The notes below the pieces were generated by a model. That model worked only from the letters and a program-made list of their open reading frames with translations, did not search any database and was not told the DNA's origin. The position numbers were made by a program, and so were the translations under genes. This document shows positions 1-64,000 of a stretch of DNA of 64,000 bases, in pieces. The DNA comes from Paecilomyces variotii (lineage: Eukaryota), in assembly GCA_004022145.1 (NCBI GenBank), contig RCNU01000001.1. One strand, 5' to 3'. Numbering within the stretch: the stretch's first letter is position 1; each line of letters starts with the position of its first letter.

Positions 1-470
1 TCTATTTTTCTCACGAATAAAAAACACTATTCACACACACACCCGTTACATCCGACCAACACGACACAACACTACGCTTATCATATACACACACCTAACT
101 ATCATCTAAGTTAAATAGTTAGTTATCATGTGGCAAGATCTTACTAATTACCTACCTTTCTTTTTCCCTCTTGCTCTTTATTCCCATATTCTTTTCGAAA
201 CCATTCTCTCAAATCAAGGGATAAGCAAGAATGAGAAATCAAGAATGATAACATGACATAATCCGAGTAATACAACCGATTAGTTACCTACCTAACTAGT
301 TATGTTGTGTTGTGTTGTATCCTCCCAGCCAGCCACCATGAGGAATTTCATAAATGATACCCTCCCCCCTAGCGCGACAAAACAAAAAACCAGACCACAG
401 GCTTATTGGATAAATCTTCCTATCGGACTATTTAGCCTAAAATTGCCTGAAACCGAAGCCATGGTTTTGC

Positions 471-497
471 GGGGGGGGGGGGGGGGGGGGGGGGGGG
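471..497. repeat. poly-G homopolymer (27 G, followed by AGGGGG)
   Basis: Directly visible run of G. Confidence 0.95.
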
Positions 498-1628
498 AGG
501 GGGTGGTTTCGAAACATACATAGATGATATGAAAATGTGAATTTTGGTTGGGGATGATGGCGCGCGCGCGGTTTTTTGTCTAGGTACCATAAGGTTGGGA
601 TATTTGTTTGATGTAACCCAAGAAGGAACGGTCAATGCGCCAATACGGTTAAGGAGGGAGGGTTCTCCGATTCTATCCTTCTTTAGGTCAATGGGTTGTG
701 GGAAGGAAGAGGGAACTTGGGGATGATTATCGCTGGACATGGTGGTTTGACTATATTATATAGTTAAATGTATATAGAGCATGAACTAGCACCACAGTTG
801 AATCGTTTCTAATGGCAAATAATACCGATCTTGTAGTTCATAAGATGGTAATTGTTTCTATTAAGGGTGTCTGTCAATTCTCGGGGGCGTGAGAATCAGG
901 TTACGCTTCTATTGGAGTCCATCTTTATATACATACATTACAAAGCCGCAATAGTAGCTAGTTATAAGGACGAGTAGATGAGCAGTGAATATTGACATAT
1001 ATCCAAGGTTCCACGGCCATTGAAGTCAGTAATATATACATTGATACGCCCGCGATTATACGCATTTATATTTATTTTTCTATTGCTGGTCTGCTCCGTT
1101 CGATACGCATACGCATAGGGATTTGCCCTCAATACTTTCCCACGCAAATGGCCGGTTGAGCCACTGTCCCCTAGAATAACCAGATGACAGAGAATGCTAA
1201 AAGATTTTCTATGATGTGCTCGAACACCATCCACTAGAATACGAACCTTTCCGGATACTCCAAATCTGGCACCAGTTCCCGTTTTATTGGAAATAGGTAC
1301 GCATATACAGAGTTATGTACTATGTTGAATTGTTGATGCCATTCATCAAGGTAGCCAAAGAAACCTATTTGACAGCAGAACACAAAATCCCAAGAACCTA
1401 GACTGGTATCTCTTTTGCAGACTCCGTTCCCTTTGCAAATGCATGATCCCATATTCGGGCCCGACTCCTAGCCGTCCGGCCATTTCCCATATAACCATCG
1501 CCTGGACGAAGTGAAAACAAAGAAGCATTCTCAAGAAACTCTTCCTTGAGGGAGGTTGAAGAAAGATACATAAAGTAGATGCAACAAATCAGATATCACA
1601 TGACAGTCGATATGGCCATCGACCACTT

Positions 1629-3646
1629 TCATCGCTTCTCCAAGCGACTCAACGCGCCCAAGACGAGACTGACGTCTCTTGGTTTCTCGCGTCTTATTCG
1701 TACCCTTGCTCTTCCCTCGCCCTCGCCCTCGTCTGTACTTCCCTCGATCTCTAATCGTTCAAGGGAGTTCTGCATGTCTCGTTCCTCTAGTCGTTGGGCA
1801 CAGATGCGCAGTATCTGCGAAGACACATTGTCTGCCGCAGAACGGTAGAGCTCGATATCATGGACACCTGCAGCAAAAGAGTCAAGCGTAGGTGCTAAAG
1901 ACGATGTCACCTGCGATAAACGAGAAGAGACAGCAGATATAGTCGTATTGGACAATAGGTCCGCCGAAGGAGACTGCTGTGGGCTCCGCCGGCTTGCACC
2001 TGCTTGCTGCAGTGCGGGGTTCAAGATTGCTAGTAGATCTCTCTGTGAAGGATCCAAGAGAGATGCGTCGATGTCTTGGGTCTCTGGCAATTGGGAGTCG
2101 GTTCTACCACCTTGGCTCTCCGTTTGTCGTTCTGACTGCAGAGATTTCGTATGCGGAATAGAAGGTGCTCGCAATAGAGCATTCAAAGAATGACGTTCGT
2201 TTTGTAACCTGGGTAGCGAAATTTTAGCCTTGGATTTCCGAGAAGCAGGGCGTTATTTTTCAAGCATACCTCTGTATTTGTTCCTCGAGCTCCTTTATCT
2301 TCTCTGCATTTTGGATATTCTTGGGATTGGGCTTCTTGACAACCACTGCCGGAGGCTCTGTCTCTTGTCTGCCGAACCAATCTGATAGCTCAGATACGTT
2401 TGCAAAGTCTTTCAACAGTTCCTCTTGAATGACTCGTGCTGCGATCAGTGAGTACATGAACTGCTCACTTGCTGTATTTCTCATTACTTACCTGCTAATC
2501 TTGCACTTTCGTCATCTGATCGAGACCCCGATGGCTTGTCCCCCATTGCTCGAGTAGCACACCATGTCAACAGTTGCCGCATTCTCCGTGGCTCTGGAAG
2601 ATCGCTAGCGATGTGTTTGTAGAAATCGGCTGCGTTGACTTCCTTGTGTGGAAGCGCTGCAAGAAAAGTATTAGTACTCCGTTCTATTCCAGGGTAGCCG
2701 GGTTGCTCGAGAGGGTCTCTCCCACCATTGGAGGCGCCAGAGTCTATCAGAGAACTGGCTCTTCTTCCTCGCATCCCAAGACTACTCCTTCTTTGGCCCT
2801 TTTTACCCTTCTCCGTTCTCATCTCCTTGTTTCGACGGATAACTGGGGTATCTGCAACTGGCAAGGCAATCTTTGACGTTCCTGGCTGCGACGGTTCGGG
2901 TGACATGAACGTATTGTTTTCGGTACCAGATTTGCTGGGCCTGCCTCTCTTCTTCTTGGGCTCAACTGAAAGTGAATCGATATCGTCAAATTTGCGAGTC
3001 GGACGAGAAGGCTCCTCAGATGCTCTGTCAGGTTCCGCAGACGTAATCCTCGAACTTCTTCGTCTCCCCCTCCCTTTGGTTGCTCCGTTGGTTTTCGTAG
3101 TCTCTTCCGTTACGCCATTCACTTCTGCCTCCGTTTTCGACTTCGTCGGTCTCCCTCTCTTGGGTGATCTCCGTTGAGCCGGTTCCTCCTCGACCCTCTC
3201 TGCAACTGAAGTCCTAGGCTTCTTCGGTTTGCTCGGGCGTGTGAACTGGAAACCATCCACATCCTCATCATAGTCTGTTATGAAGTATCAAACAAAATCA
3301 GCGGACCCATATACGACTCCGTACGCCTTCAATGCTAGCTGCCTCCCCGTTTTTCAACCCCTCGCCGGGTCCTTTCAATTGACCGACACTGAAAGACATT
3401 GCACCACTCACCAGCTTTTCTCTTGCTATCCACAGTCCTCCCACCTCTCCCATTCATGCCTGTGTTCACCGCTACCGCATCCTCCTTCGTCTTTGCTGCG
3501 CCTCGTGATCTCTTTCCTTTCCCCGTATCTTGCGCAGACGACGACGCAGGACGCGTCTGCGCCTGCGACGTCGCCATATCAATCGCCCTCAACGGTTCGC
3601 GACGCGTTATCTTCGTGCTTGAGGTTGTGACGACAGTGGTGCTCAT
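1629..3646 (-). CDS. dsn1: Kinetochore Mis12/MIND complex subunit Dsn1/Mis13-like, multi-exon
   Basis: ORF pieces 3335-3646, 2484-3260, 2260-2484 and 1629-2186 join across GT..AG introns (e.g. 3411-3275, 2725-2657). Contains RRSSLGMRGRRASSL and PHKEVNAADFYKHIASDLPEPRRMRQLLTWC, typical of fungal Dsn1/Mis13. Confidence 0.8.
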
Positions 3647-4696
3647 GTCAGAGATATAGCAGGCGGGGCGGTGAGCGTAGATGGACGACGAGCCACGGTG
3701 AGTTCCTTCTTGGTCGTTGTCTATTCTATATATCGCGCTTGAATCTCCGAATGCGATGGCGTATCATATATTATTAACGACAATCGTGCGCCCCCCTGAT
3801 CCTGAACGAGAATAGGTCGAGTCAAATCGTAGGCTTGCGGTAACCCCAAGACGTCACCCCAATTCCATGCAGTCGACGTGCAGAAACCCGGAAAAAGAAG
3901 CCTAGCAATCGCGATCTTTGAGTAACCCAGATCTTATAGCAACAGAAGGGGTTCGACAAGGGTCTGCGCCTTCGTGGTGTTGTGCGATCAGTGAATATCG
4001 GTCGGCTCGCGCTTCTGTACCGGGGATTAGAGAAACGGGAGTGAGGTGGGCGGTCGGGTGTCGCGCTTCGACAACGGGACGCGATAGAGGCACCAAACAA
4101 GTTCACGTCGACAAACCTGCCGGCGACACCAGCACGGATCCGATGCGACGATGGCGCTGAAGTCGATTCTCGCTTTCCAGAGGTGCCAACCGATATGATA
4201 TGACCGTCTGGGATGGAGACTGATCGAATTCGCCCGCCGTTGTTTTGGTCTTGGCGCGTGGGGACTGCGCTAGTCCGCTTTAGGCTGTAGAGGGGGATGC
4301 ATGATTTCAATTTTCAAGGGTTATTGAGTATTATATCGACTGTGCGAAGGAATCAGGTTTGGATTCGACCTTAGATCAGTGAGGATGGCTAGCCTAATTA
4401 CGCGGTCGTTGGCCGTTGGTCTCTTGGTTACTAGGAAGGCGAGTGATAGCTTGCTGAGACATGATCCAGGCAAAAAAAGAAAAGAGTGAACACGAATCAT
4501 ACAGTTAGTTCTAAATTGTCTACAGTTATCTGACAGGTAAATCAGAAAACCAGGATGCTAATAAACACACAATGGATGCTCAGTCATAGATCCTCGTTGG
4601 AATTAACCCCGTAGTCGCTGGGATGGTGGCATCTCTCGTAACGGCTTAGGCCTAGTGATCCCAACAGGAAGGCCTGCTTCCAAATGGATCAAGTGC

Positions 4697-7600
4697 CTAT
4701 TTGACAGATGCCAGATCTGTTGGAGGAGCCAAGCTTCCTTCGATCCGCCGCTTGGCCGCTTGCTTCTCCTCGTTGGAGATGTCTTCCTCGTTCTTACGCA
4801 TATCCGGCTCGTGCTGTGGCTGATCAGGAGAATGACCAATGGACATGCCGACGCGGATCTGTACAGGTATATCAGTTAGGATCGGAGTACGAAGTGAAGA
4901 GGGCTGAGGTCCACCTACCAAAGTTTCGAGGGCGCCCTTTGAGTTATCTACCAGGTCGCTATCGAAGTTCATCACACCCTGTTCAAACAACAAGAGAATT
5001 GTACTGCCGCCAAACTTGAAGTAACCGAGCTCTTCAGCTCGAGACACCTTCTCACCGGGTTTGCGAGTGATCACAGTGCTCCCCACCATCATCGCACCGA
5101 CACAGACGACCATGACCCGTCCGTGTGCAACGGAATCGATAGGAACTAGCACCCTCACGTTCTCACCATACACATCCAGAGCTGAACGGATAGCCATTGG
5201 GTTAACCGTATAGTACTCTCCTTCGATAGTCTTGGGAGTTCCCAGGACACCATCGACAGGAATATGGAAGCGATGATAATCCTGCGGTGCCAGACGGAAG
5301 ATTCCCAGAGCACCATTCTTGTAGCGTTCTGCGTCTTCCGGATAAGCATTTCCAAGGAGTCTCTCCACCGAGAACTCTCTGCCCTTCACCCAGATCTTAG
5401 TCGCTTCATCGATACGATCGAAGACAACGGACCGACAGTCTGCGGGGGACACGACAATCTTTGCGTTGTCCGGTGCGGAGCAGGGACGAGCTCCGGGCTT
5501 TAGAGCCCGATAGAAGAACTCGTTGAAAGTTTTGAACTGGTCTACAGGAAGCAAGACTTCCGACATGTCAAGTTGATGGAAGTTAATAAATCCCCGAATC
5601 TGACTGGCAGAAGCCGGGTCATCATACTTTTTTCCTTGCTTGATGCTTAGGGACTTGAGCATTTTACGAACTAACAATTGGTCAGCTGATAAATACTCTC
5701 TGATCGTCAAGGCCAGCGCAACATACTTCTCTTCTTTTCCATCTCCCTACTTTTAAGGCCTTTGTAGAGCAGGCGAATACCGAGTCGGACGTAAACGCTC
5801 ATTCGCTCCTCATTGATCTGTCCAGTAATTCTATCCTGGACAAGGATGTTGGCAGAGTTCGCACCAAGCTTGTAGCCTCCGTACGAGATCTTCGTTATGA
5901 CCTTGGAGTACCATTTGCGTTGTGCCTGACTCGAGGTGACAAAACCGCCCATCATAAGATTATCGACTTGGCGCCAGTCTTGACTAGCACATGTAGCGAT
6001 ATGTGTGATGATATCCGCGTCGCTGCGTTTCCCGAGTCGCGGTTGATGGCACAAAGGACATTCACGTATTTCGACGACGTGTTCCTCGCCTCGCTCATCG
6101 GCGAGATCATCTGGGGAGAGCTCATCGCTGGTCGTCTGTTCCTCGCTGGAGATAGCTGGCACGGCTGTACGCTCAGTGTCAGTGTTGGAGGCCGGCGTTG
6201 AATTATTTTCCGCTGCCAGCTCATCACTGCTGACCTCATCTTCACGTTCCTCCTGACCCTCCACAGAGGGCTCGGTCGTTCCCGGCAGCAAGCTCTTGAC
6301 CTTTGCACCAATATCGCGGACGCTCTTCTTCTGTAGTTCCTGGAGCTTTTCCTCGAGACAGATCACCGCTTGATCAAAAGTGAGATCCACCGTCTCACTT
6401 GGCTCGTTTTCAGCGGCAAATTTTCTGAAGAACCCATCGATGGTTGAGTCTTTCAAGGTAGACCCAAGAGTGTCCAGCATCGTTGTCAGTTCGACCTTAC
6501 TAACCCGGGCGCTGTCATCGGCATCGTACTGCTTGAGCATCACTCTCCAGAACTGCTGCCTGAGTGCAGGGTACGGCATATATTTGGCTTTGATGTATAA
6601 TTCCGGGGAGTGCTTATCTTCCCAGCGATCCTTGTTCTTCAGCTGAAGGGGGATTGTATAGGCTTTGAGATCCTCTTCCTGGCTAAGAGGTGTGACTGCG
6701 TCGTCGTTCAAGTTAGCAGCAACCGGGTTAGGGGTAGAGCTCGGAGCAACGCTTGGGACAGTCAGATGAGTGCTGGTGGTGTCAGATGGCGGCGCACTGG
6801 TCGAAGGAGTCGGGGTCTGCTGGTCTTGCTGGAACTGGGTAGATAATGATGTTCCCGAGCTTTTTGATTTCAAGGGTGGCTTCGACATTTTCGAGAGACT
6901 AGTACTTGACGAAGAGCGGCTCATTGGAAGTCGGAAACGAGATTTCGTAGCAGGAGGAGTGCGAGCAATATTTCCATAGGGCTCAGGGAGTCGGTACAAA
7001 CCCGTTTCTGGATCAGCTTCAGGAGCAGCTTGAATGAGGGTCTGCAGGGGCAAACTGGCTGAAGCCACAAAATCATTTCCTGAAAGCTTGTCTCGATCGA
7101 TGACGGTAAAACTCATGGTGTATTGCTGTTCATGCTTCATGACCTGGAACACCATCTTCTCATCGAAAACCGGGTTAAGATTATGCCTGATAACTCGGGT
7201 TCTCATGGTCTTCCTTCCCAGAGAGGTCACGACGAACGGGTCCATGTCAAAGGATGTGCGCGTCACTGTTCATAATCGTCAGCATCACTGCATCTCGGAC
7301 ATGGGTCCCAAGAACCCTAGCGATCACATACCGTTGCGTTCGGGCGGAAGATCTTTAATTCTGGAAATCTCCAAGAAGACAATGCCAGAGATTCCGTTTC
7401 CAGCGCCGCTGAATTGGTAGGCCCTAGCCGCAATCGACTTGCGCTTCAGGCGAGCAATGCGGAGTTTCCTCTTTTGCTTCTCGACGCCCTCCGACTTTCC
7501 TTGATCGTCTGTTTCCTCAGATGTCTCGTTGTCCTCCAATTCATTTGTATTCGCCCGGGAGAGCTCATCCTCATCATCTGCAGCGCGGACAACAGCCTTA

Positions 7601-8317
7601 AACTTCTGGTATGTCTCTTCCGGGGAAGCAGCGGGGTTGGATGCATCATAGAGTGAAAATTGCATAAGGATTTCTCCTGATACCGTGCTTCCCTTTTTCC
7701 CGGGCTTTCGTTTCGACTTGAGCGTGTACCATTTTGGCTATCACTGCGTCAGCAGACGGTCATTTCCCCATGGAGAGTGAAGACATACTTGCTGCTGCAG
7801 CTCACCACCCGCGAAGATCTCTTCCAGAGGAATATCGAACTCGCCCATGTAATCTTTTCCGAACTTGTCATGATCCCAGCAGATACATTCTAGCAAAGGC
7901 ACGCCCCCAATTGGCAGGTCAAATGTCACGTTCCACTCCGGGTTCAGGGTCTTCGATATCGTCGGGGTCGATTCTCTCGCATCTCCAAGGGTTACGATCA
8001 GATACTGAAGAGTCGTCAGATCTGTGTCCGCGCCGTATCGCCGCCAGGACTTACCGGATCGCTGGTACCGCCTCTATCTTTGGGCGCTAGGTTCCTCCCC
8101 TACTCCCAGCGTAATCAGTATTTCGGCTCTTAAGATGCGCGTGGCCGCACACGTCCCGCACGCTACTGACCTTGACCACCGTTGTCCTCAAAACCAGGCT
8201 CTTGTTTTCAAACTGCATTCTCAGCGGACTCGTACTTCGACTTGGACCCTGGGCTGGTGTCGAGGACTTGGAACTTAAGTGGGAGCTGATACGCTGCGGA
8301 ATCGGTAGGCGAACCAT
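4697..8317 (-). CDS. psd2: Phosphatidylserine decarboxylase 2 (C2 domains, EF-hand-like segment, PSD domain), multi-exon
   Basis: C2 segments ([41 protein letters not shown]) and PSD motifs [26 protein letters not shown], plus the self-cleavage motif FKFGGST. Start MVRLPIPQ at 8317. Confidence 0.95.
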
Positions 8318-8479
8318 CTTGAACGATGGTGCGGGGTTCGCGTATGCTTGGCCACGGAGAGACAACCTGTTTCTCCCTCTTCCAGCGAGGCCTGCGCGGC
8401 TCACTCTTGGTTAGTTGACATTGGCCTCCGAGCCGTCGGGAGCAGTTACCTACCTTAGGCCCTTGGTGCTAGGGGACTA

Positions 8480-8525
8480 TATGATGGTGGTGATGATGAT
8501 GATGATGATGACGGCGATGATGATG
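8480..8525. repeat. (GAT/GGT)n microsatellite upstream of psd2
   Basis: atgatggtggtgatgatgatgatgatgatgacggcgatgatgatg. Confidence 0.8.
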
Positions 8526-11500
8526 TACCCAGGCGGTCAGCTCTCAAGGCATTGAAAGCCACGGCAGCTTCCTTGGCCAAGGTCATACACTCCGGGAGAA
8601 GATGGATCGGACGAGAGAGCGCAATTTATCGGGGCAATTACTGTGAAAGGGGGGAAAGTTCCAGCTGCAACGCCGCCGGGAGGCTCTGTGGGCGATGCTG
8701 GACTAAGAATATCATCGAAGCCATCACCCCAGGCGGGACGGGCGTTAAGACAATGGATGCACAACCCCCAAACAACACCTTACGGAATCCGCGGCGGTCG
8801 GCAAACGCTCTCCAGGCGACATCAAGGCATGGCATCGCTCCAGCAGGCTTCATCCAACTCCTATCTCGTCCGCAACAGGGCCCAACAGACCTCAGGTCCG
8901 CTTTACCGCTGGTCCCAAGCGATCTCCGACTCCACATGGTGACGAGACCGCGCCGAGTCTACTCTATGATACTATCATCTCTGGTCGATGATGACAAGCG
9001 CCCGTTTGCGTATTCAGAAATACCTCGTCCTTTGTCCAGCGGTGGCGGTGTGGTATTGTTATGGTATTTATTAGCATCAATGTCATGGTGTACAGCTTCT
9101 GGACACGTTCGATGAGCAATCCTGGTGCTGTCAATCGTCAGGACGAACAACAGCCTTGAAGCCGTCGTAACGGCATGCATGGATGCGATTCAACGTCGCT
9201 TAATAATTTTTTTTTTTTTTTTTTTCAATATCTGTCCAGACGTCTGTTTCACACACAAGCAGAATATGCACGCCATCGGACCCCGACAGAGCCCCTGTGG
9301 CTGATTCCTCTGGGCTGTAAAACTAGAGTAGAAGCCGGTTCGAAACCAGGATCCTTCCCGCGCTTCTAGAGCAGAGCCAAGCACTTTCTGCGGCCCGCCC
9401 GCTGGGAGATCCGAAGTTCCGCACCTGGTTCAACTGTTGCGGGGTCTGTTGCTGCTGCGAGGATCTGCAGCTTTCACCAAGTTTATACCGGAGCGTTGGC
9501 CTGGCCTTTCGACATCACACGGACTTCAGAGCAGTGTGGAGGATATTGATCCCTGATCGACCTACAAACCCTTTCTCTCCTCTGTTAGTAATCCCCATTG
9601 TCTCAGTCGAAGATCATGACCCAGCGTGGTCTGAGCGAAGGAGAGGAGAACGAAAATGATCGGGACGACGGGACCATATGCAGTCTCTGCAAATTATCCG
9701 TGCGACACTATAAGAGAAGCCAGTTTTTGGTAATTGTGGAACCATATTAATTACGTTACCAAGACCGTTTTATCAAAATACTACGTACAACTATAGTGAC
9801 TGCTACAGCCTACTAACTAGACGAGATCGAGCGCGACGAGAAGGATGCTGCGCGAGAAGGGATAATGATATATCGCGATCAAGTTGCGGAAAGGGAACCT
9901 CGAAAAAAAAGGAAGATAAATTAGGTATACAAACTTACCAAGACCCTGGACTTACCTAGTCCGTTTATTGCCCAAGCGTTAGACAAAGGGAAAATATCTG
10001 TTCTGAAGGACGTATGCCATCGTTCTATCTATCCGTGCAGACCACCGTCAGCAAGAAATAACGTTTCTTGCCCCCCTCAACGAGTACACAACCGAGGCTG
10101 AAGACCAGCCGTCATAAGCCCAAGTGCATATGACTTCCAATCGTGGTTGATGGTCCTCAAAGCTTCTTAGCTGAAACTGAAGCAATTAGAGCCACTGACG
10201 ACCGGAAGGCACAGCGTATTATTTAACCATGGCTCTCACCCGGGCACGCGATCAATTATTTATCCGTTGTTATCATCATCATTCTCATTATTATTTCTAT
10301 TATTTTCTCTGCAGGTCTAGCCACTCAATTACTTCCAACCAGCCTCCAGCACCTAGTAACTAATCCAGTAGTGTATCTGCTACCAGTAATAAATAACTCG
10401 CACTTGTTTTCGCGTGGAATTCGGGGAAATACACTACTTAGTATTACTTAGTTAAGAACCGTTGTCTTCCTACTAACCACTCAGAGTCTAGTCAAGAGAC
10501 TCAAAAGAAAAAAAGAAGGGAAGGAAAAAAAAAAAAAGGAACGCTGCATGGAGCTACGTATCGACCAATGATCTAGAACAGTAATTATCTAGCCAAAATA
10601 ATAATAAAACCCACATCTAGGCTACAGGGAAAAGCAACAGAGAGAAAAAATCACAGCCACAGAAAGAGGCGGCGGCTCTGGGGCACTACTTACTGCATTG
10701 GTCATTCTCCACCGCGGCTGAGCTTCAGCTCTGGTATAGCCACCGTACCTAGAATACCGTAGTAGTAGTTCGAACGTCATATGCACCTGCCACCAAGTCC
10801 GTGGCATTGTCAGATTATGTCGAACCAGTAGTTAGGCTGGGCGATGACAGATCGTTGGCGAAGACTCAACGTCTGTTAGCTTCTAACGCTGCCCAGAAGT
10901 TGAAGTATAGATAGTTAGTGAGTGGTTTTTACGAAGAGTGGAGTAGGGGAAGAAGTGCGGCTGAGGAAGGTACAGTAGAGAAGCTGTGGGAATCCAGGAC
11001 CACGGAAGCAAAAACACTGGAAAAGCATTTGATACAATAAAATCTTAATTGCTTACAGAACTAGAGGAGTACTGAAATCTATCAGCCGTTTATGCCTCTG
11101 TCCTGGATTTCTACTGCCTGGAGCTGCGCTGGAACACTGTCTTGAGCGTTCCATGGTTCCAGCGTGTCTGCTCTATTGATGGATATAGGTGGCTTCCCGT
11201 TGCAGCTGCTACCCGGTTTGTATAGGATAGTAGCAGCAGTCTGCAGCTCGCTTCCACTGTACAGTGGGTGTATATTATGGAACGTCAAACAGAGCCCGTT
11301 GTCTTCAAGTTCATTCGATACTAGTGTGACAAGTGATTATCAATGTAGTTGCCTGTATTTATCTAGTCGGATGCTTTAGTATCTTCTCCATTGACATGGT
11401 AGATTTCTTGAATTGATCATTGAAGAAGTTAAACTCGGAAGTCTTAGCAAACGCGACACATGGTATATTAACGACGGTTCTTAGGTGGTGGATGTCTAAC

Positions 11501-11652
11501 CAAAAGACTTCCTCTTGCGGACCAGCCTCTGTTGACTACAAGGACTTATACAGAGATGAGGGAGGCTACCAGAGACATTCACCTCTAGCAAACGGAGTGG
11601 TGGGATGATGTGTACACATACTAGTCCCAGCATAACAATAAAATAAAATAGC

Positions 11653-13192
11653 TTAGTCGACTCTTCTCTCTTGTCTTCCCCATACCTCGTCTGCATTGGC
11701 TCTCCCCTTAGTCTCTGGGACCCACCAGAAGATGAAAGCCCCCAGCAGAGCAGACATTGCTGCGAAAATCCAGTAGATCCTACCGCGACCGCCGAGAGCG
11801 TCATTGAGAACAGGGAAGAACTGCGCCACGACAAAGGTGGCGATCCAGTTGCTGGCCAAAGCCCAGCTCTGTGTTGCCCCAACGGCTTCGGGTCCGGCGA
11901 GCTCTGAGGCTAGAATGAATGGAACTGGACCGAGTCCGACGGCAAAGCATGCGACAAACAGCAAGGTGGCTATGGCAGAGATAGCCTTCTGACCGAATGA
12001 AATGCCAAGCGCAAGCAGGATGGAGCTGAAACCCATGCCCGTAATGCTGAGCATGAGGCATCTTTTACGGCCAATCTTGTCCGGCAATGGGGCGCATGCG
12101 AGTGTGACCACTAGATTCAGGGCTGAGATGATCACCGCCAATAAGGCAGCTGTGGTAGGGAGGATGCTCTGCAGCAGAGAGACACTGTACATGACAATAC
12201 TGTTGATACCAGTGAACTGCTGAGCAATCATCACGCCGACTACTGCAATAATTGCAGGGCGATGAGTGGGATTCATCACGGCCCCAACAATGGAAACCGG
12301 AGGATTTCTGGGGGGAATGTTGCCCGATGGTGGTGTTAGAAGAGACTGCTCTTCAGCAGAGCTGTCTTCGGGTGCAGTGTCGACCTTCCATGCCCTGGCT
12401 TCCTCTCCAATATCTGCATCCTTCCCGCGGATCCGCTGGAGCACTTTCCTTGCTAGGTTGGGATGCTGATGTCCTGCCAGCCAAGTCGGGCTCTCGGGGA
12501 CAAAGAAAAGACCTAGAAGCTCCACGGTCCCGACAATGCCCGCAATTGCAAGGATAATCCTCCACATACTATCTCTGCTAAGGAAGAATCCGAGACTCTG
12601 CGTCAGGAGGATACCGACATTGGTCATGATCTGCGTAAAGGCACCAAAAAGGCCCTTCTTGTCGGGAGGGGCAATCTCTGATATGTAGATGGGACCAACG
12701 ACGATGGCAGCTCCAGAGCCAACCCCGGACAGCAATCTTCCAACGCTCAGCACAGGAATGCTGGGGGCAAGGGTCTCTGCAACGGGCCCGAGAATGAAGA
12801 AAGCCGTCGTGGCTCGTAGGGCAAACAGTCGTCCGTATTTTGTGGAAATTGGCCCTGCCAACAGGGCTCCCAGGAGACCTCCGAGCGTGTAGATGGACGA
12901 GACAAGACCGAATTGGGCTGGGTTCATCGGAATGCATTGTGGGAGCTTCGGGGCGGACTTGAATTTCGAGGTGATGCTCTTTTTCTCGCAGGTAATCACT
13001 ACTTGGGGTGCATTAAGCTCAGCCTGTAAATACGCAGTAGGTGTCAGCTGCAATCCTGCAGGAGCGGTTCCAGGAGATGTCAGACTATACCAGGTGATAT
13101 CCAAATTGCAAAGGCCCCAACGTGGTGATCAGGACCAAATAGATGAGGTACCCTGTCACCCGTGACCGGGTGTGCTCTCCCTGAGACGCCAT
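11653..13192 (-). CDS. MFS sugar-porter family transporter (Vps73/YBR241C-like), 2 exons
   Basis: Exon 1 MASQGEHT..LGPLQFGYHL (ATG 13192), intron GTATAG..TACAG, then AELNAPQ. Sugar-porter motifs GRLLSGVG, PIYISEIAP, PESPTWL, QQFTGINSIVMYS, GLGPVPFIL, VPETKG. Confidence 0.9.
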
Positions 13193-14371
13193 ATCTAACC
13201 AGGCTCTGCAGTGCTACTGACAAAGCGATTTATCGAGCATGTAGTATCACGAGCTCTCAAGTCAAATGGAAGATGGAGCGCAGACAGATGTTCTCCATGC
13301 TGCTGCTACTGTAGATGTTGTTGGTTGATCGAATTGAACGAAGATGATCAGGTCGCAGGAGCTCCCAGCATGACGTTGGCGTTGTCGCACGACGCGCGCC
13401 CGGCTCCGAGCGTCAGGTGAGTTTGCTAGTTGTTGCAGCTCCATACAGAAAGGAGGATAGCTATTAACTGATTGTACTGTATCAGATATTCCCGTTGGGA
13501 GAGCTCTAGTTTGGTCCAGTTCTCTGTCAAGAGCTTTCTCTCAGTAGAATCGAATGCCTCCGTCCCGATTACTAGTTTAATTACTCAAGTGTTGGCTGTT
13601 CTGTTGCTTCGGGGTTGTACATAACTACCTAACTATCGGATGATGCTTGTATCATTCCGCCCGCTAGTTAGAGTGCCGTCAGCACTTCGTCCTTGATGGT
13701 TTCCAGGTCTTCTCCTGCAGACATCTACTGTATGTACATGCAGCATGCGTGATTGACCCATCTCTGCAGTGGTGATTCATTCACTGATGAATCTTAAGGG
13801 AATCTCCAGCCTCTCCGCTGACTAAGTCACTGTCCCGCCCCTATTTTTCCGCCCCTAGGCTTTAGCAAACGCCAGCAAACGCCGTGATCTCCTATTATTG
13901 TCCCAGTGGAGAAGTTGGAGAAAAACATCGTCTGCCACGCCACTTGCGGTGCCGTCGGACCGGATCGTTCCCAGCACTTTCGTCGCTGCCAATCTTACCT
14001 TTTCTTTCTCCGCGCTGATGCCAGCGGGGGTGAGGAGGCGACTTAGTGTACCGCCTGCCTCTCCATGAGCCTGACCAACCCGCCATCCTCCACCGGAGGT
14101 CCTTTAACTGTCTCCTCAGTCAGGCCCGCGGCGGCGCCATCTGTCAGCCAGAATCTGACCAAGAGGAGTATGCAGGCCGCTCTTGACGGTAATACTACTT
14201 CTTCCTTTTTGATCCTCTGGCATTCCAGCATGTGCTCGTGATAAGCAGGGTTCTGGTATTTCTTGTGGGGTTTTGCTCCGCAGCCCGCGCGCTGGTCTTC
14301 CATTGCCCGCTGCTCCTCTCTCTTTCTTGATATCTGGAGGTGTCTCACGATCTCTGTAAATCTCCTTCATC

Positions 14372-15961
14372 ATGTTTGGAAGAAGCTTTCCTTTTCTAAA
14401 TTCCCTAAATGGGCCGTATCCACGTGGTAATCTTCCCCTCCATGCCGTGATTTGTCGTTTCTGCAGCGCTTTCTGCTTGGTCCACTTAGCCATAAGGCTG
14501 AAGCCCATCTCAGCCTGAGTCGTGGTGGGACTGGGGAGACGAGGAAATGGGTCTTGATATGTGTCACTATCTCTTGATTCATTCTTCTATGCCACAATTT
14601 TCGGTGAAGATCATTTTGGATGGATTTGTCTCCATTCTTTTAGTCTGGCTTTATGTGACTGACAACCTGTTGCAGATCCATTAGATCAAAGGAGGACCCC
14701 TACAAGTGGATATACGAGCAAAGTCCGCGTTCGAGAGAAGTACCACATTATTGGCTTCATCAGCAGCGGTACTTATGGCCGAGTATACAAAGCCATACGC
14801 AGAAATGGCCAAAAAGGCGAATTCGCTATCAAAAAGTTCATACCCAACAGAACTCCCTATTGAATAGATGCAGGACTGACCGGTTCCAGATTTAAGCCCG
14901 ATAAGGAGGGCGAGTTGATCCAGTACACGGGCCTGTCGCAGTCTGCCATTCGAGAGATGGCTCTTTGTTCGGAGCTCTCCCATGCTAACGTGGTAGGACT
15001 CGAAGAGATCATCTTGGAGGACAAGTGTATCTTCATGGTCTTCGAGTACACAGAGCACGATCTGTTGCAAATCATCCACCACCACACCCAGCCACAGAGA
15101 CATCCCATCCCGGCACCCATGGTCAGATCGATTTTGTTCCAGCTGTTGAATGGCCTGCTCTACCTCCACAGCAACTGGGTACTCCACCGCGATTTGAAGC
15201 CAGCGAATATTCTCGTCACCTCGTCTGGAGCGGTGCGCATAGGGGATCTTGGTCTTGCACGATTGTTCTACAAACCTCTTAACTCCTTGTTTTCTGGAGA
15301 CAAGGTCGTCGTGACGATATGGTACCGTGCCCCAGAACTGCTACTTGGCAGTAGACACTACACGCCAGCTGTGGATCTTTGGGCGGTTGGATGTATCTTT
15401 GCAGAGTTGCTGTCACTTCGCCCGATCTTCAAAGGAGAAGAAGCAAAAATGGACAGCAAGAAGACGGTTCCGTTTCAGCGAAATCAGATGATGAAGATCA
15501 TGGAAATCTTGGGCTTGCCGCGCAAAGAAAACTGGCCGGGTCTGGTTTCGATGCCGGAATATCCCCAGCTCCAAAACCTGGCTTTGTCTAGAGGCGCAGG
15601 TCACTTTAATAAGCCGTCCAATTTGGAGGGATGGTACCAAAGCTGTCTAAAGAATGGCGGCTATTCTCAAAATTCGAGCGCTGGTACGCCCGGTGCGGAC
15701 GGATTTGACCTACTGTCTCGGCTGCTCGAATACGACCCGACCAAGCGGATCACCGCCCGCGAGGCCTTGGAGCACCCTTATTTCAAGAATGGGGGCCCCA
15801 TAAGTGCTAACTGCTTTGAGGGGTGCGAAGGGAAATATCCGCATCGTCGCGTGACTCAGGATGACAACGATATCCGCACCGGTAGTTTACCCGGCACCAA
15901 ACGGAGTGGTCTGCCAGATGACAGCCTAGTCGGGAGGCCGCCAAAACGTCTCAAGGATTGA
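14372..15961 (+). CDS. ssn3: Mediator kinase-module cyclin-dependent kinase Ssn3/Srb10 (CDK8), 3 exons
   Basis: Spliced product [96 protein letters not shown]. The SAIRE helix and DLGLARLF are CDK8 hallmarks. Confidence 0.95.
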
Positions 15962-17208
15962 ATTCTGTTTAGATGATCTGTGTCTGCATTATCTGGAGTT
16001 TGGCAGGGTCTGACAAGGCTGGTGGTCATGCCGATATAGAGGAAAGGGCGTTTTGGGTCGTATACATTTTTCGTCGACTGCTGACTTTCGACTCCCGCAT
16101 CTTTATTGTTAAGACTTATTTTTTTTTGGCTCTTGTCCAACACGGGGTTTTTGTGTCCACGACGATTATCCCCGCGGAAATCGTTAGCTGAATGAAGTAC
16201 AGTACATGTGCTTGTTGGTCATGCAGACCCAACTATACAAACTATGAGCGAATTAGTATCCAGTGTATCTTGAGCATTCGTCAGAGAGACGCATATTTAT
16301 TAGACCCTGATTCTCAAGTACGATCGTTAAGCACAGTAAATGACTACTGCAGTGCCCATTGTTTGTTGAAAGTTCGACTCGGCACTTCCATGTAGAAAGT
16401 CCGGCGTATTCTATAACATCTTGCTGTCCCTACGTCGCGTCTGTATCCACTCAGCTGTATATTACGACCGGACAAAGATACAAGTAATCTTTATCTCTAC
16501 TCACTAGAGCAGAGGAAAGGGCAATAATCCTCTAAGTCATCCGCGATAGAAGTAGGCAACGCCATCATCGAAGTGCTGCCAATTCAACTCCGCTCCCCGC
16601 CCCGAGAGTTGCACAGCCAAGAATATCGACGTAAGTGTCACGAACAAACCAATATCGCTACTTCGAAAAAATAAAATACCATTCTTCTATTCTAAATCTT
16701 CGGCGGCGGCACTTCCGTCGTGGCTGATAAGCACGGCGTACGGAAAGGATACTCTTTTCGGGTCGATTTGTCCTGTCACTCAGGAGGATGCGCTAGCGTG
16801 ATTATGAATCTTAGAGAGAGAGAGGGGGTTTCTATGATGACCATCTTCGATTAATGTGCGGCCTTTCTTTTCCGTGTCTGTTTATATCGGTTGGAAGGTG
16901 AGAGGCTAGATGGATACGGGGTTGCGAGGTGATAATTGCACTGCTTGTGACTGACGAATGTGTTAATACTGATCGATTGAGATGCTCTACTAGCATAGAA
17001 CATATCTGCGGCTTCGATAAGAGCCATTGAGATTGAAACCAGAGTTATGGCATTATATTGGATACAGACAAGCCCTTGTGTCCCCCGTTTTTACGCCATG
17101 AGTCTCAACCACCTGATACACCCTTCATGATCCTTAGTCGTGGTATTTTCTGGTCCCCCCATTACTTCCGTAAGACGCCCGTGTGATAGAAGAAAAATAA
17201 AATAAAAA

Positions 17209-18956
17209 TCAATAGCCTGTTTAATAAAATGTCAGAATTTGGTCACTGTGAAATTTCCGAGTGCAGGGAGACATACCACTCTGCTCCTTTCTGTTGTCAG
17301 CTCCATCTGGATCTTCGCCTTGGCCGCCGGCGCCAGCTGCGGCAGCCCGACCACCGGCTTCTTGTATGCCCTGAGCATCGCCTCTGAGCTTCTCGAAATA
17401 GGCCTTGATATCCTCAGCGCCGACAGCCTGTCCACTTTCTGCAAATGGCTTCAAGAATTCCTTCACCTTGTCTCGCAGATGATTGTAAACCATGACACCC
17501 TCAATGGCTTTCACTCGATCCATATTGCTCAATGCTGCTTCTCCTCGCTCTAGGAGGCTTCCGGTGCCCTGACTGCCGCCGCCGTTGGCCTCGTCACCGT
17601 CTTCGGAGAGCGGCGGCTCATACGTCTCTTCCTCTTCTCTCAACTGTGGATGAGGAATAAGGTTTGGGAAGCAATCGGGGCAATGGCATAGGTGGTCGCG
17701 AAAGTCCTCTTTGAGGAAGAGAGAGAAGGTCCCCGTAGGAGCAGACTTAGGAAGAAAGTCATGCTTATGCTTGGGTGTCTCCGTGGAAGTAGTGCTGATT
17801 TTCGCATCCTTGTGGTCATCCGGCGAGTCTTCCTTGGTGCGCTTAGAGTCAGGTTCTTCAAGGTCATCCTCTGCCTTGCGCTTCTTTGTACTGTTGGCTT
17901 GTTCTTTCTCAGCCTCAGCTGCAGCAGGAGCCTCTTTAGGTTCGGCGTCTTTCAACCCTCCTTCTTTGTAGACAGCTGGTAAGAATCCCGGCGTACCAGC
18001 ATAGCGCTTCAGCCACGGGTTGGAATCGAGACATTTGTAGCATATAAAGGTCTCGAAGTCATCCTCGCCAGGAAAACCTGGTGGAAGCGGCGTTTCTTCA
18101 TCCTCATCAAATCCATCCGTCGCCTCCTTCTTCTCTTCCTCGGTCATCGCAGCCTCTTGCTTTTTAACTTTGTTCCAGTCGCGAGGAAGACCGATCAGAC
18201 ACTCTGGATGCCACCAATCCTCCCCGCAACCGCCTGTTTCCACAGTGCCTAGTCCAAGACATTGGAACATCGTTCCCTTTTCTGTATGCGCATCATACAC
18301 TTCGAGACACCCGCAGAATCTGTTCTGAAAGTTGTGATTGTATTTATTCCCCGCGGCAGGCTCCTGGGAGTGGACGCCTTTTGAGCCGGTGGCGGGGTCT
18401 GCTCGAAGAGTGCATGGCGAAGTCGACGGCAGACGAGTGGTTCCGCAGTCGCAAACAAAGTTCCTTTTGTTGAACAGCTCGACTAGCGTGTGCTCGCCGT
18501 GGCAGGAGATGGAGCACGAGTAGCAAACTCCAGCAGGGGTATACGGGTCATCGAGGTTCTTGGGAGGGTTGCAGGTAAGGCACGAAAAGATACTCTGTCG
18601 TAGTGCACCTAATGGCTGCGTGCAGTTATCAAAAGACTTGAAAGGTCAGCAAACATAGACGGTTATGAGCATGTACATGGATAGGCTTACATAGGGGAGC
18701 ACTTCACGTGCATCAGCCTCGAGTTTGAGTTGGTTTTCAAGGAAACTGTGATGGAAAAGTGGTTAGACAGATCGCGTATGTTGAAGATTGTATGATACAT
18801 CTTATGATGACAGCACGGTCAAGGAAAGCAGCATACATACTCTTTAGCTGTCTGGGAATCTTGGGATGCGAAGCTCTCTCTGCGACGGCTTTTGTCCTGC
18901 TCTCCATTTTGCGGCTGGGCGCTGGTGGACTGGTCTGGTTTCTTCTGGTCATCCAT
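17209..18956 (-). CDS. mlo2: UBR-box/PHD-like zinc-finger protein Mlo2 (UBR7 family), multi-exon
   Basis: MDDQKK..SQDSQTAKE, LEADAREVLPY, CYSCSISCHGEHTLVELFNKRNFVCDCG, MFQCLGLG..CGEDWWHPEC, FICYKC, FRDHLCHCPDC, and C-terminal LSNMDRVKAIEGVMVYNHLRDKVKEFLKPF. Confidence 0.9.
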
Positions 18957-19707
18957 TGCACCACTCCAGGTACAACAAGAGGCGACAAAAAGAAGGGCGA
19001 TAAGACAACTGATGAATTTGATGTCGTTGTGTTTGCCTTGTCACCGTGATCACTCAGCCTGCCCTTGCCCGAGTGCCGCGTCCATTACTTACGCGCAAGG
19101 CGCGCGGCACTTTAAGTGTTTGCTTGGTTTGCATTTAATGATCCCAATATCCCTGGAATCGTGGAATTACAGCTGGAGTACATGCAACCGCCTGGAGGTT
19201 AATCTATTGATGCGTATTCCGATGGGAATATTTACATGGATTTCCTACACAGTAGTGATTTCCCAATTCTGTATAGGATGTCTTGGTGTTGCTGCGGGTC
19301 GAAGCTTCACTCCCAAGTGGAACTTCGAGCTGCAGGCCAGACACGTAGCAGGCGACTAACAAAGCCAGTTATTCTATGTTCCGGGGATCCTCAGCAACTT
19401 AGTAGTTGCTACGGTCAGGATCTTTGATCGCTGCAACAAAAAAGAGAAGGGATGGCTGCTAGCATTTATCCAGGCTGCTTTCCATTCTCACCTTCACAGG
19501 ACCCAGGCAATGATCTTCCTCAGTACAATTGGACAGCACTAAAGCCTCCAGTAGATGATGCCATGATACTGTAAGCTTGTCAGAATTTATAATTATAGAG
19601 ATAAACTCTTGTGGCCGATTATCTAACGTGTGCTGAAACTTGAGGCAGTCTGTTCTATATATGCACAGACTCGCCTTACCGGATTTGGGTTTAATGGAAA
19701 AAAAGCG

Positions 19708-19736
19708 ACGCGTCGGGAATCGCGACCACGACGCGT
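19708..19736. promoter_or_regulatory. Two MluI cell-cycle boxes (ACGCGT) upstream of mcm2
   Basis: ACGCGT at 19708-19713 and 19731-19736, ~210-240 bp before the ATG. MCB/MBF control of replication genes is established in fungi. Confidence 0.7.
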
Positions 19737-19945
19737 CGTTGCCGGGCCACAGTAAACGCACCATCGACCCTTGCGGGCGGCGTCTTTCTCCTCCCTTGAG
19801 CTGGCAATCAATCTCAAATCGCAAATTCCAACAGCCACATCCACTGTTCATCCTGTCATCCAACCGCCATCTTGATCTATCGTCCATTCGATACGAACGA
19901 AATTTGTCGGATGGTTGACAGTGCGTGAATTTTGCAGAGCACACA

Positions 19946-22926
19946 ATGAGGTGAGCAAAAGATCTTTCCTCAGTCTTTGCAGTTGCGCCGCAGTTGCAAT
20001 GAGTCGTTCTCAAATTTCTCGTATCATGATAGCTGACCTCGCACAAGTTCCCCTCTTCGACCCAGCTCCTCAGCCGCAAATCGCGGTCTGGGAAACTTGA
20101 ACAGACGCAAGCGCGACAGAGAGCCCGACGATGAAACTTCTTCGGTTGCTGCTCCACCGTCAAGTCGTAAGTTAAAGAGAGTGTGATTGACGAAAACCTC
20201 AGTAAAACTGATCTATCTTGTGATAGCCCCTCCCTCCTCTCCGCCTATGCTTCCATTCGACGAAGAGAATGACCGAGACGAGGAAGCTGAGCTGTTGGGG
20301 GACATCGATGATATTGAAGAGATGGCCGAAGATGAAGACGGAATCGATCTCTTCGGCGATAACTTCGAAAAAGATTACCGAAACACCCAGGACCAAATGT
20401 ATCGAGGACATGACATTGACGATGACGGAGAGTATGACGAACTGGACCCCGCTGCTCGCCGACAGCTCGAGGCCCGTTTGAACAAGAGAGATAGGGAATT
20501 GGCACGCCGTCGTCGCATGCCTGCTGCTTTCCTGCAAGATGATGATGACGACATGAATGTCGATCTTACTAGGCAACCTCGCCGCAGGAGACACCACTAC
20601 GATGAGGACCACGAAGATATCGAAATGGGCGAAGATATCATGGAAGAGGAGCTTTCTCTGGAAGAATTGGCAGATGTCAAAGCCTCCAACATTACAGAGT
20701 GGATTCTCCAACCTCAAGTGCTACGCTCAATCCATCGCGAGTTCAAGGCCTTCTTGACTGAGTACACAGACGCTTCTGGAAGCTCGGTGTACGGTAATCG
20801 TATCCGTACTCTGGGAGAGGTCAACTCTGCATCTCTGGAGGTTTCCTATGAGCACCTGAGTTCGACTAAGGCCACCCTTGCGTATTTCCTTGCAAACGAG
20901 CCCACGGAGGTCCTGAAAGTATTCGATCAGGCTGCTCTCGATGTCACTTTGTTCCACTACCCGCAGTACCACGACATTCATAATGAAATTCACGTCCGTA
21001 TCACGGACCTTCCGATCGTGTACACTCTCCGAGAGCTCCGTCAATCGCACCTCAATTGCCTGGTCCGCGTGAGCGGAGTTGTCACCAGAAGAACAGGCGT
21101 GTTCCCTCAGCTCAAATACGTTCTGTTCATTTGCAACAAGTGCGGTATGACTCTGGGTCCTTTCCAGCAGGAAGCGAGTGCCGAGGTCAAGATCTCCTTC
21201 TGCCAGAACTGCCAGTCAAGAGGTCCCTTCACATTGAACTCTGCAAAGACTGTTTATCGAAACTATCAGAAATTGACTCTGCAGGAGTCACCTGGTTCGG
21301 TGCCCGCTGGCCGTCTCCCGCGCCAGCGTGAGGTGATCCTCCTTGCTGATCTCATCGACTCTGCGAAACCTGGAGATGAGATCGAAGTTACTGGTATCTA
21401 CCGCAACAGCTATGATGCTCAGCTAAACAACAAGAACGGATTCCCTGTTTTTGCTACCATCCTTGAGGCGAATCATGTCATCAAATCGCACGACCAGCAG
21501 GCTGGTTTCCATCTGACCGAGGAAGATGAGCGACAGATTCGTGCTCTTTCAAGAGATCCTGATATTGTGGACAAGATCATACGATCTATTGCTCCCAGCA
21601 TCTACGGCCACTTGGACGTGAAGACTGCAGTTGCTCTGTCTTTGTTCGGTGGTGTCAGCAAAGAGGCGCAAGGAAAGATGTCCATCCGTGGCGATATCAA
21701 CGTTCTCCTGCTTGGTGACCCTGGTACCGCCAAATCTCAGGTCCTCAAGTACGTCGAAAAGACAGCCCACCGCGCAGTCTTTGCGACTGGTCAGGGTGCA
21801 AGTGCTGTCGGTCTGACGGCCAGTGTCCGTCGTGATCCCCTGACAAACGAGTGGACCCTTGAGGGTGGTGCTCTCGTCCTTGCTGACCGGGGTACCTGCC
21901 TGATTGATGAATTCGACAAGATGAATGACCAGGATCGTACTTCCATCCACGAGGCTATGGAGCAACAGACTATCTCTATCTCCAAGGCTGGTATCGTCAC
22001 TACCCTCCAGGCTCGATGCGCAGTTGTTGCAGCTGCGAATCCGATCGGTGGCCGATACAACGGCACTATCCCTTTCTCTCAGAACGTCCAACTTACTGAG
22101 CCCATTTTGTCTCGTTTCGACATTCTCTGCGTCGTGCGTGATCAGGTGGAACCGAGTGAAGATGAGCGCTTGGCCAACTTCGTGATCGAGTCTCACCACC
22201 GCGCAAATCCTACAAGGCCACACAGGGATGAGCAAGGTAATCTAGTCAACGCCGATGGTCAGCGTATCGATGAGGAAGGATATCGTGTTGACAACAACGG
22301 CAACCGCCTTCCCCTCACCCCTGAGGAGCAGCGGAAACGAGAGGAAGCGAAGCGCAAGGAGGAGGAAGAGAAGGAGGGAGAGATCCCGCAGGAACTACTA
22401 CGGAAATACATCCTGTATGCCCGCGAGAGATGTCACCCTAAGCTCTACCAAATCGACCAGGACAAGGTGGCTCGCTTGTTCGCGGACATGAGACGTGAGT
22501 CTCTCGCTACAGGAGCGTATCCTATCACTGTAAGTACCAAGCCAATGGCTCCTTGCGTGACCGCACTTACTGACATGCACAGGTCCGTCACCTTGAAGCC
22601 ATTATGCGTATCGCAGAGGCCTTCTGCAAGATGCGTCTTTCTGAATACTGCTCCTCGCAGGATATCGACCGCGCCATTGCTGTGACGGTCGAGTCCTTCA
22701 TTGGAAGCCAAAAAGTCAGCTGCAAGAAGGCTCTTTCGAGAGCGTTTGCCAAGTACGTTCTTTACCTTTCTTCTAAGAAAAAGAAAAAAGAGACAAGGCA
22801 GGAAAATACTAACAAAGACCCTACAGGTACACACTCTCCAGACCCAAGCCGCAATCTAAGCGGAAGGCCGGTATCTCATCGCAGAACCCGTATTCCCGTC
22901 GAAACGCGGGTGCAGTTTCTGCGTAA
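19946..22926 (+). CDS. mcm2: DNA replication licensing factor Mcm2, multi-exon
   Basis: Acidic N-terminal region, Zn finger CNKC..CQNCQS, Walker A GDPGTAKSQ, Walker B CLIDEFDKM, Arg finger LSRFD. 5-nt first exon ATGAG|GTGAGC; last exon ends GAVSA-TAA at 22926. Confidence 0.97.
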
Positions 22927-23396
22927 GAGTGATACGGTATATGGATAAAAGAAATAGGTAATTTTCTTGTAATATGCGGAAGAGGAAGCCTGGGGGTTCC
23001 TTGTTTATCATCATCTACTTGAAACATCTGTCCGGTTCTTAAAGGTTATCATCAGATGGAGTTTGGGTTATTGAGTGCGGTCTCTCTTTTCTGATATTGT
23101 CTGTTTGCGCCCTTGTTTCTACGGCTGAAGATGAGTTGTTATGGTAGATACCTCTTGACATGTGATGGTGACCAACGAATAGAAATATAAAGAACATTCG
23201 TCAATTTGCGTCTCTATTAAGAATTGCTATCTATCTATAACCTTCTAAATATCCCAAACGCCTGTCTATATACTTACCTACGCCATGTAAAATCACCGAA
23301 CCCGCATCTCTATATGTAGAGGCAGTTTTTTTTAACGAAACCCCGGTACTCGTGAAATGGAAAAGAAAAAGCGTCGGCAAGATGAATAACCACAGC

Positions 23397-24542
23397 TCAC
23401 TTCTTTCTCCACCCACCACAACCATCATGAACCCAACCTCCACCACCAAGCACAGTGCCCACCACCGCGCGCAAATCCGCCTGCATCGGCTCAACGGCAT
23501 AATCGCAGGCCTGAAACTCGACTAAATTCCGCCTATTCCCTGCATCTCTCACCGCATGCGCGATGAGCGAGTATCCCGTCGCGATCTCCATCCAGGGATC
23601 GCGCGGATCCATCGACCCGCGCCGCTCGTCCTCGATCACACTATCGCTCTTCCCCGGTGCGAGTTGCACGCTGAAGGAGCGTAGTTCCGTCATTGTCTCC
23701 AGCACGTCGAGGACCAGCTTGACGTGGTTGTAGAAGGGGAAAACGGCGGTGTAGTGGAAAGATGTGAGACGATTGAGGGATGGGAGCGGGTCGGGTAGGG
23801 AGTCGGCGATGATGCGCTCGTCGGAGACGAGAGTGCCCCATTTATCGAATATGGAGGGGATACGAAGGAGGAAGTATTCGTAGTGGTTGTAGGCGCGGAG
23901 GGAGGAGGATTCGTTGAATGCGAGTTTGCTCCATGGTCGAGCGGATAGGATGTTCGTGGTGGCGGAATCGTCGTCGTCGTCCTTGTCTTGTAGAGCCGGA
24001 CACGACGAGATGGAATCGCGATGACCGCGCACTGGGGGTTCTTGTTCCAATTGCAAGATCTGCAATGGGATCTCGAAAGCCCAGCTGTGTGTTCCTACGA
24101 CCTTGGTGAGGGTCATATCTCCGATAAAGAGCGGTGATGCAACGATCGTGATGCGCTGCGGATTAATCTCCCTCAGCACTCGCTGCCACCATGTCGTGTC
24201 ACGACGACCAGTGACTGTTTCCTTCCCCGTCACCACGAGCGAGCGCACACGTCGTTTGAGTCCTGATTTCTGGATAAAGGCTAGGAAGTCCCTCTCATCG
24301 CGGATATCGAAGCGTAAATGCGAAAAGAGGAACGGGCGCGCAAGATGGTAGAATTGGGAGGAGGTGCATGAGAGGTTCTTCAGTGGTTTGGTCGCGCTCT
24401 CGGTGAGTTGAAGGCTAGGAGCATCGTGGAGGCCAGAAGTAGATGGAGGGTCCGTATCAAGGTAAAACATAATCTCTGTAAGAAGCTCGTTTGGCAGCGA
24501 TGCCAATCGCGAGGATGAGGAGCATTGTTGTTGTAGCTGCAT
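23397..24542 (-). CDS. F-box domain protein
   Basis: Single ~380 aa ORF with N-terminal F-box-like LASLPNELLTEIMFYL and LKNLSCTS..FYHLARPFLFSHL. Confidence 0.75.
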   Translation of the reverse strand: MQLQQQCSSSSRLASLPNELLTEIMFYLDTDPPSTSGLHDAPSLQLTESATKPLKNLSCTSSQFYHLARPFLFSHLRFDIRDERDFLAFIQKSGLKRRVRSLVVTGKETVTGRRDTTWWQRVLREINPQRITIVASPLFIGDMTLTKVVGTHSWAFEIPLQILQLEQEPPVRGHRDSISSCPALQDKDDDDDSATTNILSARPWSKLAFNESSSLRAYNHYEYFLLRIPSIFDKWGTLVSDERIIADSLPDPLPSLNRLTSFHYTAVFPFYNHVKLVLDVLETMTELRSFSVQLAPGKSDSVIEDERRGSMDPRDPWMEIATGYSLIAHAVRDAGNRRNLVEFQACDYAVEPMQADLRAVVGTVLGGGGWVHDGCGGWRKK

Positions 24543-25862
24543 GGTTTCGACACACAATCTTTTTAAACCCTTTCTCTTTCTTTTTCAGCGCCTGCGCCTG
24601 GTAATTAATTATGTTTAATGATGGGTGAGTGTTCGCATCGCACACGGATTGATAGCGAGGGATTGACGTCGCGGTCAACGACAATTGTCAATTGGACATG
24701 GTTCTGTTCTCAGGTGAAAAAGAAAAAAAAAGAAATAAGGACGCGAAACTGGTGGTTGGTTTATATGATTTCAATGTGAGATTTATTTTTTTTTCGCCTT
24801 CAAGATCGAATCCCGAAAACGCCGCTAGCGTCACCGCAACTTTGGATCAGGATGAAAATGCAACAGCACGCTGGTCTGAGTAAGAGAATACGGGGTAAAT
24901 CGGAGAGACCAGCGCATACTGGCATGTATGCTGGCATCATTGATCCGTCTGTACCCGATATAGATATATACACAGATGGCTGACCCGTGGTTCTTTTTCT
25001 CTCCCGTTGACTCGGCCGATAACGCTGAAGGTTAACTAGTGTTAGTTATCGAGATGATGTCCTTTCTCGTATTCCGGGCTCTGCATCAGTTAGTTACCAT
25101 AGTTCTTGGTCCGTAAAGTCCAATGACCTGAATCGTGCAGACGAGGTCGCAGGATAGCCTCTATGGCGATGCTGCAGTTCGTGGTATATAAGAGCGAGCC
25201 GATAACATAGGATTACTTGACTATCTCCAAACCCACTAGACTTAATAATAATTAGTGGCTATTATTATTATCCATTATTCTGGTACTTATCGGTATTCTA
25301 GCCGGTCGCCCACATTTTCTCTTTCCGCCCCGCTCGGAGAAACTGTTCGCTTTACGACAATCCGATTAACAATCATCCTCAGTTTTGCTACGAGATCATG
25401 ACATAACGCCATAACGCTGGCATCTTATTCTGTTTCCAGATGCGCATTATTATACATATCCTTCAATATATACTGATCGGTCACAGTCCAAAAGAATAAA
25501 AAATAAAATAATAACAAGAAAAACCCTCCGCTCGATGTGGAGAGCACAGGTGGTGGGGCTTGTCGTCTGGAGGCGTACAAGTTCGACTCTTCGGCACAGA
25601 TGCTGTTGAACGAATGCCGAACTACGGAGTCCCCGCCTGGAAACGGAAATACCCCTCCAGCTTTTTTTTTTCTACGTGGTTGGAAAGCTTTTGGATACTC
25701 TTCCCAGATTGTTATTGTACCTGAAGTTGACCCTGGAAGAGGTAGGGTTCCTCCTTGCCCCCAATGCCGAAGATCGTGGTGGCGGCCATCGATAAGACAA
25801 GAGCTAATCTGATCGGATTTGATCCAGCCATTCTCCGGTATCATAGTTAACAGGATATCACC

Positions 25863-27202
25863 ATGTCTGCTAAGCTGCACCGCAACCCTCCCTTCCGGGC
25901 TGAGCACCTGGGATCTCTCCTCCGAACGGAGGAGCTGATCAAGAAGAGGGCTCAGGTCATGGAGAAGAAGGCGGACGAGTCGGAGCTGGTGCCGATCGAG
26001 GACAAGGACATCAAGGAGATTGTCAAGATTCAGAAGGAGCTCGGTTACAAGGCCATGACCGATGGAGAGTACCGACGACACAGTAAGCGAGCCCCCCGAG
26101 CCAAAGAGTCCTGTATGCAATGAACCGCTGACAGTCTTCCACTCATCCAGTGTTCTGGGGTTCTTTCTTCCCTGGTCTGGAGGGTTTCGAGGAGGTCGAC
26201 GATGTTGACATCGAGATCTTCCGTCCCTACACCCCTGATGTTGGTGCTTTCATCGAGGCTGGCCACAAGCCCGGCGAGAGCGTTCTCTGCACGGGCAAGA
26301 TCAAGCACGTCGGCAGCACCTACGTTGACCAGTTCAAGTACCTGGCCAGCCTCGTTGCCCCTGAGGAGGTCAAGAACCTGAAGATCACCCTGGCTGCCCC
26401 CAACTGGTACCACTTGCGCTACCGTGAGGGCCGTGCCTACCCCAAGGAAGTGTACAGCTCCGACGAGGAGTACTTTGGTGACATCGCCAAGGCCTACCAG
26501 GAGGAGCTCCGCATCCTCTACGAGGCTGGCTGCAGGAACGTGCAGTATGATGACCCTAACCTGGCCTGTAAGTTTTTTAGTCCATAAGCTGCGGCTCCTG
26601 AGTGTGGGATGATGCTAACATTCTGCCCAGATTTCTGCTCTGACAAGATGCTGGAGGGCTGGAAGAATGACCCCCTGAACAAGTACTCTGCCGATGACCT
26701 GCTCGACAAGTACATCAAGCTGTACAATGACTGCCTGGCCAAGCGCCCAGCTGACTTCCACGTTGGTGTCCATCTGTGCCGTGGTAACTTCGTCAACAGC
26801 CGTCACTTCTCCGAGGGTGGCTATGACCGCATCGCTGTCAAGCTCTTCCAGGAGCTGAACGTTGACACTTACTACCTCGAGTACGACACTCCCCGTGCCG
26901 GTGGCTTCGAGCCTCTGAAGGTTCTGCCCAAGAACAAGAACGTTATCCTAGGTGTCGTCACCAGCAAGTTCCCCGAGCTTGAGGACAAGGAGGAGATGAA
27001 GAAGCGTGTCCTTGACGCCGCCAAGTTCATTGCCGAGGGTAACAACGAGACTGTCGAGGAGGCTCTGCAGCGTGTTGGTGTCAGCCCGCAGTGCGGTTTC
27101 GCCAGTCACCACGAAGGTAACGCCGTCGTCTGGAACGACATGATTGCCAAGCTGAAGTTGGTCCGCGAGATCGCCGACGACCTCTGGAAGGGAGAGCCTT
27201 AA
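25863..27202 (+). CDS. Cobalamin-independent methionine synthase-like protein, catalytic barrel only (Meth_synt_2 type), 3 exons
   Basis: PPFRAEHLGSLLR, TDGEYRR, GCRNVQYDDP, Zn-ligand motifs HLCRGN, LEYD and SPQCGFAS. Introns ~26083-26150 and ~26568-26630. Strong C/G-ending codon bias. Confidence 0.9.
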
Positions 27203-28344
27203 ATTCGTCATTTCGAATAAAAAACGGCGTTTGAGGGTGGCGGTGGGAACCCAGGGAGCTTATCCGCGGGAAGAAAAAAGGAACGAATTTTTCTTTTCTT
27301 TTCTTTTCTTTTTTTTCTGAAATGAACATATAATATTTTCAGTCTCCACGAGTGAGGCCGGCCATCCGCCCTTTCAACAAGCGGCGGCCCTGGCGATATG
27401 TGTGGCCCTCGATGAATGCCATGACCCATGTATATATGAAAAGAAGCAATTTAACATTTGATTCCCCATCAGCGTCCTTCGAGGGGGGCGCGTCTTGATC
27501 TGCTGTTGGAGAAAACCCTGTTTTGATACCATATCTTGTCAGTGAACACTGCATGATTTCAATTGAGTTCGATATCCATAAAGCCCTTCTCTTGAGTAGA
27601 TATTTCCAAAAAGAAAAGTATCCTATTGTAGCCCCTCCACGCAGAGAATGAGAATGAACACGACTTAAATAGGCGCTGCGATCTGCTCTAGAAGAACATC
27701 TCCGCACTGACAACAAGGTACTCAGTCTCCCAAGGTACATGCAAGGAACAGGTAAGTGCAGCATGAGGTCATGATCTGTCGAAACCTGCAGGATATATCT
27801 CAGAGATGACCAGGGCTCTCCACGAATATCTCGCTTCCCAAATTGCAGAGAAACAGGGTCGAGGTGACTTCATGGGGGCTGTACTGATGAATTCGAGGTG
27901 TAACGACTACGTAAAATAAAGGAGATGTCGAAGACAAATGTCTTGGTAAAATAATGAGTAAACAGATGATGCATCTAGCCGACTGGAAGTTGGGATATTC
28001 GCCGGAACTTTCCCTCAATAGATAGCTAAGTGAAGAAAGAGAGCTGGTAACTTGGGGGTCTTCAATGCACGTGATCTTCATGGTGATCGCCACTTCGATT
28101 AATCTAAACTCATCAAGCTACATATGGTGATTGGAGGATTCAGGTTACTACATAGTCGCTATAGAGGTCCGAGATAACGGTTCTTGATAAGAGCAGAACA
28201 GGGAGATCGAATTCACCGACTACTTGTCTTTGACTCAAATTTCATACATCACAAGTGTACCTCTTCACTACATGAAAACCGAGAAGAGAAAAATAGAAAA
28301 AAGAAAATAGAAGAAAAATACACCTATCCGAAATTTCCACCCTA

Positions 28345-29428
28345 CTATATCTTTGCCCTTTTTCTTTTGAGTGGACGAGAAACCAATGCGCGCAATGATT
28401 CGTCATCCGGTGCCTCTTCATTGCCTCTGGAGACCATCGGGTCGACTGTATGGAGGTTACCGTATCGACTCTTGCACGCAAGCTCCCACACAACAAATTC
28501 CGAATTCGGTATGAATTTCTTGGGCTTCCCCACGTATTCAACACTCTCTAGATCTACGATGAAACTAGTGGTTCCCATCAGCAATAGCGTCATGAGTATA
28601 AATCAAACTAGAAGGATTTACCATCTTTTTGTCTCATCATCCCATATTAGGTTGTGTCTACCGCGATCCATGTGGCGATATCCAAGAGAATAGAACTCCC
28701 TGTGAGAAAGCTTCAGCAGACATTCAGATAGAACATGTAAAGCATGAAGGCTTTTCTTACCGTATAGCCCTTGCAGCGGCTATCCTGACTTCATCTCGCT
28801 CCTTCAGCGTGAAGGTGTGGAAATTATTCAGATTCCGACCCGGTACCTTCTCCATTAAGATAAACGCAATATATCCACCCGGGACATATTGATCCTTTGT
28901 CTGTGTTGATATGCGATAGTCTAGCAGTTTAGGAGTGCAACTGCAGCCTTTCTCTGTGAGCTGCTCAAGGAAATCAATCTCATTGTCTGCCATCCAACTG
29001 ATTTCATCCTTTGCGAATTTAGAGTGCTCTCTGTCATCATCATCTTCGTCATTGCTGGTGTCAGGAGGGATCCTAAGCCAGGAACAGATCAGTTCATTCG
29101 GTCCTTATGTCGATCTCGAGAAGAGTGATGCGAGAATGGAGAACAGATGGAATACTACTCACTGCATTCGTACTCTCAATATCGCCTCCGAACTTTTCGA
29201 TGGGCCTTCTGTCTGAACAGCAATACAAATCCCGGAGGCTTCGTAAAGGTCGTGCTCTCCGGTGTCCCTGGCATCAAAAACTCTCTCGGTCAAGATCTGC
29301 TCAATCTTCCATTCAGTCTTCGTTTTGGGAAAATATATTCGGTAACTGCTTTCGCCTGTTTCGTCTTTACTCTCTGTGAGAATGTCCAACCAGTCTGATT
29401 TTCTCGTGAGACCCAAGTCTTCCGCCAT
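28345..29428 (-). CDS. Atypical fungal protein-kinase-like (PKL fold) protein, 4 exons, 291 aa
   Basis: Exons 29428-29163, 29072-28761, 28699-28622 and 28564-28345 (all GT..AG; 876 nt, in frame). Motifs AILRVRMQIPP, E-I-D-F-L helix, CTPKLL, VPGGYIAFILMEKVPG (hinge), HMDRGRHNLIW (HxDxxxxN catalytic loop), CFIVDLE (DFG equivalent). Confidence 0.8.
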
Positions 29429-30663
29429 CGTGCATTTATTTATGCTCAGGCGAGGTCACAGAGAGGGTGAGGCCAGGTATAAGCATAAGGCTTCTACACT
29501 GGCAGAAGTTGCAGTGATAAAAAGTCGGAATGAGAAAAAGAGTGGTATGCTATGAGACTGTGTGCTCAGAAAAGAAGTTGGTGTTCCTCCGTCAAGTGAG
29601 GTGTATGTATGTAGGTAGGTACTCTTTGTTCCAGGACCACACTTTAAGTGGGTCCAGCCGCACACTAATATAGGACCTTTCCACCAATTGCATTAGATCC
29701 TCAAAACACGACAAGGTATCAACTTGTAGGTGATGATACAACTCCATGGACCCATGCTTCCCGGCAATTTATCTTGTTCTTTCAGATGTTCAACCCGTTT
29801 TACTGTCATTCTCTTTATCTGTCCTTTATCTCGCCGAACTAAGACGAGACGACCCGCACGGAAATATGTAGCCTGTTTGGAGGACCAAATTTGCCGCAAG
29901 AACAAAAAACAATATCCAATATAGATAAATATAAGTCACACAGATAGTGGGTCAGGTGGGTCAGTAGTCAATTTACTGTGTAGCTATTTGCCATAGATTC
30001 TGTAACATGCTATAGTGTCAGGGCTTACAGCTTTAATGGAGGCGAGCTGCAAAACGCCACCACTACCCTATACAAAGGGTATAGAACAAACAACATGAAG
30101 CCACCAATTTCCACCAATATAGGATCAAAGCAGACACGCTGGAATTTGGAAACGTTCAGGAATAGTGGTGGAGGCAGTGCTCTAGGCAGCAAGCAATTAG
30201 GGGGGAGTCTGTGGGCGTAAAGAGTCGATACATTTTGGTACCCTCTAGTTGTCCAAGCAATTAAGCTCTTATTCCCGTATCAAACACCATTGCAATATCT
30301 TTGTTTCTGTGGTCTTAAATCTTTACACATATGATCTAGCAGTTGAGTTTGTCAACATATGAAAAGTTAGGAGATATCAGTTCTGCCATATAGCCCAATG
30401 ATTATTTCATTCTTGCGCCATGTTAAGACCCAGTAATAATGCAACCTCCCGGCATCTAACAGCTGTAGCGAAAGAAAGTTGCGACGTGTCTCTATTACGT
30501 AGATAAAGGATACGGGAATTACCAGCTGCCGCCCCTTTGAACAAACTACAAACAAAAGAGATATTCTGCATGCGGCATACGACGAGACAAAATGCTGGAG
30601 CTCTTTGTACATCTTAGAATGGAACCAATGATATGTTTCCATACCTTCACAACATCGAGGACT

Positions 30664-30727
30664 TGAGATATTGATGAATATGGGAATCGTATCACCACTA
30701 GAATATTACAGCAAGAGCGGGCCAGGA
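30664..30727. repeat. Partial tandem copy (~64 bp) of the adjacent duplicated segment
   Basis: tgagatattgatgaatatgggaatcgtatcaccactagaatattacagcaagagcgggccagga resembles 30800-30852 and the reverse complement of ~37195-37264. Confidence 0.85.
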
Positions 30728-30728
30728 A

Positions 30729-30914
30729 ACAGACCCCGCAAGCCAGGATCATGGAGTCACTCTAGAAACGAAAGTGAATAAGTTGCGGAGAAAGTGATCT
30801 GAGATATCGATGAATATGGGAAGCATATCACCAGTGGACTATTACAGCAAGAGGAGCTCGGGATGACTTCACAATCCTTGCGGCAAGCCTATGATGTACG
30901 GAACTTCAGCTTCT
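30729..30914. repeat. Inverted copy of 37141-37335 (arf6/ccg-9 intergenic DNA)
   Basis: Aligns by eye to the reverse complement of 37141-37335, with exact blocks caggatcatggagtcactctagaaacgaa (29 bp) and agttgcggagaaagtgatctgagatatcgatg (32 bp), plus a few substitutions and short indels. Confidence 0.95.
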
Positions 30915-31135
30915 ATTTGTAGACACAATGCCATTTCTTTGTAACCGGATATCCGTGGTAGTTATAAATCAATGTTATAACTCATTAGAGCTGGCCTCCA
31001 TGGGAACTTTCGCATCACACTAAAAAGTTATTCATGCTGATAAAAACCACTTCTAGCTGCACCGCAATATCTTCTTCTCATCTTGGTCTTCTCTTCTCTG
31101 AAACTGTTCATATACAGACGTATTCGACTGACACC

Positions 31136-32520
31136 ATGGTCACCACACGGTCGATGGAAAAGGCTAAAAGCAACAGCGGCCAGAAGACGAAAAGCAACAG
31201 CGGCCAAAAGACGAAAAGCAACAGCGGCCAAAAGACGAAAAGCAACAGCGGCCGAAAGACGAAGAGGCGTCAACAAACACAGACACCGAATGTGGCCTTC
31301 TTTAAGGCACGAGACATAGTCATGTCCTCCTTCCCGGAATGCCTGACAAACGAGCAACATCATGTGCGATCAAGCGCTATACATCGCCTAAAGTACGCTC
31401 GGGAATTGGTGCATTGGGTTGACTTTCAGGAGGACGTGCGTCGGACATTTGACTCGATATCTTGGGATGACTATCAGAGACCCCTCGACGTCAAGTTCCA
31501 TGAAACCACAGGGAATGAAAATGTATTGAGGGAAGAGCATTTCATGTCAGGTAATGAACTCTCGACAAACTCGAGATATGTGCAGCACGTCCTGCACGTT
31601 ATGTCGGCAATAGCAAAAGAGATAGGCATCGGTGTGTTCTTCGGAGATTGGGATGCAACAGATGCCCGTCAGGCATCGAAGAAAGCGAAGGAGGAAGCGG
31701 AGGGGAAAGGGAAGAAAGGGGGGAAAAAGGGGGGGGGAAAGGGAAAAGGAGAGGCTCAAAGTGCTGAAAGCAGCAAGGCACAGAAATCCGAATCGACCGA
31801 AGTGAACAAAGACATGGATCTCCAACCCGATTTCGCCCTTATGGATTCCGAGTTTGTCCCCCGCGCAGTGGGTGAGGGTAAAACCCCCTTCAGTCAGCAT
31901 CAATTCTCGAGGGACGTCAGTGATGCTATCGATGGGCGTGATGATTCTCTACTTAGGAACATTCTTGGTAAGTAGCCCAGATTGACCAGGATTTACACTT
32001 AGTATCTGCCGTTTTAATCTGCAGCATCTACCTACCTAGTCATTGAGCAACCCACCCACCCCCCTAATGTGATATTCGAGCTGATAAGCGAATAGGCCAA
32101 CCCGCACGGTACATGCGCGCTTTCGATCTCAAATACGGATTCATAATGAATTACAAAGACACAATATTCCTTCGGCAGGAGTTTGTGGCGGGGTCCTGGA
32201 AGCTCATGTATTCAGACGTGATTCCTCATGACCAGGTATCAACAATAGAGCCTGTCAAAGTATCTGTCAGGGAGGCAATGCTCTTCCTGCAGGCAGTAGC
32301 TGCTGGTGACAAGACAGATTGGACCAGCTACAACACTACGCCGCCGGAAGAGTGGGTTAAAGACCTCAAACCAGGAAAGAAAAGGAAGAGGGACTCAAAA
32401 GTTGTTGGAGGTGATAGAGGTGAAGCGGAAGGGGAAGAAAGGAATAGCCACAATGATGAGGACGCTGGTAATGACGAACCAGGTCCGTCAAGAAAAAAGA
32501 AACGAGTGTCCTTCGAGTGA
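31136..32520 (+). CDS. Fungal PD-(D/E)xK (restriction-endonuclease fold) nuclease-like protein, 2 exons, 418 aa
   Basis: Exons 31136-31967 and 32096-32520 (intron GTAAGT..CTGAT..TAG). Motifs GNE, QPDFALM, VGEGKTP (PD..ExK), LGQPARYM (QxxxY), KYGFIMNYKDTIFLRQ. Basic C-terminal tail. Confidence 0.75.
31166..31261 (+). repeat. Coding minisatellite, 4 x 24 bp (KSNSGQKT x4)
   Basis: Unit aaaagcaacagcggccaaaagacg starting at 31166, 31190, 31214 and 31238, with single-base variants. Confidence 0.95.
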
Positions 32521-33340
32521 GAGTAGCCTTACCTGAGGATTTCCGAAAGTGCTTTTCTTTTCTTTCTTTTGCATTTGACAAATTCTCTCTCAAAGGTTTA
32601 GTTGTGCGTGTTCGGGTCCCCATGTTGCCATGCTCATCTTTACAGTCCATACTTAGATAACGTCCTAGTAAACACTACCAAAAAATGAATCGTACCAAGT
32701 TCTGCCATGCTCAGAAAAATGCCAGTCTCTTCTCCTTTTGCCTAATAGATTAAGATTATTTTCTCAACCCGTAACGTCAACTCTTTAATAAGCTATGTTA
32801 GAGGTCCAGGTAGAGTCTCGCCAACTAGGAGTTCTCCTTTTTTGGTCGAGTGGCTGAAAGCCGATAAGCTATTTCCAAGTAACTTTCATGAGGCGAAATT
32901 CGGTCCAATATTCCGTCTTGACACACGGTCCGGAAAAGGTCCCGGGCTCGTCCGGCTCTGAATCTCGGAGATGTAAACCGACATTTTAGCCACAGAAGAT
33001 AAACGCGACTCAACATGCCTCCTGTGCAAATTCTCCCAAGTATGGAGGCTCGTCAAGACATACACACCCAAAACAAAGCCGTAAAAGCGTAAAAGTACAA
33101 ATCCTGGATCGGGTCCGTCAGTCTGACGGAATTATCTTCTGACGTTCACGAAAACAACGCCACATTGACCGTCCATTTTAAGCATAAATAGCAGCTGCAT
33201 GGATCTCATCTTCTTTCGTCTCAAAGGTCTCCACTAGGTCTTTTCAATAAATATACGCGGATAGCATCACCCAACCACTCGATATTATACCATTTTCCCT
33301 TCGAATCAAAGAGGAGAATCAGCGACAAATACACATCGCA

Positions 33341-33783
33341 ATGCCTCAGTACAGAGTGGGACAAGAAGTTCGCTACAAACCCGTTGGAGGTAAGACATCG
33401 TTTTCATAGCAATCATATACCTCTCTGTATATACTGATCTGACATTTACATATCAGGCCCCGCCTCCCATACGTCTGAAAGCGTAGGCGTCATCCGAGAG
33501 GTTATCACGGAACCTGGGAATCTCACGAATCGAAATGTCGAAGCTTCGAGACAGAATCCACGATACGAGGTATGTGCTACATTCCCGCTTTGGGGATCCG
33601 CGCGTTTCTCTGGGCTTGAGAAACGAGGATCTCTTTCGCGGGAAAGAAACAAGTCTTCTTCTTTTCTTAAGAAGAAATGCTAATTCAAGGTCCATTCCCG
33701 ACTCTTACATCTTCCAGATCGAAAATATGCACACGCATAAGAGATCCGCGATTAAGGAAGAAAACATCATTGAACCGTGTTAA
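33341..33783 (+). CDS. Small Tudor/SH3-like protein (Hva1/DUF2945-like), 3 exons, 75 aa
   Basis: Exons 33341-33389, 33457-33569 and 33718-33783 give MPQYRVGQEVRYKPVGGPASHTSESVGVIREVITEPGNLTNRNVEASRQNPRYEIENMHTHKRSAIKEENIIEPC. Canonical donors GTAAGA and GTATGT. Family assignment is from recognition of the VG..V.YK / AS...PRYEIEN pattern. Confidence 0.75.
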
Positions 33784-34378
33784 GAAAGGAAGGGTTTCGG
33801 GTCATGGATTGGAAGGCAGTCTGATTAATGGGGCGTTGTGTAAAGGAATAAGGCGCCTGGGTTTAATGTGCTAAGGCTGGACTTCGTTATCAATCGAATA
33901 GCTTGAAGTTTTCACTCACGTCTTTGGTCTCCAATGCTATGGCATAGTAACGGTGGTACTTACACCAAGGCTACGTAAGAGTCTACTATAACTAGTACTA
34001 CTTAGGTAGTACGTAGTAGCTTCATGAAGGCAGCTAAACTCCAAACTCCTCCACCTCTGAATTAGATTATGCGCTAAAGACATCTACTCCGTAGTCTAGT
34101 CGGGATCAAATAAGCGCCGGAGGAACGTGCTCTATATTCTATGGTACGTGGCGCGACGCGTCGATTTTGGCAATCAATTAGTGAGGCTAACTAAACTACC
34201 ATAGACTAGACCTGTGTACTCGAGTCACTGTTTACATTATATCACTATTATCCACGGATAGGAAAAGAAGAAAAATCCATTTTGTCTATCTATCGCAACT
34301 AATCTTTGGTAATTCATCCACTTATTTGTTCGTTAGTCATCTTCCCATCCCGCAGGCTATCTTGCGTTCTGTACCGCG

Positions 34379-34945
34379 ATGCCTCCCAAAACACGTGGTG
34401 GAAGCACCAGAACACGCGGTGGAAGCACCAAAACCAACGCGCCGAAAAAAGGACGCATCACAAAGCGCGCTCCCAATAAACGTACAACCAAACCAGATAC
34501 CGTGATATCGTCTCGACAAGCTAGAGAGCTATCTCCCGAGGAACTCTGCTTCTTGCGGGGTCCAAACGGACCCCCGACCTACGACCATTTAGGTTATGAA
34601 CTCGACTATCACAAGGTCGCTGGCTCATTTTGCCGCCGTGGTCGTCCAGGAACTCAAGCCTATACGGATATGCTAGAGCGGGATGAGCGAGAGAAAAACC
34701 GCAAAGCAGATATCATGGGTGGTCCTGAATGGAACCAGCGGTCGGCTATGACGTTGATGTTATGGACTGACCGTGTTGCGCGAGATCTGGGCATCCCATA
34801 CCATAAGGTGAAGATGGAGCAATTTGAGGAGTGGCATGCCAAGGGGTTCCGCGCAAACGGGGAGGAGTTTATTGCAGCGAATGTGTCGCCAGAAGAGCAG
34901 GATAGGGTGACAGACTTGGCAACAGGGAGTGCATTTAGGAAGTAA
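34379..34945 (+). CDS. Hypothetical protein, 188 aa, basic RGG-containing N-terminus
   Basis: Intronless ATG ORF. MPPK start, duplicated TRGGST, globular-looking C-half (RGPNGPPTYDHLGYELDY; WTDRVARDLGIPYHKV; FEEWHAKGF). Confidence 0.7.
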   Translation: MPPKTRGGSTRTRGGSTKTNAPKKGRITKRAPNKRTTKPDTVISSRQARELSPEELCFLRGPNGPPTYDHLGYELDYHKVAGSFCRRGRPGTQAYTDMLERDEREKNRKADIMGGPEWNQRSAMTLMLWTDRVARDLGIPYHKVKMEQFEEWHAKGFRANGEEFIAANVSPEEQDRVTDLATGSAFRK

Positions 34946-35439
34946 TTATACATTAAGATAGTGAGATCTATCTGATAATCTAGGTAATAACATATCAAGC
35001 GCACCAGTGCGAAAGCTTCGAGAAAGAACATAAGAACAAGACAGAATCAAAGACCAACTCAGACTGAGGGACGCCGATGTAGGTCTTCTATTATGGATAT
35101 TTTATCTAACTAGACGACTTTAGGAACAACCAACATATATTAGGCGATAAATGCGACAAATTGAGGGATACTCATTGCAATCCACATGAAAACAAGAGGG
35201 ATATCATAGAAAGAGAAAGGGAAAATCAGGGGTGGAAGCACATACACATAGGGAAAACTGCGGATACGCGATGAAAGCAAACCAGATGCTGCGTCGTCTG
35301 TCATGAGAACAAACATAATACCAAGGAAATTATTTGCCGAACGGGATTAGTTGTACACGAGGCTGTCTGCAATTATGCCTCTGCGGAAGTGCGCGATGGG
35401 GTTATTAGGCGTTTGTGACCATTCGACTGTAAATATGGT

Positions 35440-36230
35440 CTATTTCGGGGGCTGAGTTTTGACGTTGTTCGAAAGCCAAGCCTGTGGATAATATATAAGT
35501 ATGCCGCATACTTTTGTGGAGGTAGAATACAACTTACCAGGCCCTCGAAGATTCCCGTGCCTTGCGTTGCAACGCTAGGAACCACGTACCACAGCTTGTC
35601 CTTCAGCTTGGTGAGCTGGAGAGCGTTGGTGACATCCTCCGGGCTCATATCTGCGGTAAAGCCATGTTAGCAACGAGAACGTGGCGTGATTTACAGTTCG
35701 AGACGTACGGCCTTCAATATCCTGCTTGTTGGCAAAGACCAGCAACAGTGCATCCTTCATTTCGCGGTCATTGATGATCTTGTGCAGTTCCGAGCGTGCC
35801 TCTTCCATACGAGCGGTGTCGCTCGAGTCAACCACGAAAATAAGACCTTGGGTTCCTGCAACAGACGGATATCGTTAGCATTCGCGTTCCGCCGGCGGCA
35901 CGAATGAGCACAGCGCATACCGGAATAATAGTGTCTCCACAAAGGACGAATCTTGTCCTGACCACCGACATCCCAGACATTGAACTTGACGTTCTTGTAG
36001 GTGACGCTCTCGACGTTGAATCCGACGGTGGGGATGGTGGTTACGTCTTGGTTGAGCTTCAACTTGTAGAGGATTGCTATAGAGATACATTAACAGGCCG
36101 CTCTGTCAGTCGCTCTCGATTCAAAGCACCACCTACTTGTCTTTCCAGCCGCGTCCAGACCCAGCATGAGGATACGCATCTCCTTCGATCCGAAGATCTT
36201 GGCCATCACCTTTGATACTTGGCCACCCAT
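35440..36230 (-). CDS. arf6: ADP-ribosylation factor 6 (ArfB), 5 coding exons
   Basis: MGGQVSK (myristoylation Gly), [46 protein letters not shown] (Arf6-type), FANKQD; ends [16 protein letters not shown]. Confidence 0.95.
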
Positions 36231-36772
36231 TTTGCCTGGTTGCGCCGAAACCCTTGATTAGCGAAATTCGATCAAATAATCGCGAAAAACAATTCTCTGC
36301 CCGTCTGGCATGAAGACATGAAGGCCAATTGGATCTAGTCTATGGCAGATGATCGACCAGATGGCACGAGATTGAAGAAAAAGAAAGCAAACTGCGAGCT
36401 CTAGCGAGATTGACAAACTTGCCATGGCCCGCAGGACGCGCGACCATACTACTTACCCAAATACTCGACACAAGCTCCACTCCAAAGGTTTCCAGCTAGA
36501 AAAAGCACGAAAGGGCGCACGGCAATGACCTGCGACTCTGGTGCGAAGTGACTTGGCGAAAGGGAAGCCTCAGATCAGCTCCAGGTACTCGAGATGAGAG
36601 AGAGAAAGGCCGTGGAAAGCTCCCCAGACCATCGCGTTCGCAAGCCAGGGGAACAGCGGGGGCAGGTAAAAGGGGCTCCTGCTGACTAAGGCCCCGCGCG
36701 CTCACGCCAAGACGACAGCAGGTTTCAGTTGTCGATACAGCGATAATTCTAATTACAGCCAACATAAGTTAC

Positions 36773-36840
36773 TGTTGTTGTTGTTGTTGTTGTTATTATT
36801 ATTATTATGATTACGACTGTTATTATTCTATTATTATCAT
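36773..36840. repeat. Compound (GTT)n/(ATT)n microsatellite
   Basis: tgttgttgttgttgttgttgttattattattattatg... Confidence 0.85.
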
Positions 36841-37461
36841 CTTGCCTCGAGTAACTATCAGCTGTTCAGGGGAAATTTCATCTCCCTGTCACCTCATCCT
36901 TGCATCGTGAAACATCTCCCATCAGGCGCTCCCGGCGGGACGGACCATTGACCAACTCCACGTTGAACCAAGACCAAGACCCTTGTTGGCCTTATCGCGG
37001 CCTCACCTCTGCTGCTTCCGTATGCACGCACCGGCTGGCTTCATCCACGCTGGTCACGCGGATGAGGAAGAAAATAATGTCGACCTGTTTCCGTCGTATA
37101 ACTTATGCATCCTCAACTTGTTTGTTCCAGTGTTCGATGGAGAACTGGTTGGTTCTGTACGTCATAGGCGCAAGGATCGTGAAGTCATCCCGAGCTCCCG
37201 GCCCGATCTTGCTGTAATATTCAAGTGGTGATATGCTTCTCATTATTATCCATCGATATCTCAGATCACTTTCTCCGCAACTCATTCACCTTCGTTTCTA
37301 GAGTGACTCCATGATCCTGCGCGTGCGGGGTCTGTCGTACTTTATAATCAATTGAGCCTCTGCGCGTCAACCCGTGGGTACAAGAATACAGATAGTACAG
37401 TACATAGATCAACCCCGCACCAGACGAAGCAGAAGACAAAGCAGAAGACACATTAGCCATC

Positions 37462-39813
37462 ATGTCTCCAGAGCAAGAAACCTTCCAGCGGCGCGGATCC
37501 GTCTATCAGCAGCGTCGTCTGAGCCAGCATACTATGAAGAATGCCTGGACCGGTCCCCCGCTAGAAGTATGAGCAGTTCTTCTGAACCATAGAATCTCCT
37601 GGCTCCAAATCCTATGGGCTAACTAACAGCACCGCAGACAATCTATGCAGGAGTATCTGCAACCTTCCATGACGGCCAAGCCTCAACGATTGCCATAGCT
37701 GTGCGGAATGCCACCTATCTGCTGGATTTCTTGGAACGCCATTTCGAGCCTGGCGAACGTGCTTCCGGCGCGGAGATCACCGGTCTGATCATCGAGCAAT
37801 TGAGACAATACAGCGAGAATCAGCTAGAGAAGTTCATCGGTGTAGCTATTCCGGCATCGTTGGCGGAGAAGTGTCCGACGCTCTGTTCGCGGGTATGGGC
37901 CGAGTTGGACATCGTACCAATCATCTTCCGCGAGAACAAAGCTTTGGACGAGCCCCAGAACAGGAGATGGGAAGCCAGAAGTGTGGATGAACAGGCGGAG
38001 TCTATGGCCAGAAAGTGTGTCTGGTATGTTTTTCTCGCGCTCTGAAAGAGGTGGGAATGGACTGTTGACGGATATCAGCTTCTTCGGTCCCAACAATAAT
38101 CCCTTGTTGCAAGTGGGCTACCGGGGGATGGTCGAGGTCGACGCAGGCTTCAATATCCGCCTAGTATCTCTGCATGATTACGAAAAGACAGTTGGCCACT
38201 TGACATGGAAGGCTGTCAAGCACTACGCTTCCGATCTCCAAGACAGGAAAGTCAAGATTGCCTTCTTCAGTGCAACACCTCAGGGTGGAGGTGTAGCACT
38301 GATGCGGCATGCTCTGGTCAGATTCTGTCATGAACTGGGAGTTGATGCTAGATGGTGAGCTCCTTACTCGCATTTTTTTTTCTTCTGCGCACGGGGGGTA
38401 TGAGCTAACAAAACGGCAGGTATGTGCCAAAACCGCGACCTGGAGTGTTCCGCATCACGAAAAACAATCACAACATCCTCCAAGGTGTTGCACTTCCTGA
38501 TGAGAGACTCTCACAGCAGAGCAAGGATTTGATCGCGGAGTGGATCAATGAGAATGCCAAGCGGTACTGGTTGTGCGAAGCTGGACCGCTGGTTCCACCT
38601 GAACAAGGCGGAGCGGATGTTATCATTATCGATGACCCACAGATGCCAGGCTTGATTCCACTGATCAAGAAGATCACTCCGAACAGACCGGTTATATACC
38701 GTAGCCATATCCAGATCCGGAGCGACCTCGTTGCCATACCGGGATCCCCACAGGCGGATTCTTGGAACTGGCTCTGGGAGAGTATCAAACAGGCAGACCT
38801 CTTTATCAGCCATCCTGTGAGTGCATTCGTGCCACACAATGTACCCAAAGAGATAGTCGGCTACATGCCGGCATCAACGGACTGGTAAGTTGTTCCATCA
38901 TCCCGTGCGAGAGATGGGAAACTCACTGCTCTCACCAGGCTCGATGGACTTAATAAGACCATGAGAGATTGGGACATCGCCTTCTACGGCCGGATCTTCA
39001 ACGCTTCCTGCAGAAACACTGGAATGCCCACAATCGACCACCCTGACGGCAAGTAAAGCGATTCTCTTTCGGAATTTATGCTAACTCAACTGCACAGACG
39101 AATATATCATCCAGGTCGCGAGATTCGATCCGGCCAAGGGAATCTTTGACGTCTTGGAATCTTACGAAAAGTTCCACAAGCGGTTGATGGACGCTGTGCC
39201 CGCTGCTAGACCGCCAAAGCTACTGATTTGCGGACATGGCTCGGTCGATGACCCTGACGGAAGCTTGATATACGATGCGGTCGTCGAACACATTGAGAAG
39301 AAGGTTCCCCATCTTGCCAAGTTCATCTGTGTCCTACGGCTGCACGCTTCGGACCAAATCTTGAACGCACTTCTCTCCAAGGCCAAGATCGCACTTCAGC
39401 TGTCCACACGGGAGGGTTTCGAAGTCAAGGTTTCAGAGGCAATCCACAAGGGCAAGCCCGTCATTGCTACTATGGCGGGTGGAATCCCACTCCAGGTTCA
39501 GGATAAGAAGACCGGTTTCCTAGTGGATGTCGGTGACACCGACGCTGTGGCACAGCATCTCTTTGACCTGTGGACAGACCAAGAATTTTACGGCCGGGTG
39601 AAGACTCACGCGCTGAACAACGTGAGCGATGAGGTCAGTACGGTGGGTAATACGCTGTCATGGCTTTACCTCGCATCAATGCTGTCAAAGGGCCACAAGA
39701 TCGAGCCCAACGAGCGGTGGATCAACGATATGGCGCGTGAACATGCAGGCGTGCCCTACCCAGAGGATGAGACCAGACTGAAGAGAGCAGTCGAGGTCGC
39801 CAATATGCGGTAG
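37462..39813 (+). CDS. Trehalose phosphorylase/synthase, Ccg-9-like (GT4 glycosyltransferase), multi-exon
   Basis: FFSATPQGGGVALMRHAL, FRITKNNHNILQG, IDDPQMPGLIP, YRSHIQIRSDL, QVARFDPAKG, GHGSVDDPDG, QLSTREGFEVKVSEA. Confidence 0.92.
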
Positions 39814-40209
39814 AAAGGGATATGGTTAGCAGAGGAAGTATAGGGATGGTTTACATCCATGGGTAAGGGGTCACGTTGAAGATATCCTCTCAATCCAAAT
39901 TAGTCCACATAATGTTGAACATATGAACGACAAGTAGACAACTATCAGAAGGCCTTAAAGAAAGTCAATCCAGCCAGATTGCAGAATCTTTAGTTTAAGC
40001 ATCAGGAGAACTCGTTCGCAGGGTATCTTAAAATCACACAAAAAGAAAGAAAGAAAAAAATAATGGAACATCGCAAATCTCCACAACAACCCCAAAATGC
40101 CCTCCCGGGCACAACAGATGATAGAAGGACCCATCATATCCTCCACGACCAGTCAGGTGAAAAAAAGCAAGAGCAAGGTATCGAACTATATCCTGGAGTA
40201 TAATTCCTC

Positions 40210-40933
40210 CTACCTCCCCACAAGCCTATACCTCTCTCTCGCCAACCCTCCTTCCGCCCCCTCAACACCATACCCTTCTCCAACCTCACCCACAATCCTC
40301 GCCGGAGCACCGCCCACCACACACCAGCTCGGAACCACCATCCCCGGAGGCACGACCGCGCCATCAAGTACGTACGCGAAATCTTTCAGAATCGCCATAC
40401 TTCCCACGACCGCTTCCCGACCAATATGCACATGATTCCCCACCGACGCGGCCTCCACGACAGCTCGCTCCCCGACAAAGACATGATCGCCGATCTTAAG
40501 CGGATAGAAAGAATGCACGCCACGATTCAGCCGCGATGGCGGACGCAGGATCGCTTGTTTCGAAATATAACTGTATCGCCCGACAGTGATAGCTACCGAG
40601 GGCGCGGAGGATGATGATTGCGGTGCTGCTGCGGAGTCGTCGTTGCCGGAAGATGATTGAGGAGGTGGTGCGACTCTGTACAAGTCGCCACGGATCACGG
40701 CGTCAGATTGAATCACTGTTTTTCCACCGAGGATGATATGTTGTGTGCCGTGGATGAGGGAGCGGCGGGAGATTTTATTTCCTGTATCCTGGTAGTTTGG
40801 GGGAACGGAAGTGATTAGTTTTGGGCTTTTGTCTTTTTTCTCTGAGTAGGTAGGGGAGCCAGGTGGTTTGGGTTTGGGTTTGGGTTTGGCTTACTGTTTC
40901 GATATACTCTCCCTTGACTGCTTTGGGAGGCAT
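40210..40933 (-). CDS. Dynactin subunit p25 (DCTN5), left-handed beta-helix, 2 exons
   Basis: MPPKAVKGEYIET|DTGNKISRRSLIHGTQHIILGGKTVIQSDAVIRGDL..LKIGDHVFVGE..VEAASVGNHVHIG hexapeptide repeats. Confidence 0.92.
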
Positions 40934-41365
40934 TGTGAAGGATGAGGATGGGCTTCTGGAACGTAATCTGCGGTACGCGTGTTTTGTGTTTATTCCAAGC
41001 GGATGATAAGTAAGACATGATTCAACTTTCTGGAAGCTCCGGGGTAGATAAACTATCATTACTGCCGCTGCTTGGTCCTTGCGGGGAGGAAGGCGGTGAG
41101 CAGGACTTAAGGGGATCTTGTCTCCCATACATAAGTACCTACTTAGGAGGTGCAAGATCTTTGAAACCATTTAGTACATTTTTTTTTTCCAAGATGGTTG
41201 AAGGTCAAGCGTTGCAGCAGCTATAAATAACTAATTGCAGCGTACATAACTATTATGAGGCATAGCTAGCTAGAAACAGAAACAGAAATCACAATCAGGT
41301 ATCACCAAATAATAAATTATCATTCCCATCGACTATCCTCTTTGCTTGTCATTATCATACCTCAA

Positions 41366-44300
41366 CTAGTTACGTCCCAATGAGGTGGACCGTCTCTTCA
41401 GCGGAGGCATGTCACCATCCCAGTGTACTTTCATAGCTATTATTATAGTCAGCATACACCACTCTAAAGTAACCCTGAAAAATAGGAGAACTTACTTAGC
41501 GGGAAGACGAAGTAGCCTCCATGATCTTCACGCATGTAGATGTAGAAACCGCCCGGACGCGGGATCTTCTTGAGTTGTCCTTGAGCGCCTGGGGCACGTC
41601 GGAGGTTGTCCAGTCCGCCCACGACGCGGAGCATAGCAGTCAAGGCGACTTGGCTTGCCTCCTTGCCTAGGCACGTGTGAGGTCCGACACCATAGTGAAT
41701 GTAGGAATCCAAGGGACGATCGAGGCGGACCTCATGCGGGTTCGGGAACACCTTAGGGTCGCGAGCGGCGCCAACCTGTTTCGAATTAGAAAATGAAACC
41801 CGGGACAAAAGATAGTAGTATCATAGACATACGAAGCTGACGAAGACTTTGTCTCCAGGCTTGATGTTCACTTGACGACCGTCATCGTCAACAGTGAGGT
41901 GAGTAGTGGATTCGCGGTAAGAGCCGAATGTGCCGTTGAGACGGATACCCTCCATGCAATAATGGAGCAGCTTCTCATCAGATTCTGGTGTATTCTCCTT
42001 TGCGAGTCTGTTAATATCAGGAAGATGAATCTTTCCCTCATCAGAGAGATAGTAGTCCAGAATTTGAGTGAACTATAGACCTTGATCAGCCGATATTTCT
42101 ACATATACTGGGGTTTTAAATACTTACCACCTGGGACTGATTCGGAACCATTGCAACTGCAGTAGGCAGGATCTGAGACCAAGTGATCTCGGAAACACCC
42201 AGTCCGCTCTCGAGAAGTCTGCGGATCATGTGGATACCATAGTCCTCGAGAGCGTTGTGGTTGCGGCGAAGGCCGTCAATAAAACTAGATAGGAAGCCTG
42301 TCGCGCTGACTGACTTGACATTCGCCTCCACAATCTTGCCCAGCTGTTGCGCAACAGCACGAGCGGCATGTCGCAGGGGGAAGGACTTGGCAGGGTCCAG
42401 ATCGAAAAAGATGCATGTGAAGATGACAGCCATGATCATGTACATCTCGTGCTCGGTGAAGATACCACGAGGATTCTCCTTTGTCTTCAATGGCAGAGAA
42501 AAGATGTTGGAAGCGAAATGCACATGGGCAAGGTTGCCAACACTGCTCCTGTTAGCATCTGCTAAACAACGTAAGATATTGGATCCGGGGTAGAACTTAC
42601 TCTCGCGTGATATCAACCTGATTAATTCCGGCAATCTTGCACGACTTCTCCTGGAGAAGGCTCAAGGTAGTTTGCTCGTAGAACTCCTTGACGTGCTTGT
42701 GCCACTGGTCTCGGTAGAGGGACTTGCTCATAGTTTCACGCTGCTTTGCATGGAAGGATGTATCCCCAGACAGCATAAAGTCCAGACCACCTTTACCGAA
42801 GAGGAATCCGGTTGCCTCGCCCCAAGTGACGCGGAAGTCCTTTGCATTCTCCAGGATGATCTTGGCTGCTGGGTAAGATGTCAAATTCACTCTCGGAGGA
42901 ATCAAAGCAGGACGATCCCAAGAATAGTCAGATTCTCGGCCGAGATTCTTCATGATGACCTTGTTCTCACTGGGGATGGTCATGGGATAATGAGCATAGA
43001 TAGAATCAGGCTTGAAGTAGTGCGGGAACACGCGCAACATCAGCTTATAGAAAACGCAACCCTGGTTGATATTGAGGTCGTAGGCAACCTCGTTCCAACC
43101 CCAGTTTGTCAGGTTCTTGGGGTGATGGTCGATCTAAAGGGATTGGTCAGTTCGAAGCTTATAGAAGCAACTGATCTCCTAGAAACATACAGTATAGAAT
43201 CTATCTCCACGAACAAGGGCCACTGCATCGGACAGAATGGCACGAGAGATAGTGTAGGTAGGAGCAATACCGACACCTGGCACCATGGGATACTTGGCTT
43301 CCTCGGACACAATACCGGGATAGAGCTCAACGTAGTCAGGGTGCTCATATAGATGACGAAGTTGATCAGCGACTTCAGGATCGGAGTTGATCTCCTCGAA
43401 GGTCTCGTATGGCTTGAGATTAAAGAACTTGCGGAACTCATTCAGCGACCCAACCTGCCATTTACGGGCTTGCTGGATACCCAGAATCTCGATGGCTCGA
43501 AGCGCCTTAGGGACGTTACGGGCACCAAAAGAACCTATGATTTGTAAGTAAAATACCGCATATGCCGCGATCAGTACTCACCAGCAACATCCTCGATTGC
43601 ATCCGTTAGGATCTTCACCAGTTCCTCGTCCTTGAATGTTCCATCTTCCTGACGTTGAAGATGGGCGAAGGTGCGCTTCGAGGGGTCCTTGTCCAAAGAG
43701 CTCTCGTACTTGCCAAGACCAATCAAGAGTTCCTGCATGGAAACCTCGCTCGCTGGCTTTCCAAATAGCTCCTTGTAGACATTTTCGGTCCACTCTTCAT
43801 CTTTCGCGCTGGTTGCAGAATGCCAACGGTAAGCAAGGTTGAACTCAACAGAGCACTGGTTACCTAATCCTTCCGGAGTAGTCTCCTTTCCTCCTTGCTT
43901 GTCCATTCTTGCACGTGGATCCTACTGCCGTTAATATATGAAGCCAATTATGCACAGGAATTGCACCACTTACCAAACACCAGGTGGAATTGCTTCTGTT
44001 CAGATTGATAATTGTGCGCAGATAGTCATACAGGATGATGTTGATGTAGAGTCCGCAAGTGACGCTGTAAACGTATTAGAAGAAGCTTCGGTTATGTTAG
44101 CTCCGGTGCTTACAGTCTTCCAGTCTGGAACAAGTCTTCATCATATTTAGCCCACGCCTTCTTGGCTGCCTCCGGCGCAAGGCCGTCCCGGGGCTTAGTG
44201 AATCGACCATTTTCATTTATCATGGCCAGTTGCTCGACAACATAGTTATGGAATCTGCGTGCTGTCAGTGACCCTGTCGATTTATGGGATAATTGGACTT

Positions 44301-45385
44301 CCTTGCCTGTTCAGCATAACCAGGAGCACACAGCAAGCTGCAGGGAATGCCTGAAGACGAGGTTCGGAGAAGCTGTCCGGCTTCAGTTTTCCATCCTTGA
44401 ATGTTCGTATCATATCTTGCTCTTCCTTGACGTCACCATAGAGAGTAGATAGATCTAGGTAACCTGAAGTCTTTGAGAGATGAGGATTTCTGTGGTCTGT
44501 TTGGAAAATATCTACGTGGTGTTAGAGCTAGGTATAACAGAATATTGAGCAGTGCATACGTACCATGGATGACCAGCGATGCCCAGTCAAAGAAGAGACT
44601 GGAGACCTTGTTTGGATGAGGCGTGAACTTTTCTCGAGCAAATAGACTATCGAAAATCAGCCCGGGGTCGGGCAATGCTCCGGGCTGGATCGTCGATGGA
44701 GGAATCGATCGAGCATATGGAGTATTGGCAGCTCCTAGCCATGGTAGGGTGGGGTTGTTGTTAGATCCATCAGCAGATCTGTAGGCATATTCGTCTCCCA
44801 TGTACCTGTAGAAGCCTCAGTATTCCGCTCCCATCGGAAACATGTATATAACTCACGAGAGTGGTGGGTGCGGAAGAGCCGTCCAGAGTTCATCCAAGAA
44901 AGCATTGGTGAGCTCGGTGCGATTTTTGGAGTGAGATGGAAGACCGCTCACGAGCTGCCATAGTTTCAGTTATACAGAAAGTAATGAAGATGACGCAAGC
45001 TTCGTACTTGAATGATTCTCTCCATAAGCATAGTCTTGTCATCCACATATTCGCCCTTGGCCTTGTTCTTCATCACATCTTTCAAGGTATTAACATCCTT
45101 GAAGCCAAGAGACTTCAGATCTTGAAAAAGACCACTGGAACCATCGGTCTCAAGGTACGTTCCATCTCCAGATTGAGTTGGAAGTGGTCGGCGCGACGCA
45201 TGTATAAGCTGCGCATACTTCTCGAATGTAGCTGCTACTTCGCTTCGCTTGACGCCATGTTCTTCCTCCCGTGAGTTTCGAGGAGAACGCTTGTGGTTTT
45301 GCTTCCCGTTGGCTTGAACGCCATTTTCTTTGGATGAATTGTCCCCTTTGGACTTCCTGAAAGTGGATGAAAACCTGCGCATCAT
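41366..45385 (-). CDS. ppoC: Fatty-acid dioxygenase-cytochrome P450 fusion, PpoC (10R-DOX) type, many exons
   Basis: N-terminus MMRRFSSTFRKSKGD. DOX motifs YRSADGSNNNP, WASLVIHD, YDYLRTIINL, EFNLAYRWH. P450-like C-terminus RDPKVFP..FYIYMRED with HYGVGPHTCLG. Confidence 0.9.
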
Positions 45386-47785
45386 TGTGCCTGCAGTTAG
45401 GGTTTCTGTGACGGCACACAAGAATTAGGAAATTGGGATAAGGCTCTTCTTCCATAATCTCCCACTTTGAGTATTTAAAAGAACCCCGGAAAGAAAGCTA
45501 ATAGCCTGGGAGTGGACCATTTCAATAGCAGACTCAAGCCACCAATACCGGACCGTCTATTTGTCGCAACTCCATACAATGATGTGCTCCGTGTCAGTAC
45601 TGAGAGCTCCGCCAATCCTGGCCACAGTGGATACCTGCTCAAGCCCATCGTGAACAAATGAGATCACAGATATAGCTGCTCCAATAGAACAAATTTTGAT
45701 GATCAGGGTGCGACCCAAGCTCCCTCGTGATGGTCATCCACTGATTCCATGTCCAGCTGGAGCTGTATGTGGGAACTATGGCAACCAATAGTTCCAGTAG
45801 ATCGTAAACGCGAGGGGTACACCCAGCAATTCATTGTCCGGCTCTGCAAGCCACGCGGAAGACCTAGCCCACGAAGGTAGCTTATTATTTATGACCAGTA
45901 TGTTTCCCTTCTCATTCTAGAATCCCTGCAGGAAAGGCCATGTAGTGCCGAAGAATTAACCGCCAGGTGAGATCCGGGTCAACAGAACATAATTGTTAGT
46001 CAACGAGAACAGTCAATGGCATGCAGTTGGTAACATTGACCGCGGGGCATTCCAGTCTACATAGCTTTCCCGTGCACCATAACTGCTGAACAAATGACCA
46101 GCTGAGAGAATCCTCTAGCTATGTGCATTGAGTAGCCGACCATGATCACTAAAATCCCGATGCTAACCTTGCACAACTTCGCTGTTATCTTTGAACTAGT
46201 GTGGATAATGCGTAGGAGGCTGTCTGAGAAATGAACGACGATCCAAATTCTCCACCACTAAACTCAAAGAGACCTTGAGGCTTGAAGATAATTCAGAAAG
46301 CTCTGAAGCAGGTCATAGATAGAACTATAGTTGTGACTAGCGAATAAAAAGCGCCGAGATGGTCTGCTATCTCATATTAGCGCGACATTCAGGTGGCACG
46401 GTGTTCTGACTCCAGTAATAATCGGGGTGATCAGATCAGCGTGTGGTCTGGTTTTCAGCTCGCCATCGAGATGCTATGAAGATCAGATCGTCCCAGGGGA
46501 CCACGAGCCGAGCTTGTTCAACGAATCGAGAAGCGGGTGTTTTGTCCTGACCTCGTTTGTGGTCACCGTTATTATTCATAGCAGTTCGCGGAACGGTGGA
46601 GCAGACCGCAAGATCTTCTCTCAAGCCTTAGTTGGGCTTCCAATGACAACGCCTGCTCAAGTCTGGGGCGATCGGGTGCGCCCGAGTCCCGGCCGGACTG
46701 ATATCGCTTTTACCATAAGATCATTTAGCTCCGTAGTTCGTTACCCGCCAGCCGGGATCGTTCGTTGTCCCCGCAGGTGGAGTTGGGTTTGTTTACCCCA
46801 TCCACCATGTTGTACTGTATTTTGCTGATATCCAGATCCGAGTACGGAGGAATAATGGCTCCACTCCCACAACACATATGAACCTCCTTCTCATCGTCAG
46901 TGGCTAGCAATTCAAATCATGCTCAGTAATCCACTCGCACTCACTGGAGTCCACTCCCTTCGGTCCGAGCTCCAAGCGGCCCTTGCGTCTGGGCTCTGAC
47001 CTAACCTCATATTTGGGTCGAGGTTCAATTGTTCATGCATGCAAAAGCCCTGGTGGCATAGCTTCCTTGAAGAAAGCATCCCCGAACAGAAATCAGAGTG
47101 ACGATCCTTAGACCCCGACGCATGTTGCCATTTGGCTCGGGTCGCTGGCCAGCGTGCTAACGAGGACCTACAGTAAAGGCTTCGGCAAAATCCACCGTAA
47201 AGATTTGTCATGCATCTTAATATCGGTGGAACGTGGATTGGATTTCATACTGATGCGAGAGTGTTCGCTTACTCAGTTCGCGACGGGATTTCCAAAGTTT
47301 CAAAAGGTACTGGCTGGATCTCGTGGCATGAATTCCTGTATTATCGCTCTCCTATTTGCCAACAGCGCTGAGTGAGATCTAGCGAACAAGGCTGCCCATT
47401 TTCCACCTTGCGCGCAGAAATGGGTTTCTCCTCCAGCCATGCCGGTCCACATCTGCACTCAAGGCCCCCGGTCTGACTTCACGAGGTCATTATTGAGGAA
47501 CATTGGCTGTGCTGATCAAGGACCCGGCAATATGGGTGTTTTCTATTCGCACACCCTTCGGAATGAGTGTGCACAGTTCTGTAGATTGTCCTCTGATTCG
47601 CCGGTACTCCGTTTCGTGCAAAGCTGTAGAGAGTAAGACTCGTATTTCCCTATATAACGGCTCTTTGCGCTATATCTGGCTCTTAGCAGGCACCGTTCTC
47701 CGACTCCTTGGCTTGCATTTTCCTGTGCCAGGCCCAAGTAGATTCTAGAGGGATCAGGTTCTTTCCTTGTCTCCCTGTTACCAAT

Positions 47786-49729
47786 ATGGCGACCGTTGGT
47801 CCTGCCCTTCCCCCGAAAACTTTCGTCTTGTGTTTTGATGGCACAGGAAATAAGTTCTCGGGCGATGAGTCTGACAGTAATGTGCTTAAAATCTTCCGCG
47901 TAAGTTTCCGTCTACTAGCAGGTTAGGCCAATGGTTAATTCGCTGCCCAGATGTTGGACCGCAATCGGGGTAATCAGTACCATTATTATCAGCCTGGAAT
48001 CGGTACATATGTAACAACCACGTCCCTTTCCAACCATGGAACCTTCCATCGCATCAAATCAGCGTATATGAAGGCGAAGGATTCAGCAATTGGGTCGTCA
48101 TTCGATGATCATGTCATGGGTGGATATAAATTTCTGATGCGGTATTATACGCCCGGGGATGACATCTATTTTTTTGGCTTCAGTCGAGGTGCCTATATTG
48201 CCCGCTTTCTTGCGGAAATGCTTGACTATATTGGTCTCCTGGAGTCTGGGAACGAGGAATTGATCCGGTTTGCATGGAAGACATTTGCCAAATGGCAACA
48301 GAGGGCTGGAGACACCGAAGAGGATCGTAAAGAGAAAAAGAAGTTGTTCAATTACATGAAAGCCTTCCGCGAGACGTTCAGTCGGCCTGTCAGTCGCATC
48401 AGATTCATGGGTTTATTCGACACGGTAAACAGTGTTCCACGATTTGAGTCTGCTTGGATGCAACGCAGCAAGTTTCCATACACGGCTCGAAGTTCCGCAA
48501 GAGTCATTCGTCACGCCGTTGGAATCGACGAGCGCCGTGCGAAATTCCGCCAGGATCTGATCTCAGAAGCTAGACCTTGGAAGGAATCTAATCACCATAG
48601 GCATTACTGGAGGAACAAACTCCACACGGATGGTACAAAGCACCAGGAAAAGCCAGAGGTTGTTCCCACGATCGTGCTCAATGACAATGACAATCAAGAG
48701 ACCGCAGCCAGGACACAGGGAAAGCAGCGGGGTCACGATGACAGCGATTCAGTATATCGCACTCCGCATAGCTCCCGACCTGGCAGTCTGCACAACGAAC
48801 AGAGATACCGACCTCCATCTCCGAATAGGAACGCTGGCCTTGAAGTCCCAATCCAGGCAGCCTCGACGGAGGACCTGGCTTCCATTCGCAGCGGCGTCTC
48901 TGGGACCTCACTCCAGGTTCCCGGTTTCTCCTTTGATGCTAACGAAGATGAGACTGCTCAAGATATCGTGGAAGTATGGTTCCCTGGTGGCCATGCCGAT
49001 ATTGGAGGTGGTTGGAAGCTGGCAGAAGGCGAGGTCTGGCCACTTAGCCACGCTCCTCTCGTTTGGATGGTGCAAGAGGCGCAAAGAACGGGACTCTCCT
49101 TTGATCCTAAGAAACTCAAACAGTTCGAGTGTTGCGAGGAGTACTCGGGGGACTTCTCCCCTATCAGCAGCCGAAGCGTCAGCCCTGACCTGACGGCAGA
49201 AAATAGCGAGAAGAGGACTGAGAGTTATCAGGCGCGGTATGGTGGCAGTCGCAAAATGGATCAGTCCATCTTAAGTTATAACTTCCACGAGGCACTGCGC
49301 CTTTCCAGCACCAAGGGTCTGCTTCACGACTGTCTCCAGTTCGGAGCCGGCTTGCCCTTCTCCTCTGTTCTCTCGTGGCGCATAATGGAATATCTTCCAT
49401 TTCGACGTATGGATCTTCAACCGGATGGGTCGTGGAAACCAATTCGATGGCCTCTTCCGTGTGGAGAAGTGCGTGATATCCCATCAGATGCACAGATCCA
49501 TGTATCTGTTATCCGTCGCCTGCAAGCAGATCCTACTTACCGCCCTGGCAATCTCATCGTGGGTGGAGGTGGTCGGGGTGTCAGAAAGGCCCCAGAAGAG
49601 TATGGTATAGGTGAATGGGTTATATTCCAGAATGAGGGAGACCCGGTCAGGGAGACCTACATCCGGAAGAGTCATTCTAAAAGGTGCAGGGATGACCACT
49701 TGAGTAGATGTCTCGAGATTGGTCATTGA
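47786..49729 (+). CDS. DUF2235 (Tle1-like) alpha/beta hydrolase, 2 exons
   Basis: VLCFDGTGN..SNVLKIFR|MLD, YYQPGIGT, nucleophile GFSRGA, GLFDTVNSV, RHAVGIDERR, EVWFPGGHADIGGG. Intron 47900-47950. Confidence 0.9.
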
Positions 49730-51465
49730 TTGAGACCTTCGTGATTGTCTAGCCCATGGAAGTCCGGCTCTAGCAGATAGGGGGCGCAATGATATCTTTT
49801 CTTTCTTGTGGTTACTGGAGTGATGAATTTGTTATATCCATGTTCCTTCGCGATTTGACAATCAGGCACTTTTTTTCATAACGAGGACGAACCTATTTGG
49901 CATGATGAATCTGTGAGCAATTTGGATATGCTTAGTGGCTCTTGTAACTAAATAATCTTAGGACCTACCGATGGTCGATATTATCACATGAAGCATGATG
50001 TCAACGAGATCGCACTTCAGTTAGTTTAGAGGGAATATTTCACGTATCGAGCAAAGATCTTACGCGAGTCTACATGCGTATGTGTAAGGAAAAGAGGAAG
50101 AGATGTCTCTGCTGTCAGTGATTGCCTGGTCTCAGGGAAGGCTGGCCGTGAAGCTTTCAAGAGGCTGATAAGATCAGTAGTGTGCAGTCTCAACCTCGCC
50201 ATCTCTCTTTCAAAAAGAGAAGGAGGAAAAGGGAACAACACTCGGTGCATTCGTACGGAGTATTATTTGATGCGGTGAGGCATGTTTCACCGAACTATTA
50301 TCGAAAATTCTCCAATAGTAGTCCACTATGGTCATAGCGGACAGTTCAGAGTCTCGATTGCCACAGTTCGTTCTGTCGCTCAGCGGAGAGGCAAAATCCA
50401 GCGCCATCGGCGGGAATCGCCCCTTACCACGAGGCATGCCCAAGATGCCATTGGATGTAAGACAGACCGCTCTCATGGATAGCTTGTCGAAGTCCAGACG
50501 TCCAGATAAACGCTAGAACGATGGTTTCTCCTGGCGACGAGAGGCTAATGCGAGCACCCGTCCAATGCCAGAGGGAGATGCTTAGTTTCTGCCCATCTGG
50601 CTGACTGTATGTATACCAAAATCCGAACAGAGACACTGGTAACCACGACGTGGACAGTTTCCAGTGCAACAGCACTACAAGAGAGAGAGCAGTCGAGAGG
50701 CTGAGAGTCCAGACCGTTGCATTGTTGATTCAGCTACGGCGGTCAAGCCGCATACCAGACCGCCCAGAACGTGCTTCATCAGGATGTTCGCGCTGACACG
50801 TTGAGAAGCCAGGCGTTGCAGACGGAAACAGACACTTTCAAGAGCCAGTGGACGTTCCAGAAGCGATCTTTTTGGCGTGGCGTGCCCAGTGGAGGGGAAA
50901 CGGGGAGATTGAAGTGAGCCAAGTGAGACTAGAGAGGAGAGCGAACAACAACGGGAGATCAGGAGGTCTGGAGTTCTCCGCGTTTCGCTTCTCGGGTCTT
51001 CCACCAGGACGGCGTCAAGTTCACATTAACACTGGACTCGTTCTTCTTTTCTTCTTCTTCTTCTTCTCCTTCTGCCACTCAACCCCCCTCGATCGCTGCT
51101 TGTTCCTTCCGGCAGCTTTCGGGCTCAACGCCCTTTGACATAGAGTTAGCCTCTCCTTTCCGGCGTCCTTTCCGCTTGGTCCTCCCCAGATCTTTGACCT
51201 CATCATTTGCACACCCGACTCCATCCGGCCAGCAAGCTCATCCAGGTCGACAACAGCCGAGATTCCCATTCCCAAGCTCTTCCGGTTGAAGCTTGCCAGC
51301 TGTCGTGCATCCTTCGTCACTGCTCTGCTCGTGTCCGTCGATACAGGCGGCGCTTGGAGCGGCCCCTGGTCGCTCAGCGAGTCTCGCCGGTTCCCAAGCA
51401 TGCGACTGTGAGAGCTGCAGGTTCTGGTCGTCTTGTCCTACGTTCGAATATTAAGGGAGACCGCC

Positions 51466-52473
51466 ATGGACGCATCATGTCTGCTTCCGGAGCAAATACC
51501 GCTTCCTCCCAGTCCAACGGAGCCTGCTGGCCACAGTAACGATGTTGCGACCGAAGTCAAACAACACCCCCAGAAGCTCGAGGACGTCACGATAAACTCG
51601 TCGCTATCCCTACCCATTCAACAACCTCTTCGGGACCGATCTCCATTTTCGCGGACTCACTTCCGTTCTCGATCCCTGGCTGGCCCTCCGGGCGCTCCTA
51701 TGACTCGTGCACACTCGACCCCAGGGCCCGACTCGCGCGGCCGGTACATCTTTATCACCAGTCCTGCGAAGCCACCTAGTCCTCTAGATCTCTCCAAACG
51801 GAGACACAGCCCACTGCGGATGAACTTCGAGGAGAGTGGATATCCCAGCATGGCATCTTTGAATGTGTCGGAGACCATATCAGAACACGCAGAGCTCGAT
51901 AGTCGCTCCAGATCCAGCGGTTCTGACTTGGATACTCAAGCCAATTCTCCTACCTTCCTCACGACCATGCATCATACCTTCCCGCGAGCTGCCCGTCGAC
52001 GGCCATCCTCTCCTCTATTTCCACCTGCGATCAACACCAGTGGTCCATACACGAGCAGCCCGGTGCCGACACAGTCCTCTCCAGTCACATTAGGAGCCAA
52101 ATACAACGAGGCCTTTCCGAGTTATTCGACCTCGTCAGGATCATCCGTCCCGTCAACTCCCACGAGCATACGCTCCCGTAGCCCGAGCATTTCTTCTCTG
52201 GAAACGATCCCTGACATACCCGACGCGGAAGCAGCTGCCACGGAAGCTGACCGCATTGACAGTCTGAAAGCTGCCAATGACAGAGCTGATACAACTGCCG
52301 ACACAACCAGGCTGCGCGGGTGGCCCGATACCTCGGGGTCTTCTAACGGCGTAGGTAACATGCGCACCGGGTTAGGAGGCTACGGCGTGAGGACCGATAA
52401 ACGGAAGCGTTGGAGTGTCTGTGGAGCAGAAAGACGACAAGATCTCGATCTGGAGACTATCTGGGAAGATTAA
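51466..52473 (+). CDS. Ser/Pro-rich hypothetical protein
   Basis: 335 aa ATG ORF in good context (gccATGG), mostly low-complexity. Conserved-looking blocks RSRSPSISSLETIPD and KRKRWSVCGAERRQDLDLETIWED. Confidence 0.75.
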   Translation: MDASCLLPEQIPLPPSPTEPAGHSNDVATEVKQHPQKLEDVTINSSLSLPIQQPLRDRSPFSRTHFRSRSLAGPPGAPMTRAHSTPGPDSRGRYIFITSPAKPPSPLDLSKRRHSPLRMNFEESGYPSMASLNVSETISEHAELDSRSRSSGSDLDTQANSPTFLTTMHHTFPRAARRRPSSPLFPPAINTSGPYTSSPVPTQSSPVTLGAKYNEAFPSYSTSSGSSVPSTPTSIRSRSPSISSLETIPDIPDAEAAATEADRIDSLKAANDRADTTADTTRLRGWPDTSGSSNGVGNMRTGLGGYGVRTDKRKRWSVCGAERRQDLDLETIWED

Positions 52474-53778
52474 GTGCGTTACCAATCGGACCGGACGCAG
52501 TTTTCGATCTCGAAATCTGAGAAGATAACATCTCCGGGAGAGAACCTGGGATACCCTCTATGGCTACGCAAGATCCTGCACCATTGTATCATATTGCCCA
52601 TTTGGATTTCAACGTCTCTCCATACTTTTACACTCACTTTCGGCGTTAGATTCGACTTATTACTGATACCCTTGATGTCCTGGTCTATACGGCGTCGTTC
52701 AGTCGTTTCAAGTTTGGATTCCAAGCAGGCGTCTCCTTTTTTTTTTACCATCTAACCATTATGGCCGTCTCTATGCCCATCTCGGACGTTTGAAGCCTTT
52801 CCCTACCGGCGTTGTCATCAGAACTTTTTTTTCTTTCCAAGGAATGGGAGCATTCTCTCGTCTATGGACTCTCACATTGTCCTCATGCGCGTTGTTCACA
52901 GTTCCTCAACGACTGTCATCATTCTGCAAGCAGTTCATATCTATTCCCAAGCGGAGAATCGCAATCATGCCGGACATGAGATCCACCGTCTTCTACTAAG
53001 TCAGACTCAGTCTGCCAATGGCGTTTGAGAGGATTGTCTCTTTCTTATCAACTTTTCTTTTTTTACACACTTTTTCGCTTCATTGCTCTCTTTTTATTGC
53101 GCCCCTTTTTACGTCGTTTTCGCATGTATGATCTATCGCTCTCGTCACGAAAGCGACTCCAGAACTAGGGCCGGTTGTAGATACATATCATCGTCATCGT
53201 CATAACTACAAAGCTTCTTGTTGAAGTTTCTCGGGTTAGAGATATTGGCAGGGACTTGATGAAATATATTATCCATTCAATTGGGAACCTGTTTGTTTCC
53301 GCGGCACTTTGTTCTATGGAGTACGGCTTTCTCGGCTGTTACACAACCGGGTTTAGAATCTAGAAGCGCACGCTTGCCTGCCACAGAATAGGGATTGTTG
53401 TCCAATATAAGGAATTATATCTTGATCATGCGCTTATTCCTGGCTATGGGCTAGTCTCAAACTATCAATAGAGTCGGCGTCCGGACAAAAGACACGATCT
53501 ATATGCAAAAAAAGAATGATATTGGTTCTTTAAATAATAGCTAAATCAGATTAATCTTCGATTATTATATCCAACCAGTATATAATAATCATTTGTCGTC
53601 TTGCTGTTCAAAAGCTATACTCCGGGATCTGGGGAGGTCTAGATGACCGTATAGGTTTTATCTCACGGCATCTTGTCTCGCTGCTGTATGGTCATCCGTT
53701 CCCAAAAACGCCCTACCCCCCTATCTTATCTTATCCAGTCTTAACCTTTTCTATCTTCTCTATATCTTATCCTCCTCT

Positions 53779-55566
53779 CTATTCTTTGGTAACGAGCGTA
53801 GTAAGAGGTCCGGTGTGGAACCCTTTGACGACACCAAGTGCAACGGCAGAAGGCAGCGAGTCGTCTCTTTTTAGGTCGAGACCAGCCTTTGGCAGACCAT
53901 ATACATCGCATATCTGTCCAGCGGCACGCTCACCACTCCAGTATGCACCTGCGGTTGTTCCCAGGTCAACAAAGGGCGCAGTATGCTCACCGGCAAACCA
54001 CACTCCACGCTCGGCGCCAACTCCGGCTCTGAAAGTCTCGATATCCTTGTCACCCTGTTCGAGGCCGACCTGGAAATTCGAATATGAGCCGTTGCCTGCG
54101 TAAGGGTCATTTTGCCACTGCGTAGCTAAGAAGGCGGACGGCTTGCAATCCGGAGATGACGCAGAATAATTTGGCAGGCGGGAGTAATAAGGAAGAAGGA
54201 ATTCATTGAGGATGTGGTATAGCTTTTCCGAGGAAGGGTCCAAGCCTGTGATCTGCGACACTATATGGGTTGCACAGGGCCCATATGTATAGAAGAGTAG
54301 AGTTGGATGATTGCAGCCATCGGGCAAATCAGCTAGCGAGATGGATTCCTGGTTCCAGCTTATATCCTCCGGGTGTTCGACATAAGTTGGGTTGAGAAAT
54401 TGTGCAAATGCTGGAGGATTGCTGCTGGGACCCTTGCCGTTGAAGACTTCATGCATCCCATTCGCTTTCCCAGAATCCATATCTGGAAGTGAGGCTCTGG
54501 GCTGGGTATGCCAGAAAGCCCGCGGAAAAGTTACGTATACCTTCTCAAGCCGTCCATACGATATACTGTCGATAGCGCTCAGCAGACGCGATGGAAGAGC
54601 AGGACTGAAAGCTTCTTTGTTTCGTTTTAACCAGCCCAAGGGGCACGTAACGACGACTTCGTCGAAACTATATGAATCTCCAGTCTTGGTCGTCACTGTG
54701 ACTTGATGATCCACGCCGGGTTTCCGTGGATTTGCCTCGATCCCGATGACGGGCTCATTCAGACGGATATCCGCCCGTCCAAGAACTGCCCGAGAGATAT
54801 GGTTTAGGATATTCCTGTAGGTAGATGCGACAAAGAGATTATCTGTACATAGCTTTTTAGCTGTTTCATCTTTTATCAGCATTCAACGATACAGCAATAC
54901 TCACTCTCATCGATGCATTCTTCGAGGCAGAAGAATTTCAGACTCTGTCTGTCTATCGGATCCCCTACATAGGAACCCCACATTTTAGAGGACTCGATGC
55001 ATGCGTCCTTTTCTGCTTGCGTGAAGTTGGTTTGCGCAACCCGTTCTTTAAAGAAATCTAGCAGACTCTTATCAGCGGGGATCTCGTCCTTGAACCTATT
55101 GCTATGCTCGAACGCCTCATCGAGGGTAGTCCACACAAAGTCAGAGATCTTAGTAGCCGTCTTTTCATCATAGAGGTTTCCAGCAGTGTCAAAGATCGAC
55201 TGTCTTCCGTCCCAGTCATGCGTCGTCGTATTCGATAACACGCCTATCTTGGAAATTGGATTATCCAAAGTACCATGGATCCAATTAGGACCGCTGTTGC
55301 ATTGTCAGTCATGTTCATCTGCACAGATCAACGGACCTACAGGTCAACAAGGTGTCCTCCGATTTCACTTTGACAAACCTGTTGCTTGTCGTTAGATATC
55401 TCTCCGGACTGGAGATCACTGGTAGACGTACTCTGCCGCCAATTCTATCCCTTGCCTCAATGATCGTCACCCGGACACCATTTTGGATCAGGATGTCTGC
55501 GCATCTCAGACCAGCTATGCCAGCTCCAATGATGCCGACATGGGGAGTCTTTCCCATAAGTGGCAT
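53779..55566 (-). CDS. Flavin-containing amine oxidase (polyamine oxidase/Fms1-like), multi-exon
   Basis: FAD-binding VGIIGAGIAGLRCA..IIEARDRIGGR, GPNWIHG, FDEVVVTCPLGWLK, WQNDPYAGNGSYS, WFAGEHT..GTTAGAYWSGERAA. Confidence 0.9.
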
Positions 55567-56869
55567 GCTGTACCAAAAAGTGGAAACTGGCACCTTAGTA
55601 GCGGCCGGAGACGGATAGGGGTCGAGGAGAATGCTCTTAGGAAAAGGAGACTGATGCCACCTTGTGGGCTGCGTCAAGCGGTTAGTCTTGCACTCCATAA
55701 GTTTACACAATATAAGAATAATAATCTCTCTCGAGCTCTCTCTAAGGTCACCGACGTGAGACTCTGAAAGAAAATGCAACCATAGATAAGAGATAACGGG
55801 ACGAAGAAAGCTCTTAGGTTGGATGAAATGAAATTGAGAAACAGTTGCAACTAAGTGGTTCAAAAATGGCTTCTAGACTGGAGTCCCGAGAGGGCATCAT
55901 CATACAGGCGCTCTGGGGAGGGCATCTGTTCCTCCTCAACAGGATGAACTAGCAGGCCCTACTGGCTCAGCAATCAGATGCAGAAGGCGCATGATGTTCC
56001 CTCTAGCAGTAATTCAGGGCAGCCAGTATGAATACTGTGAATACGTATGGCACGGAAAGAGCACATCAAAGATATAACCACAAGACCAGTAGTTTGCACA
56101 ACATAGATAACGGTGTACCAGAAGCTCGGAGAAAAAGTATGCAGCATACCTCAGGATAACCTACCGCTCGTGGGAAAGGCCGGACGACGTGGGAAAAGCA
56201 AAGAACAACGAAAAGGCCTGCTCGAGAAGATGCAACGAGATCTCGAGAGAACAGACACAGTATTAAAATGAAAGACGTAGAACTGAAATAATGGATATTG
56301 TGAAGCAATATGGATAAATCCTTTTATCACAGAACCACGTTTCCACCGGCCAAGCACCACGGGTTCGAAGCACGGGCCACCCGTTAACGACCTCAAGGGA
56401 GGGAGTTACGCTTTCTCTTCTTCTTCTTCTTCTTCTTCTCTCAAGCTCTTTAGGTATGATCGGATGATCATCATGGTTCGACCTTTTTCTTACGAGACGA
56501 ATCCACCGGTCCTACAGTGCTAGCGGTATCCAAATACATGATAATACCCTCGCGAGCTTGGCGGGGTTGCTATCTTAACGCTTATCCTCGGAGGCGGGGA
56601 GTATCGTTATCATCAGGGATGGCATTAAAGTGATAGGACTACCTGAATGAACTCTCTACGATCACCGGGTTATCGGTGTCGATGCGCTGGTCAAGTGGAA
56701 CTGATCGTCACAACATCAAGAGTTTAACTTGTACAAAGGAAAGCTCAATCCAATCGTTACTAATATGCATCGCTCGTGCGCCCCATGGGGTACATATGCC
56801 GCCCGTCCAGGTCACGGCTTGAAAAGGAATCGTTTGTTACAAAGGAAATGGGTAAAAGAGCGGCAGTGC

Positions 56870-58845
56870 TTATCGCCATGCACCTTGGCTTAGTGATAAC
56901 AGGCCCTGAATGCAATCGAGGTCTTCTTCCTGGCTAGGCCCGCCAGCGGCAGACATGAATGCAGAAACCTCTTCATCAACCTCCGGTGCCAGAGCATTCT
57001 CTTTACTTGCACTGGGTCCCTGATTTCGGGATGACCGTGCGTGCCTGCCATCGGCCATTACCTTCGAACTTTTCCCAGGCTGGTCTTGCGCCCGACCTGC
57101 TTCCTTGAGTATAGGACGCCGGTTCTGCCTGGGAACTGCTCTCCGGCGGACCTGAGGTTGCTGTGTTCCCGGGACCCAGTTTTCTTTGTCGGAATCGCCA
57201 GGGTCGATGTCTTCAAAAACTTCATACTTCGAGCCATTGTACGACTTGAGATCCTTCCGTGGCAAAGGGCTCTTGTCCATGGAGATATTCTGATCAGACT
57301 GGAGTCTTCCTAGGGATGAAACAGTGCGCGACAATTTGCGCCTCTTCTCGCCTGACTGTAATGGAACCGCCACCCTGTTCTGAAGATCCGAACGGGGAGC
57401 AAGAGCATTTTCTCGGCCAGAGAAGCTCCGACTTAATGATCGGTTACTCCTGGACCGCATCAGACCAGATTTAGCGGCGTTGGGTGTACCCTGGGAACTT
57501 GACGGAGTGGACAGTGCACTTCGAGCATCAGTATCGCAGTACAGTTCCCAGTTGCGAGCGTCACGAGACCTCCCAAAAGCCTTGTTACGGACATCCCGAT
57601 CTAGCAGATCTGGTCTCGCTGCACCCAGGCTGACAGCACTGTTGCTTCTCCGTAGGCCGCCAGCTCGAAAGCTTCTGTTTGGGGTGGGAAACAATACCGT
57701 CCGCGCTTTGGAGGGGGATGGCTCGTTTCCGGTTCGAATCAATGCTTCACCGTCTGAAGACATTGAGATTCTCACTGCGCTGCGTCCCTTCAACGGCGAC
57801 GGTGTCATCTCTCCTTCCTTCCTGACCATCGCCTCGCCGTCGAAGGATAGTGATATTCGCAATGAGGGTGGCGTCTTTACCCCAGGCAACCTCTGGATGC
57901 CTGTCCTCTCAATGCCGTGTTGGGTCTCGGATTCGCCACTGCAGATGTCTGTGAATGTCCGTTTTCTTTTGGGGGATTGTCCAAGTTGTTCTTCCGCAGA
58001 CATGGTCTCTTTTAGAGGCTTTATTTCCGGTTTGTCAACAGTCCCGGGAGCATTCCTGATGCTACTCGAAGACTTCGAAGCGACGCTAGTCTGCGAACTT
58101 TGTATCTGAGGCTCAACCTCTTCATTATCCGCGGAAACTACTCCGGAATCGAACGACGATTGAAATGATGCGTTGAGGTGTGAGTTTGTTACAGCGTTCG
58201 AGTCTGTGGCTTGCTCGCCTCCGTCACAGTGCTCCGCCCCACTCGATGAACCTTTCTCCGCCAACACGTTGTCGTCACTTCCGCTGTGCTGCGAGGAATC
58301 CTGCGACGTCGATCGAGGGGCCAGAAGTTCATGTGGTTGAAGAGGTTTCGACTTCCGTCGATCGTTCTGCCTGCGGTTTTGGAACCATATCTATATCCGT
58401 GCAATCAAAAGTTAATACACTGGAAAGACGCGCTGCATACGCGTTATTGGGGAACGTACCTGAACTTCCTTTTCCCCCAGAGCAACCCGACTAACTATAC
58501 TGGCCCGAGCTGCCTTGTCTGGTTTCGGGTTTCGTCTATACTCCGCCTCCAAAATGGCATGGTCCTCAGGACTTATGCAGCAGGTATTGTTAGCAAGTCC
58601 GTTCACAGCGGCGCCAGAGACGCGACAAGCGCGACGACAGGATCACAAATTGTAGGATAAACTCACCTGGTCCGACGGCGCTTCTGGCGTGCCAGCAGCT
58701 TATTATCGACGCGGGGAGGTAGATTTTGCGTCAATGTCTTCTGCGAATGGACCAGAAATGCGTAATTGAGGGCTGCGGACTCCGATGCGTTTGTTGGCGG
58801 CGGAGGTGACGAGCTGGCCGCTCCTGAGGGCTCCTGGTCACCCAT
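56870..58845 (-). CDS. Homeobox transcription factor, Yox1-like, 3 exons
   Basis: Spliced homeodomain ARQKRRRT|SPEDHAILEAEY..NPKPDKAARASI..LGEKEVQ|IWFQNRRQNDRR. C-terminal EEDLDCIQGLLSLSQGAWR. Confidence 0.88.
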
Positions 58846-60775
58846 TGTCGACGCAGTAAGGGGTCACTTGCTGTCACAACAAAGAAGAGAGACCCAGGAG
58901 GATATAAATCAGTCGAGACCTTAATGTCCCATCAACCGCGTCGCGATGTGGACGCGGACGGCGCACCGTGCAGCAATGGAGGTACATGGACTCGGGCCGG
59001 TTCTCGACCCGCCACTAGCTGCTTCGAGACGCGGTCATCCACGACTCCAATCTCGAGCAATCCATGGCTTGGTTTTACACGGACTGTATCTCTATTCTTT
59101 TATATGATCTATGGCTATCGACTCATCCCCGCCGCATATAAGTTGCTCCCGTCTCCTCGAGAAAATGACCCCGCGGGGTTCTCTTTTGCGAGACTTATCC
59201 TCGCAAGTGTTTGCTCTTGGACCACCTCAAATAAGTTTAGCCAATAGCAGTCTAAAACATTAGACTACCTTAGGCCATCTAAAAGCTCTTCTAGTTCGGT
59301 CGTTCGCTGTCATGCGTTCGCACCAAACTGGCAGCATCGAGCCCGCAAATGTTTTGGTATCCCGCGGGACCTTGCCTTTCCAGCTATAAAATACATACGT
59401 CCTCTGTTGTTGTATCTACAAGGGCGTCTCGCAACTTGTATAGAAAACGACTGTTGCATGATCTTTTTCATCTCTTCAAAAGCCTTCGCTGACGTCGTCT
59501 AGGAAATTACGGACTTGAGACGACGTGCTAATTCTATTCCTAGAGCGGCATGTGTGTTCTCGCGTTCTCGATTGTTCGTTGAATCGTTCCGGCCAGACGC
59601 GCGGGAACGCGAGATCCCGTGACCGTGACCTCGTGCTGCTCTAACCGGATGCGGCACAGCTGAGAGTCGGCCCTTCACAGTGAGTAATCGTTCAATTCTC
59701 AGCTGTCAGGCAACAACAGCGGATCTTGTTCAAGGCTCCACATTCCAGTAATGACAGCTGAATTCCCTTTCTCTAACTCGGACTCATCAGATGATTCAAG
59801 GCTTGCACGACACGAGGTCGCGCCTCCGACATTCTTGCTCTATTCCTTGACGCGGACAGTGACAGTCTCGCCGTATTGTCAATGAAAGCCTGTCAAAACA
59901 AGGAAGGAAATGGAGCCAAAGTCATTATAGTCTTCAATTTTTTGGAGGGAAATTGCCGGCGGTTTTGTACTTCGTATCTCGCGCTCTGTCTCACACCGAG
60001 GCCCTCTGGACAACCCAGCAAATCCGCCTTATCACGGCAAGCAAGGCCCCTGCTTCTCGAACTGATCGCTGCAGGGAATAAACGAGGAACATTACTAACG
60101 TCATAAAGCAAAGAGCTGAATGAATACGTCATATTCACCTCTAGCTCCCCTGCTGCCTCAGAAGCGGTGCATATATCCCTCCGATGTCACTTGCTGTCCC
60201 TTGATTGACTGTGGATTTTCAATCTATACAGTAGCCAATGTGGATTTGAGGACTGACAACTTCCCAGTGCCTTCTGCATCTTCCCATGACTCACCAATAT
60301 AGGAAACGACTTCGTTGAGCGAATCTGCTGTCTCTTCAAGTCCTCCGTAGACTTCTGCCATAGGATCAGCTGCGAATCCAAGGCAACAGGATGAGCAGGG
60401 AGATGCAAGTTCGATATCATGCACACGGCGAGATCCTTGTATTCCCATCTCTATTGGTTAGGGATCAAAAACATGCTTCCCGTGTTCATCTGCATTGTCA
60501 CGTCTGATCAACATTGCAAGTTGGAATACCAGCTATGTCTGCTATAAAGGACTTGAAACTCAATCCAGTTGTATGACCTATTAGTGCTCGATATCACTGT
60601 GACTTCTTTATCAGATCCGACGTCTTTTCCGAAGACGAAGAGAGTTTTGTATCAGATCTCTGCAATTCTCTTATCGTGTACATTCCGGTGATTTTTCCAT
60701 AAGAAGAAAGAAGAACGCCTAACCTGGAAACTAGTCCCTTTCCTTTTCTCTTAAACAGAAAGCCACTTGCTAGTC

Positions 60776-61858
60776 ATGATCAAGATAGCAATCGCCGGGA
60801 CGGGCGGCCTGGCACAGTATCTTGGGCACTATCTTGATACACAAACATCTCACCAATTCATCTTCCTCTCAAGAAACGTAAGCACAACAACAACAACCCA
60901 CTCCCCATTTCTAACATCTTGACTCATACCACCGCAGCCTAACCCAGGCTTATCCACCAAAGGATGGCAAGTGATCCAAGTGAACTACAGCAACGACCAG
61001 GACCTCCGCTACAAACTGACCGGGATTGACATGGTCATTTCCACTATCCACGGACAAGCCCAACTGGCCTTAATCGACGCAGCAGCCCACGTGCATGTGC
61101 AACGATTCGTCCCAGCCGAATTCGAAGGCCTACCTGCCCTCAGACCGCAGTCAGACATCCTGGATCGCGGCAAGACAGCAGCCCTGAATAAACTAGCACA
61201 ATACAGACCCTACGGAATGGAATATGCCGTCTTCGCCTGCGGTGTTTTCTACGAGCGCTTCGCTCCTGGCGGAATGGCCGCTTTGCAACTTGGTCAGAGT
61301 ATCTATGCAGCTGGAGAAGGTGACTATGTCATGGATATACGAAACATGGTGGCTCGGATCCCGTATTTCGATTCAACAGGTCGAGAGGTTCGAATATGTC
61401 TAACGTCCGCTCAGGACGTTGCCAGATTCGTCGTTGCGGCGCTGGAACTGCCGGAATGGCCTACTGAGTTTACGATGTGCGGTGAGCGAATGACGCTGAA
61501 TGATCTTGTTGGTGTTGCGGAGCATATGATGGGTGAGTTGACGATCGTCGTATTGTTATTTATTGTCCTGGTGGTCGTCGATATACTATTCGATAAGACG
61601 CATATTTAGAAACTAACGATTGAATTCAAAGGTGTTCACCAATTCCACCGTGTCGGCCATACCGTGGAGTCATTACAGCATAGTCTGGAATACGCAAAGG
61701 CTACAGGAAATATGCCTGAACAGTGGCGTCTTTATCAGTTATTCGGTACGGCGATGGGGAGGTATGACTTCGAGGAAGCGAATCTGAATACCATGGTCAA
61801 TGTTCGACCCATGAACTTCAGAGATTGGCTTTGCGCAGTGTGGTCTCGGAGAGTCTGA
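60776..61858 (+). CDS. NmrA/isoflavone-reductase-like NAD(P)-binding protein, 3 exons
   Basis: MIKIAIAGTGGLA Rossmann start, L.GIDMVISTI, QLALIDAA, RFVPAEF, CGVFYERF, TSAQDVARFVVAAL. Confidence 0.85.
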
Positions 61859-62244
61859 TTTGTATTGCACGCAATAATGATAATAATGTTTTTTTTATGC
61901 GTTGATGATGCATTTCGGGGTGCAGGATTAGATTAACATTTTCTGGTGCGATGGTTTAGCTAGGGTGGTGTTCTAGGATACTACAAAAAAGTGATAGGAT
62001 GCTGCTAAAGAATAATAACTTATCAGAGTCTGTGTCAGTTGCGAGGTATTCCAAGAGAAGTATAACCGATTGATAATAAATGGATACTTAAATTTTCGCA
62101 GCTTGGTACCAACACACTATCGTAACACGTTGTGAAATGATATTCATTCCTCTATGCCCTGCATTAAGAGCCGCTAGTGTAACCGTAGAGCTTTTCGTCC
62201 AAATCATCTATATATCAATCAATCCAATCCAGCCAAAGCAAACT

Positions 62245-63415
<1,171 letters not shown>

Positions 63416-63462
63416 ATCTGCGATGTCTCTGAAGTTTGTCAAAGTACTTGCCAAACGTGCCG

Positions 63463-63480
63463 ACGCGTTCGGCGACGCGT
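63463..63480. promoter_or_regulatory. Two MluI cell-cycle boxes (ACGCGT) upstream of thymidylate synthase
   Basis: ACGCGT at 63463-63468 and 63475-63480, ~50-65 bp before the ATG. Yeast TMP1/CDC21 is a classic MCB-regulated gene. Confidence 0.75.
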
Positions 63481-63706
63481 TAATTAGATTTCATAGTTGG
63501 TCTTTGGAGCTGGCCGTATTATGAGGGGCTGCGACACTTTGATTCGTCCATATTAACACGCGCTAATACTATCGTTATCTGATTGTTATCGATAAGGCTG
63601 TAGAGTCAGGTGATAACTATTGATTATACCACTCGAGAGAACAATCAATGTAATGTTATTATTAACAGTAAAATGAGACTCTAGACTCGTTATATCATCT
63701 ATCCGT

Positions 63707-64000
63707 CTATATCTTACTTCTAGCGACTCCACTTCCCACTCTCTCTTTCTCCATGGCCCTCAACCGATTCCGCATAATCTTCCCACTGATGGTTTTCGGG
63801 AGAAAACTCGGTTCCACGAACTGAACCCTCCGCGGGTACTTGTATGGCGCAGACATCTTCTTGCAGAAGTCCTGGATCTCCTTGCGAAGCTCATCCTGGT
63901 TTCTTCGCTTGTATTCCTCAGTGAGGACGATGAAAGCTTTGACGACCTCGACACGCTCTGGATCTGGTGAAGCCACTACGGCCGACTCGACTACTCCCGG
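63707..64000 (-). CDS. Acyl-CoA synthetase (AMP-binding enzyme) C-terminal end, partial
   Basis: [52 protein letters not shown] (A10 motif). Ends in SKI, a possible PTS1 variant. Runs off the window edge. Confidence 0.88.

Follow-up and report, generated by a model that had tools for sequence, protein, structure and literature searches.

The divergent gene pair and its surroundings

Within the window (the whole 64,000-nucleotide stretch of Paecilomyces variotii DNA that was analysed), positions 28345-32520 hold two intact spliced genes lying head to head, with their start codons 1707 bp apart. The exons, the canonical splice sites and the 1707-bp spacer bear out the preliminary description of this DNA, which had reported two intact spliced genes diverging from a shared 1.7 kb region. 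We refer to these genes as A and B, and their layout is as follows.

28345..29428, minus strand: gene A, a 291-aa Kdo/APH-like small kinase (four-exon search and translation)
29428-29163, 29072-28761, 28699-28622 and 28564-28345 (including the stop codon), minus strand: gene A exons
29429..31135, no strand: spacer between the divergent start codons, 1707 bp
30729..30905, plus strand: one copy of a dispersed repeat of ~190 nt, partially duplicated internally at 30664-30717
31136..31967, plus strand: gene B exon 1, coding for residues 1-277 and one further base
31968..32095, plus strand: gene B intron, 128 nt, GTAAGT..AG, with the same junction as the protein P0006
32096..32520, plus strand: gene B exon 2, ending with the stop codon

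The three introns of gene A (90, 61 and 57 nt) are all GT-AG, and the translation recovered by the exon search equals the protein P0009 exactly, except at its start. Since the ORF of P0009, called on Logan contigs of no more than 1339 nt, runs uninterrupted for 287 aa, the gene A transcript is probably spliced. Gene B, on the plus strand, encodes 418 aa in two exons, the first of which carries a basic repeat, the N-terminal half of the nuclease fold, a disordered K/G-rich loop and the PD and ExK motifs, while the second carries the QxxxYM helix, the KYGF..Y..T.F strands, the remaining fold and a basic tail. The exon junction (..RNILG/QPARYM..) is identical in the NCBI-annotated protein P0006, which matches the part encoded by exon 1 at 97% and has one additional 8-aa repeat there.

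Two dispersed-repeat fragments lie in the spacer, one at 30037-30314 (68% identity to 10998-11256) and one at 30664-30905; the ~190-nt copy at 30729..30905 has an inverted partner at 37152-37335 (85% identity over 189 nt, with sub-stretches at 96-97%). The pair is flanked by housekeeping genes (MCM2, a Met-synthase-like gene, an Arf-like GTPase and a trehalose-synthase-like gene), and the surrounding stretch looks like core genome, with no obvious mobile element.

Gene B and its family

The sequence features of gene B, all on the plus strand, are listed below.

31158..31263, plus strand: 24-nt tandem repeat, 4.4 copies, encoding KSNSGQKT units
31556..31558, plus strand: codon of E141 (E149 in P0006 numbering), conserved Glu at the start of a long helix
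31826..31831, plus strand: P231-D232, the PD of PD-(D/E)xK
31874..31882, plus strand: E247-G-K249, the ExK of PD-(D/E)xK
32098..32112, plus strand: Q279-P-A-R-Y283, QxxxY motif as in HsdR-type nucleases
32377..32391, plus strand: KKRKR, residues 372-376, NLS-like
32491..32505, plus strand: RKKKR, residues 410-414, NLS-like

The window protein contains the PD-(D/E)xK superfamily catalytic set (D232, E247, K249) together with the upstream E141, and the PD..GExK..QxxxYM..YG series attributed earlier to the 418-aa protein was recovered in full as P231-D232, E247-G-K249, Q279-x3-Y283-M284 and Y291-G292. Among 151 B-family proteins, the catalytic columns are about 95% conserved (92-98% of aligned members), with the upstream E in 137/144, P in 137/144 and D in 141/144 for PD, E in 136/145 and K in 135/143 for ExK, and Q in 109/118 and Y in 108/115 for QxxxY, and conservation across so many members places these motifs beyond chance. 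The number of KSNSGQKT repeat units differs between strains, P0006 and P0007 having one unit more than the window. Basic C-terminal tails are also seen in the close relatives of gene B in the alignment, and a regex search found a basic cluster within the last 40 aa of 23/151 family members.

The B family comprises 364 cluster representatives at E ≤ 1e-3 and 136 at E ≤ 1e-10. Gene B is nearly invariant inside its 90% cluster of 10 member sequences, and P0007 and P0008 are relatives labelled P. variotii; beyond these two, in a library clustered at 50% identity, the nearest relative is P0012, at 36% identity. Under the P. variotii label there is also a second, divergent version of each gene (P0008 for B, at 60-68%; P0010 for A, 82% identical to P0009), and P0008 ends at 242 aa, just past ExK. 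The gene B protein had no sequence-level match among PDB chains, and a pattern scan of prokaryote genomes returned none. In the ESM Atlas, 5 of the 30 clusters nearest to B carry a family set whose representative cluster has SPOK2_N (PF27653) on 76% of its members (best score 0.91, 181/256 features shared).

Predicted fold of the gene B protein

An AF2 model was made from a 40-sequence alignment for P0006, which is near-identical to gene B, and reached a pTM of 0.74 with 238 residues at pLDDT ≥ 90. In this model, the conserved Glu opens a long helix spanning 149-170, ExK stands at the end of strand 250-256, and Q279..Y283 lies within helix 279-294, the arrangement expected of an HsdR-type QxxxY motif. 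The model was compared with 48,161 chains using VIA-align, which is independent of Foldseek, and a repeat gave the same outcome: the matches included the DrdV nuclease domain (Z 9.3, rmsd 2.9, 137 aligned residues), BpuSI (Z 9.2), 3ijm (Z 7.2), Vibrio vulnificus HsdR 3h1t (Z 7.1) and EcoR124I HsdR (Z 5.9), and the majority of the best 50 matches listed were restriction-endonuclease-type nucleases, as judged by their titles. Foldseek alone returned weak rows for the same model and no match at E ≤ 1e-3. A Z of about 9 is barely above the tool's stated background of 7-8, and the case for the fold therefore rests on the agreement of the match list together with the motifs.

Large-subunit proteins of the human and mouse mitoribosome (chains '5' and 's'), which we take to be inactive restriction-endonuclease-like folds, were matched at Z 8-9.6 over 172-192 residues and share 6-8% sequence identity with the gene B protein. 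These chains are structural ribosomal proteins, whereas in the gene B protein every catalytic residue is retained and the signals present are NLS-like, not mitochondrial. Among enzymes, the model was matched best by type I HsdR and type IIG/IIL enzymes (EcoR124I, V. vulnificus HsdR, BpuSI, DrdV), whose nuclease domains share the E..D..ExK..QxxxY motif order with gene B. In these bacterial enzymes the nuclease domain is the N-terminal module of a large motor or methyltransferase protein, while gene B encodes a free-standing eukaryotic protein in which a long disordered insertion precedes the PD strand. The confident model and its restriction-endonuclease matches thus confirm, at the level of prediction, the PD-(D/E)xK restriction-endonuclease fold that had been proposed for the 418-aa protein.

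Gene A and the kinase family

Gene A carries the following features on the minus strand.

29174..29176, minus strand: codon of R85, at the position of the ATP-binding beta-3 (VAIK) Lys
28651..28674, minus strand: catalytic loop HMDRGRHN, H202..N209, including D204
28546..28554, minus strand: DLE, D223-E225, equivalent of the metal-binding DFG
28348..28368, minus strand: basic C-terminal tail KRKRAKI, NLS-like

All matches of this family to kinase models were weak. P0009 reached 19.8 bits with Pfam Kdo (E 5.7e-4; cut-off 21.3) and 13.9 bits with APH (cut-off 23.2), and P0010, 82% identical to it, passed both cut-offs (Kdo 26.1 bits, APH 24.7 bits); gene A and its relatives also matched the NCBIfam Kdo kinase (E 1.2e-4 and 7.4e-6), Pfam RIO1 and NCBIfam Bud32, as well as the bacterial-defence kinase models PD-T4-6 (E 3.8e-4), MkoA and mad6. 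In the ESM Atlas, Ascomycota clusters bearing the names Kdo/APH matched gene A with a score of 0.99. AF2 gave a low-confidence model of the gene A protein (pLDDT 33). The HxDxxxxN and DLE motifs described earlier for the 291-aa kinase-fold protein were recovered as H202-M-D204..N209 and D223-L-E225. The same HxDxxxxN and D-L-E elements occur in Kdo kinases (KdkA/WaaP), Bud32/RIO and APH kinases; the gene A family differs from these in being fungal and about 240-300 aa long, and in the Arg of its Paecilomyces members at the beta-3 Lys.

P0009, P0010 and P0011 share a strongly conserved kinase core, and the H, D and N of the catalytic loop are invariant in all three; the corresponding loop is HYDPHRRN in the kinase of L001, the sole relative locus returned from metagenomes. 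DLE has the counterparts IDLE in P0010 and IIDLED in L001, and P0011 has G for the Asp (VVGIED). The Arg noted earlier in AILRVRMQ in place of the VAIK Lys is real, and it is common to the three Paecilomyces kinases (AILRVRMQ in P0009 and P0010, AILRIRMQ in P0011), while Lys occupies the position aligned to R85 in the L001 kinase (IAKIRIQ) and in P0072 (AILKIRMQ). Because R85 is found in all three and P0011 also lacks the DFG-type Asp, the kinase may be inactive in Paecilomyces. The KRKRAKI tail is common to P0010 and missing in P0011 and the L001 kinase, and may serve in nuclear import of the gene A protein. Both proteins have the basic NLS-like tails described earlier (KRKRAKI at 285-291 in A; KKRKR at 372-376 and RKKKR at 410-414 in B).

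Linkage of nuclease and kinase in other fungi

Genomic context was available for two loci only, the window and L001. L001 contains a B relative at 911-1891 followed on the same strand by an A-type kinase at ~2382-3455 (tblastn E 4e-33 to 7e-36; all three intron positions agree); the B copy is disrupted and the kinase is intact. An A-type kinase segment also occurs within a single gene model in 2/151 B-family proteins, namely P0072, in which the B core is followed by the N-terminal part of an A-type kinase (blastp E 1.8e-18), and P0101, in which an A-type piece precedes the B core (E 2.8e-10). The other 149 of the 151 proteins contain no kinase segment, a count made on the protein sequences. 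In P0072 and P0101, two gene models may have been merged, in which case neither is a true fusion. In a tree of the B family (91/151 rows kept), the four linked B genes fall into four separate clades at patristic distances of 2.5-3.2. The adjacency in L001 and the two single gene models accord with the expectation that homologues of the two genes would be linked.

Comparison with Spok and related systems

As described in the accessible parts of PMC6660238, PMC9972908 and PMC12693581, Podospora SPOK1-4 and the Fusarium FuSpoks combine a PD-(D/E)xK nuclease bearing QxxxY with a Kdo-kinase-like ELK, as the A/B pair does. According to the available portion of PMC6660238, residues 40-170 of SPOK3 form a folded block and 170-210 are disordered, with PD..K lying at 219-240 and QxxxY at 294-298; HHpred matches SPOK3 best to V. 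vulnificus HsdR, its kinase is Kdo-like, and K240A abolishes killing whereas D667A abolishes resistance. The same portion reports the role of QxxxY in HsdR and its presence in SPOK3. Excerpts of PMC9972908 report that Spok1 without resistance causes DNA damage in E. coli and yeast. The N-terminal order of Spok (variable repeat, folded block, disordered spacer, PD..ExK core) is that of gene B, and Spok and gene B match the same solved structure, V. vulnificus HsdR 3h1t. Nuclear targeting, which is reported for Spok, has a parallel in the NLS-like motifs of the A/B pair.

Spok proteins differ from the pair in several respects. Spok is one polypeptide, whereas here two divergent genes have separate starts and stops. 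In gene B the repeat is built of basic S/N/G/K-rich units and shows no sign of a coiled coil, unlike that of Spok. Gene A has D204, N209 and DLE, and its Arg at the beta-3 Lys sets it apart from the Spok kinase. The cluster C-x3-C-x13-C-x5-H-x7-H, placed upstream of the Spok kinase in the accessible part of PMC6660238, is absent from the A and B proteins, as is C-x3-C, the B protein having a single Cys. The suggestion of a split Spok-like module is partly supported, by the fold, the linkage, the SPOK3-like layout of B and the Kdo-like kinase; the Spok cysteine cluster is missing. Eukaryotic REase-plus-kinase conflict effectors (Zhang et al. 2016, Nucleic Acids Res 44:3513), compared here by description only from the summary in part of PMC12693581, likewise combine a restriction-endonuclease-type nuclease with a kinase; they are described there as fused multidomain proteins, whereas two genes are present here.

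Proposed explanation and alternatives

Taken with the modelled fold, the gene models, motif conservation, kinase family and recurrent linkage describe a nuclease-kinase module that is real, conserved and Spok-like in its parts. We propose, with a probability of about 0.5, that nuclease and kinase form a conserved two-gene module in P. variotii working on toxin/antidote logic, with the Spok pairing split over two genes. The toxin/antidote role is plausible, and the pair may be akin to Spok. Gene B would be a PD-(D/E)xK enzyme of the HsdR/type IIG kind, with the QxxxY helix, all catalytic residues, a disordered basic loop and NLS-like tails. The protein most likely enters the nucleus, where it would cut or nick DNA. 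Gene A would supply a small Kdo-kinase-like protein that appears genetically tied to B-type nucleases across Ascomycota and most likely restrains or counteracts the gene B nuclease; it is this restraint that would place the pair on toxin/antidote logic. Because Arg occupies the ATP-binding Lys position in Paecilomyces, protection here may depend on binding or weak phosphotransfer.

The two genes could instead be functionally coupled without being selfish, B acting as a host nuclease in mycovirus or transposon defence, allorecognition or DNA repair that the kinase switches by phosphorylating the nuclease or its substrate. The same linkage and fold evidence fits this explanation, as do the position between MCM2, Met-synthase-like, Arf-like GTPase and trehalose-synthase-like genes, the near invariance of gene B in its 90% cluster of 10 sequences and the weak kinase matches to PD-T4-6, MkoA and mad6. 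The drop to 36% identity at P0012 (in the 50%-identity-clustered library), the divergent second version of each gene under the P. variotii label and the broken nuclease beside an intact kinase in L001 point the other way; conflict genes fit these observations better than a stable host function does, although none is decisive, and we regard the host-function account as possible but doubtful. Chance neighbourhood of an uncharacterised nuclease and a member of a very large fungal small-kinase family appears quite unlikely. The size of the A-type family, with many Ascomycota and Basidiomycota clusters of 52-319 members in the ESM Atlas, could make an occasional adjacency meaningless, the orientation varies (divergent in the window, tandem in L001), and only two loci supply true context. 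Against this, both genes are again present in the sole independent locus retrieved, the linked cases are spread over four distant clades, and an A-type kinase is the only foreign segment found in the 151 B-family proteins, where it occurs twice, with no other Pfam domain in the 30 scanned.

Decay of the nuclease, the kinase or both into a non-working relic in the P. variotii genome would account for the Arg at the ATP-binding Lys in three Paecilomyces kinases, the lost DFG-type Asp of P0011, the truncation of P0008 just past ExK and the disrupted L001 nuclease. It too is a quite unlikely reading, since the two window genes are both intact and have canonical splice sites, gene B retains every conserved catalytic residue, the kinase core is strongly conserved in P0009, P0010 and P0011, and Logan contigs contain a spliced kinase ORF. 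The preferred reading of a two-gene toxin/antidote module can also be extended more speculatively: B-type nucleases and A-type kinases might form a widespread, undescribed and sometimes fused Ascomycota toxin-antidote system, a split sister or ancestor of Spok, acting in P. variotii as killer and protector in meiosis or after hyphal fusion. We consider this extension unlikely as it stands.

Significance

Through this analysis, a large fungal family in which none of the 30 members scanned had a Pfam match gains a predicted fold and a probable partner. For the mechanism of Spok kinase protection, PMC6660238 discusses autophosphorylation, a shared target and a small molecule. A natural version with split activities would make this question directly testable, because separate proteins can each be expressed, mutated, localised and puried alone. 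The coexistence of split, tandem and one-model forms further suggests fusion or fission of such pairs as the origin of Spok-type drivers.

Gene structures at the divergent locus

Two intact, spliced and divergently transcribed genes had been described at 28345-32520, and both exon structures were recovered there, with GT-AG introns throughout:

29428-29163, 29072-28761, 28699-28622, 28564-28345, minus strand: gene A, four exons, kinase-like protein of 291 aa
31136-31967, 32096-32520, plus strand: gene B, PD-(D/E)xK-type protein of 418 aa; single 128-nt intron (GTAAGT..AG)

The splice junction of gene B is the same in P0006, a 426-aa NCBI entry named "hypothetical protein [Paecilomyces variotii]", which matches exon 1 at 97% and has one additional 8-residue unit of an N-terminal repeat (24 nt, 4.4 copies in gene B). 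The translation of gene A, whose three introns measure 90, 61 and 57 nt, is reproduced letter for letter, start excepted, by P0009, an uninterrupted 287-aa open reading frame from Logan contigs of at most 1339 nt. Because the genomic gene is split by three introns and the P0009 frame is uninterrupted, we infer that these contigs are spliced transcripts and that gene A is probably transcribed and spliced, the Logan contigs being the sole expression evidence. The stretch or part of it was present in 20 of 24 listed sequencing runs (6 RNA-labelled), from which no inference on expression is drawn; its share was close to zero in three same-species runs, from which we likewise draw no inference. The start codons of the two genes lie 1707 bp apart, and since the spacer contains two dispersed-repeat fragments, neither a shared promoter nor co-regulation is taken as established. 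The second of these fragments (30037-30314) matches 10998-11256 on the opposite strand, 19 kb away, at 68% over 281 nt.

Predicted nuclease fold of gene B

An exhaustive HMMER search over 1.84 billion cluster representatives returned 364 B-family proteins with E-values up to 1e-3, mostly 200-450 aa in length; of these, 136 reached 1e-10 or better and 18 reached 1e-30 or better. Pfam found no domain in any of the 30 members scanned, the longest ones included, nor in P0006, and gave nothing meaningful on single exons; PADLOC and NCBIfam searches with gene B and a PDB sequence search with the B profile had no match, and pattern scans for B relatives found none in prokaryote genomes or viral contigs. 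An alignment of 40 members displays two conserved blocks separated by a variable and often low-complexity spacer. When 151 members were aligned to this profile (P0006 numbering), the upstream Glu E149 was conserved in 137 of 144 members, P239 in 137/144, D240 in 141/144, E255 in 136/145, K257 in 135/143, Q287 in 109/118 and Y291 in 108/115, with D, E, K and Q all present in 98 of the 113 rows covering all four columns. The gene B protein retains every conserved residue (E141, P231-D232, E247-x-K249, Q279..Y283).

That gene B models as a PD-(D/E)xK fold, as the preliminary description had proposed, was borne out by AlphaFold2 prediction from the 40-sequence alignment, which reached a pTM of 0.74 with 238 residues at pLDDT >= 90 and left the N-terminal 45 residues, a K/G-rich loop and the C-terminal tail disordered. 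Foldseek against the PDB returned no match at E <= 1e-3, its weak rows being already restriction-endonuclease-like. In a structure search independent of Foldseek, run over 48,161 chains, restriction-endonuclease-type nucleases made up most of the 50 rows shown, by their titles, and a repeat run agreed. The matches comprised the nuclease domains of DrdV (Z 9.3, rmsd 2.9, 137 residues) and BpuSI (Z 9.2), two mitoribosomal proteins (Z 8.0-8.8), 3ijm (Z 7.2), Vibrio vulnificus HsdR 3h1t (Z 7.1) and EcoR124I HsdR (Z 5.9), Z values of 7-8 being common background according to the tool's own warning; lower matches included NgoMIV, SgrAI, BsaWI, BbvCI, NucC, Hjc and Cas4, among others. Since the structural alignments cover model residues 63-360, both conserved blocks would form one domain. 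Taken together, the one-sidedness of the match list, this coverage and the conservation of the motifs lead to the fold call, by which gene B, on the model, has the PD-(D/E)xK nuclease fold and belongs to a large family without Pfam match.

Another B-type protein labelled P. variotii, P0007, lacks 39 residues (VFFGDW..GKGKG) relative to 31646-31762, so that the conserved FGD motif is missing along with the K/G-rich loop; this annotated strain version may truly have lost the residues, or an intron may have been called within the low-complexity stretch.

An altered ATP site in gene A

Scored as P0009, the gene A protein reached 19.8 bits against Pfam Kdo, just below the cut-off of 21.3, and P0010, a Paecilomyces kinase 82% identical to P0009, exceeded the Kdo cut-off with 26.1 bits and the APH cut-off with 24.7 bits. 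NCBIfam gave weak Kdo-kinase and Bud32 matches on A-type proteins, and the ESM Atlas placed gene A, at 0.99, among Ascomycota clusters named as Kdo or aminoglycoside-phosphotransferase domain proteins. A PDB sequence search with the A profile returned only matches at E 0.3-0.9, COQ8B among them. AlphaFold2 on gene A from a 3-sequence alignment had a mean pLDDT of 33, and complex predictions of the B core (55-392) with A scored 0.55, 0.60 and 0.53 versus 0.46 for the control, which points neither way.

Gene A carries the motifs H202-x-D204..N209 and D223-L-E225. The Arg noted earlier in place of the ATP-binding Lys (R85) recurs in all three Paecilomyces proteins (3/3), whereas the same position is Lys in the two more distant relatives whose sequences cover this strand, the kinase of the metagenome contig L001 (IAKIRIQ) and the B-family protein P0072 (AILKIRMQ); on this comparison Lys looks ancestral. 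The Paecilomyces kinase P0011 has Gly at the DFG-type Asp position. Paecilomyces A-type kinases may be weak or inactive. To judge from its sequence, gene A belongs among the small Kdo/APH-like kinases, with a changed ATP site.

Linkage of the two families beyond the window

Metagenome contigs were searched with a degenerate pattern from an 11-sequence B alignment, and one relative locus was returned, L001 (7641 bp):

911-1891: B relative, 90-96% identical by segment to the B-family member P0018
about 490 bp downstream of the B relative, same strand: A-type kinase with four open exons

The L001 kinase shares its three intron positions with gene A and has intact K, HxD..N and DLE motifs. Its nuclease neighbour is disrupted, lacking P0018 residues 29-120, with the CGEE..GRF motif among them, and changing frame at least twice. 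When the 151 B-family proteins were searched with the three Paecilomyces kinases, 2 proved to include an A-type segment: in P0072 the B core (89-345) is followed by the N-terminal part of the kinase (379-546; blastp E 1.8e-18, hmmsearch 3.9e-21), and in P0101 a kinase piece (9-104; blastp E 2.8e-10, hmmsearch 4.3e-12) precedes the B core. Whether these two proteins are genuine fusions or the product of merged gene models, both families lie on the same strand within the span of a single gene model. Linkage of homologues elsewhere, on which the preliminary description had made its reading depend, was thus seen as neighbours in L001 and as one gene model in the two proteins; fused forms of Spok length were absent among the proteins of 1067-3045 aa. 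A midpoint-rooted FastTree tree, built on 263 columns from the 91 B rows whose profile coverage was 60% or more (60 of the 151 were dropped), separated the window gene, P0018/L001, P0072 and P0101 into four clades that lie 2.5-3.2 substitutions per site from one another.

Chromosomal surroundings

Outside the pair, the window looks like ordinary chromosome in its gene content. The neighbours encode Mis12/Mtw1-like, phosphatidylserine decarboxylase, sugar transporter, protein kinase, UBR-box, MCM2, methionine-synthase-like, trehalose-synthase-like glycosyltransferase, dynactin-5, Tle1-like (DUF2235), amine oxidase, NmrA-like and thymidylate synthase products, and no recombinase or other mobile-element gene was found in 33 long frames scanned across the window. 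By tblastn, no second copy of either family was present in the window (0 of 251 HSPs beyond the locus). The Tle1-like gene is a long open frame at 47939-49726 on the plus strand with a T6SS Tle1-like phospholipase catalytic domain (PF09994, E 1.8e-84), here in a fungal genome.

The G+C content is 0.44-0.47 over 28-36 kb versus about 0.50 on both flanks, and this stretch takes in the pair and the two genes listed last below:

30664-30905 and 37152-37335: dispersed repeat of about 190 nt, present as two copies in inverted orientation, 85% identical over 189 nt
34337-34945, plus strand: 202-aa open frame without Pfam match, its N-terminus basic
about 35.4-36.1 kb: Arf-like GTPase gene

The N-terminus of the 202-aa frame is built on a 21-nt tandem repeat (2.3 copies, 34386-34434) and is similar in style to that of gene B. 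Sub-stretches of the inverted copies are 96-97% identical, and the left one has a 54-nt internal duplication; together they flank gene B, the 202-aa frame and the Arf-like GTPase gene. A composite transposon bounded by them was considered and rejected: its would-be arms are short dispersed-repeat copies, and between them lies the Arf-like GTPase gene but not gene A. We read the copies as MITE-like repeats, not transposon ends.

A coupled pair and its alternatives

In the proposed mechanism, the KKRKR and RKKKR tails of the gene B protein would direct it into the nucleus (basic C-terminal tails recur in its close relatives), and the protein would cleave DNA with a canonical E/D/ExK site. Gene A would restrain it by phosphorylating either the nuclease or its target, or by binding, the last being considered on account of the Arg at the ATP-binding position. 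We put the probability that A and B are coupled in a toxin/antidote-like manner at about one half. That they are merely chance neighbours appears improbable: the genomic context of the pair consists of two loci, L001 and the window, the latter being the ascertained one, and across these and the two combined gene models the adjacency, in varying orientation and in distant clades, argues for selection on co-inheritance rather than chance. Least likely of all is a relic, a reading to be weighed with a kinase that may be inactive on one side and two intact gene models on the other.

A coupled nuclease switch that serves the host is the foremost rival, though we hold it unlikely, and the signs expected of conflict genes are divided. 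Leaning towards such genes, the nearest B relative beyond the P. variotii-labelled matches is only 36% identical, and a divergent second version of each gene occurs under the same species label in other strains, P0008 for B (60-68% identical, 242 aa, ending just after ExK) and P0010 for A. The broken nuclease beside an intact kinase in L001 leans the same way. The core-chromosome setting leans away from conflict genes, as does the near-invariance of gene B within its 90% cluster (10 member sequences).

Relation to Spok

Neither a two-gene Spok-like pair nor the B nuclease family was found described in the literature covered. Zhang et al. 2016, which lies outside that coverage, may classify REase domains of the gene B type.

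According to Vogan et al. 2019 (PMC6660238), SPOK3 begins with a variable repeat that forms a coiled coil, continues with a folded domain whose function is unknown (40-170) and a disordered region (170-210), and then has a PD-(D/E)xK domain with its motif at 219-240 and QxxxY at 294-298. Its best HHpred match is V. vulnificus HsdR, and it also has a cysteine cluster and a kinase nearer to Kdo-type ELKs than to ePKs. K240A abolished killing; the protein became toxic with D667A or once the kinase was removed. Further work shows that SPOK1 without resistance damages DNA in E. coli and yeast (Urquhart and Gardiner, PMC9972908); in yeast, Spok3 and FuSpoks were confirmed to behave as toxin/antidote systems, and REase-kinase architectures are mentioned as widespread (both PMC12693581).

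Compared with SPOK3 as so described, gene B has the same order of variable N-terminal repeat, folded block, disordered spacer, PD..ExK and QxxxY, and its model likewise matches the V. vulnificus HsdR structure. In the ESM Atlas, 5 of the 30 nearest B clusters have a family set whose representative cluster carries SPOK2_N (PF27653) on 76% of its members, which gives a lead; the best score was 0.91, with 181 of 256 features in common. The three nearest clusters have no common family. The first block of gene B belongs to the nuclease fold in our model. The N-terminal repeat is basic and disordered rather than a coiled coil, and neither protein has the cysteine cluster. On this comparison we file the locus not as a member of the Spok family but as a pair that by analogy would work like Spok in its parts.
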